From assembly GCA_964613985.1 (NCBI GenBank), contig CAZTJD010000003.1, positions 35,791-99,790 on the forward strand: DNA of 64,000 nucleotides, given 5' to 3'. Made by a program: the position numbers and the translations under genes. This document shows, piece by piece, positions 1 to 64,000 of this stretch; positions within the stretch are counted from its first letter, which is position 1; every line of letters begins with the position of its first letter. Under the pieces are notes generated by a model. The model was not told the origin of the DNA and searched no databases. It saw only the letters and a program-made list of their open reading frames with translations. Origin of the DNA: an uncultured Anaerolineales bacterium. Its GTDB lineage: Bacteria > Chloroflexota > Anaerolineae > Anaerolineales > UBA11858.

Positions 1-402
1 AATTGCACCGTCACCTGGACCGGTATCAAGGAAGAAATCTCCCAACCAACCGCTGGTATGGGTCAGTAAATGACGCACGGTCACCTTTTTTGTTGCTTCT
101 TCATCCACCACTTTAAAATCTGGTAGGTAGCTACAGACAGTGGCATCCAGGTTTATTTTTCCTGCTTCCACCAGCTTCATGATTAGGGTGCCTGTAAAAG
201 TCTTGGTGATCGATCCAATCTGGAAAAGGGTATCATCCGTCACATCCAGGGGATGATCGCGATTGGTCACCCCAAATCCTCTTGTTTTGATTTCTCCCTG
301 GTGTAGAAGGCCAAGGACTGCCCCAGGAACCTTGTAACTCGACAGGGTGGAATCAGTAAAGGCACATAGCGCTTCCCAGGTCGACTGGTCTTTTGATGTC
401 AT
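1..402 (-). CDS. Serine hydrolase (beta-lactamase/PBP class C-like), 5' part; runs off the window start
   Basis: Manual translation from ATG at 402 gives MTSKDQSTWEAL...KVPGAVLG...TDDTLFQIGSITKTFTG...TVRHLLTHTSG (SxxK and LLTHTSG motifs). AAGGAG RBS upstream. Not in the ORF track because it is truncated. Confidence 0.85.
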   Translation of the reverse strand, partial: MTSKDQSTWEALCAFTDSTLSSYKVPGAVLGLLHQGEIKTRGFGVTNRDHPLDVTDDTLFQIGSITKTFTGTLIMKLVEAGKINLDATVCSYLPDFKVVDEEATKKVTVRHLLTHTSGWLGDFFLDTGPGDGAI

Positions 403-816
403 CAATATCTCCTTCGTTTCCTAAAATCAAGCTAATTAATAGGGTGCGGCTGTTCCTCAGTATCCTTTTTAGATCAGTGGATATTTCACTTACGTCTAAC
501 TAATTCTAATTATAGTCAGAAAGCAATTAACTGCGGAGCGAGATTATCAATGGATAACTTATAACTGATATTCAGATCCCTCTCAATTTTATCGATTCTA
601 TGTCGAATTATCTCCCATTACCAATTCCTCAGCAAAGCAAGATTCTATTATATTGAACATGTTCAACCATATTTCTTTCCTCCAATCCAAAATTCATTCG
701 CGAACGTTCACTGTCTTCAGGAATGAACTGGATTTAATTTTATTAACCAATCGAATTGGACATTTACTACCAGGACACGACCAGAGTCATATATCGCACC
801 ATCAAACCCGTGCGAA

Positions 817-1044
817 TCAATCTGTCAGAAGTGGATATTCAGGGGGTATCCATTTCCAGTGTGGGACATCCCTGCTGCCGAATCCATCACCAACAGGAGC
901 ATTGAACTCAAACCAACCGGAGCCAGCAATTTTAACACCGAAGACCTGCAAGCCAGCAAGATGTGCATCAATTGCTGTGGTTGTTGAAACAACACAGTTT
1001 GAGTTGAATGACAGTTGGAGGTAAACCTCAGTGGGAGCAGTTCC
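817..1044 (-). pseudogene. Possible 3' remnant of an unknown gene (75 stop-free codons, no proper start)
   Basis: Reads GTAPTEVYLQLSFNSNCVVSTTTAIDAHLAGLQVFGVKIAGSGWFEFNAPVGDGFGSRDVPHWKWIPPEYPLLTD*. Bounded upstream by TAG and a repeat end at 1052-1066. Confidence 0.3.
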
Positions 1045-1051
1045 CTATCTT

Positions 1052-1066
1052 ATGATGGACAGACTA
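1052..1066. repeat. Solo copy of MITE-like terminal repeat (ATGATGGACAGACTA)
   Basis: 15/15 identity to 58886-58900. Confidence 0.55.
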
Positions 1067-1502
1067 AAAATCGTCTATCAAAACGCCTCCAACAATAACG
1101 GCTAAGACCCGCTGGGTACGAAATAGCATTTGAGACCAAAAATCTTAAAAACATATCGCATGTTCGTCGAACAGTTCAGGTTTTTCCAAAGGTTCTTAAG
1201 CCAAGAAAACGGAAGACTTGCTGCCTGCCCATTTTCTTTGATATACTACTTGTTGGCAATATCACCATATAAACGGCGAAGATTGAAAGTACAAAGTCAA
1301 TCTGTCTTTTTTTATCGAGATAGCAATCACAATCTCACTCATAAGCATGTTCCCGGACAACCCTTACCTATTGAATCGATCCTTACCGAGAATGTTAACC
1401 TGCACCCAAGCAAACATAAATTAAGTCAGTAAAAAATAATTTCATACCCGCACTGGAAAAAGACTCTACCTTAATTCACATCCAAAGTCGAAGGAAAAAA
1501 CT

Positions 1503-2711
1503 GTGTTCCCCCCAGAAAAGATCGATGAATGGATCCTGGAAGCCCGTCAAAGGCCCTCTTCCACCCCCATCATCATCCAATACATTGCAAATCGCCTGCG
1601 CGACCTAAGCGAATGGAACGAAAAACTCCGTGTCGAGAACATTGAACTCCGCAGTGGTCAGCGAGTTGAGGAATACGAACGAACCATTTCTCATCTCGAA
1701 TATCAGCTTGAGTTGCTCAAACGCCAGATAGGTGGAGAGATAAACCTGGATACGTTTACCGATATAACCGCTGCAGTAGAAACCCATTCTTACAACCTTC
1801 TGGTCTACAGTCCAGGGGGTCGCGTCGCTCGTTTGGAGCTCGATCCAACATTTTTTGACGGGGAAGGAATAATATGCCGTTTTAACGGGATGCAAGAACA
1901 GGGAGGTGAACAACCTCGAATTCTGGTCGTTCCTCAAACTGATGAACTGATGTTTATTTTTAATTCCGGGCGAATTATTTCCTTTCCAGTCGCTGCCCTT
2001 CCTCCTAGCCAGGTATCCCCAGGAGAGATCGCCTGGTCAGAAGCCTATGTCCCCGAAGAGCCCAATCTTGGCGAGACTCTAGCTTGCGTTGTGCCAGTAT
2101 CCCGCATAGCCTTGGCTGATTTCTTCCTACAAGTTAGCCGTCGTGGCTTTACCAAAAAAATCCGAACCGCTCTAGCCCCTACTATTATGGACAACAAGTT
2201 TATCGGCACCGGCGTCAAACTTCCTGCTGATCAGACAATGACCCTGATGATAAGCAGCACGGATGACACATTCGTCCTGGTCAGTTATGAGGGTTATCTA
2301 CAGTTCATCCCCGAAGGTATGTTGCCCTTTGCTATCGTTGAAGCGATGCGTCTTGGTAAGACCGACCACCTGGTTGCCGCCTTTCCCACTCATCAACAAC
2401 AGTCAATCCTGATCATGACCCAAATCGGTAAGGTCATCCACCGTACAGTGGACAGCCTGGATACTGCCCCTGACCTGGCGCGAAAAGGTACCATGCTATA
2501 TACCACTACCCGGAGAGAAGCCGGGGTGCGCGTTATTGGCGCCTCGGCAGTCAATCTAGGGGACTGGTCCATAGCTCTCCACAGTGGTGGTCAGGTTACA
2601 CTGCACCCCATCAAGGATTTGATCGGCAAAGGTGCCATCAATGTTTATGGTAAGTTGCTGGATTTTTCTACCTTTCATCATCCAAAATTTAATTCAAGCG
2701 TGAAGGAATAG
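1503..2711 (+). CDS. Coiled-coil protein with GyrA/ParC C-terminal beta-pinwheel-like repeats (stand-alone, no catalytic topoisomerase domain)
   Basis: N-terminal heptad region (LRDLSEWNEKLRVENIELR...LEYQLELLKRQ). Six blade-like motifs follow: NLLVYSPGGRV, ELMFIFNSGRI, FFLQVSRRGFTKK, TFVLVSYEGYL, SILIMTQIGKV, WSIALHSGGQV. Confidence 0.65.
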   Translation: MFPPEKIDEWILEARQRPSSTPIIIQYIANRLRDLSEWNEKLRVENIELRSGQRVEEYERTISHLEYQLELLKRQIGGEINLDTFTDITAAVETHSYNLLVYSPGGRVARLELDPTFFDGEGIICRFNGMQEQGGEQPRILVVPQTDELMFIFNSGRIISFPVAALPPSQVSPGEIAWSEAYVPEEPNLGETLACVVPVSRIALADFFLQVSRRGFTKKIRTALAPTIMDNKFIGTGVKLPADQTMTLMISSTDDTFVLVSYEGYLQFIPEGMLPFAIVEAMRLGKTDHLVAAFPTHQQQSILIMTQIGKVIHRTVDSLDTAPDLARKGTMLYTTTRREAGVRVIGASAVNLGDWSIALHSGGQVTLHPIKDLIGKGAINVYGKLLDFSTFHHPKFNSSVKE

Positions 2712-2717
2712 AGGACA

Positions 2718-4061
2718 ATGAGTATAAGCATTGGCCTTGACTTCGGCACCTCAAACTCCGGTGTGGGCATCCTGAATGGGGATACAATAACATTACTACC
2801 CCTCGATCCGAAGAATGTGCTCCCTGAGGTGATGAAAAGCATCCTCTATGTAACTCGTGAGCACCAGCATTTCATTGGTCAGGAAGCCATCGAACTTTAC
2901 TACCAGCATAATGTCAACCGCGTCCGCCGCTTCGAGAAACGTTGGGCAGGAGCGATCCGCATCCTCGCCTCTGAGGTTGATTACATGCACGATGTCTTCG
3001 TCGAAGTCGATGTGCTCAAACCCGGACGCCTGCTGCAATACCTCAAGACCATCCTGCGTAAAGGGAGCGGTGCAGCCGATATCCACGGTACCCAGATGTT
3101 TGATCGCTACTATAGCGTTACCGACCTGGTACGCGTCTATTTACAGGCTTTGAAAAGACGTGCTGAGGATTTGCTCAAGGAGGAAATTGATACCGTTACC
3201 CTTGGTCGACCAGTGAAGTTCTCCGATGACGACATCCTGGACCGGCAAGCCCAGGAGAACCTGCGAGATGCTGCTTTAGGAGCAGGTTTTCTGCAGGTTG
3301 AATTTGAGTTAGAACCAGTAGCAGCAGCCTTTTTTTATGAACGAACTATGACCAGTCCCCAGAATGTCCTGGTCTTCGATTTCGGTGGGGGTACATTAGA
3401 TATCGCCATTATCCGTCTGGGTGATCCACATGACCGTCAGATTTTCGCAAGCGGAGGAATCGACATTGCAGGCACCGACTTCGACCGTGCCATCATCGAG
3501 AGACGTCTGCTACCTCACTTCGGTCAAGGCAGCATCCATCACCTTCCAGAAATCCAGGATCTGATCGAAACCGTCCCCGATTGGATCGCGCTACCCGAGT
3601 TAAGCACACCCATCATTAAGAACACACTAGATAAAGCTATCCAAAACGGAATCGCACCAGTCCGCTTACAAACCCTGCGCTCCTTAATCTTCGATGACCT
3701 GGCGTTCTCCTTTTATAACCAGGTGGAAGCAGCCAAGATCGCCCTTTCGGAACAAGGTGCCACCCTGATCCAAATCCAAACCGGGACTCTTGACTTATGG
3801 GAGTTATACACACGCGCCCAGTTCGAGGCAGATATTGCCGATTACAAAGAGAAAATAGAGGTCGTCCTGTTGGATACAGTCGTCAAGTCCGGGTTAAAAC
3901 CAGAGCAGATCGATGCCGTTGTCAGGACTGGGGGTTCGTCCAACATTCCCTTATTTGTTAAGATGTTGGAGAAGATCTTCGGCAGAGGTAAAGTTATCGC
4001 GTCCAACACCTTCAGCAGTGTTACCGCAGGGCTGGCTATTAAGGCTGCAAACCTTCCCTAA
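2718..4061 (+). CDS. Hsp70-family ATPase, YegD-like (NBD only)
   Basis: IGLDFGTSNS, TLGRPVKFS, EPVAAA, VFDFGGGTLD, VRTGGSS motifs. 447 aa with no substrate-binding domain. Confidence 0.88.
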   Translation: MSISIGLDFGTSNSGVGILNGDTITLLPLDPKNVLPEVMKSILYVTREHQHFIGQEAIELYYQHNVNRVRRFEKRWAGAIRILASEVDYMHDVFVEVDVLKPGRLLQYLKTILRKGSGAADIHGTQMFDRYYSVTDLVRVYLQALKRRAEDLLKEEIDTVTLGRPVKFSDDDILDRQAQENLRDAALGAGFLQVEFELEPVAAAFFYERTMTSPQNVLVFDFGGGTLDIAIIRLGDPHDRQIFASGGIDIAGTDFDRAIIERRLLPHFGQGSIHHLPEIQDLIETVPDWIALPELSTPIIKNTLDKAIQNGIAPVRLQTLRSLIFDDLAFSFYNQVEAAKIALSEQGATLIQIQTGTLDLWELYTRAQFEADIADYKEKIEVVLLDTVVKSGLKPEQIDAVVRTGGSSNIPLFVKMLEKIFGRGKVIASNTFSSVTAGLAIKAANLP

Positions 4062-4181
4062 ATCTCCAAAAGAAGGTGGACCAGGATCCAGTTACATGGG
4101 ATTATCACCGTTTTTCTCATTTTTCCTTTGTTTTGTTTTCACATATGACAAACGAGTGATAATGTCACAGGAATCACAGCA

Positions 4182-4742
4182 ATGGTACCCGATTGGACAT
4201 CTGTAATAATTGGGATAGGTTTAGCGATGGATGCTTTTACTGTCTCCCTGGGTATAGGTACAACAGGTCAGGCAAATTCTCATAGAGCAAAATTTCGATT
4301 GATCTTCCATTTCGGTCTTTTTCAGGCAGGGATGACCATTATTGGCTGGTTTACAGGCAGCACTTTGGCGCAATACATACAGGCCTTCGATCACTGGATT
4401 GCTCTGGTGCTTCTAACCTACGTTGGAGGCAATATGATCCGCTCAGGCCTGAAACCAGAGACCGAAAATTACCTGGTCGATCCCTCCAAAGGTGCTCTCC
4501 TGATCATCCTCAGCATTGCGACCAGCATTGATGCCATGGCGGTTGGTTTAAGCATGGCAATACTCAATGAACCCTGGCTGATCCCTTCACTCATCATCGG
4601 GATTGTCACCTGGATTTTTTCCAGCGTGGGAAACTTCGCCGGGGATAAACTTGGTCGGAAATTTGGGAAAAAAATGGAAATATTAGGCGGATTGATCCTG
4701 GTGGGGATTGGAATCCGGGTCGTTGTCACCCATATATATTGA
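4182..4742 (+). CDS. mntP: Manganese efflux pump MntP family
   Basis: GLAMDAFTVS, FGLFQAGM, DHWIA, ATSIDAMAVG, GKKMEILGGLILVGIG; hydrophobic throughout. Confidence 0.9.
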   Translation: MVPDWTSVIIGIGLAMDAFTVSLGIGTTGQANSHRAKFRLIFHFGLFQAGMTIIGWFTGSTLAQYIQAFDHWIALVLLTYVGGNMIRSGLKPETENYLVDPSKGALLIILSIATSIDAMAVGLSMAILNEPWLIPSLIIGIVTWIFSSVGNFAGDKLGRKFGKKMEILGGLILVGIGIRVVVTHIY

Positions 4743-5005
4743 AAAACATTCACTCAAACACATTAGCTTCTCAGGCCAATCACTTCCAGGGACTGGTGTT
4801 GCTTGAATGTTTGGATCCAACAAGGTTTGGTCAATCATCTATGCGCTATTTTTTTTACAGGCCTGGTTGTTCAATCAGGAACCAGCAGGGGGCTTAGAAA
4901 TCAAATTTTGGGGATATAAAGCCGTTTAAAATACTGTGAGTGAAACATACTTTTCCCTAATTGGGAGAACCAGGATCGAAAACCCGATTCCCTGGATTTT
5001 ATTGC

Positions 5006-5035
5006 ATCCATGTCAATCTTATTCTTGACATGGAT
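5006..5035. promoter_or_regulatory. Perfect 11-bp inverted repeat, possible operator
   Basis: ATCCATGTCAA-N8-TTGACATGGAT, about 220 bp upstream of the amine dehydrogenase-like gene. Confidence 0.35.
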
Positions 5036-5254
5036 TAATGCTAAAGAAAACATATAACGGATAGAAGTTAACCAGATGGATGAGTAGGAGAATACCAGCA
5101 ATCAATAATAGGATGATTCCACAGTACTTTGTCCTTTCATCCTTCCTCATGATAGAATTCCAGCGGTTGATTCTTACGATCCCGGATTGGTATCAACCTA
5201 TTTCCCGGCAGTGTAAACACCGCCCTTTGGGTAGAAATGAACAGGAAATGATCC

Positions 5255-7318
5255 ATGAGCCATCCATTTGATATTCTTTTCGAGCCGGTGCTCATTGGCC
5301 CAGTGGTTGCACCAAACCGCTTCTTCCAGGTTCCTCACTGCAACGGTATGGGGCATCGCCTGCCTCGCTCTCTTGCTGCTATGCGCGGAATCAAAGCCGA
5401 AGGTGGTTGGGGCGTGGTTTGCACCGAGGAGACTGAGATTCATCACAGCAGTGATCTATCGCCCAACATCGAAGGTCGCATCTGGGACGATGGCGATATC
5501 CCTGCTTTGCGGCTGGTCACCGAGGCCATCCACCAGCATGGTGCCTTAGCTGGTATCGAACTGACTTATAGCGGTTACCATGCCTGGAATCTATTCTCCC
5601 GCACCCCGGGCCTAGGTCCTCGTTCCCTCCGCCGAGATTACAACCCAGGGCAGACTCGTCGCATGGACAAAGACGATATTCGGGAGGTCCGCCGTTGGCA
5701 TACGAAGGCTGCCTTACGTGCTAAACAGGCAGGCTTCGACTTGATCTACTGCTATGCCGGTCACAACCTTTCCCTAGCAATGCACTTCTTACTCTCGCGC
5801 TACAATGATCGCATGGATGAATACGGTGGGAGCCTCCAGAACCGTGTGCGCTTCCTACGGGAGCTAGTGGAAGATACGCGTGACGCCGTTGGCGATACTT
5901 GCGCCATAGCCCTGCGATTGGCGGTGGAAGAACTTTTGGGGGAGGACGGCATCAGCGCTCAGGGTGAAGGGTATGACATCCTGGCCATGCTCGCTGAATT
6001 TCCCGACCTTTGGGACGTAAATATCAGCGATTGGATCAACGATTCCGGTTCATCACGCTTCGATAAAGAGGGTTTCCAGGAGAAATACATCACCTTTGTC
6101 AAGTCTCTAACCAGCAAACCCATCGTCGGTGTGGGCCGTTACACAACCCCTGAAGCGATGGCATCGGCTGTACGGCGCGGTCTGGTGGACCTGGTCGGGG
6201 CAGCCCGTCCTTCCATCGCTGATCCATTCCTACCGCAGAAGGTCCGTCAAGAACGGGGGGAAGAACTCCAGATGGTTTATTCGAGTATCCGTGAATGCAT
6301 CGGCTGTAACATCTGCGTCAGTGCTGACCAATTGTTCGTCCCCATCCGCTGCACCCAGAACCCGACCATGGGCGAGGAGTGGCGCCGCGGCTGGCACCCG
6401 GAGATTATCCCACCAAAGAATAGCGAGAAGACCGTCCTGGTGGTCGGTGGGGGTCCTGCTGGATTGGAATGCGCCCGTGCCTTGGGGCAACGGGGATACA
6501 ACGTCCTTCTTACTGAAGCACGCCGAGAGATGGGCGGTCGGGTTACCCTGGAATCAAAGCTACCGGGCTTCAGCGAATGGCGACGGGTGGTGGACTGGCG
6601 CTTAACTGAGATCGAGAAAATGCCCAATGTCACCCTTTACCCTGGCAGCCCGATGAAAGTGGAAGACATTCAAGACTCTGGGGTGCGCAACGTGTTCTTA
6701 GCGACCGGTGCAACCTGGCGCCGTGATGGTATTGGTGCTACTCTCTGGCAGCCCGTCTTGGGGCATGACCAACCAAAGGTCTTCACACCCGATGACTTGA
6801 TGGCAGAACAATACCCCACTGGGCAGGTGATCATTTTTGACGATGATCACTATTATATGGGCGCTGCCCTGGCTGAACGCCTGGTGGAAGTGGGATGCCG
6901 GGTTTCTTTGGTCACCCCGGCACCTCAGGTCTCTTGTTGGTCCACCTACACCCTGGAGCAGGAGCGAACACAGAAGCGCCTGATCAGGTTAGGGGTGGAA
7001 CTATGTACCACGCACAGACTGGATGCCATTTATCCAGGCGCTGTAATCGCGACAAGTACAGTTACAGGGAACAATCGCCAGCTTACCTGTGATGCTGTCG
7101 TCCTGGTGACCGACCGTGAACCTAACGATAAGCTTTACCATACCCTAAAATCTGCCTTAACAGCAGGGGAAATAGACTCGCTATGCCGGATTGGTGATGC
7201 CGATGCTCCCAACCTTATCGCCCAAGCTGTCTATTCTGGTCATCTCGCCGCTCGCGAGTTTGACGAATCCCACACTGACAGTCCCCCCTTTCGACGTGAG
7301 TTCCCTTCTTTGTCCTAG
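5255..7318 (+). CDS. Histamine/trimethylamine dehydrogenase-like flavoprotein (OYE barrel + 4Fe-4S + ADP-binding domain)
   Basis: FFQVPHCNGMG (Cys for covalent FMN), YCYAGH, ARPSIADP, CIGCNIC...RCTQNPTMGEEWRRGWHPE, VVGGGPAG. Confidence 0.88.
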   Translation: MSHPFDILFEPVLIGPVVAPNRFFQVPHCNGMGHRLPRSLAAMRGIKAEGGWGVVCTEETEIHHSSDLSPNIEGRIWDDGDIPALRLVTEAIHQHGALAGIELTYSGYHAWNLFSRTPGLGPRSLRRDYNPGQTRRMDKDDIREVRRWHTKAALRAKQAGFDLIYCYAGHNLSLAMHFLLSRYNDRMDEYGGSLQNRVRFLRELVEDTRDAVGDTCAIALRLAVEELLGEDGISAQGEGYDILAMLAEFPDLWDVNISDWINDSGSSRFDKEGFQEKYITFVKSLTSKPIVGVGRYTTPEAMASAVRRGLVDLVGAARPSIADPFLPQKVRQERGEELQMVYSSIRECIGCNICVSADQLFVPIRCTQNPTMGEEWRRGWHPEIIPPKNSEKTVLVVGGGPAGLECARALGQRGYNVLLTEARREMGGRVTLESKLPGFSEWRRVVDWRLTEIEKMPNVTLYPGSPMKVEDIQDSGVRNVFLATGATWRRDGIGATLWQPVLGHDQPKVFTPDDLMAEQYPTGQVIIFDDDHYYMGAALAERLVEVGCRVSLVTPAPQVSCWSTYTLEQERTQKRLIRLGVELCTTHRLDAIYPGAVIATSTVTGNNRQLTCDAVVLVTDREPNDKLYHTLKSALTAGEIDSLCRIGDADAPNLIAQAVYSGHLAAREFDESHTDSPPFRREFPSLS

Positions 7319-7340
7319 TGCCCCCTAAAACCTCTCTACA

Positions 7341-7349
7341 TGTTAGAAT
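7341..7349 (+). promoter_or_regulatory. Extended -10 promoter, probable leaderless start of rarA
   Basis: TG-T-TAGAAT followed by 6 nt and the ATG; no SD sequence. Confidence 0.55.
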
Positions 7350-7355
7350 CGAACC

Positions 7356-8768
7356 ATGGATCTCTTTAATCATGCCTTGACTGAACGATTGCACACAGAG
7401 GCGCCTCTTGCTGCCCGAATGCGACCGCGAACCATTGAAGAGTATGTCGGTCAGCTGCACATTATCGGACCTGGCAAACTCTTACGACGGGCAATCGAGG
7501 CGGATCGCCTGTTCTCTTCCATCATTCTGTGGGGACCGCCCGGTACCGGGAAGACCACTTTAGCAATGGTCATCGCTAACCAAACCCAATCCCACTTCGA
7601 AACCCTCTCTGCTGTCCTGGACGGAAAGCCTCGCCTACGAGAGGTGATCGACCAGACAATTGAGAGACGCCGACTCTATAATAAACGTACTATCCTGTTC
7701 ATCGACGAGGTCCACCGCTGGAATAAAGCCCAGCAGGATGCCCTACTGCCCCATGTTGAGAACGGCACCATCACCCTGATCGGTGCCACCACGGAGAATC
7801 CATATTTTGAGGTGATTGGTGCTCTGGTCAGTCGTTCGCGTGTTTTCCAGCTGCGCGCCCTACAGGATGAGGATGTACGCATCCTACTGGCTCGTGCTAT
7901 CACAGATGAAGCACGGGGCTATGGCAAGAAGGATATTGTACTGACACCTGATGCCGAACAACATCTAGTGAATGTTTCCGGCGGTGATGCCCGTAACGCT
8001 CTCAATGCCTTAGAGTTAGCGGTAGAATCAACCCCCCCCGGTAAGGACGGTGTGATCCTTATTGCCCTGGAGGTTGCCCAGGAGTCGATCCAGCGTCGGG
8101 CGGTGCTTTATGACAAGGATGGCGACTCTCACTATGATACCATCTCGGCCTTTATCAAATCAGTGCGCGGCTCAGATCCCGATGCCGCTCTTTACTGGTT
8201 GGCGAAAATGCTCTATGCTGGGGAAGATCCCCGATTCATCTTGCGCCGTCTGGTTATCCTGGCTGGAGAGGACATCGGCCTGGCAGACCCGATGGGCTTG
8301 GTCGTCACCAGTTCTGCCATCCAGGCATTCGAGTTCATCGGCCTGCCAGAAGGCATCTACCCCATCGTGGAAGCTACCCTCTACCTTTCTACTGCCCCGA
8401 AATCCAACACTGCCACTCATTATTTCAAAGCTTTCCAGCTGATCGAGGACGAAGGAGTAGTGGAGGTTCCCAATCACCTCAAAGACAGCAACCGCGACGC
8501 TGTTGCCCTTGGTCACGGTAAGGGCTACCAATACCCTCATGAGTACCAGGAACATTTTACCCCGCAACAATACCTGCCCCGGGATATCCTGGGCACATAT
8601 TTTTACAATCCTTCCGACCAGGGCTACGAAGCTGTCATTCGGGATCGCCTGGATCGCTGGCGCATCGCCCAACGAAAAGCCCTAGGCATCAGCCGGGCTG
8701 AGACCCTGCCGGATTTGTCAGAAGATCAAATTGATGAAGTTAAGCATAAACATAAATCAACCAGGTGA
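7356..8768 (+). CDS. rarA: Replication-associated recombination protein RarA/MgsA (AAA+)
   Basis: PLAARMRP, GPPGTGKTT, FIDEVHRWNKAQQDALLP, HYDTISAFIKSVRGSDPDAALYW, EDIGLADP. Confidence 0.95.
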   Translation: MDLFNHALTERLHTEAPLAARMRPRTIEEYVGQLHIIGPGKLLRRAIEADRLFSSIILWGPPGTGKTTLAMVIANQTQSHFETLSAVLDGKPRLREVIDQTIERRRLYNKRTILFIDEVHRWNKAQQDALLPHVENGTITLIGATTENPYFEVIGALVSRSRVFQLRALQDEDVRILLARAITDEARGYGKKDIVLTPDAEQHLVNVSGGDARNALNALELAVESTPPGKDGVILIALEVAQESIQRRAVLYDKDGDSHYDTISAFIKSVRGSDPDAALYWLAKMLYAGEDPRFILRRLVILAGEDIGLADPMGLVVTSSAIQAFEFIGLPEGIYPIVEATLYLSTAPKSNTATHYFKAFQLIEDEGVVEVPNHLKDSNRDAVALGHGKGYQYPHEYQEHFTPQQYLPRDILGTYFYNPSDQGYEAVIRDRLDRWRIAQRKALGISRAETLPDLSEDQIDEVKHKHKSTR

Positions 8769-8952
8769 CCAGCAGATCACATTATGAGTAGATCAAAGAC
8801 TGATGAATGGTCATAAGGGATTTGTTACTTGTGGTAGGTTAAAAGTTGCTGAACCTCTAGTTTAATAAACTTCTCCTATAACTCGTCACGGATAACATGT
8901 AGCAGGATCCCATTGGTTAGTCCAACATACCCAAACATATATCTATCACATT

Positions 8953-9576
8953 ATGCCCACAATTTTCCTCATCCGTCACGCCGAAAACGAATATGTCACC
9001 AAGGGACGCCTGGCAGGCCGTCTACCTGCTATCCATCTCAACGAATTCGGTAGAGAACAGTCAGCAGCCCTGTCAGATAAACTATCAAAGGTACCCCTCA
9101 AGGCTATCTACTCCAGCCCCCTGGAGCGATGTCTGGAAACCGCCCAACCACTCGCTGATGCCTTAAAGCTAGAAATCATTCCCCGAGAAGGGTTGATTGA
9201 GATAGATTTTGGCGAATGGCAGGGCTGCACCCTAAAGCAACTTTGCCGTCGCAAGTTGTGGAAGAGTGTCCAAGACAACCCCTCCCGGATGCATTTTCCT
9301 GGAGGCGAGACTTTTATCAGCGCCCAGCTACGTGTCGTGACTGAACTAGAAGCGATCAGTAAAATCCACAAACCCAAGGACCTAGTCGCCTGCTTCACCC
9401 ATGCCGATATCATTCGCCTGGCACTTGCTTACTACATCGGAACCCCACTTGATCTTTTCCAGCGGGTCGCAGTCTCCCCTGCTTCTATCAGCACATTACA
9501 TTTGAGTGAGAGCGAGACAAGAGTTCTGAATGTGAATAATTCGGTGATATTTGGTTTTGAGAGGCATGGAAAGTGA
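8953..9576 (+). CDS. Histidine phosphatase / MSMEG_4193-family putative phosphomutase
   Basis: LIRHA, LAGR, YSSPLERCLETA, EIDFGEWQG, THADII, PLDLFQR. Confidence 0.85.
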   Translation: MPTIFLIRHAENEYVTKGRLAGRLPAIHLNEFGREQSAALSDKLSKVPLKAIYSSPLERCLETAQPLADALKLEIIPREGLIEIDFGEWQGCTLKQLCRRKLWKSVQDNPSRMHFPGGETFISAQLRVVTELEAISKIHKPKDLVACFTHADIIRLALAYYIGTPLDLFQRVAVSPASISTLHLSESETRVLNVNNSVIFGFERHGK

Positions 9577-10201
9577 AAAGTTGTCTCTGATAAAATAGGG
9601 ATAAATAATCTTGTCCTCAATTGTCGTTTCCCTCTATCGCTATGATTGTTCAGGTTATTTAGCCATCTTTTCAGGGAACCAAACGATCTTTCAGAATCGG
9701 TATAATTTACAATTCTGATAGGAAACAGAGCATGAATCTAGAGGGAAATGAACTTGGTTGTGTATATAATAACCATATAGTGAGTTAGGATGTGTAGAGG
9801 ATCTCTCACGCGTAATACGATGGTAGCCGGAAAATAAAAGAAGCTCAATGGATACTTCGAAAACGAGGCTTAAGAGATCATCAATCGTAATCAGACTGCC
9901 GGTAACTGGACGATGTTGACCCTGGCTCAAGTCTTTTTTAGCCATTCTGACTACACATTATAAGTTTTACCATATCTTTTTGCAGCCAATCACTTTAAGT
10001 GCACGAACGAACGAAAAGCTCTTGAAGATATGAACATTCTGATCACCTTATGGCTGAAGGAACGATTTTTTACAGGACAGAAAAATGCCCTATCCAGGCA
10101 TCGTGAGGGTAGAAAGCGCTGAGAATGTGGAAACAACATTGATAATATTAAGCAGAATCTGAAAGGATCAGGGGAGATGCGATCCTTTACAAGGAAAGAT
10201 T

Positions 10202-11263
10202 ATGATGAAAATTGGAATTACAGCAGATGTGCACCTGACAACCATGAATCAAAATCCAGAACGGTTCAATGCATTCACGAATATAGTAGACCAATGTTCT
10301 GTACTAGGCATAAAGAATCTTATCATTGCTGGGGACTTATTTGATCAAACCCGGCAAAACTTTAGCGAGTTCGAAACGCTATGCAATAATCCGGAGTACC
10401 GGGGCATAATATTCCACATTATCCCAGGTAATCATGATCAGGATATTTGTCAAGAACACTTCGGTTATCCAAATATCATTGTGTACAGTGAACCTGCCTG
10501 GGTGGATTTCGGTTTGGGTTGGGATTTTCTTTTTATTCCTTATGAAACAGAGAAATCAATGGGGGAAGTTATTGAGAACTGCGTCAGACAAAAACCAGTC
10601 GAAAAATGGTCTCTCATTGGTCATGGTGATTGGTCTGCTGGATTGGCATCTCCAAATCCATACGAACCAGGGATATACATGCCCATCACTAGCAAAGATA
10701 TATCGATATATAAGCCATCCCAGGTATTCCTTGGACACATCCATCGACCTTTGGACTCGAGCAACCTCCATTATCCAGGATCACCCTGCGGACTCGACAT
10801 CACCGAAACTGGATACAGACGATTTCTTGTTTTTGACCTAGATTCAAATATTCTTGAATCGCGAAGAATTAAAACCGATATCATCTACTTTATGGAGGAG
10901 TTCATCATTTTACCTTCAGAAGATGAACCCTCTTTTGTGCGTAACGCTATTCAAGAATCCATCCAGTTATGGGGATTGGATGAGAGCGATGAAGAGAATG
11001 TATCCCTGCGTATCAAGTGTAGGGGTTATTCATCGAATAAGGCAAGGTTACTTGAGATACTTAAAGATGGCTTTAAAGCTTTCCGACTCGAAAGTGAGCC
11101 AGACGTGTCAGAGGTATCTGTCGCCAGTGACCCTAAAAGGGATTACCTGCTGGAAAAAGTAAAAGAAAGCCTAACAGCATTGGAGTGGCGACCCATAGGA
11201 TACGAGCCTGAGAAAGACAAGATCCTCTTAGAAGCGATGCATTTGATCTATGGGGAGGTGTGA
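10202..11263 (+). CDS. Mre11/SbcD/YhaO-like metallophosphoesterase nuclease
   Basis: TADVHL, IAGDLFD, IPGNHD, FLGHIH, YPGSP motifs. Confidence 0.85.
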   Translation: MMKIGITADVHLTTMNQNPERFNAFTNIVDQCSVLGIKNLIIAGDLFDQTRQNFSEFETLCNNPEYRGIIFHIIPGNHDQDICQEHFGYPNIIVYSEPAWVDFGLGWDFLFIPYETEKSMGEVIENCVRQKPVEKWSLIGHGDWSAGLASPNPYEPGIYMPITSKDISIYKPSQVFLGHIHRPLDSSNLHYPGSPCGLDITETGYRRFLVFDLDSNILESRRIKTDIIYFMEEFIILPSEDEPSFVRNAIQESIQLWGLDESDEENVSLRIKCRGYSSNKARLLEILKDGFKAFRLESEPDVSEVSVASDPKRDYLLEKVKESLTALEWRPIGYEPEKDKILLEAMHLIYGEV

Positions 11264-11265
11264 GA

Positions 11266-13404
11266 ATGCCTATTGTTATTGAAAAGATAACTGCGAAAGG
11301 CTTAGGGCCCCTGGATGAGTTTTCTGGTATCCTTGGGAGATTTAACTTATTTTACGGCAGAAATGAACAGGGGAAAACATTCCTGGTTGAATTTATTTTA
11401 AAATCGCTCTTTAAGAATATCAACATGTTCAATCTGCGTGAGATTACTTCTTCAGGTCAAGTACTTGTTTCTGGACTGGTACCAGGGCTTAGCCAGTTCT
11501 CACCCACATCTCGAAGGAAAATTGAACATTACTGGGAAGATAGTGTCCAGGGAATGCCATCAAACATCGCCCAGCTTTTGGTAGTAAAAGGCGCAGAATT
11601 GGATTTTATTGATACCGCACCAGGAGGGATCAGTAAGAAAATCGTCAAGTCTTTCCTGTCCAGTGAAGGAATTTTGGATAAGATTCAAGATAAGGTCCAA
11701 GTCACTGTGCAGGAAGCCAGGATAGAGAATGGGGAAATCATCGGCGTAAATCGGGGTGATTTGAAAAATCGTGAGAATATATTAGCGCAACTATCACAGA
11801 TTGAAGAAATCATTGATGAAGTAAATCAAGATTATTCGGGTGGTAAACTGACATCGTTACTTTCACAAAAAAAAGAGCTCCTCGATAGGCAAAAAGATCA
11901 AGAAAAAGCAAAACGATTTTTCGCATATCACCTTGCTAACACTATTCAAGCATACCACGAAAAAAATTTGTCGATGGTTGAGAGAGGATTACCAAAATTA
12001 ATTGAACAACATGAAACCTTAAAACAGAAATTAAATGATCGTCAAAAACTAAAAGAAAGGCTGGAAGAAGCTAAAGAGAAAAGCAAGGAATACGATTGGA
12101 TCAACTCTGCACTCATCGAATACGAAAAATTCCTCAACCGCGGTGGTCAAATCCCCCAAAGGACAAATCTTTATCTGGCTGCAACTTTAATATTGGGAGC
12201 TGCGAGTCTAGCATTAATTGGTTTTCTATTCAACCAATTAGAACTAGGTGACTATGGGCCTATCATATATTGTGGAATCGGAATCGTTGCTTTTTTAGGA
12301 TTGCTATTTGGTTTTCTATACTTCCAACAACAACAAAAAGGGATCCAAAACATCGCCCAAAGACTTGAGTTAAAACGAATTGAAAATGCTTACAAAGATA
12401 TATTCGATAAAAAACTCACTGACATCGTCACTTTAAAGAATCATCATCAGCATATTCAGGAAGCTTACCATAAGACAAAATCTTTGGCAGAAAATGTGGA
12501 TGAGTTAGAATCAACGATCAGCTCGATCAAAGAACATATATCAAGAGGTTTAGATCGTTTCGACTTGAAAACAGAGGGTGAATCTTTTTGGGAAGAATCA
12601 ATTCGTCAGCTTGATCATATTAATAAGAGCAATCAGGAATTCATCCGAAAAAAAGAAATTGAATTAGCAAACCTGGATGTAGAACCTGACCAATATTTAA
12701 AATCGAATCTTGGAATTCGTTATCAAAAGGACGAATTAACCAAATTGACTAACGAAATGGCAGATCTTCAAAGGATGATCCAGGAAGAAGAGAATAAACT
12801 CGAATTGTTAAAGGTGAAAATCCGTACTGCCATTTCTGACCAGACCACCACTAGTTGGGAAAAACTGCTAGGAAAATTGGGGAAGAGGAAAATTCAACTA
12901 GTCGATTCATACAAGGATATAACAAGCAAAATTTGCGCTGGTATCCTGGTATCACAAGTAATAAACGATGTGCGTCATCAGGAGGATGAGAAACTCAGGG
13001 AATCCTTGTGTATGCCGATCGTTCAAAAACCAATCTATGAGATCACAAAAAGATATAAAGAGGTCACTCTGGACGGTGAGAACCTTCTTGTATCTGATGG
13101 CTATGATGAATTTGATATCGCGGAACTCAGCACAGCAACAAGAGAACAGGTGTTGTTAGCCCTGAGGCTGGGTTTTGCAGCCAAGATAATGAACGATGAA
13201 ACCGCTTTTCTAATCTTGGATGATGCCTTTCAGCACTCTGATTGGCTGCGGAGAACATTCCTGATGGACACGGTTGCCTCTCTCGCTCTAAATGGTTGGC
13301 AAATCCTCTATTTCACAATGGATGATCATATCAGGGGTCTGTTTGATGAAATCGGCAGAGAATCTTTTAAAACAGATTACCAATATTTCGAATTGAACGT
13401 TTAG
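11266..13404 (+). CDS. Rad50/YhaN-like ABC-type ATPase with coiled coils and a central transmembrane hairpin
   Basis: Walker A GRNEQGKT, signature LSTATREQ, Walker B LILDDAFQHSD, two hydrophobic helices mid-protein. GGGGAGG RBS favours ATG at 11266. Confidence 0.82.
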   Translation: MPIVIEKITAKGLGPLDEFSGILGRFNLFYGRNEQGKTFLVEFILKSLFKNINMFNLREITSSGQVLVSGLVPGLSQFSPTSRRKIEHYWEDSVQGMPSNIAQLLVVKGAELDFIDTAPGGISKKIVKSFLSSEGILDKIQDKVQVTVQEARIENGEIIGVNRGDLKNRENILAQLSQIEEIIDEVNQDYSGGKLTSLLSQKKELLDRQKDQEKAKRFFAYHLANTIQAYHEKNLSMVERGLPKLIEQHETLKQKLNDRQKLKERLEEAKEKSKEYDWINSALIEYEKFLNRGGQIPQRTNLYLAATLILGAASLALIGFLFNQLELGDYGPIIYCGIGIVAFLGLLFGFLYFQQQQKGIQNIAQRLELKRIENAYKDIFDKKLTDIVTLKNHHQHIQEAYHKTKSLAENVDELESTISSIKEHISRGLDRFDLKTEGESFWEESIRQLDHINKSNQEFIRKKEIELANLDVEPDQYLKSNLGIRYQKDELTKLTNEMADLQRMIQEEENKLELLKVKIRTAISDQTTTSWEKLLGKLGKRKIQLVDSYKDITSKICAGILVSQVINDVRHQEDEKLRESLCMPIVQKPIYEITKRYKEVTLDGENLLVSDGYDEFDIAELSTATREQVLLALRLGFAAKIMNDETAFLILDDAFQHSDWLRRTFLMDTVASLALNGWQILYFTMDDHIRGLFDEIGRESFKTDYQYFELNV

Positions 13405-13738
13405 CGACCTTTCTCTTTTTGATTACAATATTGTATCAATATAAATCTTCGTTTAATCTTCAAATATAACTGTTGCCAAAATATCAGAATTGAACTTAGC
13501 AATCATTATCTCATAAACAGGAGAGGAAGTCCTCCCCTAAATAAATCTCAAAGAAGGATTTTGGTTATTTATCTAGAGTGGGAAATACCAGCAAGTTATA
13601 GCTGCATTGTTGCCTTAGGGGTGAATAGCAATTGAACAAATACCAATCACTCTTCAATCTTTAATCTTCTTTGATTATCCTTCCTTCCCGCACTCTGGTA
13701 TACTTTTCACCATATCTTGAGACTCCTTGGAGTGAATC

Positions 13739-14269
13739 ATGCCTCGTATTGAAAAAGAACTTAACCCCATCATTCGCATCACCACCGATGCCATTGGGCC
13801 TCCAGGAAAGCGCGTTTTCTACTTGCAAGGGGAGACTCGGTCCGAGGTCATCACGGTTATTGCGGAGAAGTTCCAGATACAATCCCTCTCAGTAGGGATC
13901 GAGCAGTTCCTGGCGGAAATATCTGAACGCTACCCCGAACTACCGGATGCCTCCCCAGAGTATGACCCGGATATTATGACGATTTTACCCCCGGTAGACC
14001 CGCTCTTTCGGTTGGCTGACATCGGGCTGGGTTACAACGTAGAAGATGACCTGGTCATCCTGATCGTGCACGAATTGCTCCCTGAAGGAACAGAGGAAGA
14101 GCCCGGGGTGGTGCGCTTCTGGTGTACCAGATCTCAACTGCGTGCCTTGAGTTTCTGGGGTATTGAGGTCGCCAACCGTGGTCGCCCAATATGTCCGCAA
14201 TGCGGTGAACCAATTGACCCAGAAGGGCATTTCTGCGTTAAGAAAAATGGCGGGCATCGGCGGAATTAA
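13739..14269 (+). CDS. DUF3090-family protein (C-terminal CxxC...HxC Zn motif)
   Basis: DAIGPPGKRVFYLQ, EKFQIQSL, GRPICPQCGEPIDPEGHFC...NGG. Confidence 0.85.
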   Translation: MPRIEKELNPIIRITTDAIGPPGKRVFYLQGETRSEVITVIAEKFQIQSLSVGIEQFLAEISERYPELPDASPEYDPDIMTILPPVDPLFRLADIGLGYNVEDDLVILIVHELLPEGTEEEPGVVRFWCTRSQLRALSFWGIEVANRGRPICPQCGEPIDPEGHFCVKKNGGHRRN

Positions 14270-15000
14270 TGGTCGAACGTACCTTTGAGCTAGTACTGGA
14301 CTCCCTGGCCAGAGACGAGATTAAGTTGGAGGGTGAATTCCTGCTCGGTTCCAACTACACTTTCCTGGTTAGGGTATACCCAAAAGCAGATGAATCCTTC
14401 CTGGCAGTGTACAAACCTCAAGAAGGAGAGCGCATCTTATGGGACTTTCCCGACAACACACTCGGTCACCGCGAAGCTGCTGCCTACCTCGTCAGCCAGG
14501 CGCTAGGTTGGAACCTGGTACCACCAACAGTCTACCGCAATGATGGCCCTTTCGGTCCCGGATCTGTGCAACTTTTCATCGACCATGATCCCAATTACCA
14601 CTATTTCAACCTTTCAGACCAAGATTTTCAACGACTGAAGCCAGTGGCCCTTTTTGATTTACTTGCTAACAACGCTGACCGAAAGGGTGGGCATGTCCTT
14701 TTTGATCAAAACGGAAATCTTTGGTCGATCGATCATGGTTTATGTTTCAATGTGGAGGAGAAGCTACGCACCGTGATATGGGATTTCGCTGGCGAACCCA
14801 TTCCTGCAGAGCTAAGACAGGACCTGATCTCATTCCGACAACAACTCGAACCGCCCTCATCCGTACTCGACCAGCTCAAGCATCACCTGATTTCGGAAGA
14901 GATCTCTGTCCTAGCATCCCGAGCAGACCACCTGGTCATTATGGCTCGTTTTCCCTATCCGCCAGACAATCGCCGTGCCTATCCCTATCCACCGGTTTAG
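14269..15000 (+). CDS. SCO1664-family PI3/4-kinase-like protein
   Basis: GSNYTFL, VYKPQEGERILWDFP, REAAAYLVS, NNADRKGGH, IDHGLCF; start overlaps the DUF3090 stop. Confidence 0.88.
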   Translation: MVERTFELVLDSLARDEIKLEGEFLLGSNYTFLVRVYPKADESFLAVYKPQEGERILWDFPDNTLGHREAAAYLVSQALGWNLVPPTVYRNDGPFGPGSVQLFIDHDPNYHYFNLSDQDFQRLKPVALFDLLANNADRKGGHVLFDQNGNLWSIDHGLCFNVEEKLRTVIWDFAGEPIPAELRQDLISFRQQLEPPSSVLDQLKHHLISEEISVLASRADHLVIMARFPYPPDNRRAYPYPPV

Positions 15001-15026
15001 TGGGATATCAAATATGAATCTTAAGT

Positions 15027-15166
15027 CTGGTATTTTAAAAAAGTGCCCTTGGCTTCGCCAAGGCTTATGCGCCTGCAGAATCCCTGGTGCCAAGGTAGAG
15101 ATGCTTCATTCCGGTTTGTTTCATTAAGCCTGACAACCTAAAGAATGATGTTTTACAGAACACCAG
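15027..15166. mobile_element. Degenerate MITE-like element enclosing a REP-like palindrome
   Basis: Imperfect terminal IRs CTGGTATTTTAAAAAA / TTTTACAGAACACCAG. Internal GAGATGCTTCATTCCGGTTTGTTTCATTAAGCCTGACA (15098-15135) matches the 35011 and 58603 repeats. Confidence 0.4.
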
Positions 15167-15215
15167 TCTGCAATATGATACAAAAGGATTTTTGATGATG
15201 CAGGTAAAAAATAAA

Positions 15216-16244
15216 ATGAGACACTATAAACTCGCATTTCTGGGATTTGGCAATGTGAACCGGGCGTTGGCCTCTTTACTGCTTGAGAAGAGGGCAGATA
15301 TCGCTACTGCGGAAGGACTCACATATTCCATCACAGGAATTGCAACCGCCAGTCACGGCTTCGTGGTAGATCCCACTGGAATTGACCTTGAAAAGGCGCT
15401 GACATTGATGGAGTCGGGTGATAATCTAGATTCCCTTTCTGCCGGGATGAGTCCAGTGGTCGACACGAATGAATTCATCCACGCCTGTGGTGCTAAAGCA
15501 ATGTTCGAAGCCACCCCGGTCAGCTACACCGATGGTCAACCTGCCGTGGATTACATCCGTTCAGCTCTGCAGACTGGGATGCACGTACTTTCAGCCAATA
15601 AAGGTCCTGTGGTTTACGCTTACCGGGAATTGACTGAGCTGGCAGAGTCAAAAGGGGTTAAGTATTACTTCGAATCAGCAGTTCTGGATGGTACACCCGT
15701 TTTTGGCATGTTCCGGGACATCCTTCCAGCGGTTAAAGTCTGGGCTTTTCGCGGTGTTCTCAATTCCACCACCAACTTGATCCTCAGCCAGATGGAGCGC
15801 GGTGCTAGCTTCGATGAAGCAGTACGTTACGCCCAATCACTGGGTGTGGCTGAAACTGATCCTTCGGGGGATATTGATGGTTGGGACGCAGCGGTAAAGA
15901 TCAGTGCGCTGGCAACAGTTTTGATGGGAGTCCCCACCACCCCCCGGGAGGTCGACCGAATCGGGATCGGTGGTCTCACCGGGCAAGATGTGCGGTATGC
16001 CAAATCAGAGGGGAAACGTTGGAAATTAATTTGCGAGGCAGTCTGGCAGGGTAAAGTGCTACGGTGCCGGGTTTTCCCTCAAAAAGTCGGGCGCGAATCA
16101 CCTATGTATGAAGTTGAAGGAACCAGCTCTATTCTTCAGATCGAGACTGACATGCTAGGGTTGCTTACCCTAATCGAAGATAACTCTGGGGTACGTAACA
16201 CTGCCTACGGTTTGTTAGCAGATTTCCTAAACGCAGTAAGGTGA
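15216..16244 (+). CDS. hom: Homoserine dehydrogenase (no ACT domain)
   Basis: GFGNVN, SANKGP, ESAVLDGTP, GVLNSTTN, GVAETDPSGDIDGWDAAVK. Start could lie slightly upstream (15192-15198). Confidence 0.88.
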   Translation: MRHYKLAFLGFGNVNRALASLLLEKRADIATAEGLTYSITGIATASHGFVVDPTGIDLEKALTLMESGDNLDSLSAGMSPVVDTNEFIHACGAKAMFEATPVSYTDGQPAVDYIRSALQTGMHVLSANKGPVVYAYRELTELAESKGVKYYFESAVLDGTPVFGMFRDILPAVKVWAFRGVLNSTTNLILSQMERGASFDEAVRYAQSLGVAETDPSGDIDGWDAAVKISALATVLMGVPTTPREVDRIGIGGLTGQDVRYAKSEGKRWKLICEAVWQGKVLRCRVFPQKVGRESPMYEVEGTSSILQIETDMLGLLTLIEDNSGVRNTAYGLLADFLNAVR

Positions 16245-16311
16245 CATGTCCTCCCTAGCTCTTTTTTCTTCTCCTTATGGAAAATAGGCTTTTCCTGTCC
16301 TGCTCCCATTG

Positions 16312-17313
16312 TTATACCATCCCCTGTTCTTTATACCAGGTGAAGGTATCCTGCAAAGCAATCCGGACAGGGAGAAAATTGGTCAAGCCTAGTTCGTGCT
16401 GAGCTTTACGATTATCATAAAACATGTTTTGATTAGAGAAGCGCAGTAAATCGCCATTAAATGGCATGGGAACGAAGCGGCATAGCATATCTAGGGGCTT
16501 AGCTAGAGGTCTCAATACCCAGCTGGGGATGATATATTTTGGTGGTTTCTTGCCTACGACCTCTGCCGTCATCTGGATGAACTCCAAAAAGGTCTTGTTC
16601 TCCGCACCAAGGATATATCTCTCGCCACAGCGACCTCGCTCTAACGCCAACATGTGCCCACGGACAGCGTCCTTGACATGGATAGCATTCATCCCCCCCG
16701 GTATGCCGAAACGCACAATTCCTCGTGCTACCTGGATAACGATCTCTCCAGAGATGCGGTGTCTGTCACCTGGCCCGAGGACCATGGCTGGATTAACAAT
16801 AACAACGTCCAGCCCATGGGCTACAGCCTTCTGCACTTCCATCTCCGCCAGGTGCTTGGCATGCCCATAGCGAAACCATTCCGGACGGTAATTCCAGGCG
16901 TGGGTTTCGTTCATTAACAAAGGTAGATGATCCCTGGGCAGGGTGTTATCGGGGACCCCCAGGGAAGCTACAGAACTGGTATAGACAACCCTGTTAACAC
17001 CTGCCTTCAGAGCAGCTTCTAACACATTGCGCGTCCCATCTACAGTGGATTTATAAATGCCATCAGACCCTCGCCAGTAGTCCACCTTCGATGCAGTATG
17101 GAATACCGCATCCACACCTTCCATAGCTGCAACAAGCGTATCCGGAATATTCAGATCGCCTACAGCATGCTCAAGCTGAAGACCTTCGATCAGTTTTTTA
17201 GAACTCGTTTCCCGATGGAAGGCGCGTACCTGGTAACCTGACTCAATCAGGTTGCAACACAGGTTCGAACCAATGAAGCCGGTAGCGCCAGTAACAAGGA
17301 TTTTTTTTGTCAT
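16312..17313 (-). CDS. NAD-dependent epimerase/dehydratase (HpnA/dihydroflavonol reductase-like SDR)
   Basis: VTGATGFIG, YTSS, YGHAK (YxxxK), GRCGERYILG. Confidence 0.88.
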   Translation of the reverse strand: MTKKILVTGATGFIGSNLCCNLIESGYQVRAFHRETSSKKLIEGLQLEHAVGDLNIPDTLVAAMEGVDAVFHTASKVDYWRGSDGIYKSTVDGTRNVLEAALKAGVNRVVYTSSVASLGVPDNTLPRDHLPLLMNETHAWNYRPEWFRYGHAKHLAEMEVQKAVAHGLDVVIVNPAMVLGPGDRHRISGEIVIQVARGIVRFGIPGGMNAIHVKDAVRGHMLALERGRCGERYILGAENKTFLEFIQMTAEVVGKKPPKYIIPSWVLRPLAKPLDMLCRFVPMPFNGDLLRFSNQNMFYDNRKAQHELGLTNFLPVRIALQDTFTWYKEQGMV

Positions 17314-17333
17314 TGTTCAGCTGGACTCAATCA

Positions 17334-17364
17334 GACTTCGGATGTCTTTTTAACATCCGAAGTC
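17334..17364. repeat. Perfect 12-bp hairpin (REP-like)
   Basis: GACTTCGGATGT-CTTTTTA-ACATCCGAAGTC between the GNAT and SDR genes. Confidence 0.6.
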
Positions 17365-17417
17365 CACAAATTAATGCCAAGAATTGTAACACCACTCAGG
17401 TCCTTGAGTTATGAAAT

Positions 17418-18365
17418 CTACATGATCTTTTCCCACGGCTCGGAAACATCGTATTGAGGTCCCATGACTGAAAAATACAATGCATTTGCTGCCGGAGAAT
17501 ACCCACCCACGAAAGCCACCTGGCAACCCATCCTTTGAAGACGGTGTAAGCCAGCTAGGATCACTGCCTTACCAAGACCCTTTCTTTGATGGTTGGGGAC
17601 TGTGGCTACCGGCTCAATATAGGCTGTTCGGGTAACATCATCAAACCAAAAGGTACTAAAAGAGGCTATCGAACCATCCGATGCAATTGCAATCAAGTCC
17701 AAATCACGGCGGTAAAGTGGTGCAGTTTGAATGTGGTTGTACCATTCGGGGTGGTCGCGGTTGTCGCGCGCAGTGTTAACATCATCCTCATGGAATCCCA
17801 ATCCGGAAGCATAACAGCGCTCTAGTAATTCCAGTCCATCTCTCAAGGGTCGGATTCTGTATCCGGGGGTTGCGGGGATTTCAGGCAGAGTTTCCTCCAG
17901 AAAACGTCGGTGTTGAAATTCCCGAACTTCAGGCTGCTCCACTCGTTGGAAGCCTCGTCGGTGCAGAATTTCCAGCTGTATTTTATCCTGGGAATCAGTA
18001 TAAACCCGTACCTTTTTTATGCCATCTTTTCCGATCGTCCACAGCCGTTCTTCTGCCAACGCGATCATCTCTTCGATCAGATCAGCCGTGGCAAAATCTG
18101 GGTGAACATGTAGGAAAGCCTGACCACGACCTTCCGGGTTGAGCACTGAGGTAAGTTTGCCTTTTTCCGTTTCCCAGAAGAAAATGCTCTCTGTAGGATC
18201 GATATTTTCTAGATCGGCATTGATGAACCACCACCAGTAATCCAAACGGGCGACGTGCCAGCTGAACTCGCGAAGGCCGTTCAACAACATCACTTGGCGT
18301 AAAAATACTCGGAATCGCCAGTAATCTGCTTCATTTTGGTACGGTCGTATATTCAATTTCACCAT
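17418..18365 (-). CDS. GNAT acetyltransferase (two-domain), paralog 1
   Basis: EPVATVPNHQRKGLGKA acetyl-CoA motif, ANALY. AAGGAGG RBS places the start at 18365. Confidence 0.85.
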   Translation of the reverse strand: MVKLNIRPYQNEADYWRFRVFLRQVMLLNGLREFSWHVARLDYWWWFINADLENIDPTESIFFWETEKGKLTSVLNPEGRGQAFLHVHPDFATADLIEEMIALAEERLWTIGKDGIKKVRVYTDSQDKIQLEILHRRGFQRVEQPEVREFQHRRFLEETLPEIPATPGYRIRPLRDGLELLERCYASGLGFHEDDVNTARDNRDHPEWYNHIQTAPLYRRDLDLIAIASDGSIASFSTFWFDDVTRTAYIEPVATVPNHQRKGLGKAVILAGLHRLQRMGCQVAFVGGYSPAANALYFSVMGPQYDVSEPWEKIM

Positions 18366-19312
18366 AATTTGCCTCCTTGAGGATTCCATATCTTGACCCA
18401 GGGTTGCACCGCCATGTAAGTCTGCATCGTCGCACGATAAAGAGCATCGATATCTTCTTCATCCGCAATCGCAAAGACGCGGTTGCAGCCTAGGGATTTG
18501 AGCCGCCGCAATCCTTCTATCGTTATGGCTTTCTCCAAACCCAGCTGCCGGTGCTCTGCAGCGGTACCCTCCAAAACAATCACTGCACTGCGGGTGTAAT
18601 CGTCATAAGCAATCGTGCAGAAGGCTCCAATTTCCCCAGATGGGGTAGCTGCGACAATGTCCAGGTCACGACGGTAAAGCGGGGCAGACTGCATGTTGCG
18701 GTACCACGAATAATCACCGTCATAATTCTCTTCTGGCTCTTGGGCATGAAATGCACGCCAGGAGGCCCAACTACGGGCAGGTAGTTCATCCTCCGACCCC
18801 ATGGAGCGGATTTTATACTCTGAGGGTGGTGACACATCCGGGAGAGGTGCTTCCAAATCCCGCTGCCAGTGGTGGATCAAGCGCGGTCGATGTCTGAAGC
18901 CCCGTTGAACCAGGATTTCCCGGCGTAAGCTGTCATTGGGATAAATCGGCACATAAAGAATGCGCTGCCCGTCTCCTGTCCAATCGGAGTGATGCATCTC
19001 GGCATAAGCAATCATCTCATCCTCCAAGGCTGAGGTCCGAAAATGAGGATGGATATGCATGCAAATTTCATCGTGACAGGTAGGGTGAATGACCGCAGCG
19101 ATATCACCGCTGGTTGTCTCCCAGATAGTGGTGACCTCATCAACCGGACCAGTCTCCTGACAGGTCAATACATAATGCCAGCGCCAGTGATCTAAAAGTG
19201 CAACATGGGGATCAAGTTCGAGTCGATCTTTGAATAAAAAGACTTCCCGTAGGAATTTTCGAATCCGCCAGTAATCGTCTTCGTTCTGGAATAGTCTCAT
19301 GGTAAGTTTCAT
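18359..19312 (-). CDS. GNAT acetyltransferase (two-domain), paralog 2
   Basis: Colinear similarity to paralog 1 (DYWR...FLR, APLYRRDLD, DDxTR); motif A reads HRQLGLEKA. Confidence 0.8.
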   Translation of the reverse strand: MKLTMRLFQNEDDYWRIRKFLREVFLFKDRLELDPHVALLDHWRWHYVLTCQETGPVDEVTTIWETTSGDIAAVIHPTCHDEICMHIHPHFRTSALEDEMIAYAEMHHSDWTGDGQRILYVPIYPNDSLRREILVQRGFRHRPRLIHHWQRDLEAPLPDVSPPSEYKIRSMGSEDELPARSWASWRAFHAQEPEENYDGDYSWYRNMQSAPLYRRDLDIVAATPSGEIGAFCTIAYDDYTRSAVIVLEGTAAEHRQLGLEKAITIEGLRRLKSLGCNRVFAIADEEDIDALYRATMQTYMAVQPWVKIWNPQGGKLW

Positions 19313-19497
19313 ATTCTCCTCTTTTCATCAAAAGACTTTAAAAGACAATTCGTCACCTGCTTGGCTTCATCATGCTGCGCCCAGTGAGTGGCATTTTCAA
19401 AAAATAATAATTTCCCCTCCTCACATAAATCAATGCTGGGCTGAGCCATCTCGTCGCTGAGGGCGACATCCTGTTTCTCCCACAGCATCACATTCAC
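19309..19497 (-). pseudogene. C-terminal remnant of an alpha/beta (epoxide hydrolase-like) hydrolase
   Basis: MLWEKQDVALS...FFENATHWAQHDEAKQV matches the acid-Asp and His ends of epoxide hydrolases; the nucleophile region is missing. Confidence 0.7.
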
Positions 19498-19773
19498 TCA
19501 CCCACTTACGAAAAAGTTAGGTGGATATGCAAGCGGCTTCTGGTACACCTTAGATCGGATATCTAGATGACCCGGTAGGCTTCTTAAGCAATTGGGGCTG
19601 GCGATCCAGCTTGACCTAGGCAGGTGACAGCAAGTTCAATCATGGTCGATGGCCCTTTCCTGTAATCCCTATCGATATGCCTGACTTGCCCCATAACTGG
19701 TATGTAACTGCCCACAAGGAAAAATCAACATGATCCAACCTCACGAACCCAAATGGGAGTTTTAGACATTCTC

Positions 19774-20997
19774 TCACGCTCCGATCCATTCCACGATAGT
19801 CGCCTCCCCCTGACCTACCCCAACGCAAAGAGTCGCCAGCCCGTAGTAAGGTCGCTTCTCCGAGGGAGCTCGGCGCTTCATCTCATGCAGCAGGGTGGTC
19901 AGGATGCGCGCCCCCGAACAGCCCAGAGGGTGCCCCAGGGCGACTGCACCACCGTTAACATTGACGATCTCGGGATCCATCCCCAGCTGCTTCATCACTG
20001 CCAGGGACTGCACCGCAAAGGCTTCGTTGAGTTCGATCAAGCCGATGTCCGCCAGACTGAGGCCGGCTCGTGAGAGGACTTTTTTCGTTGCTGGAACGGG
20101 GCCTAAACCCATAGTGCGGGGTGCCACTCCAGCAGCAGCTGAAGCCATCACTCGCACCATCGGCTTCAAGCCTAAGGCAGCTGCCTGCGCATCGCTCGTG
20201 ATCAAGACCGCTGCTGCGCCATCATTTAATCCCGATGAGTTCCCTGCCGTGACTGTGCCGCCTTCCCGGAAGGCGGGTTTCAGCCTGCCCAAAGCCTCCA
20301 TGGAGGTATCCCGCCGCGGTCGCTCATCTTTGTCCACAATCAGCGGATCACCTCGACGTTGAGGCACCCTCACAGCCACGATCTCTTCAGCAAATCGACC
20401 GTCATCCATCGCCGCAACCGCCCGTTGGTGGCTGCGTAGGGCGAAAGAATCCTGCATCTGGCGAGTGATCTGCGGCATCAGTTCGTAGATATTTTCAGCG
20501 GTTTCACCCATTGCTTCTGTGCCGTAGGTTGTTTCCATTTCGGGGTGGGGATAACGCCAGCCGAAGGCAGTGTCCCACATGGTCAGATTCCCCCAGGGAT
20601 AACCCATCTCTGCTTTAGGTACGGAGTAGGGTCCGCGGGTCATACTCTCTACCCCGCCGGCGATATAGACATCTCCTTCACCGACTTTAATCGCCCGGTA
20701 AGCCATGTTGACAGCGTTCAAGCCGGAGGCGCACAGTCGGTTGAAGGTTACCGCGGCTACTTCCACAGGAAACCTAGCCAACAGAGACGCCATACGGGCG
20801 ACATTGCGATTATCTTCACCAGCCTGGTTGGCGCAGCCCAGGTAGACCTCCTCCACCATTGCCGGATCAATTCCCGTGCGATCGACAATGGCCTTGAGCA
20901 CGATTGCTGCCAGGTCATCAGGACGGATAGAAGACAAACCACCCCGAAAATTGCCTACTGGGGTACGTACAGCATCAATGATTACTGCCTCAGGCAT
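19774..20997 (-). CDS. Acetyl-CoA C-acyltransferase (thiolase, PcaF/PaaJ-like)
   Basis: [41 protein letters not shown]. Confidence 0.93.
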
Positions 20998-21137
20998 AGG
21001 ACCTCCAAATATCTATATTCTAGTGCGAAAATTAATTTTCCTCTTGTCGATTTTACCACTTTCTTAAAATCCCCTCTCGGTTCGTGAGAAAGGGAAGGGC
21101 GAAGGATATTCCCATTGAAAAAAGAGGCTTCGGGTTA

Positions 21138-21671
21138 TTACTCGATATTGCCTTTCTCCATCGACAACAACCAGGCTTTCGTCTTCAAGCCCTCCCCTGC
21201 GCTATAACCTTGCAGTTTTCCATGAGCAGCGATCACGCGGTGACAGGGAATCACCAGGGGCATCGGATTGGTCGCATTCGCCTGACCCACTGCACGCGCT
21301 GCCCCTGGCTTCCCTATAAGTGCTGCAACCTGACCATATGTTCGGGTTTTCCCATATGGGATAGTGTTAACTGTTTGTAGTACTGCTGTCTGAAAAGAAG
21401 ACATTACTGACCAATCTATCCGCAGTTCAAACTGCTTTCGCCTCCCCTGCAGGTACTCAATTATCTCTAACACTGCCTCCTGTGCCTGAATCTTATGATC
21501 ACCAACAACAATCTGGTTACCCTTGACCAAACCCTGGATGAAGCCTGTCTCATTTCCTCCGATTTGAACGACCACAACCCCGGCACTTGATACGGCTACC
21601 CAGACTCCTCCAATCGCCGCTTCTTCTGATCCAGCTACACTTACTGGTTTAACCCTATCAACTTTTACCAT
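21138..21671 (-). CDS. ogt: Methylated-DNA--protein-cysteine methyltransferase
   Basis: IPYGKTRTYG, ARAVGQA, NPMPLVIPCHRV active-site motif. Confidence 0.92.
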   Translation of the reverse strand: MVKVDRVKPVSVAGSEEAAIGGVWVAVSSAGVVVVQIGGNETGFIQGLVKGNQIVVGDHKIQAQEAVLEIIEYLQGRRKQFELRIDWSVMSSFQTAVLQTVNTIPYGKTRTYGQVAALIGKPGAARAVGQANATNPMPLVIPCHRVIAAHGKLQGYSAGEGLKTKAWLLSMEKGNIE

Positions 21672-21756
21672 CCATTAACCTCCATTCGACGATTTGACAA
21701 ACCACCACCCTCCACCCAACTTCAACCCTTCCTTCATTAACCCCATCAATCGTCAC

Positions 21757-22662
21757 CTAATAATTCGTAACCATATCGATCATCCCCCGTTCTTTAGCGC
21801 GATTTTCGCACCAGTAGAACACCAGGGCCGAAAGCACAGCGAAGACAGCTGTCATTCCCAATAAGATTCCGAGTAATTCCAGGTTGCTGAATCCTGCCAG
21901 GGTTGGATATGACGCAGCGATCGAACCCACCATCGCCCTTCGAAGCAGCTCCAACCAGTAAGAAATCGGCATCAGGTATCCCAGTGGACGCAGGAACGAG
22001 GGCAGCACCTCCAAGGGGAAAATAGCACCGCTGAACAGGTACAAGGCACCCGCTACGGCATCGCCGATAAACCAGACATGGTTTACCAGCATCAGGGTTA
22101 CCCCAGCCAGAATCAAACCCATCATTGCCAGCATTAAGACCCCGATGAACAGACTGAGAGCGAACAGCCCCCAGTCTACTGCCAGGAAATCGATCTCAAC
22201 ATGTAGAAACAGCTTCCCAGCCAGAATGGTGATCAGGACGGAAATCGAGGCGACGATGAAACGTGCCACCCCCCTTCCCAATAGGTAACTGGGGACATGG
22301 ATGGGGGCAATATAGATGTACCTCAAGGTCCGATAATGCTCGCGATCGTCAATGACTGCCCACGAGATACCTGTCATCATCTGCCCCACATACATATAGA
22401 AGGCATTGCCCAGGTACATGTATAAGAATAACGGATCGCTAAAGTTTCCCTGGGTGATGATGCTATACATCACCACCAGGATTGCTGCGCCGGCAAGAGG
22501 TTTGACAATGGAATAAATCGCAAATAAGAAAGGATCGGTCCAGTTCGATTCAATCTGCCAACCCAACCAAGCTGCAATCCGGAAAGATTTCCAGAACGTA
22601 CCCAAGCTGGGGAACAAGTTCTGCCTGTCCGGGAAGATCGATTTATCCTTACTTAATTCCAC
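21757..22662 (-). CDS. ABC-2 type exporter permease
   Basis: Six TM-like segments, LFSGAIFPLEVLP, PISYWLELLR. Confidence 0.85.
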   Translation of the reverse strand: MELSKDKSIFPDRQNLFPSLGTFWKSFRIAAWLGWQIESNWTDPFLFAIYSIVKPLAGAAILVVMYSIITQGNFSDPLFLYMYLGNAFYMYVGQMMTGISWAVIDDREHYRTLRYIYIAPIHVPSYLLGRGVARFIVASISVLITILAGKLFLHVEIDFLAVDWGLFALSLFIGVLMLAMMGLILAGVTLMLVNHVWFIGDAVAGALYLFSGAIFPLEVLPSFLRPLGYLMPISYWLELLRRAMVGSIAASYPTLAGFSNLELLGILLGMTAVFAVLSALVFYWCENRAKERGMIDMVTNY

Positions 22663-22815
22663 ATTTACACCACAACAGCGATTATTCTTGCCTTAATTTT
22701 CATTTTTCTTCACTAATACATAATGAGGGTCATTATCATGTGACGAGAGAAATGTCATGCGTTTATCCAAAAATTTTTGCCATTATTAATTTTCGGTCCT
22801 TATCGTCCCAATCAT

Positions 22816-23667
22816 TTAACGGCGGTTTTCTGTTATCCTACCTTCTCTAACTGCCAGCCTTTCCATGTAATCCAACAGAAATTTTGCCGCCACCAGGAAG
22901 CCTGCGCAGAGCACCACCAGGATGACGATCTCGATCTTCACACTCAGGAAGCCAAAACTCGCTCCTGAGGCGAAGACCAGCTGCCGCATGGCATCCATCC
23001 CCAGTGTAAGCGGGATGAGTGAAGCCCCAGCAGCAATCCAGAAATTGAAGCTCTTAATTGGGAAATAAAACCCTGAGAAAAGGTATACTGGCTCCTGGGC
23101 GAGGTTTGAGAGGTGCCAGGCCTCCCGGCTGAGAAGCAGGAAAACCGAGGCGAACATCATTCCCATCCCGTATAGCGCCAACATCGCCAGGGTAAAGACT
23201 GCAAATAACTGGCTAAAACTCGCCACTTCGTAGGGAACGCTGAAGATCCAGCTGCCTAACACCGTGATCACCAGAGCTCGGATCGTGGTTGCCAACATCC
23301 CACCCAAAGCCATACCTAACAGGATCGCCATCATCGAGTTTGGCGCCATGATATACAACCCCAGGTTGCCTGTCTCTTTCTCCCAATAAAGCTGGCTGGA
23401 CATCCCCCACAGGATATTCATCCAGAAGGCGGTCATTGCCCCACCCATGACCACAAAACCAATGTATTCATCTGGCGCCCTGATCGCCCGGTAGACAAAG
23501 ACATAGGCAGAGACAGCTAAAAGGGGAAGGAAGATCTCAAAGAACATCCAGGACTTTTCTCGCTGCTGTCCAATGATTCTGGGATAAGCTCGTGCCAGAA
23601 CTGTTTGCACAAACAGCCTTACCCCAGAAGATCTCTCAATCACCACTTTCTCGGCTTTTAATTCCAT
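22816..23667 (-). CDS. ABC-2 type exporter permease
   Basis: WEKETGNL, LFSGFYFP, PLTLGMDAMR; hydrophobic. Confidence 0.85.
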   Translation of the reverse strand: MELKAEKVVIERSSGVRLFVQTVLARAYPRIIGQQREKSWMFFEIFLPLLAVSAYVFVYRAIRAPDEYIGFVVMGGAMTAFWMNILWGMSSQLYWEKETGNLGLYIMAPNSMMAILLGMALGGMLATTIRALVITVLGSWIFSVPYEVASFSQLFAVFTLAMLALYGMGMMFASVFLLLSREAWHLSNLAQEPVYLFSGFYFPIKSFNFWIAAGASLIPLTLGMDAMRQLVFASGASFGFLSVKIEIVILVVLCAGFLVAAKFLLDYMERLAVREGRITENRR

Positions 23668-23691
23668 TCTTTATTCTTCGATCGTCAACTA

Positions 23692-24696
23692 TCAATCTTC
23701 ACTTTTCTCCACTTCATCCATCCGCTGCCCGACCAGCTCAACAAACACATCTTCCAAGGATGGCTCGCGCTTCTGCAGGTTGAGGATATGGATGTTATTG
23801 GTTGTCAGTTTATTGACGATTCCCGCCAGGGCGTCGTCTGTCTCCAGGATTATGTCCAGCTCCGAATGACCATCGTGAAGCGTGTGGCTGATTTTTCTCA
23901 CTCCCGGCAAAGCCTCGAAAGCAGCTGTGAACTCACCATTCAACGGGCTCACCTCCATGTAGAAGATCACCTGTTTCTGCAACGCCCGTTTCAGACGCGA
24001 AGGGCGATCACACGCCAGCACCACACCTTCGTTAATGATGGCTACCCGGTCGCACAGCTCGTCAGCTTCCACCATGTAATGGGTGGTCAGCAGCACTGTC
24101 CGGTTGGGATTCTCATCCATCCAGGTGCATATAAACTGCCTCACATCCCGGGACGCACCAACATCCAAACCAAGGGTCGGTTCGTCCAGGAACAACACTT
24201 CCGGGTCCGTCATAAAACCACGAACGATGTTCATTTTCTGTCGCAATCCGGTCGATAAATCCGATGACTTGGTGTTCATGCGGTCCGCCAATCCAACCAC
24301 CTGTAACAACTCCTTGATCCGGGTATTAGCTTCCTTGGAAGGCATGCCGTAGAATTGGGAGAACATCCACAGATTTTCCCGCACCGTCAGCAGCCCGTAT
24401 CCCGAGGTCTCTCCACCCGAGACCATGTTGATCCGTTCTCGTACTTTCACCGGGTCCTGGCTTACATCATAACCTGAGACCCAAGCCTTGCCAGATGATG
24501 GCGACAACAAGGTGGTCAAAATCTTGATCAGTGTGGTCTTGCCAGCCCCGTTTGGCCCTAGCAGCCCGAAAAGCTCTCCCGGTTGCACCTCGATATTCAC
24601 ATCTCTCAGTGCTACCAGCTCACGGGGATCTTCTTTCTTCCCACCGCGAATTTTGTAGATCCGACCCAGATTCAATGTTTTTATTGCAAAATCCAT
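23692..24696 (-). CDS. ABC exporter ATP-binding protein (DrrA-like)
   Basis: GPNGAGKTT, LSTGLRQK, LFLDEPTLGLD, TTHYMVEA, PSLEDVF. Confidence 0.92.
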   Translation of the reverse strand: MDFAIKTLNLGRIYKIRGGKKEDPRELVALRDVNIEVQPGELFGLLGPNGAGKTTLIKILTTLLSPSSGKAWVSGYDVSQDPVKVRERINMVSGGETSGYGLLTVRENLWMFSQFYGMPSKEANTRIKELLQVVGLADRMNTKSSDLSTGLRQKMNIVRGFMTDPEVLFLDEPTLGLDVGASRDVRQFICTWMDENPNRTVLLTTHYMVEADELCDRVAIINEGVVLACDRPSRLKRALQKQVIFYMEVSPLNGEFTAAFEALPGVRKISHTLHDGHSELDIILETDDALAGIVNKLTTNNIHILNLQKREPSLEDVFVELVGQRMDEVEKSED

Positions 24697-24825
24697 GGAA
24701 AAAACCGTCTTTTTATCAATTTTGTTGGGATATCGTAGGGTAATCGTAGGTTAAACGTCAAGTAAATCCGACATAGCAGAGGTAATATATGGTTGAAGGG
24801 CGATTTCTCTTCTTCTCCTCCTTAG

Positions 24826-24858
24826 AGAGAGCCGGGATTGGCGAACCCGGCTCTCTAC
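24826..24858. repeat. GTAG-type REP-like hairpin (may also act as a terminator)
   Basis: AGAGAGCCGGG-ATTGGCGAA-CCCGGCTCTCT ending in CTAC. A related degenerate copy lies at 26244-26270. Confidence 0.5.
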
Positions 24859-24922
24859 GATTTAAAGGGAGATTACAATTCTAAGGAAACCGGTGGAGGA
24901 TTCTATCCATCCAAAAACGCTA

Positions 24923-25627
24923 TTATAATCCCGCTTTCGCTTTCATGCTTTGCAACCAGGTTACCACGGGGACCATATCCTGGTATATCTCAAAGCATTG
25001 ATCAGCAAGTCCAGCCGAAAACAATGCAGGTGGAATTGCTTCTTCCATCGCAAAAGTCAACCCGCTGTAACGCAGCAAATCTGCAAGTGGATGGTCCAGG
25101 CTGTATCCTTGCGGAACGCGTTTATAAATTTTCTGACCGATAGCATATCCTCTCCGAATTGCCTGAGTCACATGATCCGAAAGGGCAAGCCCAAGTTCTG
25201 GATCAATGACTGCCTCTCGAAAAGCTTTCAGCAGGGTCTTGGTGAAATTATGGATCCCTGCACCAAGCATCAAGGTCTTCGCATCCAGGCTGAAGTAATA
25301 GCCCGGGTTCTCAAACTTAGCCCCTGACACCCCTACCGGAAACCACAGCGCCAGGTTGGTCTTATTAAGGAGTCTTATCCTTGCTGAAGCGGATATCGCG
25401 GTAAATGCGGAAGATCGACTTGTTCACTCTCGGGTCTGCAACCACATCGGAAGAAAGCGCCTGCAACCTCTCTCCCATCGCTACTACGAAATCTTTCGCT
25501 GGTGCCATGACATGGTGACCGTAGTCCTGCCTGTGCTGGTCATACCATGCCTTGTTGTTATTCCCTGAGAGGTCATTAAGAATTTAATCGTTTCCTTTGA
25601 GAAACCTTCAAATATGTTAGGTTTCAT
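24923..25627 (-). pseudogene. DUF2461 (TIGR02453)-family gene with two frameshifts
   Basis: MKPNIFEGFSKETIKF / NDLSGNNNKAWYDQH...SIFRIYRDIRFSKDKTP / KTNLALWF...YKRVPQGY...HPLADLLRY. One base is missing near 25577 and one is extra near 25365. Confidence 0.85.
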
Positions 25628-25642
25628 CTCGAACTCCTTCCA

Positions 25643-26014
25643 TCAATCTCTTGACTCAATTGAGAATTTATTCCCCTCGGGGTCCTCACCATCACAAACA
25701 AATACACCCGGTGCTGCTTTGCGCACCTCACCAAGGAGTACGCCTCTTTCCAGCAAGGTCTCCCTTGTCTCCTCCATGTCTGTTACTTGAAAAACAAACC
25801 TCGGCGCATCTCGACCAAAATCGCCCTTGCCACCGCCATGCAGCGCAAGGACACATTCCCCGGTCTCAAATGTCACCCACTTTTGGTCATCATAGGAGTC
25901 CAGGTCCCGTGGGTAGCTTAATGGTAACTCCAGTGTGTCTCGATAGAAACTCACCTGAGGGTCCATGTCCTGTACATAGAGGATCACTTCGATAATTGGG
26001 CCAATTTTCATCAT
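25643..26014 (-). CDS. VOC/glyoxalase-family protein
   Basis: VILYVQDM...FYRDTL, FVFQVTDM, DPEGNKFSI. Confidence 0.88.
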   Translation of the reverse strand: MMKIGPIIEVILYVQDMDPQVSFYRDTLELPLSYPRDLDSYDDQKWVTFETGECVLALHGGGKGDFGRDAPRFVFQVTDMEETRETLLERGVLLGEVRKAAPGVFVCDGEDPEGNKFSIESRD

Positions 26015-26282
26015 CAACAGTCTCCTTCAAGGAAAATGAACCTGAGCTCTTACCAGGTCAAGACCGAATAGGATTAGAACATTTGTTCCATTCTTGATTC
26101 TATCACAAATCGCTGCGATTTTATATCACATTTTCCTCAATCTGCTCAAACTGTTCAGGAATCAATCCCATCAGGTCTTCATGGATCCGGGGATCTATAA
26201 ACCAGCAAATCAGCAACCGTCATATCGATCGACTGAGAAATGAATAGACGACTTGGCAACTACGTCCTACTGACCGCTGAAT

Positions 26283-29200
26283 TCACTTATAACCGACTCT
26301 TAATGGGTAGGAGATAATTTTGGGTACCAGGAACCAAAAGCAGGCCTGCGGTCGAACACCCAAGGACTTCTCCACCGCATCGGCATAGAGCTCCAACTGC
26401 ATCTGATAACGTTCGGCAATTTTTTCAATTTCACTTTCTGGCGCCCAATCGGTCTTCCAATCCACTAAATGCCATTCCTTGTAGTCATCCTGGTAGAGCA
26501 GGTCGATGACCCCTTGCAGTATCCCCTGCGGGGCGTCCAGGGTGAAGGGCAGCTCATGATAGCGCCTGGTTGCCCGATTCACCCGCTCATAAATGGGGTG
26601 ATTCCTCAGCCGTGACAGAATATCACTCGCTCGCCGCACAGCATCGGGCAGCATTTCCTCGCTGACACCTTCCTGCCGGGCAAGAGTCTCCAAAAGAACC
26701 AACAGCTTCCCTTCTTCGTCGGCAAGCAGTGTCCATTGAGCCAGTGCCTTGTGGACGATCTTTCCAACCAATCTCCGGGGTGTTTTTTGCTCCTTTTTAA
26801 GAATCTCCAACTGCCAGATTGCGGGTCGCAGTCCATCTTGGGTAATCCCCTCATCACGCAGAGACCTTACCCAGTGGGTAACCGCAATGGGTCTTCGTTC
26901 CAGTTCACCCGGCAGGCTTCGAGCAAGAGGCGGGATTTCCCTTATATCGGGGAGTCTTTGCGGTGCAGGTTTTTCTCTCGCCTGAAGGATCTCCGGCGGT
27001 GTTTCAGGACGGTATATCATCAATCCGTAATCTTCATAAAGGAGATTTTCCGCGGCGGGTCCATCCGCATTGATCGACCAAGCATCCAGGATTTCCGCTA
27101 GCCAAGAATTCCTTTCGCCCAGTTTTCCAACCATAATCAGGAGGTCTGCAGCGCGAGTGCAAGCAACGTACAACAGCCGCTTACTTTCCGCCTCTTCCAT
27201 GGCTTCGTGCATCCATTTCCCCCAGCTATATCCTGCTGGAGCAACCCAATCACCTGCGGTGTCACGGACCTTGCACACGATCCCAAAAGCAGGATCATGC
27301 AGTAAGTACGGCGACCCAAAACCTGTCCGCTTCCCCCGTCCCAAATCCGCCAACACAACAACAGGGAACTCCAATCCTTTGGCGGCATGGATCGACATTA
27401 ATTGCACCGCCCCGCTTTCCGGTTCGTGGCCTAAAGCCTCCCCTTCCCTGGCTTCGCGAGTCTGTAAATCCCGCAGCTGCCGCAGAAATCCGGCTGGATT
27501 TTGCCCGCCCCTTTGCCTGGCCAGGGCGACAAACTTGTTGACATTGGAGAGCTGCCTTCCGTGCTCACCATCCGAGATTGCCATCACGGCTTCATAAGCG
27601 GTTAAATCCAGGGAAGTCCGGAGCAGTTGCCATACATCGATGCGGTTAGCCTGTTCCCACAAATGTTCCAGGATTTCCATTGCCCGCCTGACAAGCGCAG
27701 GCTGATCGTTTTCTGGCGGTTGGGAGAGCGCCTGCCGGTAGGGCAGTGGTCCTGCTGACCGACCTCCTTCGGTCTTCTGACTATCATGCCATCGAAGGCG
27801 ATACAGGGTTTCATCGCTCAAAGAAAACAACGGCGACCGCAGCGCAGCTGCCAGGTTCAGGTCGTCTGCTGGGTTCGCCAGGGCAGCCAACAGGGCAATC
27901 AGGTCTCGTACTTCTGGTCGGTCATAATAGCCACGTCCACTTACAGTCAGATAGGGTAATCCCAGGTCTTTAAAAGCAGCCTCATAAAGGGGCAACTGCG
28001 TGGTGGCTCGAAAGAGCACGGCGGCATCCTTGTACTCAAAAGGACGGTAGACCTCTTCGTCTTTATCCCAAACCAGGAACCTGTCCTCTTTCAACGCCAG
28101 CAGCCGCTGTCCAATCCACCCCGCCTCCCAAATACGGGCTTCTTCCATGTTGAGCCTGCCCTCTCCAGCTGGGTCCTCCACCGGCAGCAGCAGCATCTCC
28201 ACTGGGGTCTGTAATCCTGGAAGAGTACTTCGGCTGGCGATTAGTGGTCCAGGTACTGTTTCAAAATCCGCCCGTTTTTCCCTAGGGGATGCAAAGACGA
28301 CGTTGAACAGATCATTCATCGCCTGTATTAGGCCGTGATGACTGCGGAAGGAGGTGCTCAGGCGTGTCGCCTCGTGCCCGGTAAATTCCTTCACTTTTTT
28401 TGCCGTCTGGTTGAAAATGCTCACTTGCGCCTGTCGGAAGCGGTAAATACTCTGCTTGGCATCTCCCACCACGAAGAGCTTTCCTGACTGCTCCGGTGGC
28501 GCCAAGGCATACACGATCCGCTGCTGGATTGGATTAGTGTCCTGGAACTCGTCCACCATCAGGTGGCTGATCTCAGCCAGGAAACCCCTTAGCCGTTCTC
28601 CGTGAGGCCTTGTATGAAGCAGCTGCTTGGTGAGAAGCTCCAGGTCATCAAAATCAAGCGCCTGTTTAACCGTCTTAATTTCAGTGTAAACCGAATCCAA
28701 CAAGTCCCAAAGTGATCGCCACAATTGAAGATGTTGGGCAGCTGCCTGATCCATTTCGTCTATCAGCAGCAACCCACCAGCCTTTTCATAAGCCTGGGCT
28801 GCTGCTCGCAGCGTCTTCAAACCATCCCGTAAATCCGCAAATGCCTCTTTCCCACCCCAGTTCGCCTGCTTGCCGCCTCTCAAACCAATCGTGAGCCATG
28901 CTTTTACGGCTGTTGACAAATCCTCCTTGAAGTAAGCACGACACCCCTCTTGCGCCAAACGCACCGTACCCGCGAGAACATCTTCCGGATCGTTGATCGG
29001 GATCCCCAGCAGCGATTGGATCACCTGCACCAGTTTGGGGTTCTCCCAAAGCTGTGTTTCCCAAACCGCTGTGCGCATCTCCTCAAGGCCTAATTCCCAA
29101 CGGTTCAGCATTCCTTCGGGATTTGACAGGTCATGAAACAAGTGGTGCAAGGTGCCCCGTTTCTGTAGCATCCCTTCCATTTCATTGCGCAGGTCGTAAA

Positions 29201-29678
29201 CGCGCAGCGAGACCAACAGCGCCAGAGCAGGGTCGTTTTTCTCGTCCAGGGTTTGAATCGTCTTACGGATCGCCTCCTCTTTCAGCAGGTCCGCCTCCTG
29301 TTCGTCCAATACCTGAAAGTGTGGGTCGATTCCAACAGCAACCGCGTTCTCCCGCAGGATCCGGGAGCAAAGGCTGTGAATCGTACTTACCCGCATGCGA
29401 TCCAGATTAAGACGATGTTCCTGCCAGCGGTCCTGTTCCGGCATCTCTCTGGCTTTTCCTTCGATTGCCTGCCGCAGCCGGGTGCGCATTTCACGCGCCG
29501 CCTTCTCGGTGAAGGTAATTGCCAGGATACTTTCCAGGGGCCAATCGGGATGAGTTTCCAGCAGGTGTATAAAACGCTGCACCAACACCCAAGTCTTACC
29601 AGTTCCGGCGCCAGCTTCCACCACCAACGCCCGTCCCTGGGTTTGAATGGCAAGGGCCTGCTCTGGTGTTGGCTTCAT
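26283..29678 (-). CDS. addA: AddA-like UvrD helicase with C-terminal RecB-type nuclease
   Basis: EAGAGTGKT, ITFTEKAA, VDEFQDTN, VGDAKQSIYRFR, SIHAAKGLEF, LYVACTRA, GVIDLL...VDWKTD...QLELY. ATGA overlap with the upstream gene. Confidence 0.88.
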   Translation of the reverse strand: MKPTPEQALAIQTQGRALVVEAGAGTGKTWVLVQRFIHLLETHPDWPLESILAITFTEKAAREMRTRLRQAIEGKAREMPEQDRWQEHRLNLDRMRVSTIHSLCSRILRENAVAVGIDPHFQVLDEQEADLLKEEAIRKTIQTLDEKNDPALALLVSLRVYDLRNEMEGMLQKRGTLHHLFHDLSNPEGMLNRWELGLEEMRTAVWETQLWENPKLVQVIQSLLGIPINDPEDVLAGTVRLAQEGCRAYFKEDLSTAVKAWLTIGLRGGKQANWGGKEAFADLRDGLKTLRAAAQAYEKAGGLLLIDEMDQAAAQHLQLWRSLWDLLDSVYTEIKTVKQALDFDDLELLTKQLLHTRPHGERLRGFLAEISHLMVDEFQDTNPIQQRIVYALAPPEQSGKLFVVGDAKQSIYRFRQAQVSIFNQTAKKVKEFTGHEATRLSTSFRSHHGLIQAMNDLFNVVFASPREKRADFETVPGPLIASRSTLPGLQTPVEMLLLPVEDPAGEGRLNMEEARIWEAGWIGQRLLALKEDRFLVWDKDEEVYRPFEYKDAAVLFRATTQLPLYEAAFKDLGLPYLTVSGRGYYDRPEVRDLIALLAALANPADDLNLAAALRSPLFSLSDETLYRLRWHDSQKTEGGRSAGPLPYRQALSQPPENDQPALVRRAMEILEHLWEQANRIDVWQLLRTSLDLTAYEAVMAISDGEHGRQLSNVNKFVALARQRGGQNPAGFLRQLRDLQTREAREGEALGHEPESGAVQLMSIHAAKGLEFPVVVLADLGRGKRTGFGSPYLLHDPAFGIVCKVRDTAGDWVAPAGYSWGKWMHEAMEEAESKRLLYVACTRAADLLIMVGKLGERNSWLAEILDAWSINADGPAAENLLYEDYGLMIYRPETPPEILQAREKPAPQRLPDIREIPPLARSLPGELERRPIAVTHWVRSLRDEGITQDGLRPAIWQLEILKKEQKTPRRLVGKIVHKALAQWTLLADEEGKLLVLLETLARQEGVSEEMLPDAVRRASDILSRLRNHPIYERVNRATRRYHELPFTLDAPQGILQGVIDLLYQDDYKEWHLVDWKTDWAPESEIEKIAERYQMQLELYADAVEKSLGVRPQACFWFLVPKIISYPLRVGYK

Positions 29679-32600
29679 CCCCAACCCCCTCGCCTGGCTT
29701 TGGCAATGCTCTGACGGCTGACGCGGCAAATACTGCCATAATCACAGCGGTTAACACACGCTTTGCCCCACTGCACCGGCTTGGCTGGCGCACTTGGAAA
29801 AAGACCGCACCGAACCTGTTCCACGCACCAGGCAGCCTGCTGGATGATGTTTTCGACGACTTCGTCCTGCCGTACCCCTACCTCGAAGATAAGGCTGCCA
29901 CTTGAACTTCGCGTTGGGATCAACCAATAATGACTCTCCACCACCCTTCCCTCGCCCCTCAACCAGTAGCGTTCAGCCACCAGGGCATACAAGGCTGTCT
30001 GCGTCGCCAACCCCTTCTGCATGTCGGCTTTAGAATAGGTGGTGCTGCCACTTTTATAATCAATCACCCGCAAGTTGCCCTGCTCATCTCGGTCAACGCG
30101 GTCAACCACCCCCCTTAGCCGGAATCGAGCACTCTCAGCCTCCACTTCCAATGCTGGCGTCCCTCCGCGACCGATGCCAAAAATCACTTCCAACAGATAA
30201 GGCTTGAACCGTGCATTATCCCCGTTCTCCTCGCACTCCCAGGTCACCAAAGCCTGTAGCAGCCGCTTTAGTTCTTCTTTTTCATATTCCCACAACGCCC
30301 CTGGTCGAAAGCCGTAGCGTTGGGGTGCCCGGAGGAAGATCGCATTGCAACGTATCTCCAAAACCTGCAAGATCTTTTCTAAATTCGACCGGATTGGAGC
30401 AAGCCCGGTTTCCACCAGCTGTTGGTAGAGATCCTCCAGGATGGCATGCAGCAGGCTGCCTCGCTGCATCACATTCATGCCTTCTTCCGGATCCTGATAG
30501 GCTTCCAATTTGAGTACATGCTCGGCGAAAAAGCCGTAGGGACATTGGGCATAACGGTTAAGTCGTGAGGCGCTCCAGGTATGCCGTTCCCCGAAACGTG
30601 CCGAGAGCTCCGCTTTTAAATCCGCTGAACGCAGCATCCCTTCGAATTCACCCGGCGGCCGGTAACTTTCGCGCTGTTGTATGACCGCAGCTGCCTGCCT
30701 AACATAATCCCATTTCCCCCGCAAGCCCTGCGGAACTATCCCCGCCCCAATCCGGGAGAAAACCACCAGAAGTTCCCCTTCAGTAGCAGCTTCATGCGGT
30801 TCCAGGCTCTCAGCGATCGGCAGTTTATCTACCTGCGGTTTCTCCTGACCCTCGCAGACCGCATCCCAATAAGGTGAAGGCTCCCATGGTGCCCCGTTGT
30901 CGTCAATAGTTGGTCGCAGTAAAACTAACTGTTTGTAAACTCCTCCAATCACCTGCCACCACAACGAGGCGTCGTTGGCTGGAGAGTAGCGGACCAACGG
31001 CAGAGGATGCGTTTCTCGCTCTTTCGGCGCGTAGAGCGGGTCGGGAGGTTGTGGACTGGGGAATTCCCCTTCCGACAGTCCCAATACAAACAGGTACTCC
31101 ACCACTCGCCCACGTGCCCCTTCCATCGCTTCGAAACGGATGCCAGCCTTTGTTGAATCCCCCGCCAGTATTGAAACTTTGAGAAGCGCCAGGACTTCTT
31201 CCCGGTAAATCCCCCAAGTTACTTCCGCATCTCCTGGCACGATCTCAGCCGCTGTCAGTAGCCTCCGCATTACATCCATGACCGCCTGTAACGCCGTCAG
31301 ATCGCGTCGTGGATGAGGTCCTTCATGACAACGCCCCAACATGTCCAGGGTGGGTCCATCCCGCAGCGAAATGCCTTCCTGCTCAGGTTCCGTGGGAAAA
31401 TGACCCAGCAGCCTGGTCTGAAGCCACCAGGTATAGTCGCGATAGCTGGCCTTTTCCGGCGGGGTAATCATATCGAAGAAATCCATCAAACCATGCTCGA
31501 TCTTCACTAATTCTTCTGGTGGTACCGTCGCCACCAGCGGGGATGGACCGAGGTCCTCATCATCCGCTTCTAACACCTCCAGCGCCAAGGGTTGCAGGGC
31601 AAAAGCCCATTGTTCCCGCCCAGCTACCACCGGGCGTTCCCGACTCAGGCGGTCGAGGATGTCGATCTGCGAATCACTCAGCGTATCCCGCCGCAGATAG
31701 GGCGAGCGCAGGGCGTCAAAGGTCTCCGCCCAGGGGAAATCACCAGGAAGGCGTAACAGGTTCACCAGGGTTGCGACCGCCGGGTTGCTAATTAACGCTT
31801 TATCCAGCAAGACCGGCAGGTCATACTCGACTGCAACGGTCTGTACCAGCGGTCGATAGGCTTCTCGATTGGCTGCGAGGACCGCCACATCCAGTGGAGA
31901 AATCCCTGCCATCAACAGCCGCTTCGCTTCCCGTAATGTCCAACGGACTTCTGCCTCTCGTAAAGGAGCTTCGACCAAATGAATGCCCTCCCTAACTCCT
32001 TCCACGGTATCGGAAATTGCGTGTCCAACCCCTTTCTCCTGTATTTTCCCTTTCAAAGCTCCCTCAAATAGCTCCCGCTGTAACACTTGAAGTGATCCCG
32101 GCAGCGACTGCCCCATTTCCCCTTCCGGTAAGACTTCTACCGTCGGCTTGAGCCCCCGTTCCAGGATCTGCCTTGTTTCCCGCAGCCTCCCCAAAGCCAG
32201 GCTCTTCTGAGGCCTGTCCTCATCCCATAGCAAATAAAAAGTGCTCTCACGAAACCTGCCGACCAGGGCTTGCAAGATTCGCAGCTGCACCGGGGTGAAC
32301 TGGTCAAAACCCAAGATATAAAGGGGTTCATCCCGGCGGTAAAGTTCCATCTGCTGTTCTAGCGCTTCCGCCGCCAGCCAAAGCAGCCCATCGGCGTCGG
32401 AATACTTATGCTGGTTCATAAAATTCTGGTAGCGGCTGTACAACACCGCCAGCTCGCGATCTTTTCCAGTTCCCGATGTTTCCGCATAAGCGGTGTAAGC
32501 CTCCGGTGTGATCCCCTGCCCCTTCATCTCTCGGATCCACGCCAGGATCACGTCCAGGAAACCGGGTTTCCCCCAGACCTTAGCAAAAGCGGATAACACC

Positions 32601-32899
32601 TCTTCCACCGCCAGCTCCATCAGTATATGCCTGATCAACCGCCGCGCGGCAGTCTCGTTGATCTCCCGGACTGGGCTTCCCGCTGCCTTTAGGACCCTTT
32701 GACCCAGGCTGTAGAACTGCAGCAGCTCCACCGCAATGTTGTCCCCCAACCTTCGCGCCACATCATCGATCACCCCTGCGGAAGGCAGTAGGATGGTAAC
32801 CGGTGCCAACGGGTCCTCCCGCTTTGCATCCCTCAGACGCGACACCATGTGGACATAAGCCTGCTCTATCCGGGTTGTCAAATACAACCTGGCGGTCAT
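29675..32899 (-). CDS. addB: AddB-like inactive helicase + PD-(D/E)XK nuclease with Fe-S staple
   Basis: SASRLNRYAQCPYGFF, RGSLLH, GVVDRVD...IDYKSG...QTALY, C-terminal CVNRCDYGSIC. Confidence 0.85.
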   Translation of the reverse strand: MTARLYLTTRIEQAYVHMVSRLRDAKREDPLAPVTILLPSAGVIDDVARRLGDNIAVELLQFYSLGQRVLKAAGSPVREINETAARRLIRHILMELAVEEVLSAFAKVWGKPGFLDVILAWIREMKGQGITPEAYTAYAETSGTGKDRELAVLYSRYQNFMNQHKYSDADGLLWLAAEALEQQMELYRRDEPLYILGFDQFTPVQLRILQALVGRFRESTFYLLWDEDRPQKSLALGRLRETRQILERGLKPTVEVLPEGEMGQSLPGSLQVLQRELFEGALKGKIQEKGVGHAISDTVEGVREGIHLVEAPLREAEVRWTLREAKRLLMAGISPLDVAVLAANREAYRPLVQTVAVEYDLPVLLDKALISNPAVATLVNLLRLPGDFPWAETFDALRSPYLRRDTLSDSQIDILDRLSRERPVVAGREQWAFALQPLALEVLEADDEDLGPSPLVATVPPEELVKIEHGLMDFFDMITPPEKASYRDYTWWLQTRLLGHFPTEPEQEGISLRDGPTLDMLGRCHEGPHPRRDLTALQAVMDVMRRLLTAAEIVPGDAEVTWGIYREEVLALLKVSILAGDSTKAGIRFEAMEGARGRVVEYLFVLGLSEGEFPSPQPPDPLYAPKERETHPLPLVRYSPANDASLWWQVIGGVYKQLVLLRPTIDDNGAPWEPSPYWDAVCEGQEKPQVDKLPIAESLEPHEAATEGELLVVFSRIGAGIVPQGLRGKWDYVRQAAAVIQQRESYRPPGEFEGMLRSADLKAELSARFGERHTWSASRLNRYAQCPYGFFAEHVLKLEAYQDPEEGMNVMQRGSLLHAILEDLYQQLVETGLAPIRSNLEKILQVLEIRCNAIFLRAPQRYGFRPGALWEYEKEELKRLLQALVTWECEENGDNARFKPYLLEVIFGIGRGGTPALEVEAESARFRLRGVVDRVDRDEQGNLRVIDYKSGSTTYSKADMQKGLATQTALYALVAERYWLRGEGRVVESHYWLIPTRSSSGSLIFEVGVRQDEVVENIIQQAAWCVEQVRCGLFPSAPAKPVQWGKACVNRCDYGSICRVSRQSIAKARRGGWG

Positions 32900-32927
32900 C
32901 GTCTTATTCCTCTCCCCGCAATTCCTC

Positions 32928-33584
32928 TCAACGCATCCACTTTTGGCTTAATTCACATGCTTGCTGACGGAAAAAGGCTTTCACCGTCTCCCAGAATACT
33001 TCGTGCAACAATGTGAGCGGTTCTTCCTGTACCGCCCACCAAAAATATGGAAAACGTTTGACAACCTGGGTCTGGAAATCTCGCGTTGATAGATATTTCT
33101 TTGCAGCCATCTCAAGGAGGTCTTGTAAAGGAATCCGTTGGCAAAGGTCGTACAGATCATGAAAATCTTTGCGGCTGGCACGACCTTGCAGCGCGTCCAG
33201 TTTCATCAAGCCAATATCTGCAAGACTGGCCAGCGCTATCCCTTGCTCAACTCTTAACGGTGCGACCAGCGGGTAACCGTAACCATAAAAACCGACCCGA
33301 ACTTCACCTGCCAGGAAAACCAGGTTCCCCCAAGCGGCATCCGCCAGTAGAGGTTCGAGAGATTCTAATGCCTGAGCAAGCGCGTATCGGATGCTGGGAA
33401 TTTCTTCACGGGGTGAGAAATAATCCAGATCTAGTGAACGCCGATGTTCCAGTTGCAGTGCCAGCGCGGTACCATCAGCCAGATAAAAATGCTCGCTGAC
33501 CTTCGTCTGGCTGAAAACTTTCATTACCTGGCTCATCTTTTCAGAAATAGTTTCCAAATAGAGGGAAGTGTTATTCGTCATCAT
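32928..33584 (-). CDS. AbiEii/AbiGii-like nucleotidyltransferase toxin (motif deviates)
   Basis: FYLADGTALALQLEHRRSLDLDYF, DIGLMKL, RASRKDFHDL. Confidence 0.8.
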   Translation of the reverse strand: MMTNNTSLYLETISEKMSQVMKVFSQTKVSEHFYLADGTALALQLEHRRSLDLDYFSPREEIPSIRYALAQALESLEPLLADAAWGNLVFLAGEVRVGFYGYGYPLVAPLRVEQGIALASLADIGLMKLDALQGRASRKDFHDLYDLCQRIPLQDLLEMAAKKYLSTRDFQTQVVKRFPYFWWAVQEEPLTLLHEVFWETVKAFFRQQACELSQKWMR

Positions 33585-33855
33585 CCAGATCCTTCTCAAT
33601 CCCCAACACAAGATTCCAGAAGGTCAGGTGAGGTTCGGGTAGACCATCTTTTCCCCACTTCTGTACCCAAGTCATTATTTTCTCCCTTGAATAGACCCGG
33701 AATAACCAGTCAAGTTCGAGGCGGTTTCCAAAAATCAAGATGCGCTCAATAATCGTCGCAGCAGACCGATCCGGGTCCAACATTGCCAGGTCATATTCCT
33801 GGAAAAATGGTTTCAGCGAAGGAGGAATTTCATTGGGTTCAAATTGGGTACACAT
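33571..33855 (-). CDS. DUF6922-like small protein, putative antitoxin
   Basis: FFQEYDLAMLD...IIERILIFGN...WLFRVYSREKI; overlaps the toxin start. Confidence 0.7.
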   Translation of the reverse strand: MCTQFEPNEIPPSLKPFFQEYDLAMLDPDRSAATIIERILIFGNRLELDWLFRVYSREKIMTWVQKWGKDGLPEPHLTFWNLVLGIEKDLDDDE

Positions 33856-33960
33856 GGAAATCTCGTGGACTGGATTATACATCTTTAATATTTACTAAGT
33901 TGAATAACCCTTTATTTGATACTTAGATTCAAGGTATAAGTGCAACTAATAGTCCTTCTC

Positions 33961-34611
33961 TCACCAGTATATTTCGCCGGCTGTAACCTCTGCCCATTCT
34001 CGTAGCGATCTACTAAAGCGTTGGCTTATCTCATCAGAATAGGTTTCAACAATTTCAGCAATGGTAACAAAATCAATCGTATTCTCCTGTTTTTCTGGTT
34101 TGTTCGGTTGAATATAGATCACCTCAACGACGTAAGGATCTCGATCAGGGACAATATTATCTATCCCTGTAATGGTTAACAGCCCTATACCTTCAAGCTG
34201 CCTTAAGAGATAGCGGTATTTTTTCTTTGCCTTGGTAGCCTGATAGATCATGTCAACTCCTTCCAGTAACTTCACTGATCCCGCCTCTTTGGCTTTCTCC
34301 AGGTACCAATCTTGTTTATCTCGGCGAGATTTCCGATCCGTTTTTAATTCAATCAGGTAAAGCCTGTTCTCCCCCTTAACCTTGGCAAGATAGTCTATTT
34401 TGAAGGATTGATTTGTATTCGCTTCTGGATAAATTGTGCCGATCCTTACAGGAAATTCGGGGACAATACCTTCAATCTCAGTACGATATTTCCTTGCCAA
34501 TATTTCAGGCTGGTAGATGCTGAAGAAGATATCCGCTCTTCGCTCCAGCTGGTAAGCCGGCAAGTGCCGCCATGCGTCCATATTGTCAAATAACTGGTCT
34601 ATTCTGCTCAT
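33961..34611 (-). CDS. Hypothetical protein, PD-(D/E)XK nuclease-like
   Basis: PEFP...KIDYLA...LIELKTD...Q..Y pattern; AT-rich coding sequence. Confidence 0.6.
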   Translation of the reverse strand: MSRIDQLFDNMDAWRHLPAYQLERRADIFFSIYQPEILARKYRTEIEGIVPEFPVRIGTIYPEANTNQSFKIDYLAKVKGENRLYLIELKTDRKSRRDKQDWYLEKAKEAGSVKLLEGVDMIYQATKAKKKYRYLLRQLEGIGLLTITGIDNIVPDRDPYVVEVIYIQPNKPEKQENTIDFVTIAEIVETYSDEISQRFSRSLREWAEVTAGEIYW

Positions 34612-35010
34612 TTACTACCTGCAGCAATCGAAAGAATGTGTTCACCATCAGTTCGCTTGGATTTAAAGTTAATTCATCCGAAAAACTGAAATTTGTGGAC
34701 TTTTTCTTAGTATAGCACGTAAGGGCAGGCCTACCAGCAGATCAACAGGCACTAGAGAAGTCGAAGCAGCCACACGAATCAAACTTACGAGAAAAATGAA
34801 AAGTCCAAATCACCTCCCTTGTCCCGATTCCACTTCCTCTCTCACATCCCATGCAGAATGCCCACTTTTGGTATTCAGCCAAGCCAAACCAAAACAGGCG
34901 GAGTGAAACGAAGTCTGGTCGTTTGGCCAATCACCATTCATCAATCAAGGTATAATAAAGCTCTCACAACTCACCGGTACCTGGCAGATTGTCAACAGGG
35001 AACCTGGTTT

Positions 35011-35089
35011 TGTCATCCTGAATGAAGCATAACGGAATGAAGGAGCTCTGGTCTCAAGTTATAGTTTCTTCGCTTCGCTCAGAAAGACA
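35011..35089. repeat. REP doublet (REPIN-like)
   Basis: TGTCATCCTGAATGAAGCATAACGGAATGAAGGAGCTC ... TTCTTCGCTTCGCTCAGAAAGACA in inverted orientation. Confidence 0.65.
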
Positions 35090-35146
35090 AAGCCAATCTC
35101 TTTTGACTGGCGAATTATTAGCAGTTATCAGAAGGAAAATCTCTTC

Positions 35147-36163
35147 ATGACCCTGGAATCCATCAAAATTGTCATCCCCATGGCAGGCTATGGCACCCGT
35201 CTACGCCCTCAAACCTGGAGCCGGCCTAAGCAGCTGATCAGCCTGGCGGGTAAAGGCGTGCTAAGCCACAGCCTGGATATGTTCAGCACTTTGCCCGAAA
35301 GCCTTGGCAATGTCGAATATGTCTTCATCGTTGGCTACCTCGGTAACAAGATCAAAGAATACATGCGGGAGAACCACCCCGACCTCAAAGTCCACTATAT
35401 CAATCAGGAAGAGATGCGCGGTCAATCCCACGCCATCTATCTGGCAAAAGACTACCTCAATGGACCAATGCTGATGGTCTTTGCCGATACCCTGATCCAA
35501 ACCAACCTTGGCTTCCTGCAGGACACAGACTCTGACATCATTGCCTGGGTCAAGCCCGTTCCCGACCCGCGGCGCTTTGGCGTGACCGAACTTGGCAATG
35601 ATGGCTATGTCAAACGCCTGATCGAGAAACCCAAGGAAATGTACAACAATCTTGCCGTGGTCGGCTTCTACTATTTTGCCCAGGCCGAGAACCTGATTTC
35701 TGCCATCAAAGAACAAATGGATCGCGGGGATATGCTCAAGGGTGAGTTCTTCCTGGCGGATGCAGTCAACATCATGCTCGAGCACGGCGCACGGATGACC
35801 ACTCACCGCGTCGACGTCTGGCTCGATGCTGGTACCGCCGATGCCGTCCTGGAGACCAATCGCTACCTGCTCAACAACAACCATGATAACTCCTTCGAAG
35901 TCAGCCATCGTACCGATGTCACCGTCCTGCCCCCGGTCTATGTCCACCCCAGCGCTGATATCCGTTCCTCCGTGATCGGTCCTTATGCCTCGATCGGTGC
36001 CAACTGCATCGTCAACAACAGCGTAATACGCGACTCCATCCTAGAGAACCAGGCCCACACCGAAGACATCGTCCTCGACCGCTCCCTGATTGGGCAGAAC
36101 GCCTGCGTCATTGGTCACCCTCGCAGCTTCAATGTCGGCGATGACTCCGAGCTCTCTTTGTGA
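35147..36163 (+). CDS. Sugar-1-phosphate nucleotidyltransferase with C-terminal hexapeptide repeats
   Basis: PMAGYGTRLRP...PKQL, DPRRFGV, IEKP, WLDAGT, beta-helix repeats. Confidence 0.9.
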   Translation: MTLESIKIVIPMAGYGTRLRPQTWSRPKQLISLAGKGVLSHSLDMFSTLPESLGNVEYVFIVGYLGNKIKEYMRENHPDLKVHYINQEEMRGQSHAIYLAKDYLNGPMLMVFADTLIQTNLGFLQDTDSDIIAWVKPVPDPRRFGVTELGNDGYVKRLIEKPKEMYNNLAVVGFYYFAQAENLISAIKEQMDRGDMLKGEFFLADAVNIMLEHGARMTTHRVDVWLDAGTADAVLETNRYLLNNNHDNSFEVSHRTDVTVLPPVYVHPSADIRSSVIGPYASIGANCIVNNSVIRDSILENQAHTEDIVLDRSLIGQNACVIGHPRSFNVGDDSELSL

Positions 36164-36167
36164 CATA

Positions 36168-36395
36168 ATGGATGAACAATCTGTCGAATGCCATTCCGGT
36201 TACGCTTATGCCCAACGCCCAACGGCCATACACTGGGGAGGAAATCGGTACGAAGTTGAATCGATCCAATCCGAGTGGCGCTCCCCTCAGGGCAAAGGTT
36301 TTCGCGTTCGAACCACCAGCGGGATGGTCTTCGATCTATTCTACGAAGAAGAATCCCTATCGTGGACCATCACCCCCATCCCTTCCATTCCCTAA
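36168..36395 (+). CDS. Small conserved hypothetical protein (DUF6504-like)
   Basis: VECHSGYAYAQRP..I.WGG..YEVESI..EWR....FRV......FDLFY......W; fills the gap in the operon. Confidence 0.65.
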   Translation: MDEQSVECHSGYAYAQRPTAIHWGGNRYEVESIQSEWRSPQGKGFRVRTTSGMVFDLFYEEESLSWTITPIPSIP

Positions 36396-36406
36396 CCTAT
36401 AATCCC

Positions 36407-37594
<1,188 letters not shown>

Positions 37595-37604
37595 CTGCGA
37601 AAAG

Positions 37605-37633
37605 GGGATTGCCGCACTTCATTCGCAATGACA
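37605..37633. repeat. REP-like half copy
   Basis: GGGATTGCCGCACTTCATTCGCAATGACA ends in the same TGACA terminus as the other copies. Confidence 0.4.
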
Positions 37634-37659
37634 ACACGCAACTGGGCTGAATGTTATAA

Positions 37660-39126
37660 ATGACCGCTCCCACCTACCAAGCCGTCATCGGTTTAGAAAT
37701 CCATGCTGAATTACAGACCCGCTCCAAGATGTTCTGCAGCTGTCCGGTCGTCGATTCCACAACGGCTAATCCTAACGTGGCGGTCTGCCCGGTCTGCGCC
37801 GGGATGCCAGGAACACTGCCGGTCCTCAACCAACGGGCGGTGGAATTCGGGGTCAGGGTTGCCCTCGCCTTGAGCTGTAAGGTCAACCAGCGCAGTATAT
37901 TTGCCCGTAAGAATTACTTCTACCCCGACCTTCCCAAGGGCTACCAGATCTCGCAGTACGAAGAACCTCTTGCCCAATCTGGGCTTGTAACCCTACAAAC
38001 TCCTGAAGGCACTCAACAGGTGCGCGTCCGCCGAGTCCACCTGGAAGAGGATACTGGCAAACTGACCCATACGGAAGATGCAACCCTGCTCGATCTCAAC
38101 CGCGCCGGGGTGCCCTTACTGGAGATCGTCTCCGAACCTGATCTTCACTCTGCCAGAGCTGCTCGCTCCTATGCTGAGGCTATCCGCAGCATCCTGATAT
38201 ACCTCGGTGTCAACTCCGGAGACATGCAAAAGGGGGTTATGCGGGTTGAACCTAACGTTTCTATTCAAAGAGTCGGTTCTCAAGTCCTTGGCACCCGTAC
38301 TGAGATCAAGAATCTCAACAGCTTTCGCGCCCTGGAGCGAGGCATCGAGTACGAGATCGCCCGTCAAACCAGGATATTGGCAGATGGGGGAAAAGTGCAG
38401 CAGGAGACTGTTGGTTGGGATGAAGTCCAACAGGTCACCTTCACCCAGCGGGTCAAGGAAGGGGAGCAGGACTATCGCTACTTCCCAGAACCTGACCTGC
38501 CACCATTAGTTCTTGAGCATGACTGGATTGAGGCCATAAAGGAAGAATTGCCAGAACTGCCCCAGGAAAAACGTCAGCGCTTCCAGGATCAGTACGGTCT
38601 CAATCCCTACGATGTCGACCTGCTGACCTCGGATCGAGAGGTGGCGGACTATTATGAAAAAGTAGTGGAGGCCGCGCCAGGGATTCTCCCGAAGACAGTC
38701 GCCAACTGGATCACCGGGGATCTATTCAGCCTGCTTAACCAGGAAAATGAAAAGATTGGTGACCTGAAGATTAAAGCTGCAGCACTGGGCAAGCTGCTCA
38801 TCATGATCCAGAACAAGATAATCAACCCTTCCACCGGAAAGATCGTCCTGGCAGCGATGTACCAGACCGGCAAGACAGCAGAAACCATCGTCCAAGCACG
38901 CGAGTTAACCCAGGTCACAGATATGGATACGATCGCCAGTATGGTCCAATCCGTCCTGGAAGAAAACCCAACAGAGGTAGAGTCCTACCTGGATGGGAAA
39001 GAGGGGCTGCTGAACTGGTTCTTCGGTCAGGTGATGCGTACCACAGGGGGTAAAGCCAATCCTGACCTCGTCCGGGAAGCACTGAGCCGCCAGTTGGCGG
39101 AACTCCGGCGGGATCACGGGGAATAA
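37660..39126 (+). CDS. gatB: Asp-tRNA(Asn)/Glu-tRNA(Gln) amidotransferase subunit B
   Basis: IGLEIHAEL, RKNYFYPDLPKGYQISQY, HLEEDTGK, NRAGVPLLEIVSEPD, EIKNLNS, DYRYFPEPDL. Confidence 0.97.
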   Translation: MTAPTYQAVIGLEIHAELQTRSKMFCSCPVVDSTTANPNVAVCPVCAGMPGTLPVLNQRAVEFGVRVALALSCKVNQRSIFARKNYFYPDLPKGYQISQYEEPLAQSGLVTLQTPEGTQQVRVRRVHLEEDTGKLTHTEDATLLDLNRAGVPLLEIVSEPDLHSARAARSYAEAIRSILIYLGVNSGDMQKGVMRVEPNVSIQRVGSQVLGTRTEIKNLNSFRALERGIEYEIARQTRILADGGKVQQETVGWDEVQQVTFTQRVKEGEQDYRYFPEPDLPPLVLEHDWIEAIKEELPELPQEKRQRFQDQYGLNPYDVDLLTSDREVADYYEKVVEAAPGILPKTVANWITGDLFSLLNQENEKIGDLKIKAAALGKLLIMIQNKIINPSTGKIVLAAMYQTGKTAETIVQARELTQVTDMDTIASMVQSVLEENPTEVESYLDGKEGLLNWFFGQVMRTTGGKANPDLVREALSRQLAELRRDHGE

Positions 39127-39615
39127 TCCCTTCCACCTGACCCTCAATTCATTCACGAACGATCAAACAGCAAGATGAGCAAGTAGTTAATTGATCCATT
39201 CTCACGCATCGCTGCGATATCATTAAAACCCTATGACAATCTCCCATCCTGCGGGTGTAAAACTTCACTTGACGCTATTTTTGACATTTGATATAAGCGA
39301 AATGCTACATGGAAGATTACCACCAAGAACGGGACAGCCAGGATGACATTCTACTGCTGATTAACTGGAAAGGAGACGGGGCCTAATTTCGAGAGTGAGC
39401 GAAGACCAGAAATTGTTACCGCCTCCTAAAAATAGGATGGCGTCATTATCCTTCATTGAAAACCCATTCTGGTCATAAAAGAGGCGCATAGAACCTCATG
39501 CTTCAACCTGTTATTGGTATAAAATAATATAACCGTATCTGGCGATGCGGAGATGCGGAAAGGAACCCTTCCGAAGTTCAGTACATTTTAATCCAATAAG
39601 AATAAACACTATTAA

Positions 39616-40980
<1,365 letters not shown>

Positions 40981-41086
40981 GCAGGTCAGATATCTTTACC
41001 TCAGTTTGGATTAGATCGGGTATTTACCCCTAAGGACCAGAGCAGGATACCACCTCAATTAATCTTCTGCCCGGCAGATAAAAAAT

Positions 41087-41119
41087 ATAACAAGAGTCCT
41101 CTTTGAGGGCTCTTGTTAT
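41087..41119. terminator. Probable bidirectional intrinsic terminator
   Basis: ATAACAAGAGTCCTC-TTT-GAGGGCTCTTGTTAT with A/T-rich flanks, between the convergent gdhA and kinase genes. Confidence 0.75.
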
Positions 41120-41278
41120 TTGTTATGAAATGAGCTGTGCAAGTATTGAAAAAAACTACAAAATTTCATCACAAAGGTGATTACCAGTATCAAAGATGTT
41201 GGGTCGCTGTTCGTACCTGTGGCAAACCCGTGTAAGCTTGGAATTAGGATTTCCGAATTCAATTCCTGGTAATCATTT

Positions 41279-44200
41279 TCATTGCTCCATCAGGCGCCTC
41301 ACCGTTTGATTAAATTCGTTGACAGAAAAAGGCTTTTGAAGCCAATCAACATTACCTGTTTCGAGCACTCTTTGATTATCACTATCCAGGGGATGCCCAG
41401 TAATGAAGAGCATCCGGATTCCAGGCCAACGGATTTGCATCACATTGTATAAATCCATCCCACCCATTTCCGGCATGAAGATATCACTGACGACCAGGGC
41501 AATCTCAACATTCTTTTTAGTTAAGATATCGAGCGCTTCTTTACCATTGGAAGCAGACAAGACCTGGAAATTATTAGCAGCTAGAAAAGCCTGAAGAGCA
41601 GTTCGAGTTGAATCGTCATCCTCAACCAACAACACCGTCTTTCCGGTACCGTCAACCGTTCGAAGGTCAGCGGTGTCACGGCTAAAATCTTGATGTGAAA
41701 TCAACGCTGGGAGAAAAATGTAGAAGCAGGTACCCACTTCCAGTTGGCTGTCGACCTCAATAAATCCCTCATGCTGTCGAACAATACCATAAACCTGAGC
41801 TAATCCCAACCCAGTCCCCTGCCCAACAGGTTTGGTTGTAAAGAAAGGTTCGAAGATTTTCGACTTGTTTTCCAGAGGAATCCCTATGCCAGTATCCCTG
41901 ACCGTAATAGAAATATAATCGCCTGGGGGAATATTCATAAAAGGTGGGGCTTTGTCATGATCACCGATGTGACAATGTTCAAGGTGAAAATCTAATTTGC
42001 CACCTTCAGGCATGGCGTCCCTTGCATTCACTGCCAGGTTCAAAAAAACCTGTTGGAGACGAGTTGGATCCGCCAAAATGATATAATCTCGTTCATCATA
42101 AAATAGGTTCAGTTGAATTGTCTCAGGTAGGGTTCGTTGGAGAAGTTTTAGGATTTCCTTCATGAAAGGAAGCAGATTGAGGGCTCTTTGTTCCATAATC
42201 GAGCTTCGGCTAAAATCTAAGATCTGGCGGATCAAGCTTGAAGCTCTCTGTACCTGTTGTTGGATCACGCCCAACCGTTCTTCGGTGGTAGTGGTTAAAG
42301 ACGGTTCCATCATCAGTAGATCGGTGTAGACGACAATGGCGGCCATGATGTTGTTAAAATCATGCGCAATGCCTGATGCCAGTTGTCCAACAGTAGCCAG
42401 CCTGTCCTGCATTTGGATCCTTTCCTGGATTCCTCGTTCTTGGGTTACATCCCGCAAGGTTAATACCCATTGGACACTTTCGCCCTTGATTTTTCTTGCT
42501 TGTGCTTCATAAATCCCTCTTTCAGGTTCATCAATTGCAACCTCAATTGGAATGGAACTATCCTGGGATTTATATAGATCAGGCAAAGTCATGTCTCCAA
42601 GATGGGTAATTCTCAAGTCTTCAGTTTGCCGAGATATTGCAGCAAGCAGATCTTTTCCTAGTTGATTGCTCAAGAGTAGATGATCATCCTGATCCAACAA
42701 CAGAACACCAACCGGAAGCATCTCAATCAGGCTTTCAAGGCGATATTGTTCCGCTGCCAGTAAATCAACAAGGCGATTTACATCTTCATATCTCCTGACA
42801 TTACTTAGAGCCAAGCCAACCTGTTGACAAATGGATTGCAGCAAATCGAGGTGATCATCAGTAAAGGCAGCTGCCTTATCCTGTAAAACTGTCATCACAC
42901 CTAACAGATTTTGTCCATCCGAGATGGGAGAAACTATCATCGAATGGACTCTCTCGCTGAGATAGGGGATTTCTGCCCAACGCTCATCCTGCAACACATC
43001 ATGAATATTTAAAGCTTTATTGTTTTGGGCAACCCAACCCACGATCCCTTCCCCAATATTCATACGTAGTTCCTTGTCAGGGTCCAGGTGATAGGTTGGA
43101 AGGATTTCTCGGGCATATAATACCTGGAGTACCAGGCAGTTTCCATCCCTGTCGTAAATCCAAACCGCGCCAACATTTCCAGCTAACGCCTGGCAGGTCA
43201 GTTCTAGGGCTTGTTTTAATATTTCTGCCAGATCAAGTGAAACGGCAAGGCCCTGGCTCACATTATATAGCAATGAGATATGACGCCGCTCACTCATTGT
43301 TTGCTCAAACAATCGGGCATTTTCTATTGCCAAAGCGCCTTGATCAGCCAATAAACGGAGCAAACGCAGATCAACTTCTGAAAATGCATGAGGATTTATA
43401 TGGGCAACATTTAGAACTCCAACAACCCGTTCGCTGATTTTCAGGGGGATACCGACAATTGATCCAGTCAAATTTCCTTTTGAGGCTTCCTCTGAAAACA
43501 ATGGATGAGCCCCAAAATCTTCCACTAATATGGTTTCGCCAGAACGCGCTACGCTATACGTTAATCCATGCTGGCGAGGTTGAGAAAATAAGAATCCTCT
43601 ACGTCCGTCTTGCCATAAAGATGATCCAAACTTTAAGTTTTCATTGTCAAAGGTGAAAATGTATGCATCCTGAATATTCGGTATCAGCTCGAAAACCCCA
43701 TTCAGGATTGAATCAAATACAGCTTCTGACTCCAATCTTGCCGTGAGTCCAAGACTCACCTGACGAAGGATTTCCAACTCAGCTGCTCTTTTTTCCTCCG
43801 ATTTGAATAAATTTGTCCTTTCAATGGCAATCGCCATATGACGAGCCAAGGTTTGGACCGTTAATAAGTCTTCTTCGGTGAAAAAATTAACTTTATCGCT
43901 ATCGACCATCAATGTCCCGATCATTTTATTTTGGATAACAACCGGCACCCCCATGAATGAGCGGACATGCCCTGCCCCAGGCAACCATATCCAATCTGGA
44001 TGTTGGCGAACATCAGCAATCATAATTGGATGAAGGTCCTTTGCCATGTTAGCCAAGATACGACTATCCTTTAAAGAGCTTCCCGCTTGGTTTTTAACCA
44101 TTTCATGATCTTTGTAACCGATTACTGCCACAAATGCTGGAGACCCCGTTTTCTCCCATAATAGCACGGAGGCAGTATTATAGATCAACATGCTTTTTAG

Positions 44201-46924
44201 CTGTCCAAGGATCAATTCTAAAATTTGTTCAGACTCCAAACTTGATCCTAAAACCTGTGCAACTTCTTGCAAGGTCTCCGCTTGTCTTCGTGCCTTACGT
44301 TCTGCCTCAAACAGGCGGGCGTTTTCTAATACAACCGCGAATTGAACAGCTAATGACTCGAGGAAGCGCTGATGTGATTCATCAAATGCATTTGGTTGAA
44401 AGGACTGAACAGAAATAGCACCAATTAAATTTGACCTGGATATTAAAGGAACCCCAAGCCAACCATGAACTGGTTTAACGCCTCGAATTGGTTCTATGGG
44501 AAGCGAATCTTGATCTATGTCGTGTACCAGGAGTGGTCTTCGGTTTTCCAGAATCCATCCCGTTAACCCTCCTTCTGATAGGGTATACCGGTTGTCTAAA
44601 AATTCATGAACAGGTTCTTCATGTTCAATGGCAAAAACAATGGAATAAGTTTCATCTCTCGAATTGTAAAGGGCAACAATGAAAGTATCGGGCGACATTA
44701 AATGCTGGATATGTTCGTAAAGGTTCTCCAAAAGAATGCTAATGTCTAGAATGCTGCTGGTAGCTAAAGCCGCATCATATAAGCCTGATAATTCCTGTGA
44801 CCGTCGCTGAGCCTCAAACACAAGGCGCATATTTTCAATTGCAATTGCCAATTGATCTGCCATCGTTTGGAACGCAATCAAGTCATGTCCATCAAATGCT
44901 CCTACATCCTGGCTTTGAACATCAAATACACCTATGACCCGATTCATTATCTTTAAGGGAACGGTCATTTCTGAACGTGTTTCTAGGAGCAAGGGTTGTT
45001 TAAGGTGAAACGGGTCCTTGCTAACATCAGGTGCAATTCGAGGCTGGCCTTTATTGGCAACATATCCTACGATTCCGCGTGCACCTACCTCCAATTGATG
45101 TCCCTGGGACAATAATTGAGCTCCTCTTTCACCAGATGCCGCGGTCAGGATAATATGATTTTTGTCAACATCCATTAAAAAAATACCAGCATAATAAAAA
45201 CCAAAATGCTCGGTGACAAGATCAACCGCCCGTTTTAAGAGACTTTCGAGATCCCTGGCTGTCGCGGCATCCCTGGCAATTTCTGCAGCAACTTGTAACT
45301 GTGTAGCATAACGCTCGATGTTATCAGCGAAGGTTAACAGCCCAAATTCGGCTTCCTTTTGTTTCGTGATGTCACGCCCCACACCTTGGTATTCAATTGG
45401 ATTCCCTTCAGGGTCCAAGATAACTCGATCAAGCCATTCCATCCAGATCAAATGACCATCTGGTAAAAGATGACGATGCTGACTGGATATGATTGGATTT
45501 TCCTTGTTAAGTCTTTCTTGAATTAACTTTAATGTCTGATAATTTTCATTGGAAAGGATATCTTCATGATGCAAGCCAATAATTTCATCAGGGGATTTAC
45601 CTATCAAACGAGCATAAGCTGAGTTGGCAAATGTGATGATTCCATCTGGTGAATAGCTGTTAATAGCCTCGGTTTGATCCTCTACAACAGCACGATAACG
45701 GACTTCACTTATGCGTAAAGCAGCTTCAATCTGCTGTCGTTCCTCAAGTTCTTCTTGGCCCGCCTTATAGAGTCTGGTATTATCGATTGCAATCGCTAAC
45801 TGATCGGCTACAGCGGTCAGTATGTACTGGTCATCGATAGTAAAGTTATTTATTTGTGTACTTTGAGCATCTAAAACACCTATAACCTGATTTTTCACCT
45901 TTATTGGTACAGCCAATTCAGACTTCATTTGCAACTCTGGTATTTTTGCGAAAAACCGATCATCTTTTGTGACATCGCTTACCAACAAAGGCAATCCTTT
46001 TTTCGCAACCCAACCGTTAATTCCTTCAACTCCGATCTTCAAGCGAATTTGACCTTCACGAGATCGCAATGATTCCAAGGAAGACGCACGGAGGACAATT
46101 TCTTCCCCCTCAGCTAGCAGGATATTCACATTGGAAAATCCAAAAGTATCCGTTAAACGTTCAACTGTAATACGAAGCAATTCATTGATTTCCATGATTG
46201 CAGTTGTGTTGTGCCCCATTTCCATCAACAACTCCAGTCGAGTCGCCCGTATTCGGAGCTCTTCTTCTGCATGGATTCGTTCATTTACTTCGTGCTTTAG
46301 TTTTTCTGCAACTTGAGACAGGTCATGATGCCTGTCAAGGGTAATCCATTTTTGGTTATATAAACCGATGATTGCCAACAACGAAGCAACAAGATTGATT
46401 GATAATGGTTCAAAAATATCGTAGAAATCCAGCATCCCATCTGGCATAACCCAAGGTAATGAGACGATTATGGTAAGGTTAATAACACTGAACAGGATTG
46501 TTCCCCAGGCAGGAAGGAAGATCTCACTCATCAACAAGCTTAGGATAAGCATGGTGAGAGAGATCTTTATTTCAGCGAAAACTGGTTGCTGATTGATAGC
46601 GTTCAAGACTGCAAGTGGAATTATCGATGTGGTCAATACGGCAGCAATAATATAGTATCTACTGCGACTGATCCAGTACACCAATAAGGTAATCATGAAA
46701 ATTATGAAAAACTGGGGAAGAAAAGTGCTGTATTGAGGATTGGTAAAACACCTCAAGGTGATCGCAACGAGGAAAATCAGTGCGGTATAAATCAAAAAAA
46801 TAGAAAGAAGATGGGATCGTCGTCTCTGACCCGGATCCGTTAATTTATCAGATGGTTTTGTTAGCCAATCCCAACCTTTAACAATCTTCTTCTTAATTTC
46901 CGTGGACCAAACCACAACAGCCAT
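41279..46924 (-). CDS. Membrane hybrid sensor histidine kinase (TM region, 6 GAF, PAS, HisKA, HATPase, REC)
   Basis: Six GAF ends of the A(I/L/V)AIEN(A)RL type, PAS ending [14 protein letters not shown]-box, [24 protein letters not shown], receiver DIFMP...KPF. Confidence 0.92.
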
Positions 46925-46934
46925 CTTTTTCTTT

Positions 46935-48662
46935 CTATTTTTTCCAATGGTCGAAAAGATCTTTTACTAGATAATAATCACTTCGCCGGAATCCTCGATG
47001 GAGGTAATAACGTCGAGTACCGACAGCAGAAATCACAGCAATCCTCCGGAAACCACGAGTCCTGGCAATATTTTCAACATGGTCTAATAATGCGGTCCCT
47101 AAACCAACGTGTTGAGCTGCGCCATCCTTAGATTCTCCCACTTTAAGTGATTGACCGTACACATGTACCTCTCGAATAATTGCTGCTCTTTGTAAATCTG
47201 TCATGCCAGTATCTGGTGCGGTAGGACCTGGTAAACTCAAACGGATAAACCCTGCCAAGCGGTCATCCGGGGTATCCCAAGAAATGAAATGTTCTTCTGT
47301 GTCTCCAACTTTATAAACCAGATCGTTGATCGAAAGATCTTCAACCTCAATCTGCATGCCGCGCACTTCTCTACAGCGGATGCAGGTACATTTTTCGCGG
47401 CGTTGTTTGAGCTCCAGGTGGATATCCTGCCGAAGACTGGTGCGTTTGTTCCCCTCAACGACATGGGTTGAAGGGATATCGCGAATTACACGATTTACCC
47501 GACAGTAACGAGGAATGGTCGGCTTGATGTCGGCAATTAAATTGATCAATTCTTCCGTGGAATATGGATGATAAGCGCCTACCTGCCAATATTCAAATAA
47601 TTCCGTACCAGCTAAAAGTTGGGTGGGATATATCTTGATCTCATCTGGTGCAAGCAAAGGCCAAAGACGTGTAAAATCTTCTCTATCCGATTCAAGGGTC
47701 GCACCCAGGAGATTGGGCATCCAGTGCAACACAATCTTAAAACCAGAAGCTCGTAACAGAGCAACAGCTCGAACAGAATCCTCTACAGTATGACCGCGGT
47801 TATTAAGGGTCAAGATGCGGTTATCCAAACTTTGAATCCCCATCTGGATTTTCGTGATACCCAAATAGCGAAGCCAAGCCAATTCCTGAAGATTAATCTC
47901 ATCTGGTCGAGTTTCAATGACCAATCCGACATTCTTATGGGTTGCTACTTCGTTTTGATATTGAAGTTCAAGCAAATTCGGCGAATTTCCATGCACATCC
48001 AGGCGCTTGGAAGGTGGAATAGCATCGACCACCTGGTTTTCCACCTCTTCCACTTGTGAATCCTCTTGGTTATATGAACCCTCTGCGTTCATTGCTTCAA
48101 AGCAACGCTGGATGAACCATTCCTGGTATTCCTTCTGGTAAGAATTCCAGGTCCCACCCAAAATAAGCAGCTCGATTTTGTCAGTGGGATGTCCTACTGC
48201 GTGTAATGTGTCGATCCGAGCAATTACCTGTTCATATGGATCATAATTATGATAAAGGGCGCGCATCGCTCCAGGTTCATCCGGTAGATAACTCTTCGGC
48301 ATCCTGACATCCTCCGGGCAGAAGATGCACTTCCCTGGACATGGATAAGGTTTGGTTAATACAGTAACAGTTGTAACCCCGGAAAGTGTACGCGTGGGTT
48401 TCAGCCGTATTTTTGAAAGCAAAGTGGGATCAGGTTCCCATTCTCCTTCTACTACCAGCTGCCGGTATACTTCAACTAATATCGATTTGCCTAAGAACCC
48501 ACCTCCATCAGGCAGAGGATAACGTCTGATGGCTTCGAATACGTTCTCACCGTTCCGTATTCTTTCTAACGCTTTCCGAGCCAAAGCCTTTTTTTCCGGC
48601 GTCAGTTGCTTGGTCTTATACCAAGCCTTTTCTCGAGAAGACAGTAACTTATTAGACATCAT
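46935..48662 (-). CDS. elp3: Elp3 radical-SAM/KAT tRNA U34 carboxymethyltransferase
   Basis: KPTRTLSGV, KPYPCPGKCIFCP, PKSY, DKIELLILGGTW, ETRPD, MGIQS, KIYPT, RVIRDIP, IREVHVYG, QHVGLG, VISAVGTRRYY. Confidence 0.93.
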   Translation of the reverse strand: MMSNKLLSSREKAWYKTKQLTPEKKALARKALERIRNGENVFEAIRRYPLPDGGGFLGKSILVEVYRQLVVEGEWEPDPTLLSKIRLKPTRTLSGVTTVTVLTKPYPCPGKCIFCPEDVRMPKSYLPDEPGAMRALYHNYDPYEQVIARIDTLHAVGHPTDKIELLILGGTWNSYQKEYQEWFIQRCFEAMNAEGSYNQEDSQVEEVENQVVDAIPPSKRLDVHGNSPNLLELQYQNEVATHKNVGLVIETRPDEINLQELAWLRYLGITKIQMGIQSLDNRILTLNNRGHTVEDSVRAVALLRASGFKIVLHWMPNLLGATLESDREDFTRLWPLLAPDEIKIYPTQLLAGTELFEYWQVGAYHPYSTEELINLIADIKPTIPRYCRVNRVIRDIPSTHVVEGNKRTSLRQDIHLELKQRREKCTCIRCREVRGMQIEVEDLSINDLVYKVGDTEEHFISWDTPDDRLAGFIRLSLPGPTAPDTGMTDLQRAAIIREVHVYGQSLKVGESKDGAAQHVGLGTALLDHVENIARTRGFRRIAVISAVGTRRYYLHRGFRRSDYYLVKDLFDHWKK

Positions 48663-48825
48663 TTTAACTCACATAGATTTTACCAATAAAGTCAAGTTGT
48701 AAAGACAAGATATCGTAGTCGGTTAATAATCCACCAAACATAAAAACACAAATTTGACCACTCGAGAGTGCAGCAATTTTAAACGCTTTAGATTTTACGA
48801 TTAGAGAATAAAAAACAACAAGAAA

Positions 48826-48853
48826 GAGCAATTTCGTTTCACTCAATATGACA
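48826..48853. repeat. REP-like half copy
   Basis: GAGCAATTTCGTTTCACTCAATATGACA resembles the 58846-58872 copy. Confidence 0.45.
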
Positions 48854-49022
48854 ACCAATCAATAGGTGTTTCGTTACATTTAACATGACATAGTAAAAAT
48901 GGATATGCAACAGGCGCATCGATCAATATCAGCTCTAATCAAAGGAGTTTCTTTGAACAATATAGGGGATGACCGAAAAAACCTTGCTATGGGATCTTTT
49001 AGGAATTAAAGGATTCCCAGGC

Positions 49023-49028
49023 TATAAT
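49023..49028 (+). promoter_or_regulatory. -10 box, probable leaderless start of the methyltransferase gene
   Basis: TATAAT, then 6 nt, then ATG at 49035; no SD. Confidence 0.55.
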
Positions 49029-49034
49029 TGAGCT

Positions 49035-49892
49035 ATGGAAGATTCTGTACTCCAAAAACTCCTTACCATTAACCGGGAATTTTACCAGACCTTTGCCTCG
49101 GATTTTTCGTCCACCCGAATGAGATTGCAACCGGGTGTGCTAAAAATTTTAACCAGTGTACCTCGCCAATCAAATATCCTGGACATAGGATGCGGAAATG
49201 GAGAATTAGCACATTGGTTGGCTGAAAAAGGACAAAGAGGGGTATATTTAGGGCTTGATTTCAGCCCTGGATTGGTAGAAATCGCTCGAGCCAGACTTAA
49301 TACGAACAGCAAGAAGAAAAAGGGGGAGATCAATCAAGGTGACAGTTTTGATGCTGGTTCTTTCAACTTTCTCCAAGCCGATCTTACATCCCAATCTTGG
49401 GACTTAAAGGTTCAGGATTTTTTAGAATCAAACTTAATAACTAATCGGCTTGATTTTGTCTTCGCTTTCTCCACGCTCCATCACCTCCCGGGAAAAGAAA
49501 TTCAAAGCCGAACTTGTAAAAAAATCCACACCTTGTTGAACGAAAATGGGTATCTCATCCACTCAAACTGGCAGTTTCTTAACAGCGAACGCCTCCGCAG
49601 ACGAATTCAACCCTGGAGTACCGTTAATCTGAGTCAGGATAATGTCGATGCAGGGGATTGTTTATTAGATTGGCGCCAGGGTGGGTATGGGTTGCGATAC
49701 GCCCATCACTTCAGCGAGGACGAATTATTTGCGCTGGCTTTGACAACCGGGTTTGAGGTGATCAATAGTTTTTACTCGGATGGCAAAGTGGAAAATCTTG
49801 GTCTCTACCAGATCTGGAAAAAAATAAAACAGCACACAGGCAACCTTGAAAGAGGATCAGATTCAAATTCCATATGCTTACCCAGCGATTAG
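49035..49892 (+). CDS. Class I SAM-dependent methyltransferase, Trm9/ALKBH8-like
   Basis: FYQTFASDFSSTR, LDIGCGNG, GLDFS, STLHHL, SNWQF, DCLLDW, RYAHHFSEDEL. Confidence 0.75.
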   Translation: MEDSVLQKLLTINREFYQTFASDFSSTRMRLQPGVLKILTSVPRQSNILDIGCGNGELAHWLAEKGQRGVYLGLDFSPGLVEIARARLNTNSKKKKGEINQGDSFDAGSFNFLQADLTSQSWDLKVQDFLESNLITNRLDFVFAFSTLHHLPGKEIQSRTCKKIHTLLNENGYLIHSNWQFLNSERLRRRIQPWSTVNLSQDNVDAGDCLLDWRQGGYGLRYAHHFSEDELFALALTTGFEVINSFYSDGKVENLGLYQIWKKIKQHTGNLERGSDSNSICLPSD

Positions 49893-50354
49893 AAGACCTA
49901 AAATCAAACCAAGCAGAAGGCAGAAGAACGGACCTACCAAGACCAAAAGGGATGGGATGATCAGAGAATCTAGGTAAACTACCTCAGCGGCAAAAATGGG
50001 TTCATTTTCTACAACATATCCACGGTTGCTTAACCAGAAGCGAACCTCTCCCTTTGCAGTGACCCTGCCGCTATTTTGTAAGCGAAAAAATTTTACATTA
50101 CTCGAGGATTCTTCTGCCACCAGTGTGGGAGAAATCATCCTCGGCTTTTCCTCCTCCGTCATTCTTTCGACGAGATGGAAATTTAAATCATCTTTCTCAA
50201 AAGCTCCTTTTTTGATTACCTTTAACTCAAATTGAATCTCCTGACCGATAAAATACGGCCAAAAGGGGAAACGCTTACGCCAAGGATTTATCGGGGAGAC
50301 CTCTATGTCTAATCCATTCCAGTTTCTAAGATGATTGTAAAAGGGCATTTGCAA
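49878..50354 (-). CDS. Hypothetical protein with C-terminal membrane anchor
   Basis: 158-aa ORF just downstream of ftsK with a GAGG RBS and a hydrophobic C-terminus. Confidence 0.65.
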   Translation of the reverse strand: MQMPFYNHLRNWNGLDIEVSPINPWRKRFPFWPYFIGQEIQFELKVIKKGAFEKDDLNFHLVERMTEEEKPRMISPTLVAEESSSNVKFFRLQNSGRVTAKGEVRFWLSNRGYVVENEPIFAAEVVYLDSLIIPSLLVLVGPFFCLLLGLILGLLIAG

Positions 50355-50362
50355 TCCTCAAA

Positions 50363-52723
50363 TTACTCTTCGTCCACTGGTGGAGCTGCTGGTCCATAAT
50401 CCAACACATCGCGAATTTGTGAGCCAGGTTGAGGGGCACCGATGATACCTTTTTCCTCGATGGATTCAATCAGCCTGGCACCACGCGTATAGCCAATACG
50501 TAATCGTCGTTGAAGCATAGAGATCGAAGCCCTGCCTTCACGCCGTATCAGGTCCACAGCCTCATCAAATAAGGGATCAAGTTCTTCTTCAGGTTCCAAA
50601 TCCACAAACATGGGCATTTGCTTAAGTGGTACCCCTCTTGGGATCATATCGGGTACCCCGCCCGATGCCGTAGCTAGCGATAATGGTGTGATATAACCGG
50701 TCTGTCTGTGCCAGAATTGCACCAAGCGCAGCAGTTCCGATTCCGAAACCCAGACACCCTGCAGCCTGACAGGTGCAGCTGCATCCGGGGCCTGGAAAAG
50801 CATATCTCCTCGTCCAAGCAGGCGCTCAGCACCTGGCTGGTCAAGGATGACACGGCTGTCTGTCCCCGATGCAGTCGCAAATGCGATCCTGGCAGGAAAG
50901 TTGGCTTTAATCAAGCCTGTTACAACGTCAACAGAAGGACGCTGGGTGGATATGACCATATGGATTCCAGTCGCACGCGCAAGCTGTGCCATACGGGTAA
51001 TTGTGCGTTCGGTCTCATCTGGCGACAGCATCATCAAGTCTGCCAGCTCATCAATCACAACTACCAGAAATGGGAGCCTTCGCTGGTTCGTTTCATCCAT
51101 ACGATTGTTGTATTCAGAAATATTCCGAGCACCAATCTCAGCGAACTTATGGTAACGCTGGTCCATTTCCCGTGTTGCCCACTGCAGGGCACCGATGACG
51201 CGTTCCATCTCTGTAACCACTGGTACTAACAGGTGAGGAATGCCGTCGTAACCTGTTAACTCCACTCGTTTCGGATCGACCATTAAGATACGCAAATCAT
51301 CAGGGGTATTTTTGATTAGCAAACAGGATATGATCGCATTTACACACACAGATTTCCCAGATCCTGTCGTCCCGGCGATTAAAAGGTGGGGCATCGCAGC
51401 CAGGTCAGCAGCGACAGCATTCCCGGCAACATCCTGACCGAGGGCAAAACGCAGCGATCTGCCATCTAACCGTTTGAAGGATTCGTTTTCTATTCCATCT
51501 CTCAGCGCAACCAGTGTGACAACCTCATTTGGCACTTCAATTCCAATAAATCCCTTTCCGGGCACAGGAGCCTGAACACGAATTCGGGTTGCAGCAAGGG
51601 CAAGGGCAAGGTCGTCCGCTAATCGGGCAATTTTCCCCACCCGAACCCGAGTGCGTCTACCTCGGGTCTCAATGAAATCTGGTTCGACGCCAAACTGGGT
51701 GATGGTTGGGCCACGATTGATCTCAACGACGTGCCCCGGCGCCCCAAAGGAATCCAGGGTCTCTTCAATAACCTGGGCACGATGGCGATCAAATTCATCG
51801 TCGATGGGCATATCCTCACCGATATCTAGAATTTCTTCCAACCGAGGCAGTTGCCATTCCCGGGGAGTGCTTTCATCCCAAAGCGAAGGCGTCGATTTAA
51901 TGGATTGAGGATAAACCTCTATCTGTGGCACGGGAAGGGGCTTGAGCACCGGTTTAAGGGGTTCCCGAGATGGGAAAAACACCTTCCTGCCATTTCGGGT
52001 TGACCATTCTGCCTGGAAATCATCCCAAAAATCTTGAATTCGCAGGATCAAAGGCAGTATCCAGGAAAAGAGTCCCAGTACAGACCGATCCAGGGTAATT
52101 GCAAGGGCGATGAGAAACCAGGCGAACAAAGCTACGAATGTGCCCCCTAATCCCAATCCAACTCGCATGAAATACTGCAACCAGGCCCCGATATACCCAC
52201 CGCCTTTGCCTTCTCTTGCCAAGGCAAGTGCAGCTTCTCTCCCATCGGGAAGTAAAGCGAAGTGCATACTGGTAAGGATAAAGAAGAAAAAAAAGATGAT
52301 ACCAACGCTTCGTTCAATAGAAATTTCTGGCAAGTGATCTGAATTTCTTAAAATCAGCCATATTCCTATAACGAACAGACCTGCTGGAAAAATGAATTCA
52401 CCCCAACCAAAGAGGGTTTTGATCAGATTAATCCACCCTCCCATTATGCCACCTTGTGTTACAGAAACCAACCCAAAGAGCGTCATCAAGCCAACCATCG
52501 CCATGATCACGCCAATGATGTCAAGCTTACGATCCAATGAGAGGTCATTCCAGAAAGACGAAACCGGCAATTTACTTGAACCTGGTTTCCCTCTGGCACG
52601 AGTGCCTGTTTTGCTTGTGGACCGGGTTCCCTTGCTGCTTCCAGGCGTGGAGCCACTTTTACGTGTTCGTGAGCTAGATTTCTTTGATCTAGAAGGTGAA
52701 CTAGATTTCCGCTTTTGTACCAT
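50363..52723 (-). CDS. ftsK: DNA translocase FtsK/SpoIIIE
   Basis: 4TM N-terminus, MPHLLIAGTTGSGKS, DPKRVEL, IDELADLM, TQRPSVDV, GAERLLGRGDML, gamma domain SISMLQRRLRIGYTRGAR. Confidence 0.96.
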   Translation of the reverse strand: MVQKRKSSSPSRSKKSSSRTRKSGSTPGSSKGTRSTSKTGTRARGKPGSSKLPVSSFWNDLSLDRKLDIIGVIMAMVGLMTLFGLVSVTQGGIMGGWINLIKTLFGWGEFIFPAGLFVIGIWLILRNSDHLPEISIERSVGIIFFFFFILTSMHFALLPDGREAALALAREGKGGGYIGAWLQYFMRVGLGLGGTFVALFAWFLIALAITLDRSVLGLFSWILPLILRIQDFWDDFQAEWSTRNGRKVFFPSREPLKPVLKPLPVPQIEVYPQSIKSTPSLWDESTPREWQLPRLEEILDIGEDMPIDDEFDRHRAQVIEETLDSFGAPGHVVEINRGPTITQFGVEPDFIETRGRRTRVRVGKIARLADDLALALAATRIRVQAPVPGKGFIGIEVPNEVVTLVALRDGIENESFKRLDGRSLRFALGQDVAGNAVAADLAAMPHLLIAGTTGSGKSVCVNAIISCLLIKNTPDDLRILMVDPKRVELTGYDGIPHLLVPVVTEMERVIGALQWATREMDQRYHKFAEIGARNISEYNNRMDETNQRRLPFLVVVIDELADLMMLSPDETERTITRMAQLARATGIHMVISTQRPSVDVVTGLIKANFPARIAFATASGTDSRVILDQPGAERLLGRGDMLFQAPDAAAPVRLQGVWVSESELLRLVQFWHRQTGYITPLSLATASGGVPDMIPRGVPLKQMPMFVDLEPEEELDPLFDEAVDLIRREGRASISMLQRRLRIGYTRGARLIESIEEKGIIGAPQPGSQIRDVLDYGPAAPPVDEE

Positions 52724-53167
52724 GACTTTGATAAATGGACAGAGAAGGTTTCAGAACCACAACTGTAATCTGCTTCCTATATCACATTCGGGTTTTCATC
52801 TCAAGGTTGATCGACTCCTGCAGGCGAATTATAGCACAAATGGTCTGTCAAACCGCAAGTGGTCTTCATATAAAGAGAGCTCTCTGGAACAGACTTAAAA
52901 TATGGTTCATTTTATGTTGCAATAGATGCGTAAACGAATTTGCTGGGAAGGAGAACGATCTTGAAGGCAATATGGTTATTCACTCATATACAAAGTAAAG
53001 GTGTTTAATTTGCCCATTTGCGGTAGAATTACCAAACCCAGAACGATAAAAACCACTGTTGTGGATCTGACCATACCCATTAACTTTAGGGTCATACCCA
53101 CACCAAGCCTGAATCCCGGATCTCAAACCCCTATTTTATTACCTAAATTCGACTAAAGGGAACCCAA

Positions 53168-54106
53168 TTGTTTGAAATCACCTTTCTAGGCACCTCCGCT
53201 TCCGCACCTTCCGTTCACCGCGGCCTCTCCGCTCAAGTTGTGAAACATGACGAATACCGCTTCCTGATCGACTGTGGTGAAGGTACCCAAAGGCAGCTCC
53301 TTAAATCTGGCCTGGGTTTCAAACGCCTCAACCGGGTCTTAATCACGCATGGACACCTGGACCATATCCTGGGCTTGGGTGGATTACTTTCCACTTTCAT
53401 GCGCTGGGAAGCGATTGAAGAAATCGAAATCATGGGCGGTCGCAGCGCCCTGGCGCGGGTAGGAGACCTGCTGTTTGGCGTGGTGCTGCGAGGAATTGAA
53501 CCACCGGTAGACTTGAACCTTCGGGTGATTAAGCCAGGTGTGATTTTTGAGAATGATGATTTCACGGTTACTGCCTTTCCGGTATCCCACCGCGGACCGG
53601 ATTGTTTTGGATATGCTTTCGAAGGGAAACCCCGACGCCCCTTTCTGCCGGAGAAAGCAGAAGCCCTGAACATACCCCCAGGACCATGGCGCAGAGATCT
53701 TGTCGCAGGAAAACAAGCGACAATACCAGATGGACGAAAGATCGAACCGGACCAGGTATTGGGACTTGAACGCCCGGGAGCAAAACTGGTGCACGTCGGA
53801 GACGCAGGACAGGTGAGGAATCTAGTTGACCCGGTTCGTGATGCGGATGCGTTGGTGATCGAGGCGACCTACCTGGAACAGGACGCGGAAATGGGGCAGC
53901 GCTTTGGTCACCTTACTGCTCACCAGGCTGCTAAACTGGCTTTCGAAGCTGGTGTAAAAAACCTGATCCTCACCCACATTTCCCGCCGTTATCGGGAAAG
54001 AAATGTGCTGGAAGAGGCTAGAGTCATTTTCCCCGATGTGTATGTGGCCCGTGATTTTGATACTTACCTTATCAAAACAGGGGAGTGCCTAAAGATTAAC
54101 GAATGA
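53168..54106 (+). CDS. rnz: Ribonuclease Z (tRNA 3' endonuclease)
   Basis: FLGTSAS.P, DCGEGTQRQ, THGHLDHILG, exosite IPPGP, EATY, GHLTA, LTHISRRY. Confidence 0.93.
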   Translation: MFEITFLGTSASAPSVHRGLSAQVVKHDEYRFLIDCGEGTQRQLLKSGLGFKRLNRVLITHGHLDHILGLGGLLSTFMRWEAIEEIEIMGGRSALARVGDLLFGVVLRGIEPPVDLNLRVIKPGVIFENDDFTVTAFPVSHRGPDCFGYAFEGKPRRPFLPEKAEALNIPPGPWRRDLVAGKQATIPDGRKIEPDQVLGLERPGAKLVHVGDAGQVRNLVDPVRDADALVIEATYLEQDAEMGQRFGHLTAHQAAKLAFEAGVKNLILTHISRRYRERNVLEEARVIFPDVYVARDFDTYLIKTGECLKINE

Positions 54107-54146
54107 AGATTGATGATTGACAATTAAAGCGTGAAGATTAAGGTTG

Positions 54147-55715
54147 ATGGTTGATAATCATAACCCTAGTGTTGAGGGGACAAACAACCAGGTATTGTTA
54201 AGACACCTGGTTTTTGTGGTTTTTTGGACGCTTGTATTCACCCTTGCTTATGCCCAAAGCCCATTATTCACCTCCAACCAGAACCAATACTTTGTCCATG
54301 GCCTGGCAGAGGCAGGTTATGGGTACCTCGGACAGGATTGGCTGGCGAATACACTCGACCCAACCCCGGTTTTTAGCGGGTTGGTATCCTCGACCTACCG
54401 CATCATCCCCTGGATGCCTGTATATTATTTCCAATTCACCCTGCTGGCTGGGATTTACCTGTTTAGCTTATTCAGCATCCTGGTGGAGATTTTTCACCTC
54501 GAAGGTTCACCGTTAAAACATTGGGGCTTCCTGCTGGGGTCGGTGTTGCTGCATTCGGCTGCCCTTCGCTACCTGGTGGTGCGCATCTTCAACCAGGATT
54601 GGGTATACCTGTTCGATGGCGGGGTTGCCGGTCAACGCCTGTTGGGGTCGGTGCTGCAGCCCAGTACCTTTGGGGTGTTCCTGCTGCTCGCAATCGCCCT
54701 GTATCTACGAGGATTCCTGACAGGCGCAGTGGTCAGCCTTGCTCTAGCCTCGACTTTCCACCCGACTTACCTGTTCAGTGCCGGGATATTAACCTTGATC
54801 TTTATGGCCCTTGAATTTGCCAGGGAGAAACGGCTTGTTCGTCCCCTGACGGTTGGCGCTGGTGCACTACTGGGGATTGCCCCGGTATTGGTCATCACGT
54901 TCCGAACTTTTGGAGGGACAGATCCTTTACTGGCAGCACGAGCACGGGAACTGCTGGTAACCTTCCGAATCCCCCACCATGCCATCCCAGCGTTATGGTT
55001 CGATGGGTCCGTGGTAGTCAAATTCGCCTTCCTTCTCCTGGCATTATTTCTGACCAGAAAGACCCGCTTGTTCCATTTCTTGTTTTGGCCTGCCATTGTG
55101 GCATTGTTGGGGACAGCGATACAGATCCTCAGCGGTAGTGATGTGCTGGCGCTTCTTTTCCCCTGGCGACCTTCAACCTGGTTAGTACCGCTCTCTACAG
55201 GTGTTGTGCTATTTTGGAGTCTGGAACAACTCTGGCCCCAAGTTGAGAAAAACTTATCCTCAAAGCTGGTCATCTCCTTGACATTTATTGGTGCACTTGC
55301 CCTGGCTGGGACCGGTTTGGCGAAGTCGCTCGTGGAGTACCAAGAGCGGGTGAACGGAAAAGACCGTCCGATCATGGCCCATATCCGCTTATCGAAACAA
55401 CCTGGGGAGGTTTACCTGATCCCCCTGGATATGCAGGATTTCCGCCTGGAGACCGGGGCACCTGCCTACGTGGAATTCAAATCCATCCCCTACAAAGATA
55501 CCGATGTACTGGAATGGTATCGCCGTGTCTCGCTGGCAGGTAGGCTGTACCAAGCCCCATACAAGCGTAGTGGCTGCCAGATCATATCCCAACTGGCTGA
55601 AGAAGGCGTCACCCACGTCATCCTGCCCTATGACCACGCTTTGCAGAAATGTGAAAACCTGAAGAGGGGATATTGGGATTGGAATTATGTATTGTATGAG
55701 GTTAGGGATAACTGA
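54147..55715 (+). CDS. Multi-pass membrane protein (DUF6798-like, possibly GT-C fold)
   Basis: About 12 hydrophobic segments, SNQNQY...DWLANT.DPTP, FHPTY, RIPHHA, C-terminal FKSIP...EWYRR. Family recalled from memory. Confidence 0.55.
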   Translation: MVDNHNPSVEGTNNQVLLRHLVFVVFWTLVFTLAYAQSPLFTSNQNQYFVHGLAEAGYGYLGQDWLANTLDPTPVFSGLVSSTYRIIPWMPVYYFQFTLLAGIYLFSLFSILVEIFHLEGSPLKHWGFLLGSVLLHSAALRYLVVRIFNQDWVYLFDGGVAGQRLLGSVLQPSTFGVFLLLAIALYLRGFLTGAVVSLALASTFHPTYLFSAGILTLIFMALEFAREKRLVRPLTVGAGALLGIAPVLVITFRTFGGTDPLLAARARELLVTFRIPHHAIPALWFDGSVVVKFAFLLLALFLTRKTRLFHFLFWPAIVALLGTAIQILSGSDVLALLFPWRPSTWLVPLSTGVVLFWSLEQLWPQVEKNLSSKLVISLTFIGALALAGTGLAKSLVEYQERVNGKDRPIMAHIRLSKQPGEVYLIPLDMQDFRLETGAPAYVEFKSIPYKDTDVLEWYRRVSLAGRLYQAPYKRSGCQIISQLAEEGVTHVILPYDHALQKCENLKRGYWDWNYVLYEVRDN

Positions 55716-55843
55716 CCAGGGACCAGGGATTGAGATGATGTATCAGGGATAAGTGGAGAGGGTAGAGAATTCAGAATTTTATCTTAACTCATCTGCAACA
55801 TGAAAGTGGAAATGATGATTATTGGTCGAGTTGGTACTCGATA

Positions 55844-57640
55844 TCATGCGGCAGGTGAGACAACTTCAGCGAGGAAGACTTCGAAGGGGGCTAGGGTGAG
55901 GGAGGAGAGAGGATAGGTGGTTCCAAGCTGGTGGTGGGTGGAGAAAGAGCATTGGATAGCGGCATGTTTTTTCGCTGGGATGAGAAAGGTGAGATCCAAA
56001 TAGTGGGTGTCCTTGGAGAAATTGAGGAGGACCAGGTGGGGGGGTTGGTTTTGGAGTTGGCGGATATAAGCCAGGATGGATTTGATTTGTATGTCATCCC
56101 GAAGGTCAATGGGCTGATAAGACCCAATTTGAAGGGCTGGTTTCTCCCGGCGAAGATGAAGTAAGCACTTGTAATAACAAAGTAGCGAATCGGGGTCTTC
56201 GAGCTGCTCATCCACATTGACGGTCTGGTGGTAATCCGGGTTCACTGGCAGCCAGGTGCGGATGCCTGGGGGGCTGAAACCGGCGTTGGGTTCGTTAGCC
56301 CACTGCATCGGAGTGCGGCACCGGTCACGACCGCGCTCCAGGGCGAGGTTCAATGCTTCATAAGAAGTCATACCCTGTTTCAAGGCTGCCTCATAGACCC
56401 ACAGGCTGACCTGGTCCCGGACCTGGGACAGGTCATCGAGGCGGTGATTGGTCATTCCGACCTCCTCGCCGTAATAAAGGAAAGGGGTTCCAGGCAAAGT
56501 GAGCAGCATCGCCAGGGAGACGCGCACCAGTTCCTGGTCGTGGACTCCGTCAGAGTGGGCTTGGATGGTGCGCGGTCGATCGTGGTTCCCCAACATGTTC
56601 GACTGCCAGCCCCCAGGTGGGATATTCGCCCATCGCTGACAAAGGTTTTCCCGGATAAGCCTTGGTTTGAGTTGCCCAATATTCATCAAGGGGAAGTTAA
56701 AGACCATATGCAGGCAATCATGACCATCCCCAAGGAATTCCAAGCGGTCGCTCTCGCCGATCAGAAATCGATCATCATACTCGTCCACCAAGGCGCGCAG
56801 TTCCTTCATCAAATCGAACCCACCGGGCTGGTTGACCTGGTATTGGAAGATGCGAGCCTGGTCGCCATGCTGTTTGCGCTGCTCGCTACTAGCAGAGAGC
56901 AGATAGCTGGTCAGGTCACTTTGAGTGCGTTCCACAGGGTGGTCAGGCAGGCCAGGGTGTTCATAGAGGGTGTCGATGGCGTCCAACCGGAATCCGTCTA
57001 CTCCCAGGTCGAGCCAGAACCGGGCGACATCCCACATGGCTTCCTTGACAGCAGGATTACGCCAGTCAAGATCAGGCTGTTCCTTGAAGAAGAGGTGGTA
57101 ATAGTATTCGTCAGTGATAGGGTCAAGGGTCCAGGCGGAGCCTCCGAAGGCAGAGAGCCAGTTATTTGGAGGGAGCCGATCTTCAGTTATGCCCTCCCCC
57201 TTTCCTTCTCTTCCAGAGGCAGAGGGGATTTTTCCGGGATGCCAGACGTACCAGTCCCGCTTGGGGTTGTTCTTGGAGGACCTCGATTCCTGGAACCAGG
57301 GGTGCTGGTCGGATGTGTGATTGAGGACCAGGTCGGTGACGACCTTGAGGCCGCGGTGATGGACTCCATCCAGAAAGCATTGGAAGTCTGATAAAGTACC
57401 GTATTCAGGATTTACGGCGCAGTAGTCGGTGATGTCGTAGCCGCAATCCACCTGGGGGGAGGGGTAATGGGGGGAGAGCCACAGGGCATCGACGCCCAGA
57501 TCGCATAGGTAGTCAAGTTTTTCGATGATGCCTTGGAGGTCGCCAATCCCGTCGCCGTTCCCGTCGGCAAAGCTGCGAGGGTAGATCTGGTAGAAAACAG
57601 CGCGGTGGTGCCAGGGCGAGGTAGGGGATGAGATGTTCAT
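55844..57640 (-). CDS. GH13 alpha-glucosidase / oligo-1,6-glucosidase
   Basis: YQIYPRSFADGNGDGIGDL, DLVLNHTSDQHPWF, EQPDLDW, GFRLDA, IGE, NHD, YYGEEVGM, RDRCRTPMQW. Confidence 0.93.
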   Translation of the reverse strand: MNISSPTSPWHHRAVFYQIYPRSFADGNGDGIGDLQGIIEKLDYLCDLGVDALWLSPHYPSPQVDCGYDITDYCAVNPEYGTLSDFQCFLDGVHHRGLKVVTDLVLNHTSDQHPWFQESRSSKNNPKRDWYVWHPGKIPSASGREGKGEGITEDRLPPNNWLSAFGGSAWTLDPITDEYYYHLFFKEQPDLDWRNPAVKEAMWDVARFWLDLGVDGFRLDAIDTLYEHPGLPDHPVERTQSDLTSYLLSASSEQRKQHGDQARIFQYQVNQPGGFDLMKELRALVDEYDDRFLIGESDRLEFLGDGHDCLHMVFNFPLMNIGQLKPRLIRENLCQRWANIPPGGWQSNMLGNHDRPRTIQAHSDGVHDQELVRVSLAMLLTLPGTPFLYYGEEVGMTNHRLDDLSQVRDQVSLWVYEAALKQGMTSYEALNLALERGRDRCRTPMQWANEPNAGFSPPGIRTWLPVNPDYHQTVNVDEQLEDPDSLLCYYKCLLHLRREKPALQIGSYQPIDLRDDIQIKSILAYIRQLQNQPPHLVLLNFSKDTHYLDLTFLIPAKKHAAIQCSFSTHHQLGTTYPLSSLTLAPFEVFLAEVVSPAA

Positions 57641-57788
57641 GGTTGTACCAGATTCTATTTCACACTTGGAAAGAATATTTTCGACCTCTATTTTTGTGGA
57701 GGTTTATAAAGTTACAATCTAAAATCACCTGAGGATTTGATTTTTTCTCATAAATTAATCAAATAACTAATCCTTTTTCCTTGGTTTG

Positions 57789-58475
57789 TTACAGCGAAAA
57801 CTGATCCCCGGGCTGGAGAACATGAGGAATTGTACTGGTCTCTGCGGCTACACGATCGGCCCAGGCCTGGGGGTCCTGCAGGATGATGGGCCAGGTATTG
57901 TAGTGGACGGGGATGACGTGCTTCGGGGCGATCATCTTCACCGCCCGCAGGGCATCGTCCGGCCCCATGGTGTAGTTATCGCCAATGGGCAGGACAGCCA
58001 GATCGATGCCTTCTTCACCGATCAGGCGCATCCCGGCAAACAAGCCGGTGTCGCAAGCCAGGTAGATCTTCTCACCATCCCTGGTGGTGAGCAGGATGCC
58101 AGCGGGATTGCCACCATAAGAGCCATCTGGCAAGCCGGAACCATGGAGCGCCTGGGTGAGTTTGAGATAGCCGAAGGGATGGTGGAAGCCACCGCCGATG
58201 TGCTGCCCGTGCAGGTTCTCCAGCCCCTGGCTTCCCAACCAGTTGACGATCTCGAAGTTGGAGATGACCTGGGCGCCGGTCCTTTTGGCAATGGTGACGG
58301 CGTCTTCGATATGGTCGCCGTGCCCATGGCTGACGACGATGAAATCCGCTTCGACCTCATCTGCGGTGGTACTGGCGGAGGGGTTGGTGGTGAAGAAGGG
58401 GTCAACGATGATTTTATAATCGCCAGTTTCGATGCCGTGGGTGCCGTGTCCGAACCAGATGTAGGTGAATGACAT
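57789..58475 (-). CDS. UPF0173 metal-dependent hydrolase (MBL fold)
   Basis: WFGHG, VDPF, SHGHGDH, ALHGS, LPIGDNYTMG, IPVHYNTW; AGGAG RBS before ATG at 58475. Confidence 0.9.
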   Translation of the reverse strand: MSFTYIWFGHGTHGIETGDYKIIVDPFFTTNPSASTTADEVEADFIVVSHGHGDHIEDAVTIAKRTGAQVISNFEIVNWLGSQGLENLHGQHIGGGFHHPFGYLKLTQALHGSGLPDGSYGGNPAGILLTTRDGEKIYLACDTGLFAGMRLIGEEGIDLAVLPIGDNYTMGPDDALRAVKMIAPKHVIPVHYNTWPIILQDPQAWADRVAAETSTIPHVLQPGDQFSL

Positions 58476-58602
58476 GGGGTTTCTCCTTTTTTTTATTGCC
58501 ACGAATTGTTATAAAAATATATTTTCCCAAGGGTGAAATGTTCTTTTATTTATTTTAACAAGGTTTGAAATTCTCGGCCAATGTCCAGGCAAGATGGAGA
58601 CA

Positions 58603-58733
58603 GAGATCCTTCATTCCGCTTCGCTTCATTCCTAAGAAACTGCTTCGCCGAGGACGGCGATTTGAGCGAGATGCTGGGATGTTTCTTGAGGGATGAAATG
58701 CACTTTAGCGATGCGGATTTGTTCAGGATAACA
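58603..58733. repeat. REP-like copy interrupted by a nested hairpin
   Basis: GAGATCCTTCATTCCGCTTCGCTTCATTC...AGGATAACA with internal IR TTCATTCCTAAGAAAC / GTTTCTTGAGGGATGAA. Confidence 0.5.
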
Positions 58734-58761
58734 TTATTACGAAAGTTGATTAACCCACACC

Positions 58762-58904
58762 CTAGTAGACTGTCCATCGTCATTCTTAATAATGTCATTC
58801 TGAAGTAGCGCTCTTTGCTACTGAAGAATCTCTAGTGCTATGTGAGAGATGCTTCGTTTCACTCATTTTGACGAATAGAAGATTCATGATGGACAGACTA
58901 CTAG
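58762..58904. mobile_element. MITE-like element with 22-bp imperfect TIRs, CTAG flanks and an internal REP doublet
   Basis: CTAG|TAGACTGTCCATCGTCATTCTT ... AAGATTCATGATGGACAGACTA|CTAG (18/22 IR match). Internal TGTCATTCTGAAG...GAAGAATCTC / GAGATGCTTCGTTTCACTCATTTTGAC. Confidence 0.65.
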
Positions 58905-59197
58905 TTGAAAGATGGGTTATTGATTAGAGACGAGATTTCTAAACCTCAGTCCCAATCCACAAGACACCTTAGTTATAGAGCCTAACTTTGGCTGAAATTG
59001 TTACCTATTAAAATGATACTCCAGCATGAAATCAAAAAAATAGAAGTAGAGGAAAATGTAGGTCTATGACTTAATGATACCTGTAGAATGCAAATCAAAC
59101 AACTCCTTTACATAGAAAGGCTCTTCTGTCCACAGCATTGTAAAACCCAAATTTAATTCAAGGTAGCAGGACAGTAAAACCAAATAGAAACATGTAC

Positions 59198-59226
59198 TTG
59201 ACAACGCACGAAAACAAGTATATACT
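59198..59226 (+). promoter_or_regulatory. Near-consensus sigma70 promoter
   Basis: TTGACA-17 nt-TATACT. Confidence 0.8.
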
Positions 59227-59268
59227 ATAGGAAAGTACTTCCTATTATAAAGTACTTTATTATAGGAA
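59227..59268. promoter_or_regulatory. Tandem palindromic operator (AAGTACTT cores)
   Basis: ATAGGAAAGTACTTCCTAT overlapping TTCCTATTATAAAGTACTTTATTATAGGAA, covering the predicted TSS. Confidence 0.65.
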
Positions 59269-59294
59269 TAATATTTGCACCTTTGGAGGTTACC

Positions 59295-59942
59295 ATGTCT
59301 GAAAACAGAACCCTAAAAGCCGTTGACCGCAAAATCTTCAAATCCTATTTTGAAGACGGGCTGCTGGATATCTTCCTGGCGTCTTTCATACTCATGTTCG
59401 CAGTCGCCCCTTTACTGAGCAGCACACTGGGAGATTTTTGGAGCTCATTCATTTTCTTACCCTTTTGGGGATTGGTTTACCTGATCCTTCGATATCTCCG
59501 GCAGAGGATGATCGCGCCCAGGGTTGGAACTGTAAACTGGGGTGAAATGCGTAAGAAGAAACTTCGCCTGGGCAACACAATCATGCTGATCATTAACCTT
59601 ATTTTTCTAGGATTAGGCATCATCTCCTTCCTGGCATCCATTTCATCGGGGTATGCCATGTCAATCCTGTTTGGAATCATGGTCCTGATTCTTTTCAGTG
59701 GTGCAGGATATATGCTTGATAATGAGCCCCTTTACGTATATGGGGTGTTGGTTGCATTGGCAATACCATTGGGAGAATGGCTATACCAGAACGCTGGTTT
59801 TTCCCACCATGGGTATCCCGCTGTCTTCGGAACCGTGGCAGGGATCATGCTACTCCGAGGATTGTATAAATTTGTCAGCCTCGTAAAAAAGACCCCTATT
59901 CCTCCAGATGAACAAGTGTCAAAGGAATACAACCATGGGTAA
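59295..59942 (+). CDS. Hypothetical membrane protein (about 6 TM)
   Basis: YFEDGLLDIFL, PRVG motifs and hydrophobic segments; GGAGG RBS. Confidence 0.8.
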   Translation: MSENRTLKAVDRKIFKSYFEDGLLDIFLASFILMFAVAPLLSSTLGDFWSSFIFLPFWGLVYLILRYLRQRMIAPRVGTVNWGEMRKKKLRLGNTIMLIINLIFLGLGIISFLASISSGYAMSILFGIMVLILFSGAGYMLDNEPLYVYGVLVALAIPLGEWLYQNAGFSHHGYPAVFGTVAGIMLLRGLYKFVSLVKKTPIPPDEQVSKEYNHG

Positions 59943-60264
59943 GAAACAGCAGGGAAAACAAGGCCTGGAACCTTTAGAAGAAATTGATTCGCTGATCCAC
60001 TCCCCCACCCGGTTAAAGATTCTGGTCTACCTTTATATGGTCGAGAATATGGATTATGTTTACCTGAAACGCGTTACGGACCTAACCTGGGGCAACTTAT
60101 CGAAACACCTCACCAGGTTAGAAGAAGCCGGTTATGTGGCTACGGAAAAAACTTTCGAGAATAAAAAACCGAAAACCACAATCTGGCTGACCAAATCAGG
60201 GCGGGAAGCTTTTCAAAACTACAAGGAGAGCCTGCTAAAAATCTTTGATGGTTTACCAGATTAA
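59935..60264 (+). CDS. Winged-helix transcriptional regulator (HTH_34/ArsR-MarR-like)
   Basis: IDSLIHSPTRLKIL, LTWGNLSKHLTRLEEAGYV, KPKTTIWLTKSGREAF. Confidence 0.9.
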   Translation: MGKKQQGKQGLEPLEEIDSLIHSPTRLKILVYLYMVENMDYVYLKRVTDLTWGNLSKHLTRLEEAGYVATEKTFENKKPKTTIWLTKSGREAFQNYKESLLKIFDGLPD

Positions 60265-60291
60265 TAGTGAATGTTAATCACCGGAAAGTTT

Positions 60292-61128
60292 TTAAGACCT
60301 GGATTGTTTCTGAATTTTTGTGACCAGGTCGTAAATTTTACGCCGCGGCCAATTGGATTCGGAGGCGAGGTCTCGGGCGATGTCCGTAGGGGTTTCGTCT
60401 CGGGATAAACGCTCTTGAATAGCCTTTACCAACTGCTGCTGGGACCATGTTACGGGTCCGGGTGTTGCTCCAGCGATCACCAGGGTGATTTCACCACGAG
60501 GTGGGTTCCCCTTAAAATGTTCTATCGCATCGGGAATAAGGCCGCGAAAGACTTCTTCGTGCAACTTGGTCAGCTCCCTGGCAACAGCTATGCGGCGATC
60601 ACCAAGGACGGCATGAACATCTTGCAAGGCGTCGTTTAAGCGATGTGGTACCTCAAGGAGTACCAAAGTATAGGGCAGTTCTTTAACCTCCCCCAGGAAT
60701 TTCTGCCGTTCGGATCTCTTGCGGGGGAGATAACCGAGGTAGGTAAACCGGTCAGTTGGTAACCCAGAAACCACCAGGGCTACCAGCGGTGCGCTTGGAC
60801 CGGGGATAGGGCTGACTATATGACCCGCCTCTATCGCTGCCTGGAGGAGCAAATACCCGGGATCGTTAAGCGCCGGGGTCCCAGCATCTGAGACCAAGGC
60901 AACATCACCACTCGAAAGCGCATCCAGGATCGTATCCAGCCTGCTGAGTTCGTTGTGTTCATAGTAACTAATTAACCGGGTCTGGATGCCAAGGTGATTG
61001 AGGAGTTTCCTGGTTTGACGGGTATCCTCTGCGGCAATCAAGGGAACCTCGGATAAGATCCGGACAGCGCGAGCGGTGATGTCTTCAAGGTTACCGATGG
61101 GAGTGGCGACTAAGTACAAGGTGCCCAT
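60292..61128 (-). CDS. rsmI: 16S rRNA C1402 2'-O-methyltransferase
   Basis: LYLVATPIGNLEDIT, AEDTR, SDAGTP...DPG, PGPSA, ARELTKLHEE, RGEITL. Confidence 0.96.
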   Translation of the reverse strand: MGTLYLVATPIGNLEDITARAVRILSEVPLIAAEDTRQTRKLLNHLGIQTRLISYYEHNELSRLDTILDALSSGDVALVSDAGTPALNDPGYLLLQAAIEAGHIVSPIPGPSAPLVALVVSGLPTDRFTYLGYLPRKRSERQKFLGEVKELPYTLVLLEVPHRLNDALQDVHAVLGDRRIAVARELTKLHEEVFRGLIPDAIEHFKGNPPRGEITLVIAGATPGPVTWSQQQLVKAIQERLSRDETPTDIARDLASESNWPRRKIYDLVTKIQKQSRS

Positions 61129-61207
61129 AATATATACCGTTTAGAAGATATAAATAAGTCTACTGTAAAAAGGTAGTGAATGATTTCTAGATGGAAAAAG
61201 AAACCCA

Positions 61208-61304
61208 AAAAACCGAGTTTTTCGAGGGTGTTATCCCTCAAATTGCTGATTTTCGACCCAAAAGTGGAAAACTTTTACCATCAAATCATAAAAACTCGGT
61301 TTTT
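61208..61304. repeat. 15-bp inverted repeat pair
   Basis: AAAAACCGAGTTTTT (61208-61222) and AAAAACTCGGTTTTT (61290-61304). Confidence 0.55.
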
Positions 61305-61419
61305 GCAGCGAAGATATAAATTAAATAGAACCCGAGAGTTCGATAAATGTTTCCTGATAAGTATTCAAGTTAACCTTGCCCTCTCCTGATCCCTGGTAAC
61401 CAGTGACTTATACGCTGCC

Positions 61420-62505
61420 TCAGGGCATCTTCCAGGTCAACACAAGCAGGGTGACCATCTCGGTGTCTGGATCGATGCCATCAAAGCGTGTCCAGCCTGG
61501 CAGACCGAGGTTGGTGCGGTGGCAGATATAGGTACCTACCGGGAGGTCGTTCAGGAAGATTGGTGCGTTTGCCAGGTTGGCTGTCTGGCAATCGCTAAGA
61601 GTGGGTTGTGAATCCCCAAAAACGCTGACCGTTACCCCAATTACCGGGAACAACTGATACCGCAGGTCGATTATTGTCGTCCGGTATCGCAAGTCAGGGT
61701 TACCTGCATTTACTGAGAGGTTATCCAGGTCCAGGCCGTCGTCGAGTACCAGAGTAATTGAACCGCTAGCCTGAACCTCGGCAGTCGGTGTTGGGGATGG
61801 TGCGATAGTTACGGTTTCAGCAACATCAGAGATCACCTTTATCCGCACCCAAAACGGTGACTCGCCACCTGGACCAATCCCAAATAGCACTCCATCCGCA
61901 TTACGGAGCTTCCAATTGCCCTGGTATGTCCCAGCCTGAGCAGGTGCGACCATATTCACGGATATATCAATACTTGAACCAGGGACTACTGAGCTTTCTA
62001 AAGGTTGACTGGACGAGGCATCCATGATTTCACCAGAAAAGAAGACAGCATCATAATCCTTCGTCCAGGTGCAGGTGCCAACATTCTCCACCCGCCAGAT
62101 TTTCGTGAATGATTCTCCTGGCTCCATCGCGGTATCGTCTTCAATGGTGATGTCGATTTTGGGATATCCAGCAGCAGCCAGGTCGCAGCTATCCGCGGTC
62201 ACCTGGGGATTGGTGGTAACTGTAGCATTGATTGTTGAATTCTGGGTGGGAGTGACAGAGGCATCCTCCTGAGGTGAAATCGTTGCTGTTGGACTTGGTT
62301 CTGATCCGGTTGGGGAGGAGGTACCAACAGGAGTCTGTCCAACTGCGAAGGTGAGTTTTGCCTGGATCGTCTGGTAAGCCTGGGTAACATCCAGATTTGC
62401 CTGGGAGCTGGCTGCGCCGGGCATATTGCAGCCAGCCAGAATGCCAGTAAGCCCCAGACCCAGAAAAACTGAAAGGACCAGGAGCAAGCGGGGATTTTTG
62501 ATCAT
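61420..62505 (-). CDS. Lipoprotein with NBR1-Ig-like domain
   Basis: Lipobox LAGC, Thr/Pro-rich linker, DITIEDD...PGESFTKIWRVENVGTCTW...GTYQGNWKL...FG. Confidence 0.85.
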   Translation of the reverse strand: MIKNPRLLLVLSVFLGLGLTGILAGCNMPGAASSQANLDVTQAYQTIQAKLTFAVGQTPVGTSSPTGSEPSPTATISPQEDASVTPTQNSTINATVTTNPQVTADSCDLAAAGYPKIDITIEDDTAMEPGESFTKIWRVENVGTCTWTKDYDAVFFSGEIMDASSSQPLESSVVPGSSIDISVNMVAPAQAGTYQGNWKLRNADGVLFGIGPGGESPFWVRIKVISDVAETVTIAPSPTPTAEVQASGSITLVLDDGLDLDNLSVNAGNPDLRYRTTIIDLRYQLFPVIGVTVSVFGDSQPTLSDCQTANLANAPIFLNDLPVGTYICHRTNLGLPGWTRFDGIDPDTEMVTLLVLTWKMP

Positions 62506-62705
62506 CCTTCCGTACCTTTATCTTTCTCTACAACCTTTTTTAACCTACGTGCGAGTTTCCTGCGGGAAAGAAGGACCCTGCGTTTACAACCCTGGCACTC
62601 CAGGCCGATATCTGCCCCAAGGCGAGTGACCTTCCACTCATAACTTCCACAAGGGTGTGGTTTTCTCAGGCGGACGATATCGTCTAAATCCAGGTCTGGA
62701 AGCAT
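62502..62705 (-). CDS. DUF951-family protein
   Basis: DIVRLRKPHPCGS..W...RLGADIGLECQGC.R. Confidence 0.9.
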   Translation of the reverse strand: MLPDLDLDDIVRLRKPHPCGSYEWKVTRLGADIGLECQGCKRRVLLSRRKLARRLKKVVEKDKGTEG

Positions 62706-62711
62706 ATTGGC

Positions 62712-62738
62712 ATTATATCACGGTGAGAATGGTATAAT
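62712..62738. promoter_or_regulatory. Back-to-back extended -10 promoters
   Basis: Minus strand: TG-A-TATAAT, 6 nt, then the DUF951 ATG. Plus strand: TG-G-TATAAT before the GGAGG RBS of the protease gene. Confidence 0.6.
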
Positions 62739-62763
62739 CCCAATGCATGGAGGTTCCTATCGT

Positions 62764-63414
62764 ATGTTCGGATTTTCCTTATCCACCATAATTTCACGAA
62801 TCATTGTACTGCTAACGGCTTTCTCAGTCCATGAATTTGCTCATGCCTGGACGGCGGATCACTTCGGGGATGATACCCCCCGTTATAACGGTCGCCTGAC
62901 TCTGAACCCACTGGCTCACCTGGATCCGATGGGCTCATTAATGTTGCTCATAGCCGGGTTCGGCTGGGCGAAACCAGTTCCTGTAAACCCCTACAACTTG
63001 CGCCGTCACTCAGAATCAGCAATGATGTGGGTTTCGTTGGCAGGTCCAATGTCCAATTTTTTGATGGCGATCCTGGCAGCAATCCCATTTCGCCTGGGTC
63101 TTGTTTCCGTGGCGAATGCTTTTCAAACTGGCAATGGTCTTTTTCCAACTTTAGCGCAATTTCTTTTTCAATTCATCACGATCAATCTGATCCTGATGTT
63201 GTTTAATTTGATCCCACTGGCACCGTTAGATGGCGAAAAGATTGCGGACTTTTTCTTTCCTCCCTCATGGTCTGACTTCCTGGCTCGTATCCGACCCTAT
63301 GGCCCAATAATCTTGTTGTTGCTCTTCATCGCCGGACCTTATCTGGGCTTCGATATCCTGGGTTGGATCTTAGGTCCGCCACTGAATTTTTTGTTTAAGC
63401 TATTAGTTGGATGA
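62764..63414 (+). CDS. Site-2 protease family (M50) membrane metalloprotease
   Basis: HEFAH, GRLTLNPLAHLDP, GWAKPVP, AGPMSN, FNLIPLAPLDG. Confidence 0.92.
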   Translation: MFGFSLSTIISRIIVLLTAFSVHEFAHAWTADHFGDDTPRYNGRLTLNPLAHLDPMGSLMLLIAGFGWAKPVPVNPYNLRRHSESAMMWVSLAGPMSNFLMAILAAIPFRLGLVSVANAFQTGNGLFPTLAQFLFQFITINLILMLFNLIPLAPLDGEKIADFFFPPSWSDFLARIRPYGPIILLLLFIAGPYLGFDILGWILGPPLNFLFKLLVG

Positions 63415-63980
63415 GGCCAGAGGAAAACCGCTACCCAGGTCACTTTAGCTACCATAAGCGCTTGCGCTACCGGATAAGCCAGTTTCGGTCTGTGCTACGA
63501 GCCACACCACTTCCTGATAGCGAGTTATCCCTGGCTCAGTCGGTGTTGACAGAACCGCAAATGGCACTGTTTGTTCGTCTCCACCCAAGCGAACAGGAAC
63601 ATGGTTTACGAGTACTGCAGGCTCTTCGAAATCAAGGAGAAGCCAACCTGGATTTACTTGCCGCTGCTTTACTCCACGACGTTGGCAAGGTCTGCCATCC
63701 ACTGCAACCCTGGGAGAGGGTCTTGATCGTGCTGGCAAAGAAGTTGGTCCCCCGTCAGGTCGTTCATTGGGGGGATGGTGAACCGAAAGGGTGGAAGCGC
63801 CCTTTTGTGATTTCCAGCAAGCACCCCGAGTGGGGTGCACAACTGGTCTCGAAAACTGGTGCATCTCCGCTGCTGCTAGCATTGATCCGGGAGCATGAGA
63901 GGAAACCTTTGAAGGAGAACCAGGAAGGCTTGAAGGATCAATTGTTGGCTGCGCTGCAAGAGGTGGATGATTGGAATTGA
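63411..63980 (+). CDS. HD-domain phosphohydrolase
   Basis: EQEHG, AALLHDVGK, HPEWGA, REHE, EVDD; ATGA overlap with the protease gene. Confidence 0.85.
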   Translation: MRPEENRYPGHFSYHKRLRYRISQFRSVLRATPLPDSELSLAQSVLTEPQMALFVRLHPSEQEHGLRVLQALRNQGEANLDLLAAALLHDVGKVCHPLQPWERVLIVLAKKLVPRQVVHWGDGEPKGWKRPFVISSKHPEWGAQLVSKTGASPLLLALIREHERKPLKENQEGLKDQLLAALQEVDDWN

Positions 63981-64000
63981 ATAAAGGGTAAAATTGTATA

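Follow-up and report, generated by a model that had tools for sequence, protein, structure and literature searches.

In an uncultured Anaerolineales bacterium, elp3 lies back to back with a gene for a Trm9-like class I SAM methyltransferase, and the two genes probably constitute an archaeal/eukaryotic-type wobble-uridine pathway in a bacterium without MnmE and MnmG. Elp3 is found generally across one entire order of Anaerolineae. Each Elp3-bearing Chloroflexota genome examined also has a Trm9-like gene, in most cases as the divergent neighbour of elp3, and none of them has MnmG.

To our knowledge, mcm5s2U34 has been documented so far in eukaryotes and archaea only, and a two-step pathway of the Elp3/Trm9 type has yet to be demonstrated in any bacterium. 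In the sections consulted of a 2020 review, direct evidence for xcm5U in bacteria is described as wanting, and bacterial Elp3 as restricted to Dehalococcoides, whose difficult cultivation has kept any xcm5U derivative from being demonstrated in bacteria (PMC7663514). A passage in another review states that relatives of the Trm112-dependent eukaryotic methyltransferases could not be found in bacteria (PMC5372719). No bacterial Trm9 is reported in the titles and abstracts of the papers found. Anaerolineae include cultivable species, and these would make the question of bacterial mcm5(s2)U a straightforward mass-spectrometry experiment. The pair may also offer biochemistry a compact, possibly single-subunit Elp3/Trm9 system, as well as a test case for the exchange of a core decoding-modification pathway between domains of life.

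The elp3-methyltransferase locus

The window, i.e. the whole 64-kb stretch of DNA that was analysed, contains elp3 at 46935..48662 on the minus strand, a 575-aa ORF for a radical-SAM plus GNAT/KAT tRNA uridine-34 carboxymethyl synthase. The methyltransferase gene follows at 49035..49892 on the plus strand; its product of 285 aa is a predicted tRNA (carboxymethyluridine34-5-O)-methyltransferase. The preliminary description, made from the sequence alone, had reported a full Elp3 and, about 370 bp away on the opposite strand, a SAM methyltransferase; both ORFs are indeed present and divergent, with a gap of 372 bp (48663..49034). The gap is AT-rich, both promoters are presumed to lie in it, and this layout would let the two genes be co-regulated from the shared intergenic region. 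By inspection, a TATAAT is located just 5' of the methyltransferase ATG. A promoter scan of the region was uninformative, since two sites were returned and 1.6 were expected from shuffles. There is no match to Rfam families in 40000-56000, and there are no tRNA genes within the 64-kb window. All 15 sequencing runs listed as containing this DNA are DNA runs labelled salt marsh metagenome, with no RNA run among them.

Window Elp3 matches NCBIfam TIGR01211 with 471.1 bits (cut-off 350) over residues 80-569, and its Pfam matches are, in order, Radical_SAM, Radical_SAM_C, and GNAT (Acetyltransf_1). Its best solved relative in a PDB search is Dehalococcoides mccartyi Elp3 (5l7j, E 1.4e-103), and the CX3CX2C iron-sulfur cluster motif reads CPGKCIFC in the translation. 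The N-terminus has about 79 extra basic residues that are absent from D. mccartyi Elp3; it is conserved in relatives, where tblastn alignments begin at query residues 1-17 in most loci. According to excerpts of a published study, archaeal Elp3 is helped in tRNA binding by an N-terminal extension, and D. mccartyi Elp3 lacks it (PMC6367351). From the portions consulted of that study and of the 2020 review, cm5U34 formation is known in vitro for archaeal Elp3, and weak tRNA-triggered acetyl-CoA hydrolysis for the D. mccartyi enzyme (PMC6367351, PMC7663514).

Relationship of the methyltransferase to Trm9 and ALKBH8

The motifs quoted earlier for the methyltransferase all occur in its translation and in the same order, namely FYQTFASDFSSTR, LDIGCGNG, STLHHL, SNWQF, DCLLDW, and RYAHHFSEDEL. 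When the family profile of the window methyltransferase was aligned by hhalign with a profile of 18 eukaryotic Trm9 sequences, a match of 99.66% with E 2.4e-25 over 191 columns was obtained. The latter profile represents a genuine Trm9 set since it matches Yarrowia Trm9 (5cm2_Z) at E 2.5e-83. The same family profile aligns with an ALKBH8 over 206 columns (99.25%, E 5.3e-20), and the window methyltransferase as a single sequence aligns with eukaryotic Trm9 over 190 columns (E 1.3e-21). As a control, the two methyltransferases that come next in this genome were also aligned with Trm9; their matches are limited to the Rossmann core (8.4e-12, 98 columns; 1.3e-9, 129 columns). A search of the whole genome with the Trm9 profile places the window gene first, with 54.4 + 29.1 bits (E 2.2e-14), followed by a protein with 31.5 bits (2e-7). 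Identity to Trm9 is 24-30%, and the ~190-206 columns of the Trm9/ALKBH8 alignment take in the N-terminal FS.TR helix, which is specific to Trm9, as well as the W / RY.H / EL region at the C-terminus. Clustering with unrelated small-molecule methyltransferases, which the preliminary description had named as an outcome that would refute it, is not seen, the window gene being the best Trm9 match of its own genome over this length. Profile comparison places the window methyltransferase as a distant Trm9/ALKBH8 homologue over nearly its whole length, on a divergent branch.

In public resources, the automatic name TRM9 is given by JGI to 20 of 120 listed homologues, and relatives are named UbiE or 'SAM-dependent methyltransferase' in some sources. 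No curated model names the window methyltransferase; Pfam returns generic methyltransferase domains, and NCBIfam returns 29 weak matches with none over cut-off. In sequence searches of the PDB, Trm9 (5cm2_Z) is 19th with the single sequence (E 0.055); the family profile brings it to 7th place (34.9 bits vs 43.7 for the best), and it is in neither case the closest solved structure. The C-terminal half alone retrieves no Trm9 from the PDB, only one irrelevant match with E 1.1. The AF2 model of the methyltransferase has a pLDDT of 87.2. In Foldseek, Trm9 (5cm2_Z) comes fourth, below METTL6 and an uncharacterised methyltransferase from Methanosarcina (3sm3), although among the structures listed it has both the highest TM-score (0.80) and the smallest rmsd (3.7 A). 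The proposed comparison with Trm9 is borne out by the hhalign and Foldseek matches, but Trm9 is not the top PDB sequence match and one of its functional residues, Y243, is lost. About 20 residues (roughly 88-110) are inserted in the window protein relative to most family members, and its last ~20 residues are unique. A search for longer, fused forms gives three matches, none of them a fusion to Elp3 or Trm112, and counts as weak evidence.

According to excerpts of a study of yeast Trm9, the residues R29, H116, W145, W168, R241, Y243, and N271 are required for activity (PMC4678810). Among 28 aligned members of the window methyltransferase family, R28, H149, H150, W179, W213, R221, and Y222 are invariant. 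The counterparts of R29, H115/H116, W145, W168, and R241 are R28, H149/H150, W179, W213, and R221, respectively, and in a joint alignment these positions are invariant across the window family, the Dehalococcoidia type described below, and eukaryotic Trm9. Y243 is not retained, being replaced by Ala223 in the window protein and usually by Val elsewhere in the family; the same excerpts put the residual activity of a yeast Trm9 Y243A mutant at about 10% (PMC4678810). The counterpart of N271 is placed differently by hhalign and MAFFT. The likely one is Asn254, which immediately precedes the last strand, and only 22 of the 28 aligned sequences have Asn at this position.

Linkage and co-occurrence in Chloroflexota

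In 74 of 80 loci related to the window methyltransferase, the gene immediately upstream, on the other strand, encodes Elp3; of the six loci without this neighbour, three extend less than 610 bp upstream. Relatives mostly have a narrower gap, with at most 226 bp between the tblastn alignments in 63 of the 74 loci. The pairing of elp3 and the methyltransferase gene goes far beyond chance. No other neighbour is conserved, and for rnz, ftsK, and a 158-aa ORF none of the 80 loci has a homologue that scores above 60 bits. RNase Z (rnz, 53168-54106; NF000801 266.9 bits, cut-off 252) had been pointed out as a tRNA-maturation gene about 3 kb away; the gene does lie 3.3 kb past the methyltransferase, but with this proximity kept in 0 of 80 loci it is ruled out as a pathway neighbour.

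Co-occurrence was assessed in 301 Chloroflexota genomes that are at least 80% complete, 59 of which have Elp3 over cut-off. The window methyltransferase type is present in 34 genomes, all of them Elp3-positive, and a shorter Dehalococcoidia type of Trm9-like protein is present in 25 genomes, exactly the remaining Elp3-positive ones. A Trm9-like gene of either type is thereby found in 59/59 Elp3-positive and 0/242 Elp3-negative genomes, and the lack of conserved linkage that would have refuted the earlier proposal is not what the divergent loci and this strict co-occurrence display. Since the compared genomes are relatives, however, the perfect co-occurrence stands for no more than a few independent lineages. 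In 51 of the 59 genomes (27/34 for the window type and 24/25 for the Dehalococcoidia type), the two genes diverge and are at most 2 kb apart, and a MAG labelled Anaerolinea thermophila (L087) has the pair.

The Dehalococcoidia type is nearer to Trm9, which is its top PDB match (3.6e-20); against the profile of eukaryotic Trm9 it gives 1.1e-33, and it keeps the VPW, RYYH, and RN motif almost exactly as Trm9 does. Elp3 has a divergent Trm9-like neighbour in 3/3 genomes of one genus of ~1.5 Mb (G021, G033, and G091) and in 21/22 of the other genomes with this type. Organism-named relatives of the Dehalococcoidia type, which occur in 2 of the 20 clusters looked up, are DPANN archaea only.

MnmG, an enzyme of the usual bacterial route, is present in 131 of the 301 genomes and in 0/59 Elp3-positive ones, and MnmG and Elp3 occur together in 0/301. 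The preliminary description had suggested a check of the bacterium's own genome (95% complete) for mnmE and mnmG, and neither product is found there over cut-off. MnmA is encoded in this genome (373 bits), and 57 of the 59 Elp3-positive genomes have it as well.

Proposed pathway, alternatives, and known systems

Members of the Elp3 family carboxymethylate U34 at C5 by radical SAM chemistry with acetyl-CoA, which gives cm5U. In the proposed scheme, Elp3 would carry out this step, and the Trm9-like enzyme would then move the methyl group of SAM onto the cm5U carboxylate to form mcm5U, by means of the arginine/histidine pair and the aromatic side chains with which yeast Trm9 positions its cm5U substrate. 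In a third step, MnmA, which is encoded elsewhere in the genome, could 2-thiolate some tRNAs to mcm5s2U, as a hybrid pathway. It is likely that the pair makes cm5U34 and esterifies it to mcm5U in this way, with a 2-thio group possibly added by MnmA. This two-step reading, already put forward in the preliminary description, is supported by the Trm9 homology, the conserved linkage, the co-occurrence, and the lack of MnmE and MnmG.

The methyltransferase might instead be a small-molecule or protein enzyme unrelated to tRNA that stays beside elp3 by inherited synteny only. The top sequence and fold matches do include uncharacterised and small-molecule methyltransferases, and some sources give relatives the UbiE or generic names mentioned above. 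However, the presence of a Trm9-like gene in all Elp3-positive genomes and in no Elp3-negative one, in the form of two sequence types, the persistence of the pair while every other neighbour changes, and a full-length Trm9 match well above the other methyltransferases of the same genome make this explanation very improbable. Still more remote is a CmoM-like enzyme acting on cmo5U rather than cm5U. E. coli CmoM forms a methyl ester on a wobble-uridine carboxylate, and the chemistry would thus be shared; however, the gene tracks Elp3 and not CmoAB, and neither CmoA (38.1 bits, cut-off 193.3) nor CmoB (31.1 bits, cut-off 275) is found over cut-off in the genome.

It is also conceivable, but unlikely, that the methyltransferase acts on tRNA or the Elp3 product in another reaction, at another atom or on a side-chain intermediate, and that the end nucleoside is not mcm5U. 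The low identity of this divergent family to Trm9, the loss of Y243, and additional stretches that separate core strands or lie within the C-terminal lid are compatible with such a reaction, and the enzyme of the ncm5U branch is described as unknown even in eukaryotes in the part consulted of one paper (PMC6367351). Against it, the counterparts of R29, H115/H116, W145, and R241, with proposed roles in carboxylate holding and uracil stacking, are invariant, and the sister Dehalococcoidia type is nearly identical to Trm9 in its VPW, RYYH, and RN motif.

A further alternative does not deny the two-step pathway but is a variant of it, in which the methyltransferase acts only as a holoenzyme with a Trm112-like protein, as yeast and Haloferax Trm9 do. 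The preliminary description had suggested independence of Trm112 since none was seen in the window. The gene is indeed absent from the window, but the genome encodes a Trm112-family gene elsewhere (G000:C1:82212-82331), whose product is a 72-aa zinc-knuckle protein with the motif CPxC...CxxC (PF03966, 23.7 bits, cut-off 22). Therefore, Trm112-independence is not indicated. Eleven genomes of the same order encode this protein with 57-70% identity, and PF03966 is present in 30/34 genomes with the window methyltransferase type. As far as the excerpts of two papers go, eukaryotic Trm9 depends on Trm112, and mcm5U is formed in Haloferax by Trm9-Trm112 (PMC6144793, PMC4678810). On the other hand, PF03966 is common regardless of Elp3 (180/301 genomes) and its distribution does not track the methyltransferase; the four genomes of one genus (g4, 97-98% complete) all encode both Elp3 and the methyltransferase but give no PF03966 match at E <=0.001; and a Trm112-like gene is found in 0/80 methyltransferase loci within 6 kb on each side. 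Structure prediction of a complex between the two families gave no verdict (score 0.00, mark 0.32, controls not run) and weighs neither way. An obligate holoenzyme is possible but less likely than not. With regard to the two-step pathway itself, a wider evolutionary scheme may tentatively be put forward: Anaerolineae and Dehalococcoidia may have swapped MnmE/MnmG for an archaeal-type elp3-trm9 cassette that builds mcm5s2U34 together with MnmA, and the Anaerolineae enzyme may be Trm112-independent or else the first client of the enigmatic bacterial Trm112.

The window methyltransferase has in common with Trm9 of the Trm9-Trm112 complex (5CM2, Yarrowia lipolytica) and with the ALKBH8 domain the class I SAM methyltransferase fold, the (V/F)Y..(I/F)A..FS.TR helix, GCGNG, the HH pair after strand 4, W...(Q/N), (V/L)(P/D)W, and RY.H.F..EL. 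It differs from them in the change of Y243 to Ala/Val, in extra segments, and in the further insertion of ~20 residues, and, unlike ALKBH8, it has no oxygenase or RRM domains. Compared with D. mccartyi Elp3 (5L7J), window Elp3 also has an insertion in the radical SAM domain, and the methyltransferase partner of the D. mccartyi enzyme is of the shorter type (~220 aa), nearer to Trm9 than the window protein. In contrast to the eukaryotic pathway, the 2-thio step would come from MnmA and not from Urm1/Ncs6.

In archaea, as the consulted parts of two publications describe, stand-alone Elp3 and Trm9 make mcm5U (Haloferax HVO_1032 with Trm112), and elp3 and trm9 are clustered in Sulfolobus solfataricus (PMC6144793, PMC5372719). 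Clustering of the two genes is thus common to both, a likeness taken from published descriptions, whereas the window host is a bacterium. The MnmE/MnmG system of bacteria, followed by MnmC, modifies the same site (C5 of U34) with the same decoding role, and MnmA supplies the 2-thio group in both; its enzymes, however, are unrelated to those of the elp3-methyltransferase pair, and its side chain is cmnm5/mnm5.

The divergent pair and its surroundings

Elp3 is encoded in the window by a 575-aa ORF on the minus strand (46935-48662; identified by TIGR01211 and Pfam), and a class I SAM methyltransferase by a 285-aa ORF on the plus strand (49035-49892; identified by Pfam and by motifs in its translation). 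The two ORFs are divergent and separated by 372 bp, in agreement with the preliminary description of a full Elp3 and a divergent SAM methyltransferase about 370 bp apart, and every methyltransferase motif quoted there is present in the translation of 49035-49892. The Elp3 scores 471.1 bits against the NCBIfam model TIGR01211 (cut-off 350), has the Pfam domains Radical_SAM and Radical_SAM_C and a GNAT domain, and carries the CX3CX2C motif as CPGKCIFC; its closest solved structure is Dehalococcoides mccartyi Elp3 (5l7j, E 1.4e-103). It is a complete Elp3. Compared with the D. mccartyi enzyme, it has about 79 additional Lys/Arg-rich residues at the N-terminus, and the TIGR01211 match starts at residue 80. 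A basic N-terminal extension has been described as typical of archaeal and eukaryotic Elp3, as an aid to tRNA binding, and as absent in DmcElp3 (PMC6367351).

Scanning one genome per species yielded at least 490 relatives of the methyltransferase, and the best 80 were taken as loci. Chloroflexota account for all of them, most being Anaerolineales MAGs; the title of one record reads simply 'uncultured bacterium'. In 74/80 loci, the gene immediately upstream, on the other strand, is elp3, which confirms that the linkage is conserved, and the gap between the tblastn alignments is at most 226 bp in 63 of these 74. Among the other six loci, three have an upstream flank of less than 610 bp, and three (L066, L073, and L081) truly have no Elp3 within 6 kb.

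A convergent 158-aa ORF (49878-50354, minus strand), with a hydrophobic C-terminus and no Pfam or NCBIfam match, overlaps the 3' end of the methyltransferase gene by 15 bp. Further on are a 786-aa ORF (50363-52723, minus strand), which resembles FtsK/SpoIIIE by a GTTGSGKS Walker motif recognised by eye, and RNase Z (rnz; 53168-54106, plus strand; NF000801, 266.9 bits). Homologues of rnz, ftsK, and the 158-aa ORF were found in none of the 80 loci; hence the pair has been kept amid changing surroundings, and the presence of rnz is incidental. The earlier observation of rnz nearby is correct for the window, but its proximity to the pair does not recur in any of the 80 loci, and rnz was rejected as a pathway neighbour. 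On the other side, a 1881-aa ORF (41279-46924, minus strand) shares the strand of elp3 and begins 10 bp 3' of that gene's stop codon; it may therefore be co-transcribed with elp3. Its sequence resembles that of a hybrid histidine kinase with multiple GAF/PAS domains and a receiver domain, and a strong homologue (414-830 bits) is found downstream of elp3 in 9/80 related loci.

Relationship of the methyltransferase to Trm9

Pfam assigned only generic methyltransferase domains to this protein, and none of its 29 weak NCBIfam matches was over the cut-off. When PDB sequences were searched with the protein alone, Trm9 (5cm2_Z) ranked 19th (E 0.055); with a 28-member profile of its family, Trm9 was 7th (34.9 bits vs 43.7 for the top match), and the C-terminal half by itself gave no relevant match. 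The family profile retrieved only three matches among longer proteins in a library of 5.8 billion sequences, one being an insect ALKBH8 (E 1.2e-13), with which it aligned over 206 columns (hhalign, 99.25%, E 5.3e-20). A second profile was built from 18 eukaryotic Trm9 proteins, and the set is genuine, since it matches Yarrowia Trm9 at 2.5e-83. The two profiles aligned over 191 columns (hhalign, 99.66%, E 2.4e-25), starting at the FY..FA..FS.TR helix of the N-terminus and ending at the SFY..G of the C-terminus.

Within its own genome, the window methyltransferase was the top match to the Trm9 profile, with 54.4 bits and a second stretch of 29.1 bits, followed by another methyltransferase at 31.5 bits, and it alone was matched beyond the Rossmann core. 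As a single sequence it aligned with Trm9 at 1.3e-21 (hhalign, 190 columns), compared with 8.4e-12 (98 columns) and 1.3e-9 (129 columns) for the two runner-up methyltransferases. The likeness to Trm9/ALKBH8 proposed earlier thus holds in profile alignments beyond these controls. The automatic name TRM9 was given by JGI to 20 of the 120 homologues listed.

The predicted structure (AlphaFold, pLDDT 87.2) supports the Trm9 likeness in part. Trm9 ranked fourth in Foldseek, with the highest TM-score (0.80) and lowest rmsd (3.7 Å) among the listed matches; by E-value, METTL6 and 3sm3, an uncharacterised methyltransferase from Methanosarcina mazei, were placed above it. The alignment with 3sm3, the top fold match, includes the C-terminal HHF.E.EL region; therefore, 3sm3 may be an archaeal relative of the family that acts on the same type of substrate.

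Yeast Trm9 has been reported to lose activity on mutation of R29, D72, H116, W145, W168, R241, Y243, or N271; R29 and H116 were proposed to position the cm5U carboxylate, W145 to stack on the uracil, and N271 to read it (Létoquart et al., PMC4678810). When the window family is aligned together with eukaryotic Trm9 and the Dehalococcoidia type, R28, H149, H150, W179, W213, R221, and Y222 are invariant, as they are in 28/28 members of the window family. In contrast to yeast Y243, the window enzyme has Ala223 and most family members have Val. Asn254, a possible counterpart of N271, immediately precedes the final strand of the model; this position is Asn in only 22/28 members.

In motif I, the usual Asp, which in yeast is D72 and is required to bind SAM, is retained in the Anaerolineae type (D50), and 5/5 Dehalococcoidia sequences (L093-L097) have an invariant Asn in its place (LLN.GC). 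Strand 3 is followed by an insertion of about 20 residues rich in Lys (window 49296-49361, residues ~88-110), where model confidence is lowest (blocks 66-75); it is shared by the close relatives P0002, P0005, and P0007, and partly by P0044 and P0114, and most family members are without it. The corresponding side of the Trm9 fold is described as facing Trm112 (PMC4678810). Possible fusions include two family members (P0121 and P0122), one 547 aa long and bearing PF04480, the other 521 aa long and bearing metallophosphoesterase domains, and, in separate genomes, a 1016-aa frame containing the methyltransferase (G170:C5:114347-115078) and a 787-aa frame containing Elp3 (G161:C18:10154-11578).

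Co-occurrence with Elp3 and other U34 enzymes

The co-occurrence survey covered 301 Chloroflexota genomes, each with a completeness of 80% or more, among them the one that contains the window. Elp3 was over the cut-off in 59, and the Anaerolineae-type methyltransferase (E <=1e-15) was present in 34, all Elp3-positive. In 4/5 of the Dehalococcoidia-type genomes sampled, a methyltransferase of ~220 aa is directly divergent from elp3, with the motifs IA..WY.FRH, HH, VWN..Q, VPW, RYYH, and RN. Its top PDB match is Trm9 (3.6e-20), and its profile aligns with eukaryotic Trm9 at 1.1e-33 and with the window family at 2.6e-19. This type (E <=1e-20) was found in exactly the other 25 Elp3-positive genomes. 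Overall, a Trm9-like gene is present in 59/59 Elp3-positive and 0/242 Elp3-negative genomes (0/237 without five flagged as unpublished). The pair is divergent and within 2 kb in 27/34 genomes of the Anaerolineae type and 24/25 of the Dehalococcoidia type, several exceptions being at contig ends. Because the genomes compared are relatives, few independent events lie behind the co-occurrence; it extends over two or more sequence types and across several classes.

MnmG (E <=1e-100) was found in 131/301 genomes and in 0/59 Elp3-positive ones. The Elp3/Trm9-like combination is a general feature of the Elp3-bearing Chloroflexota covered here, and it and MnmG exclude each other. Neither MnmG nor MnmE was over the cut-off in the window's own genome (95.1% complete), the best matches resembling other FAD and GTPase proteins. 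A CmoM-like activity was also considered for the methyltransferase; CmoA and CmoB were not found in this genome, which takes away the substrate for such an activity and makes this reading very unlikely. MnmA is encoded there (373 bits), as in 57/59 Elp3-positive genomes and 290/301 overall. Since MnmA is present in addition to the Elp3/Trm9-like pair, the end product on Glu/Lys/Gln-type tRNAs is predicted to be mcm5s2U, which archaeal-type and bacterial-type enzymes would form together in a hybrid pathway. Neither Elp3 (over the cut-off) nor MnmG (E <=1e-100) was found in 111/301 genomes, with MnmA nearly universal.

A Trm112-like gene, of which none had been seen in the window, does occur in the same genome: it encodes a 72-aa PF03966 protein with a CPxC...CxxC knuckle, and the counterparts in 11 genomes of that order are 57-70% identical. 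PF03966 was detected in 180/301 genomes and in 30/34 with the Anaerolineae-type methyltransferase; it was detected at the threshold used in none of the four genomes of one methyltransferase-bearing genus, and in none of the 80 loci does a Trm112-like gene lie 6 kb or less from the pair. The distribution of the Trm112-like gene does not track the methyltransferase.

Comparison with known Elp3/Trm9 systems

A search of 1.84 billion proteins with the Dehalococcoidia-type profile gave 156 cluster representatives at E <=1e-30. Two of the 20 clusters looked up bear organism names, both of DPANN archaea (Pacearchaeota; Woesearchaeota/Diapherotrites), a slender hint that this type may be of archaeal source. 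Searches of titles and abstracts found no report of a bacterial Trm9. According to one article, bacterial genes resembling Trm112-dependent eukaryotic methyltransferases are not detectable (PMC5372719); another confines bacterial Elp3 to Dehalococcoides and points to a lack of evidence for bacterial xcm5U (PMC7663514). In archaea, elp3 and trm9 are described as clustered in Sulfolobus (PMC5372719), and the Haloferax Trm9-Trm112 has been shown to be functional (PMC6144793). The two-step reading, in which Elp3 would form cm5U34 and the Trm9-like enzyme mcm5U, is upheld as a prediction from comparative genomics, by which the window pair would represent a divergent bacterial variant of the known Elp3/Trm9 pathway.
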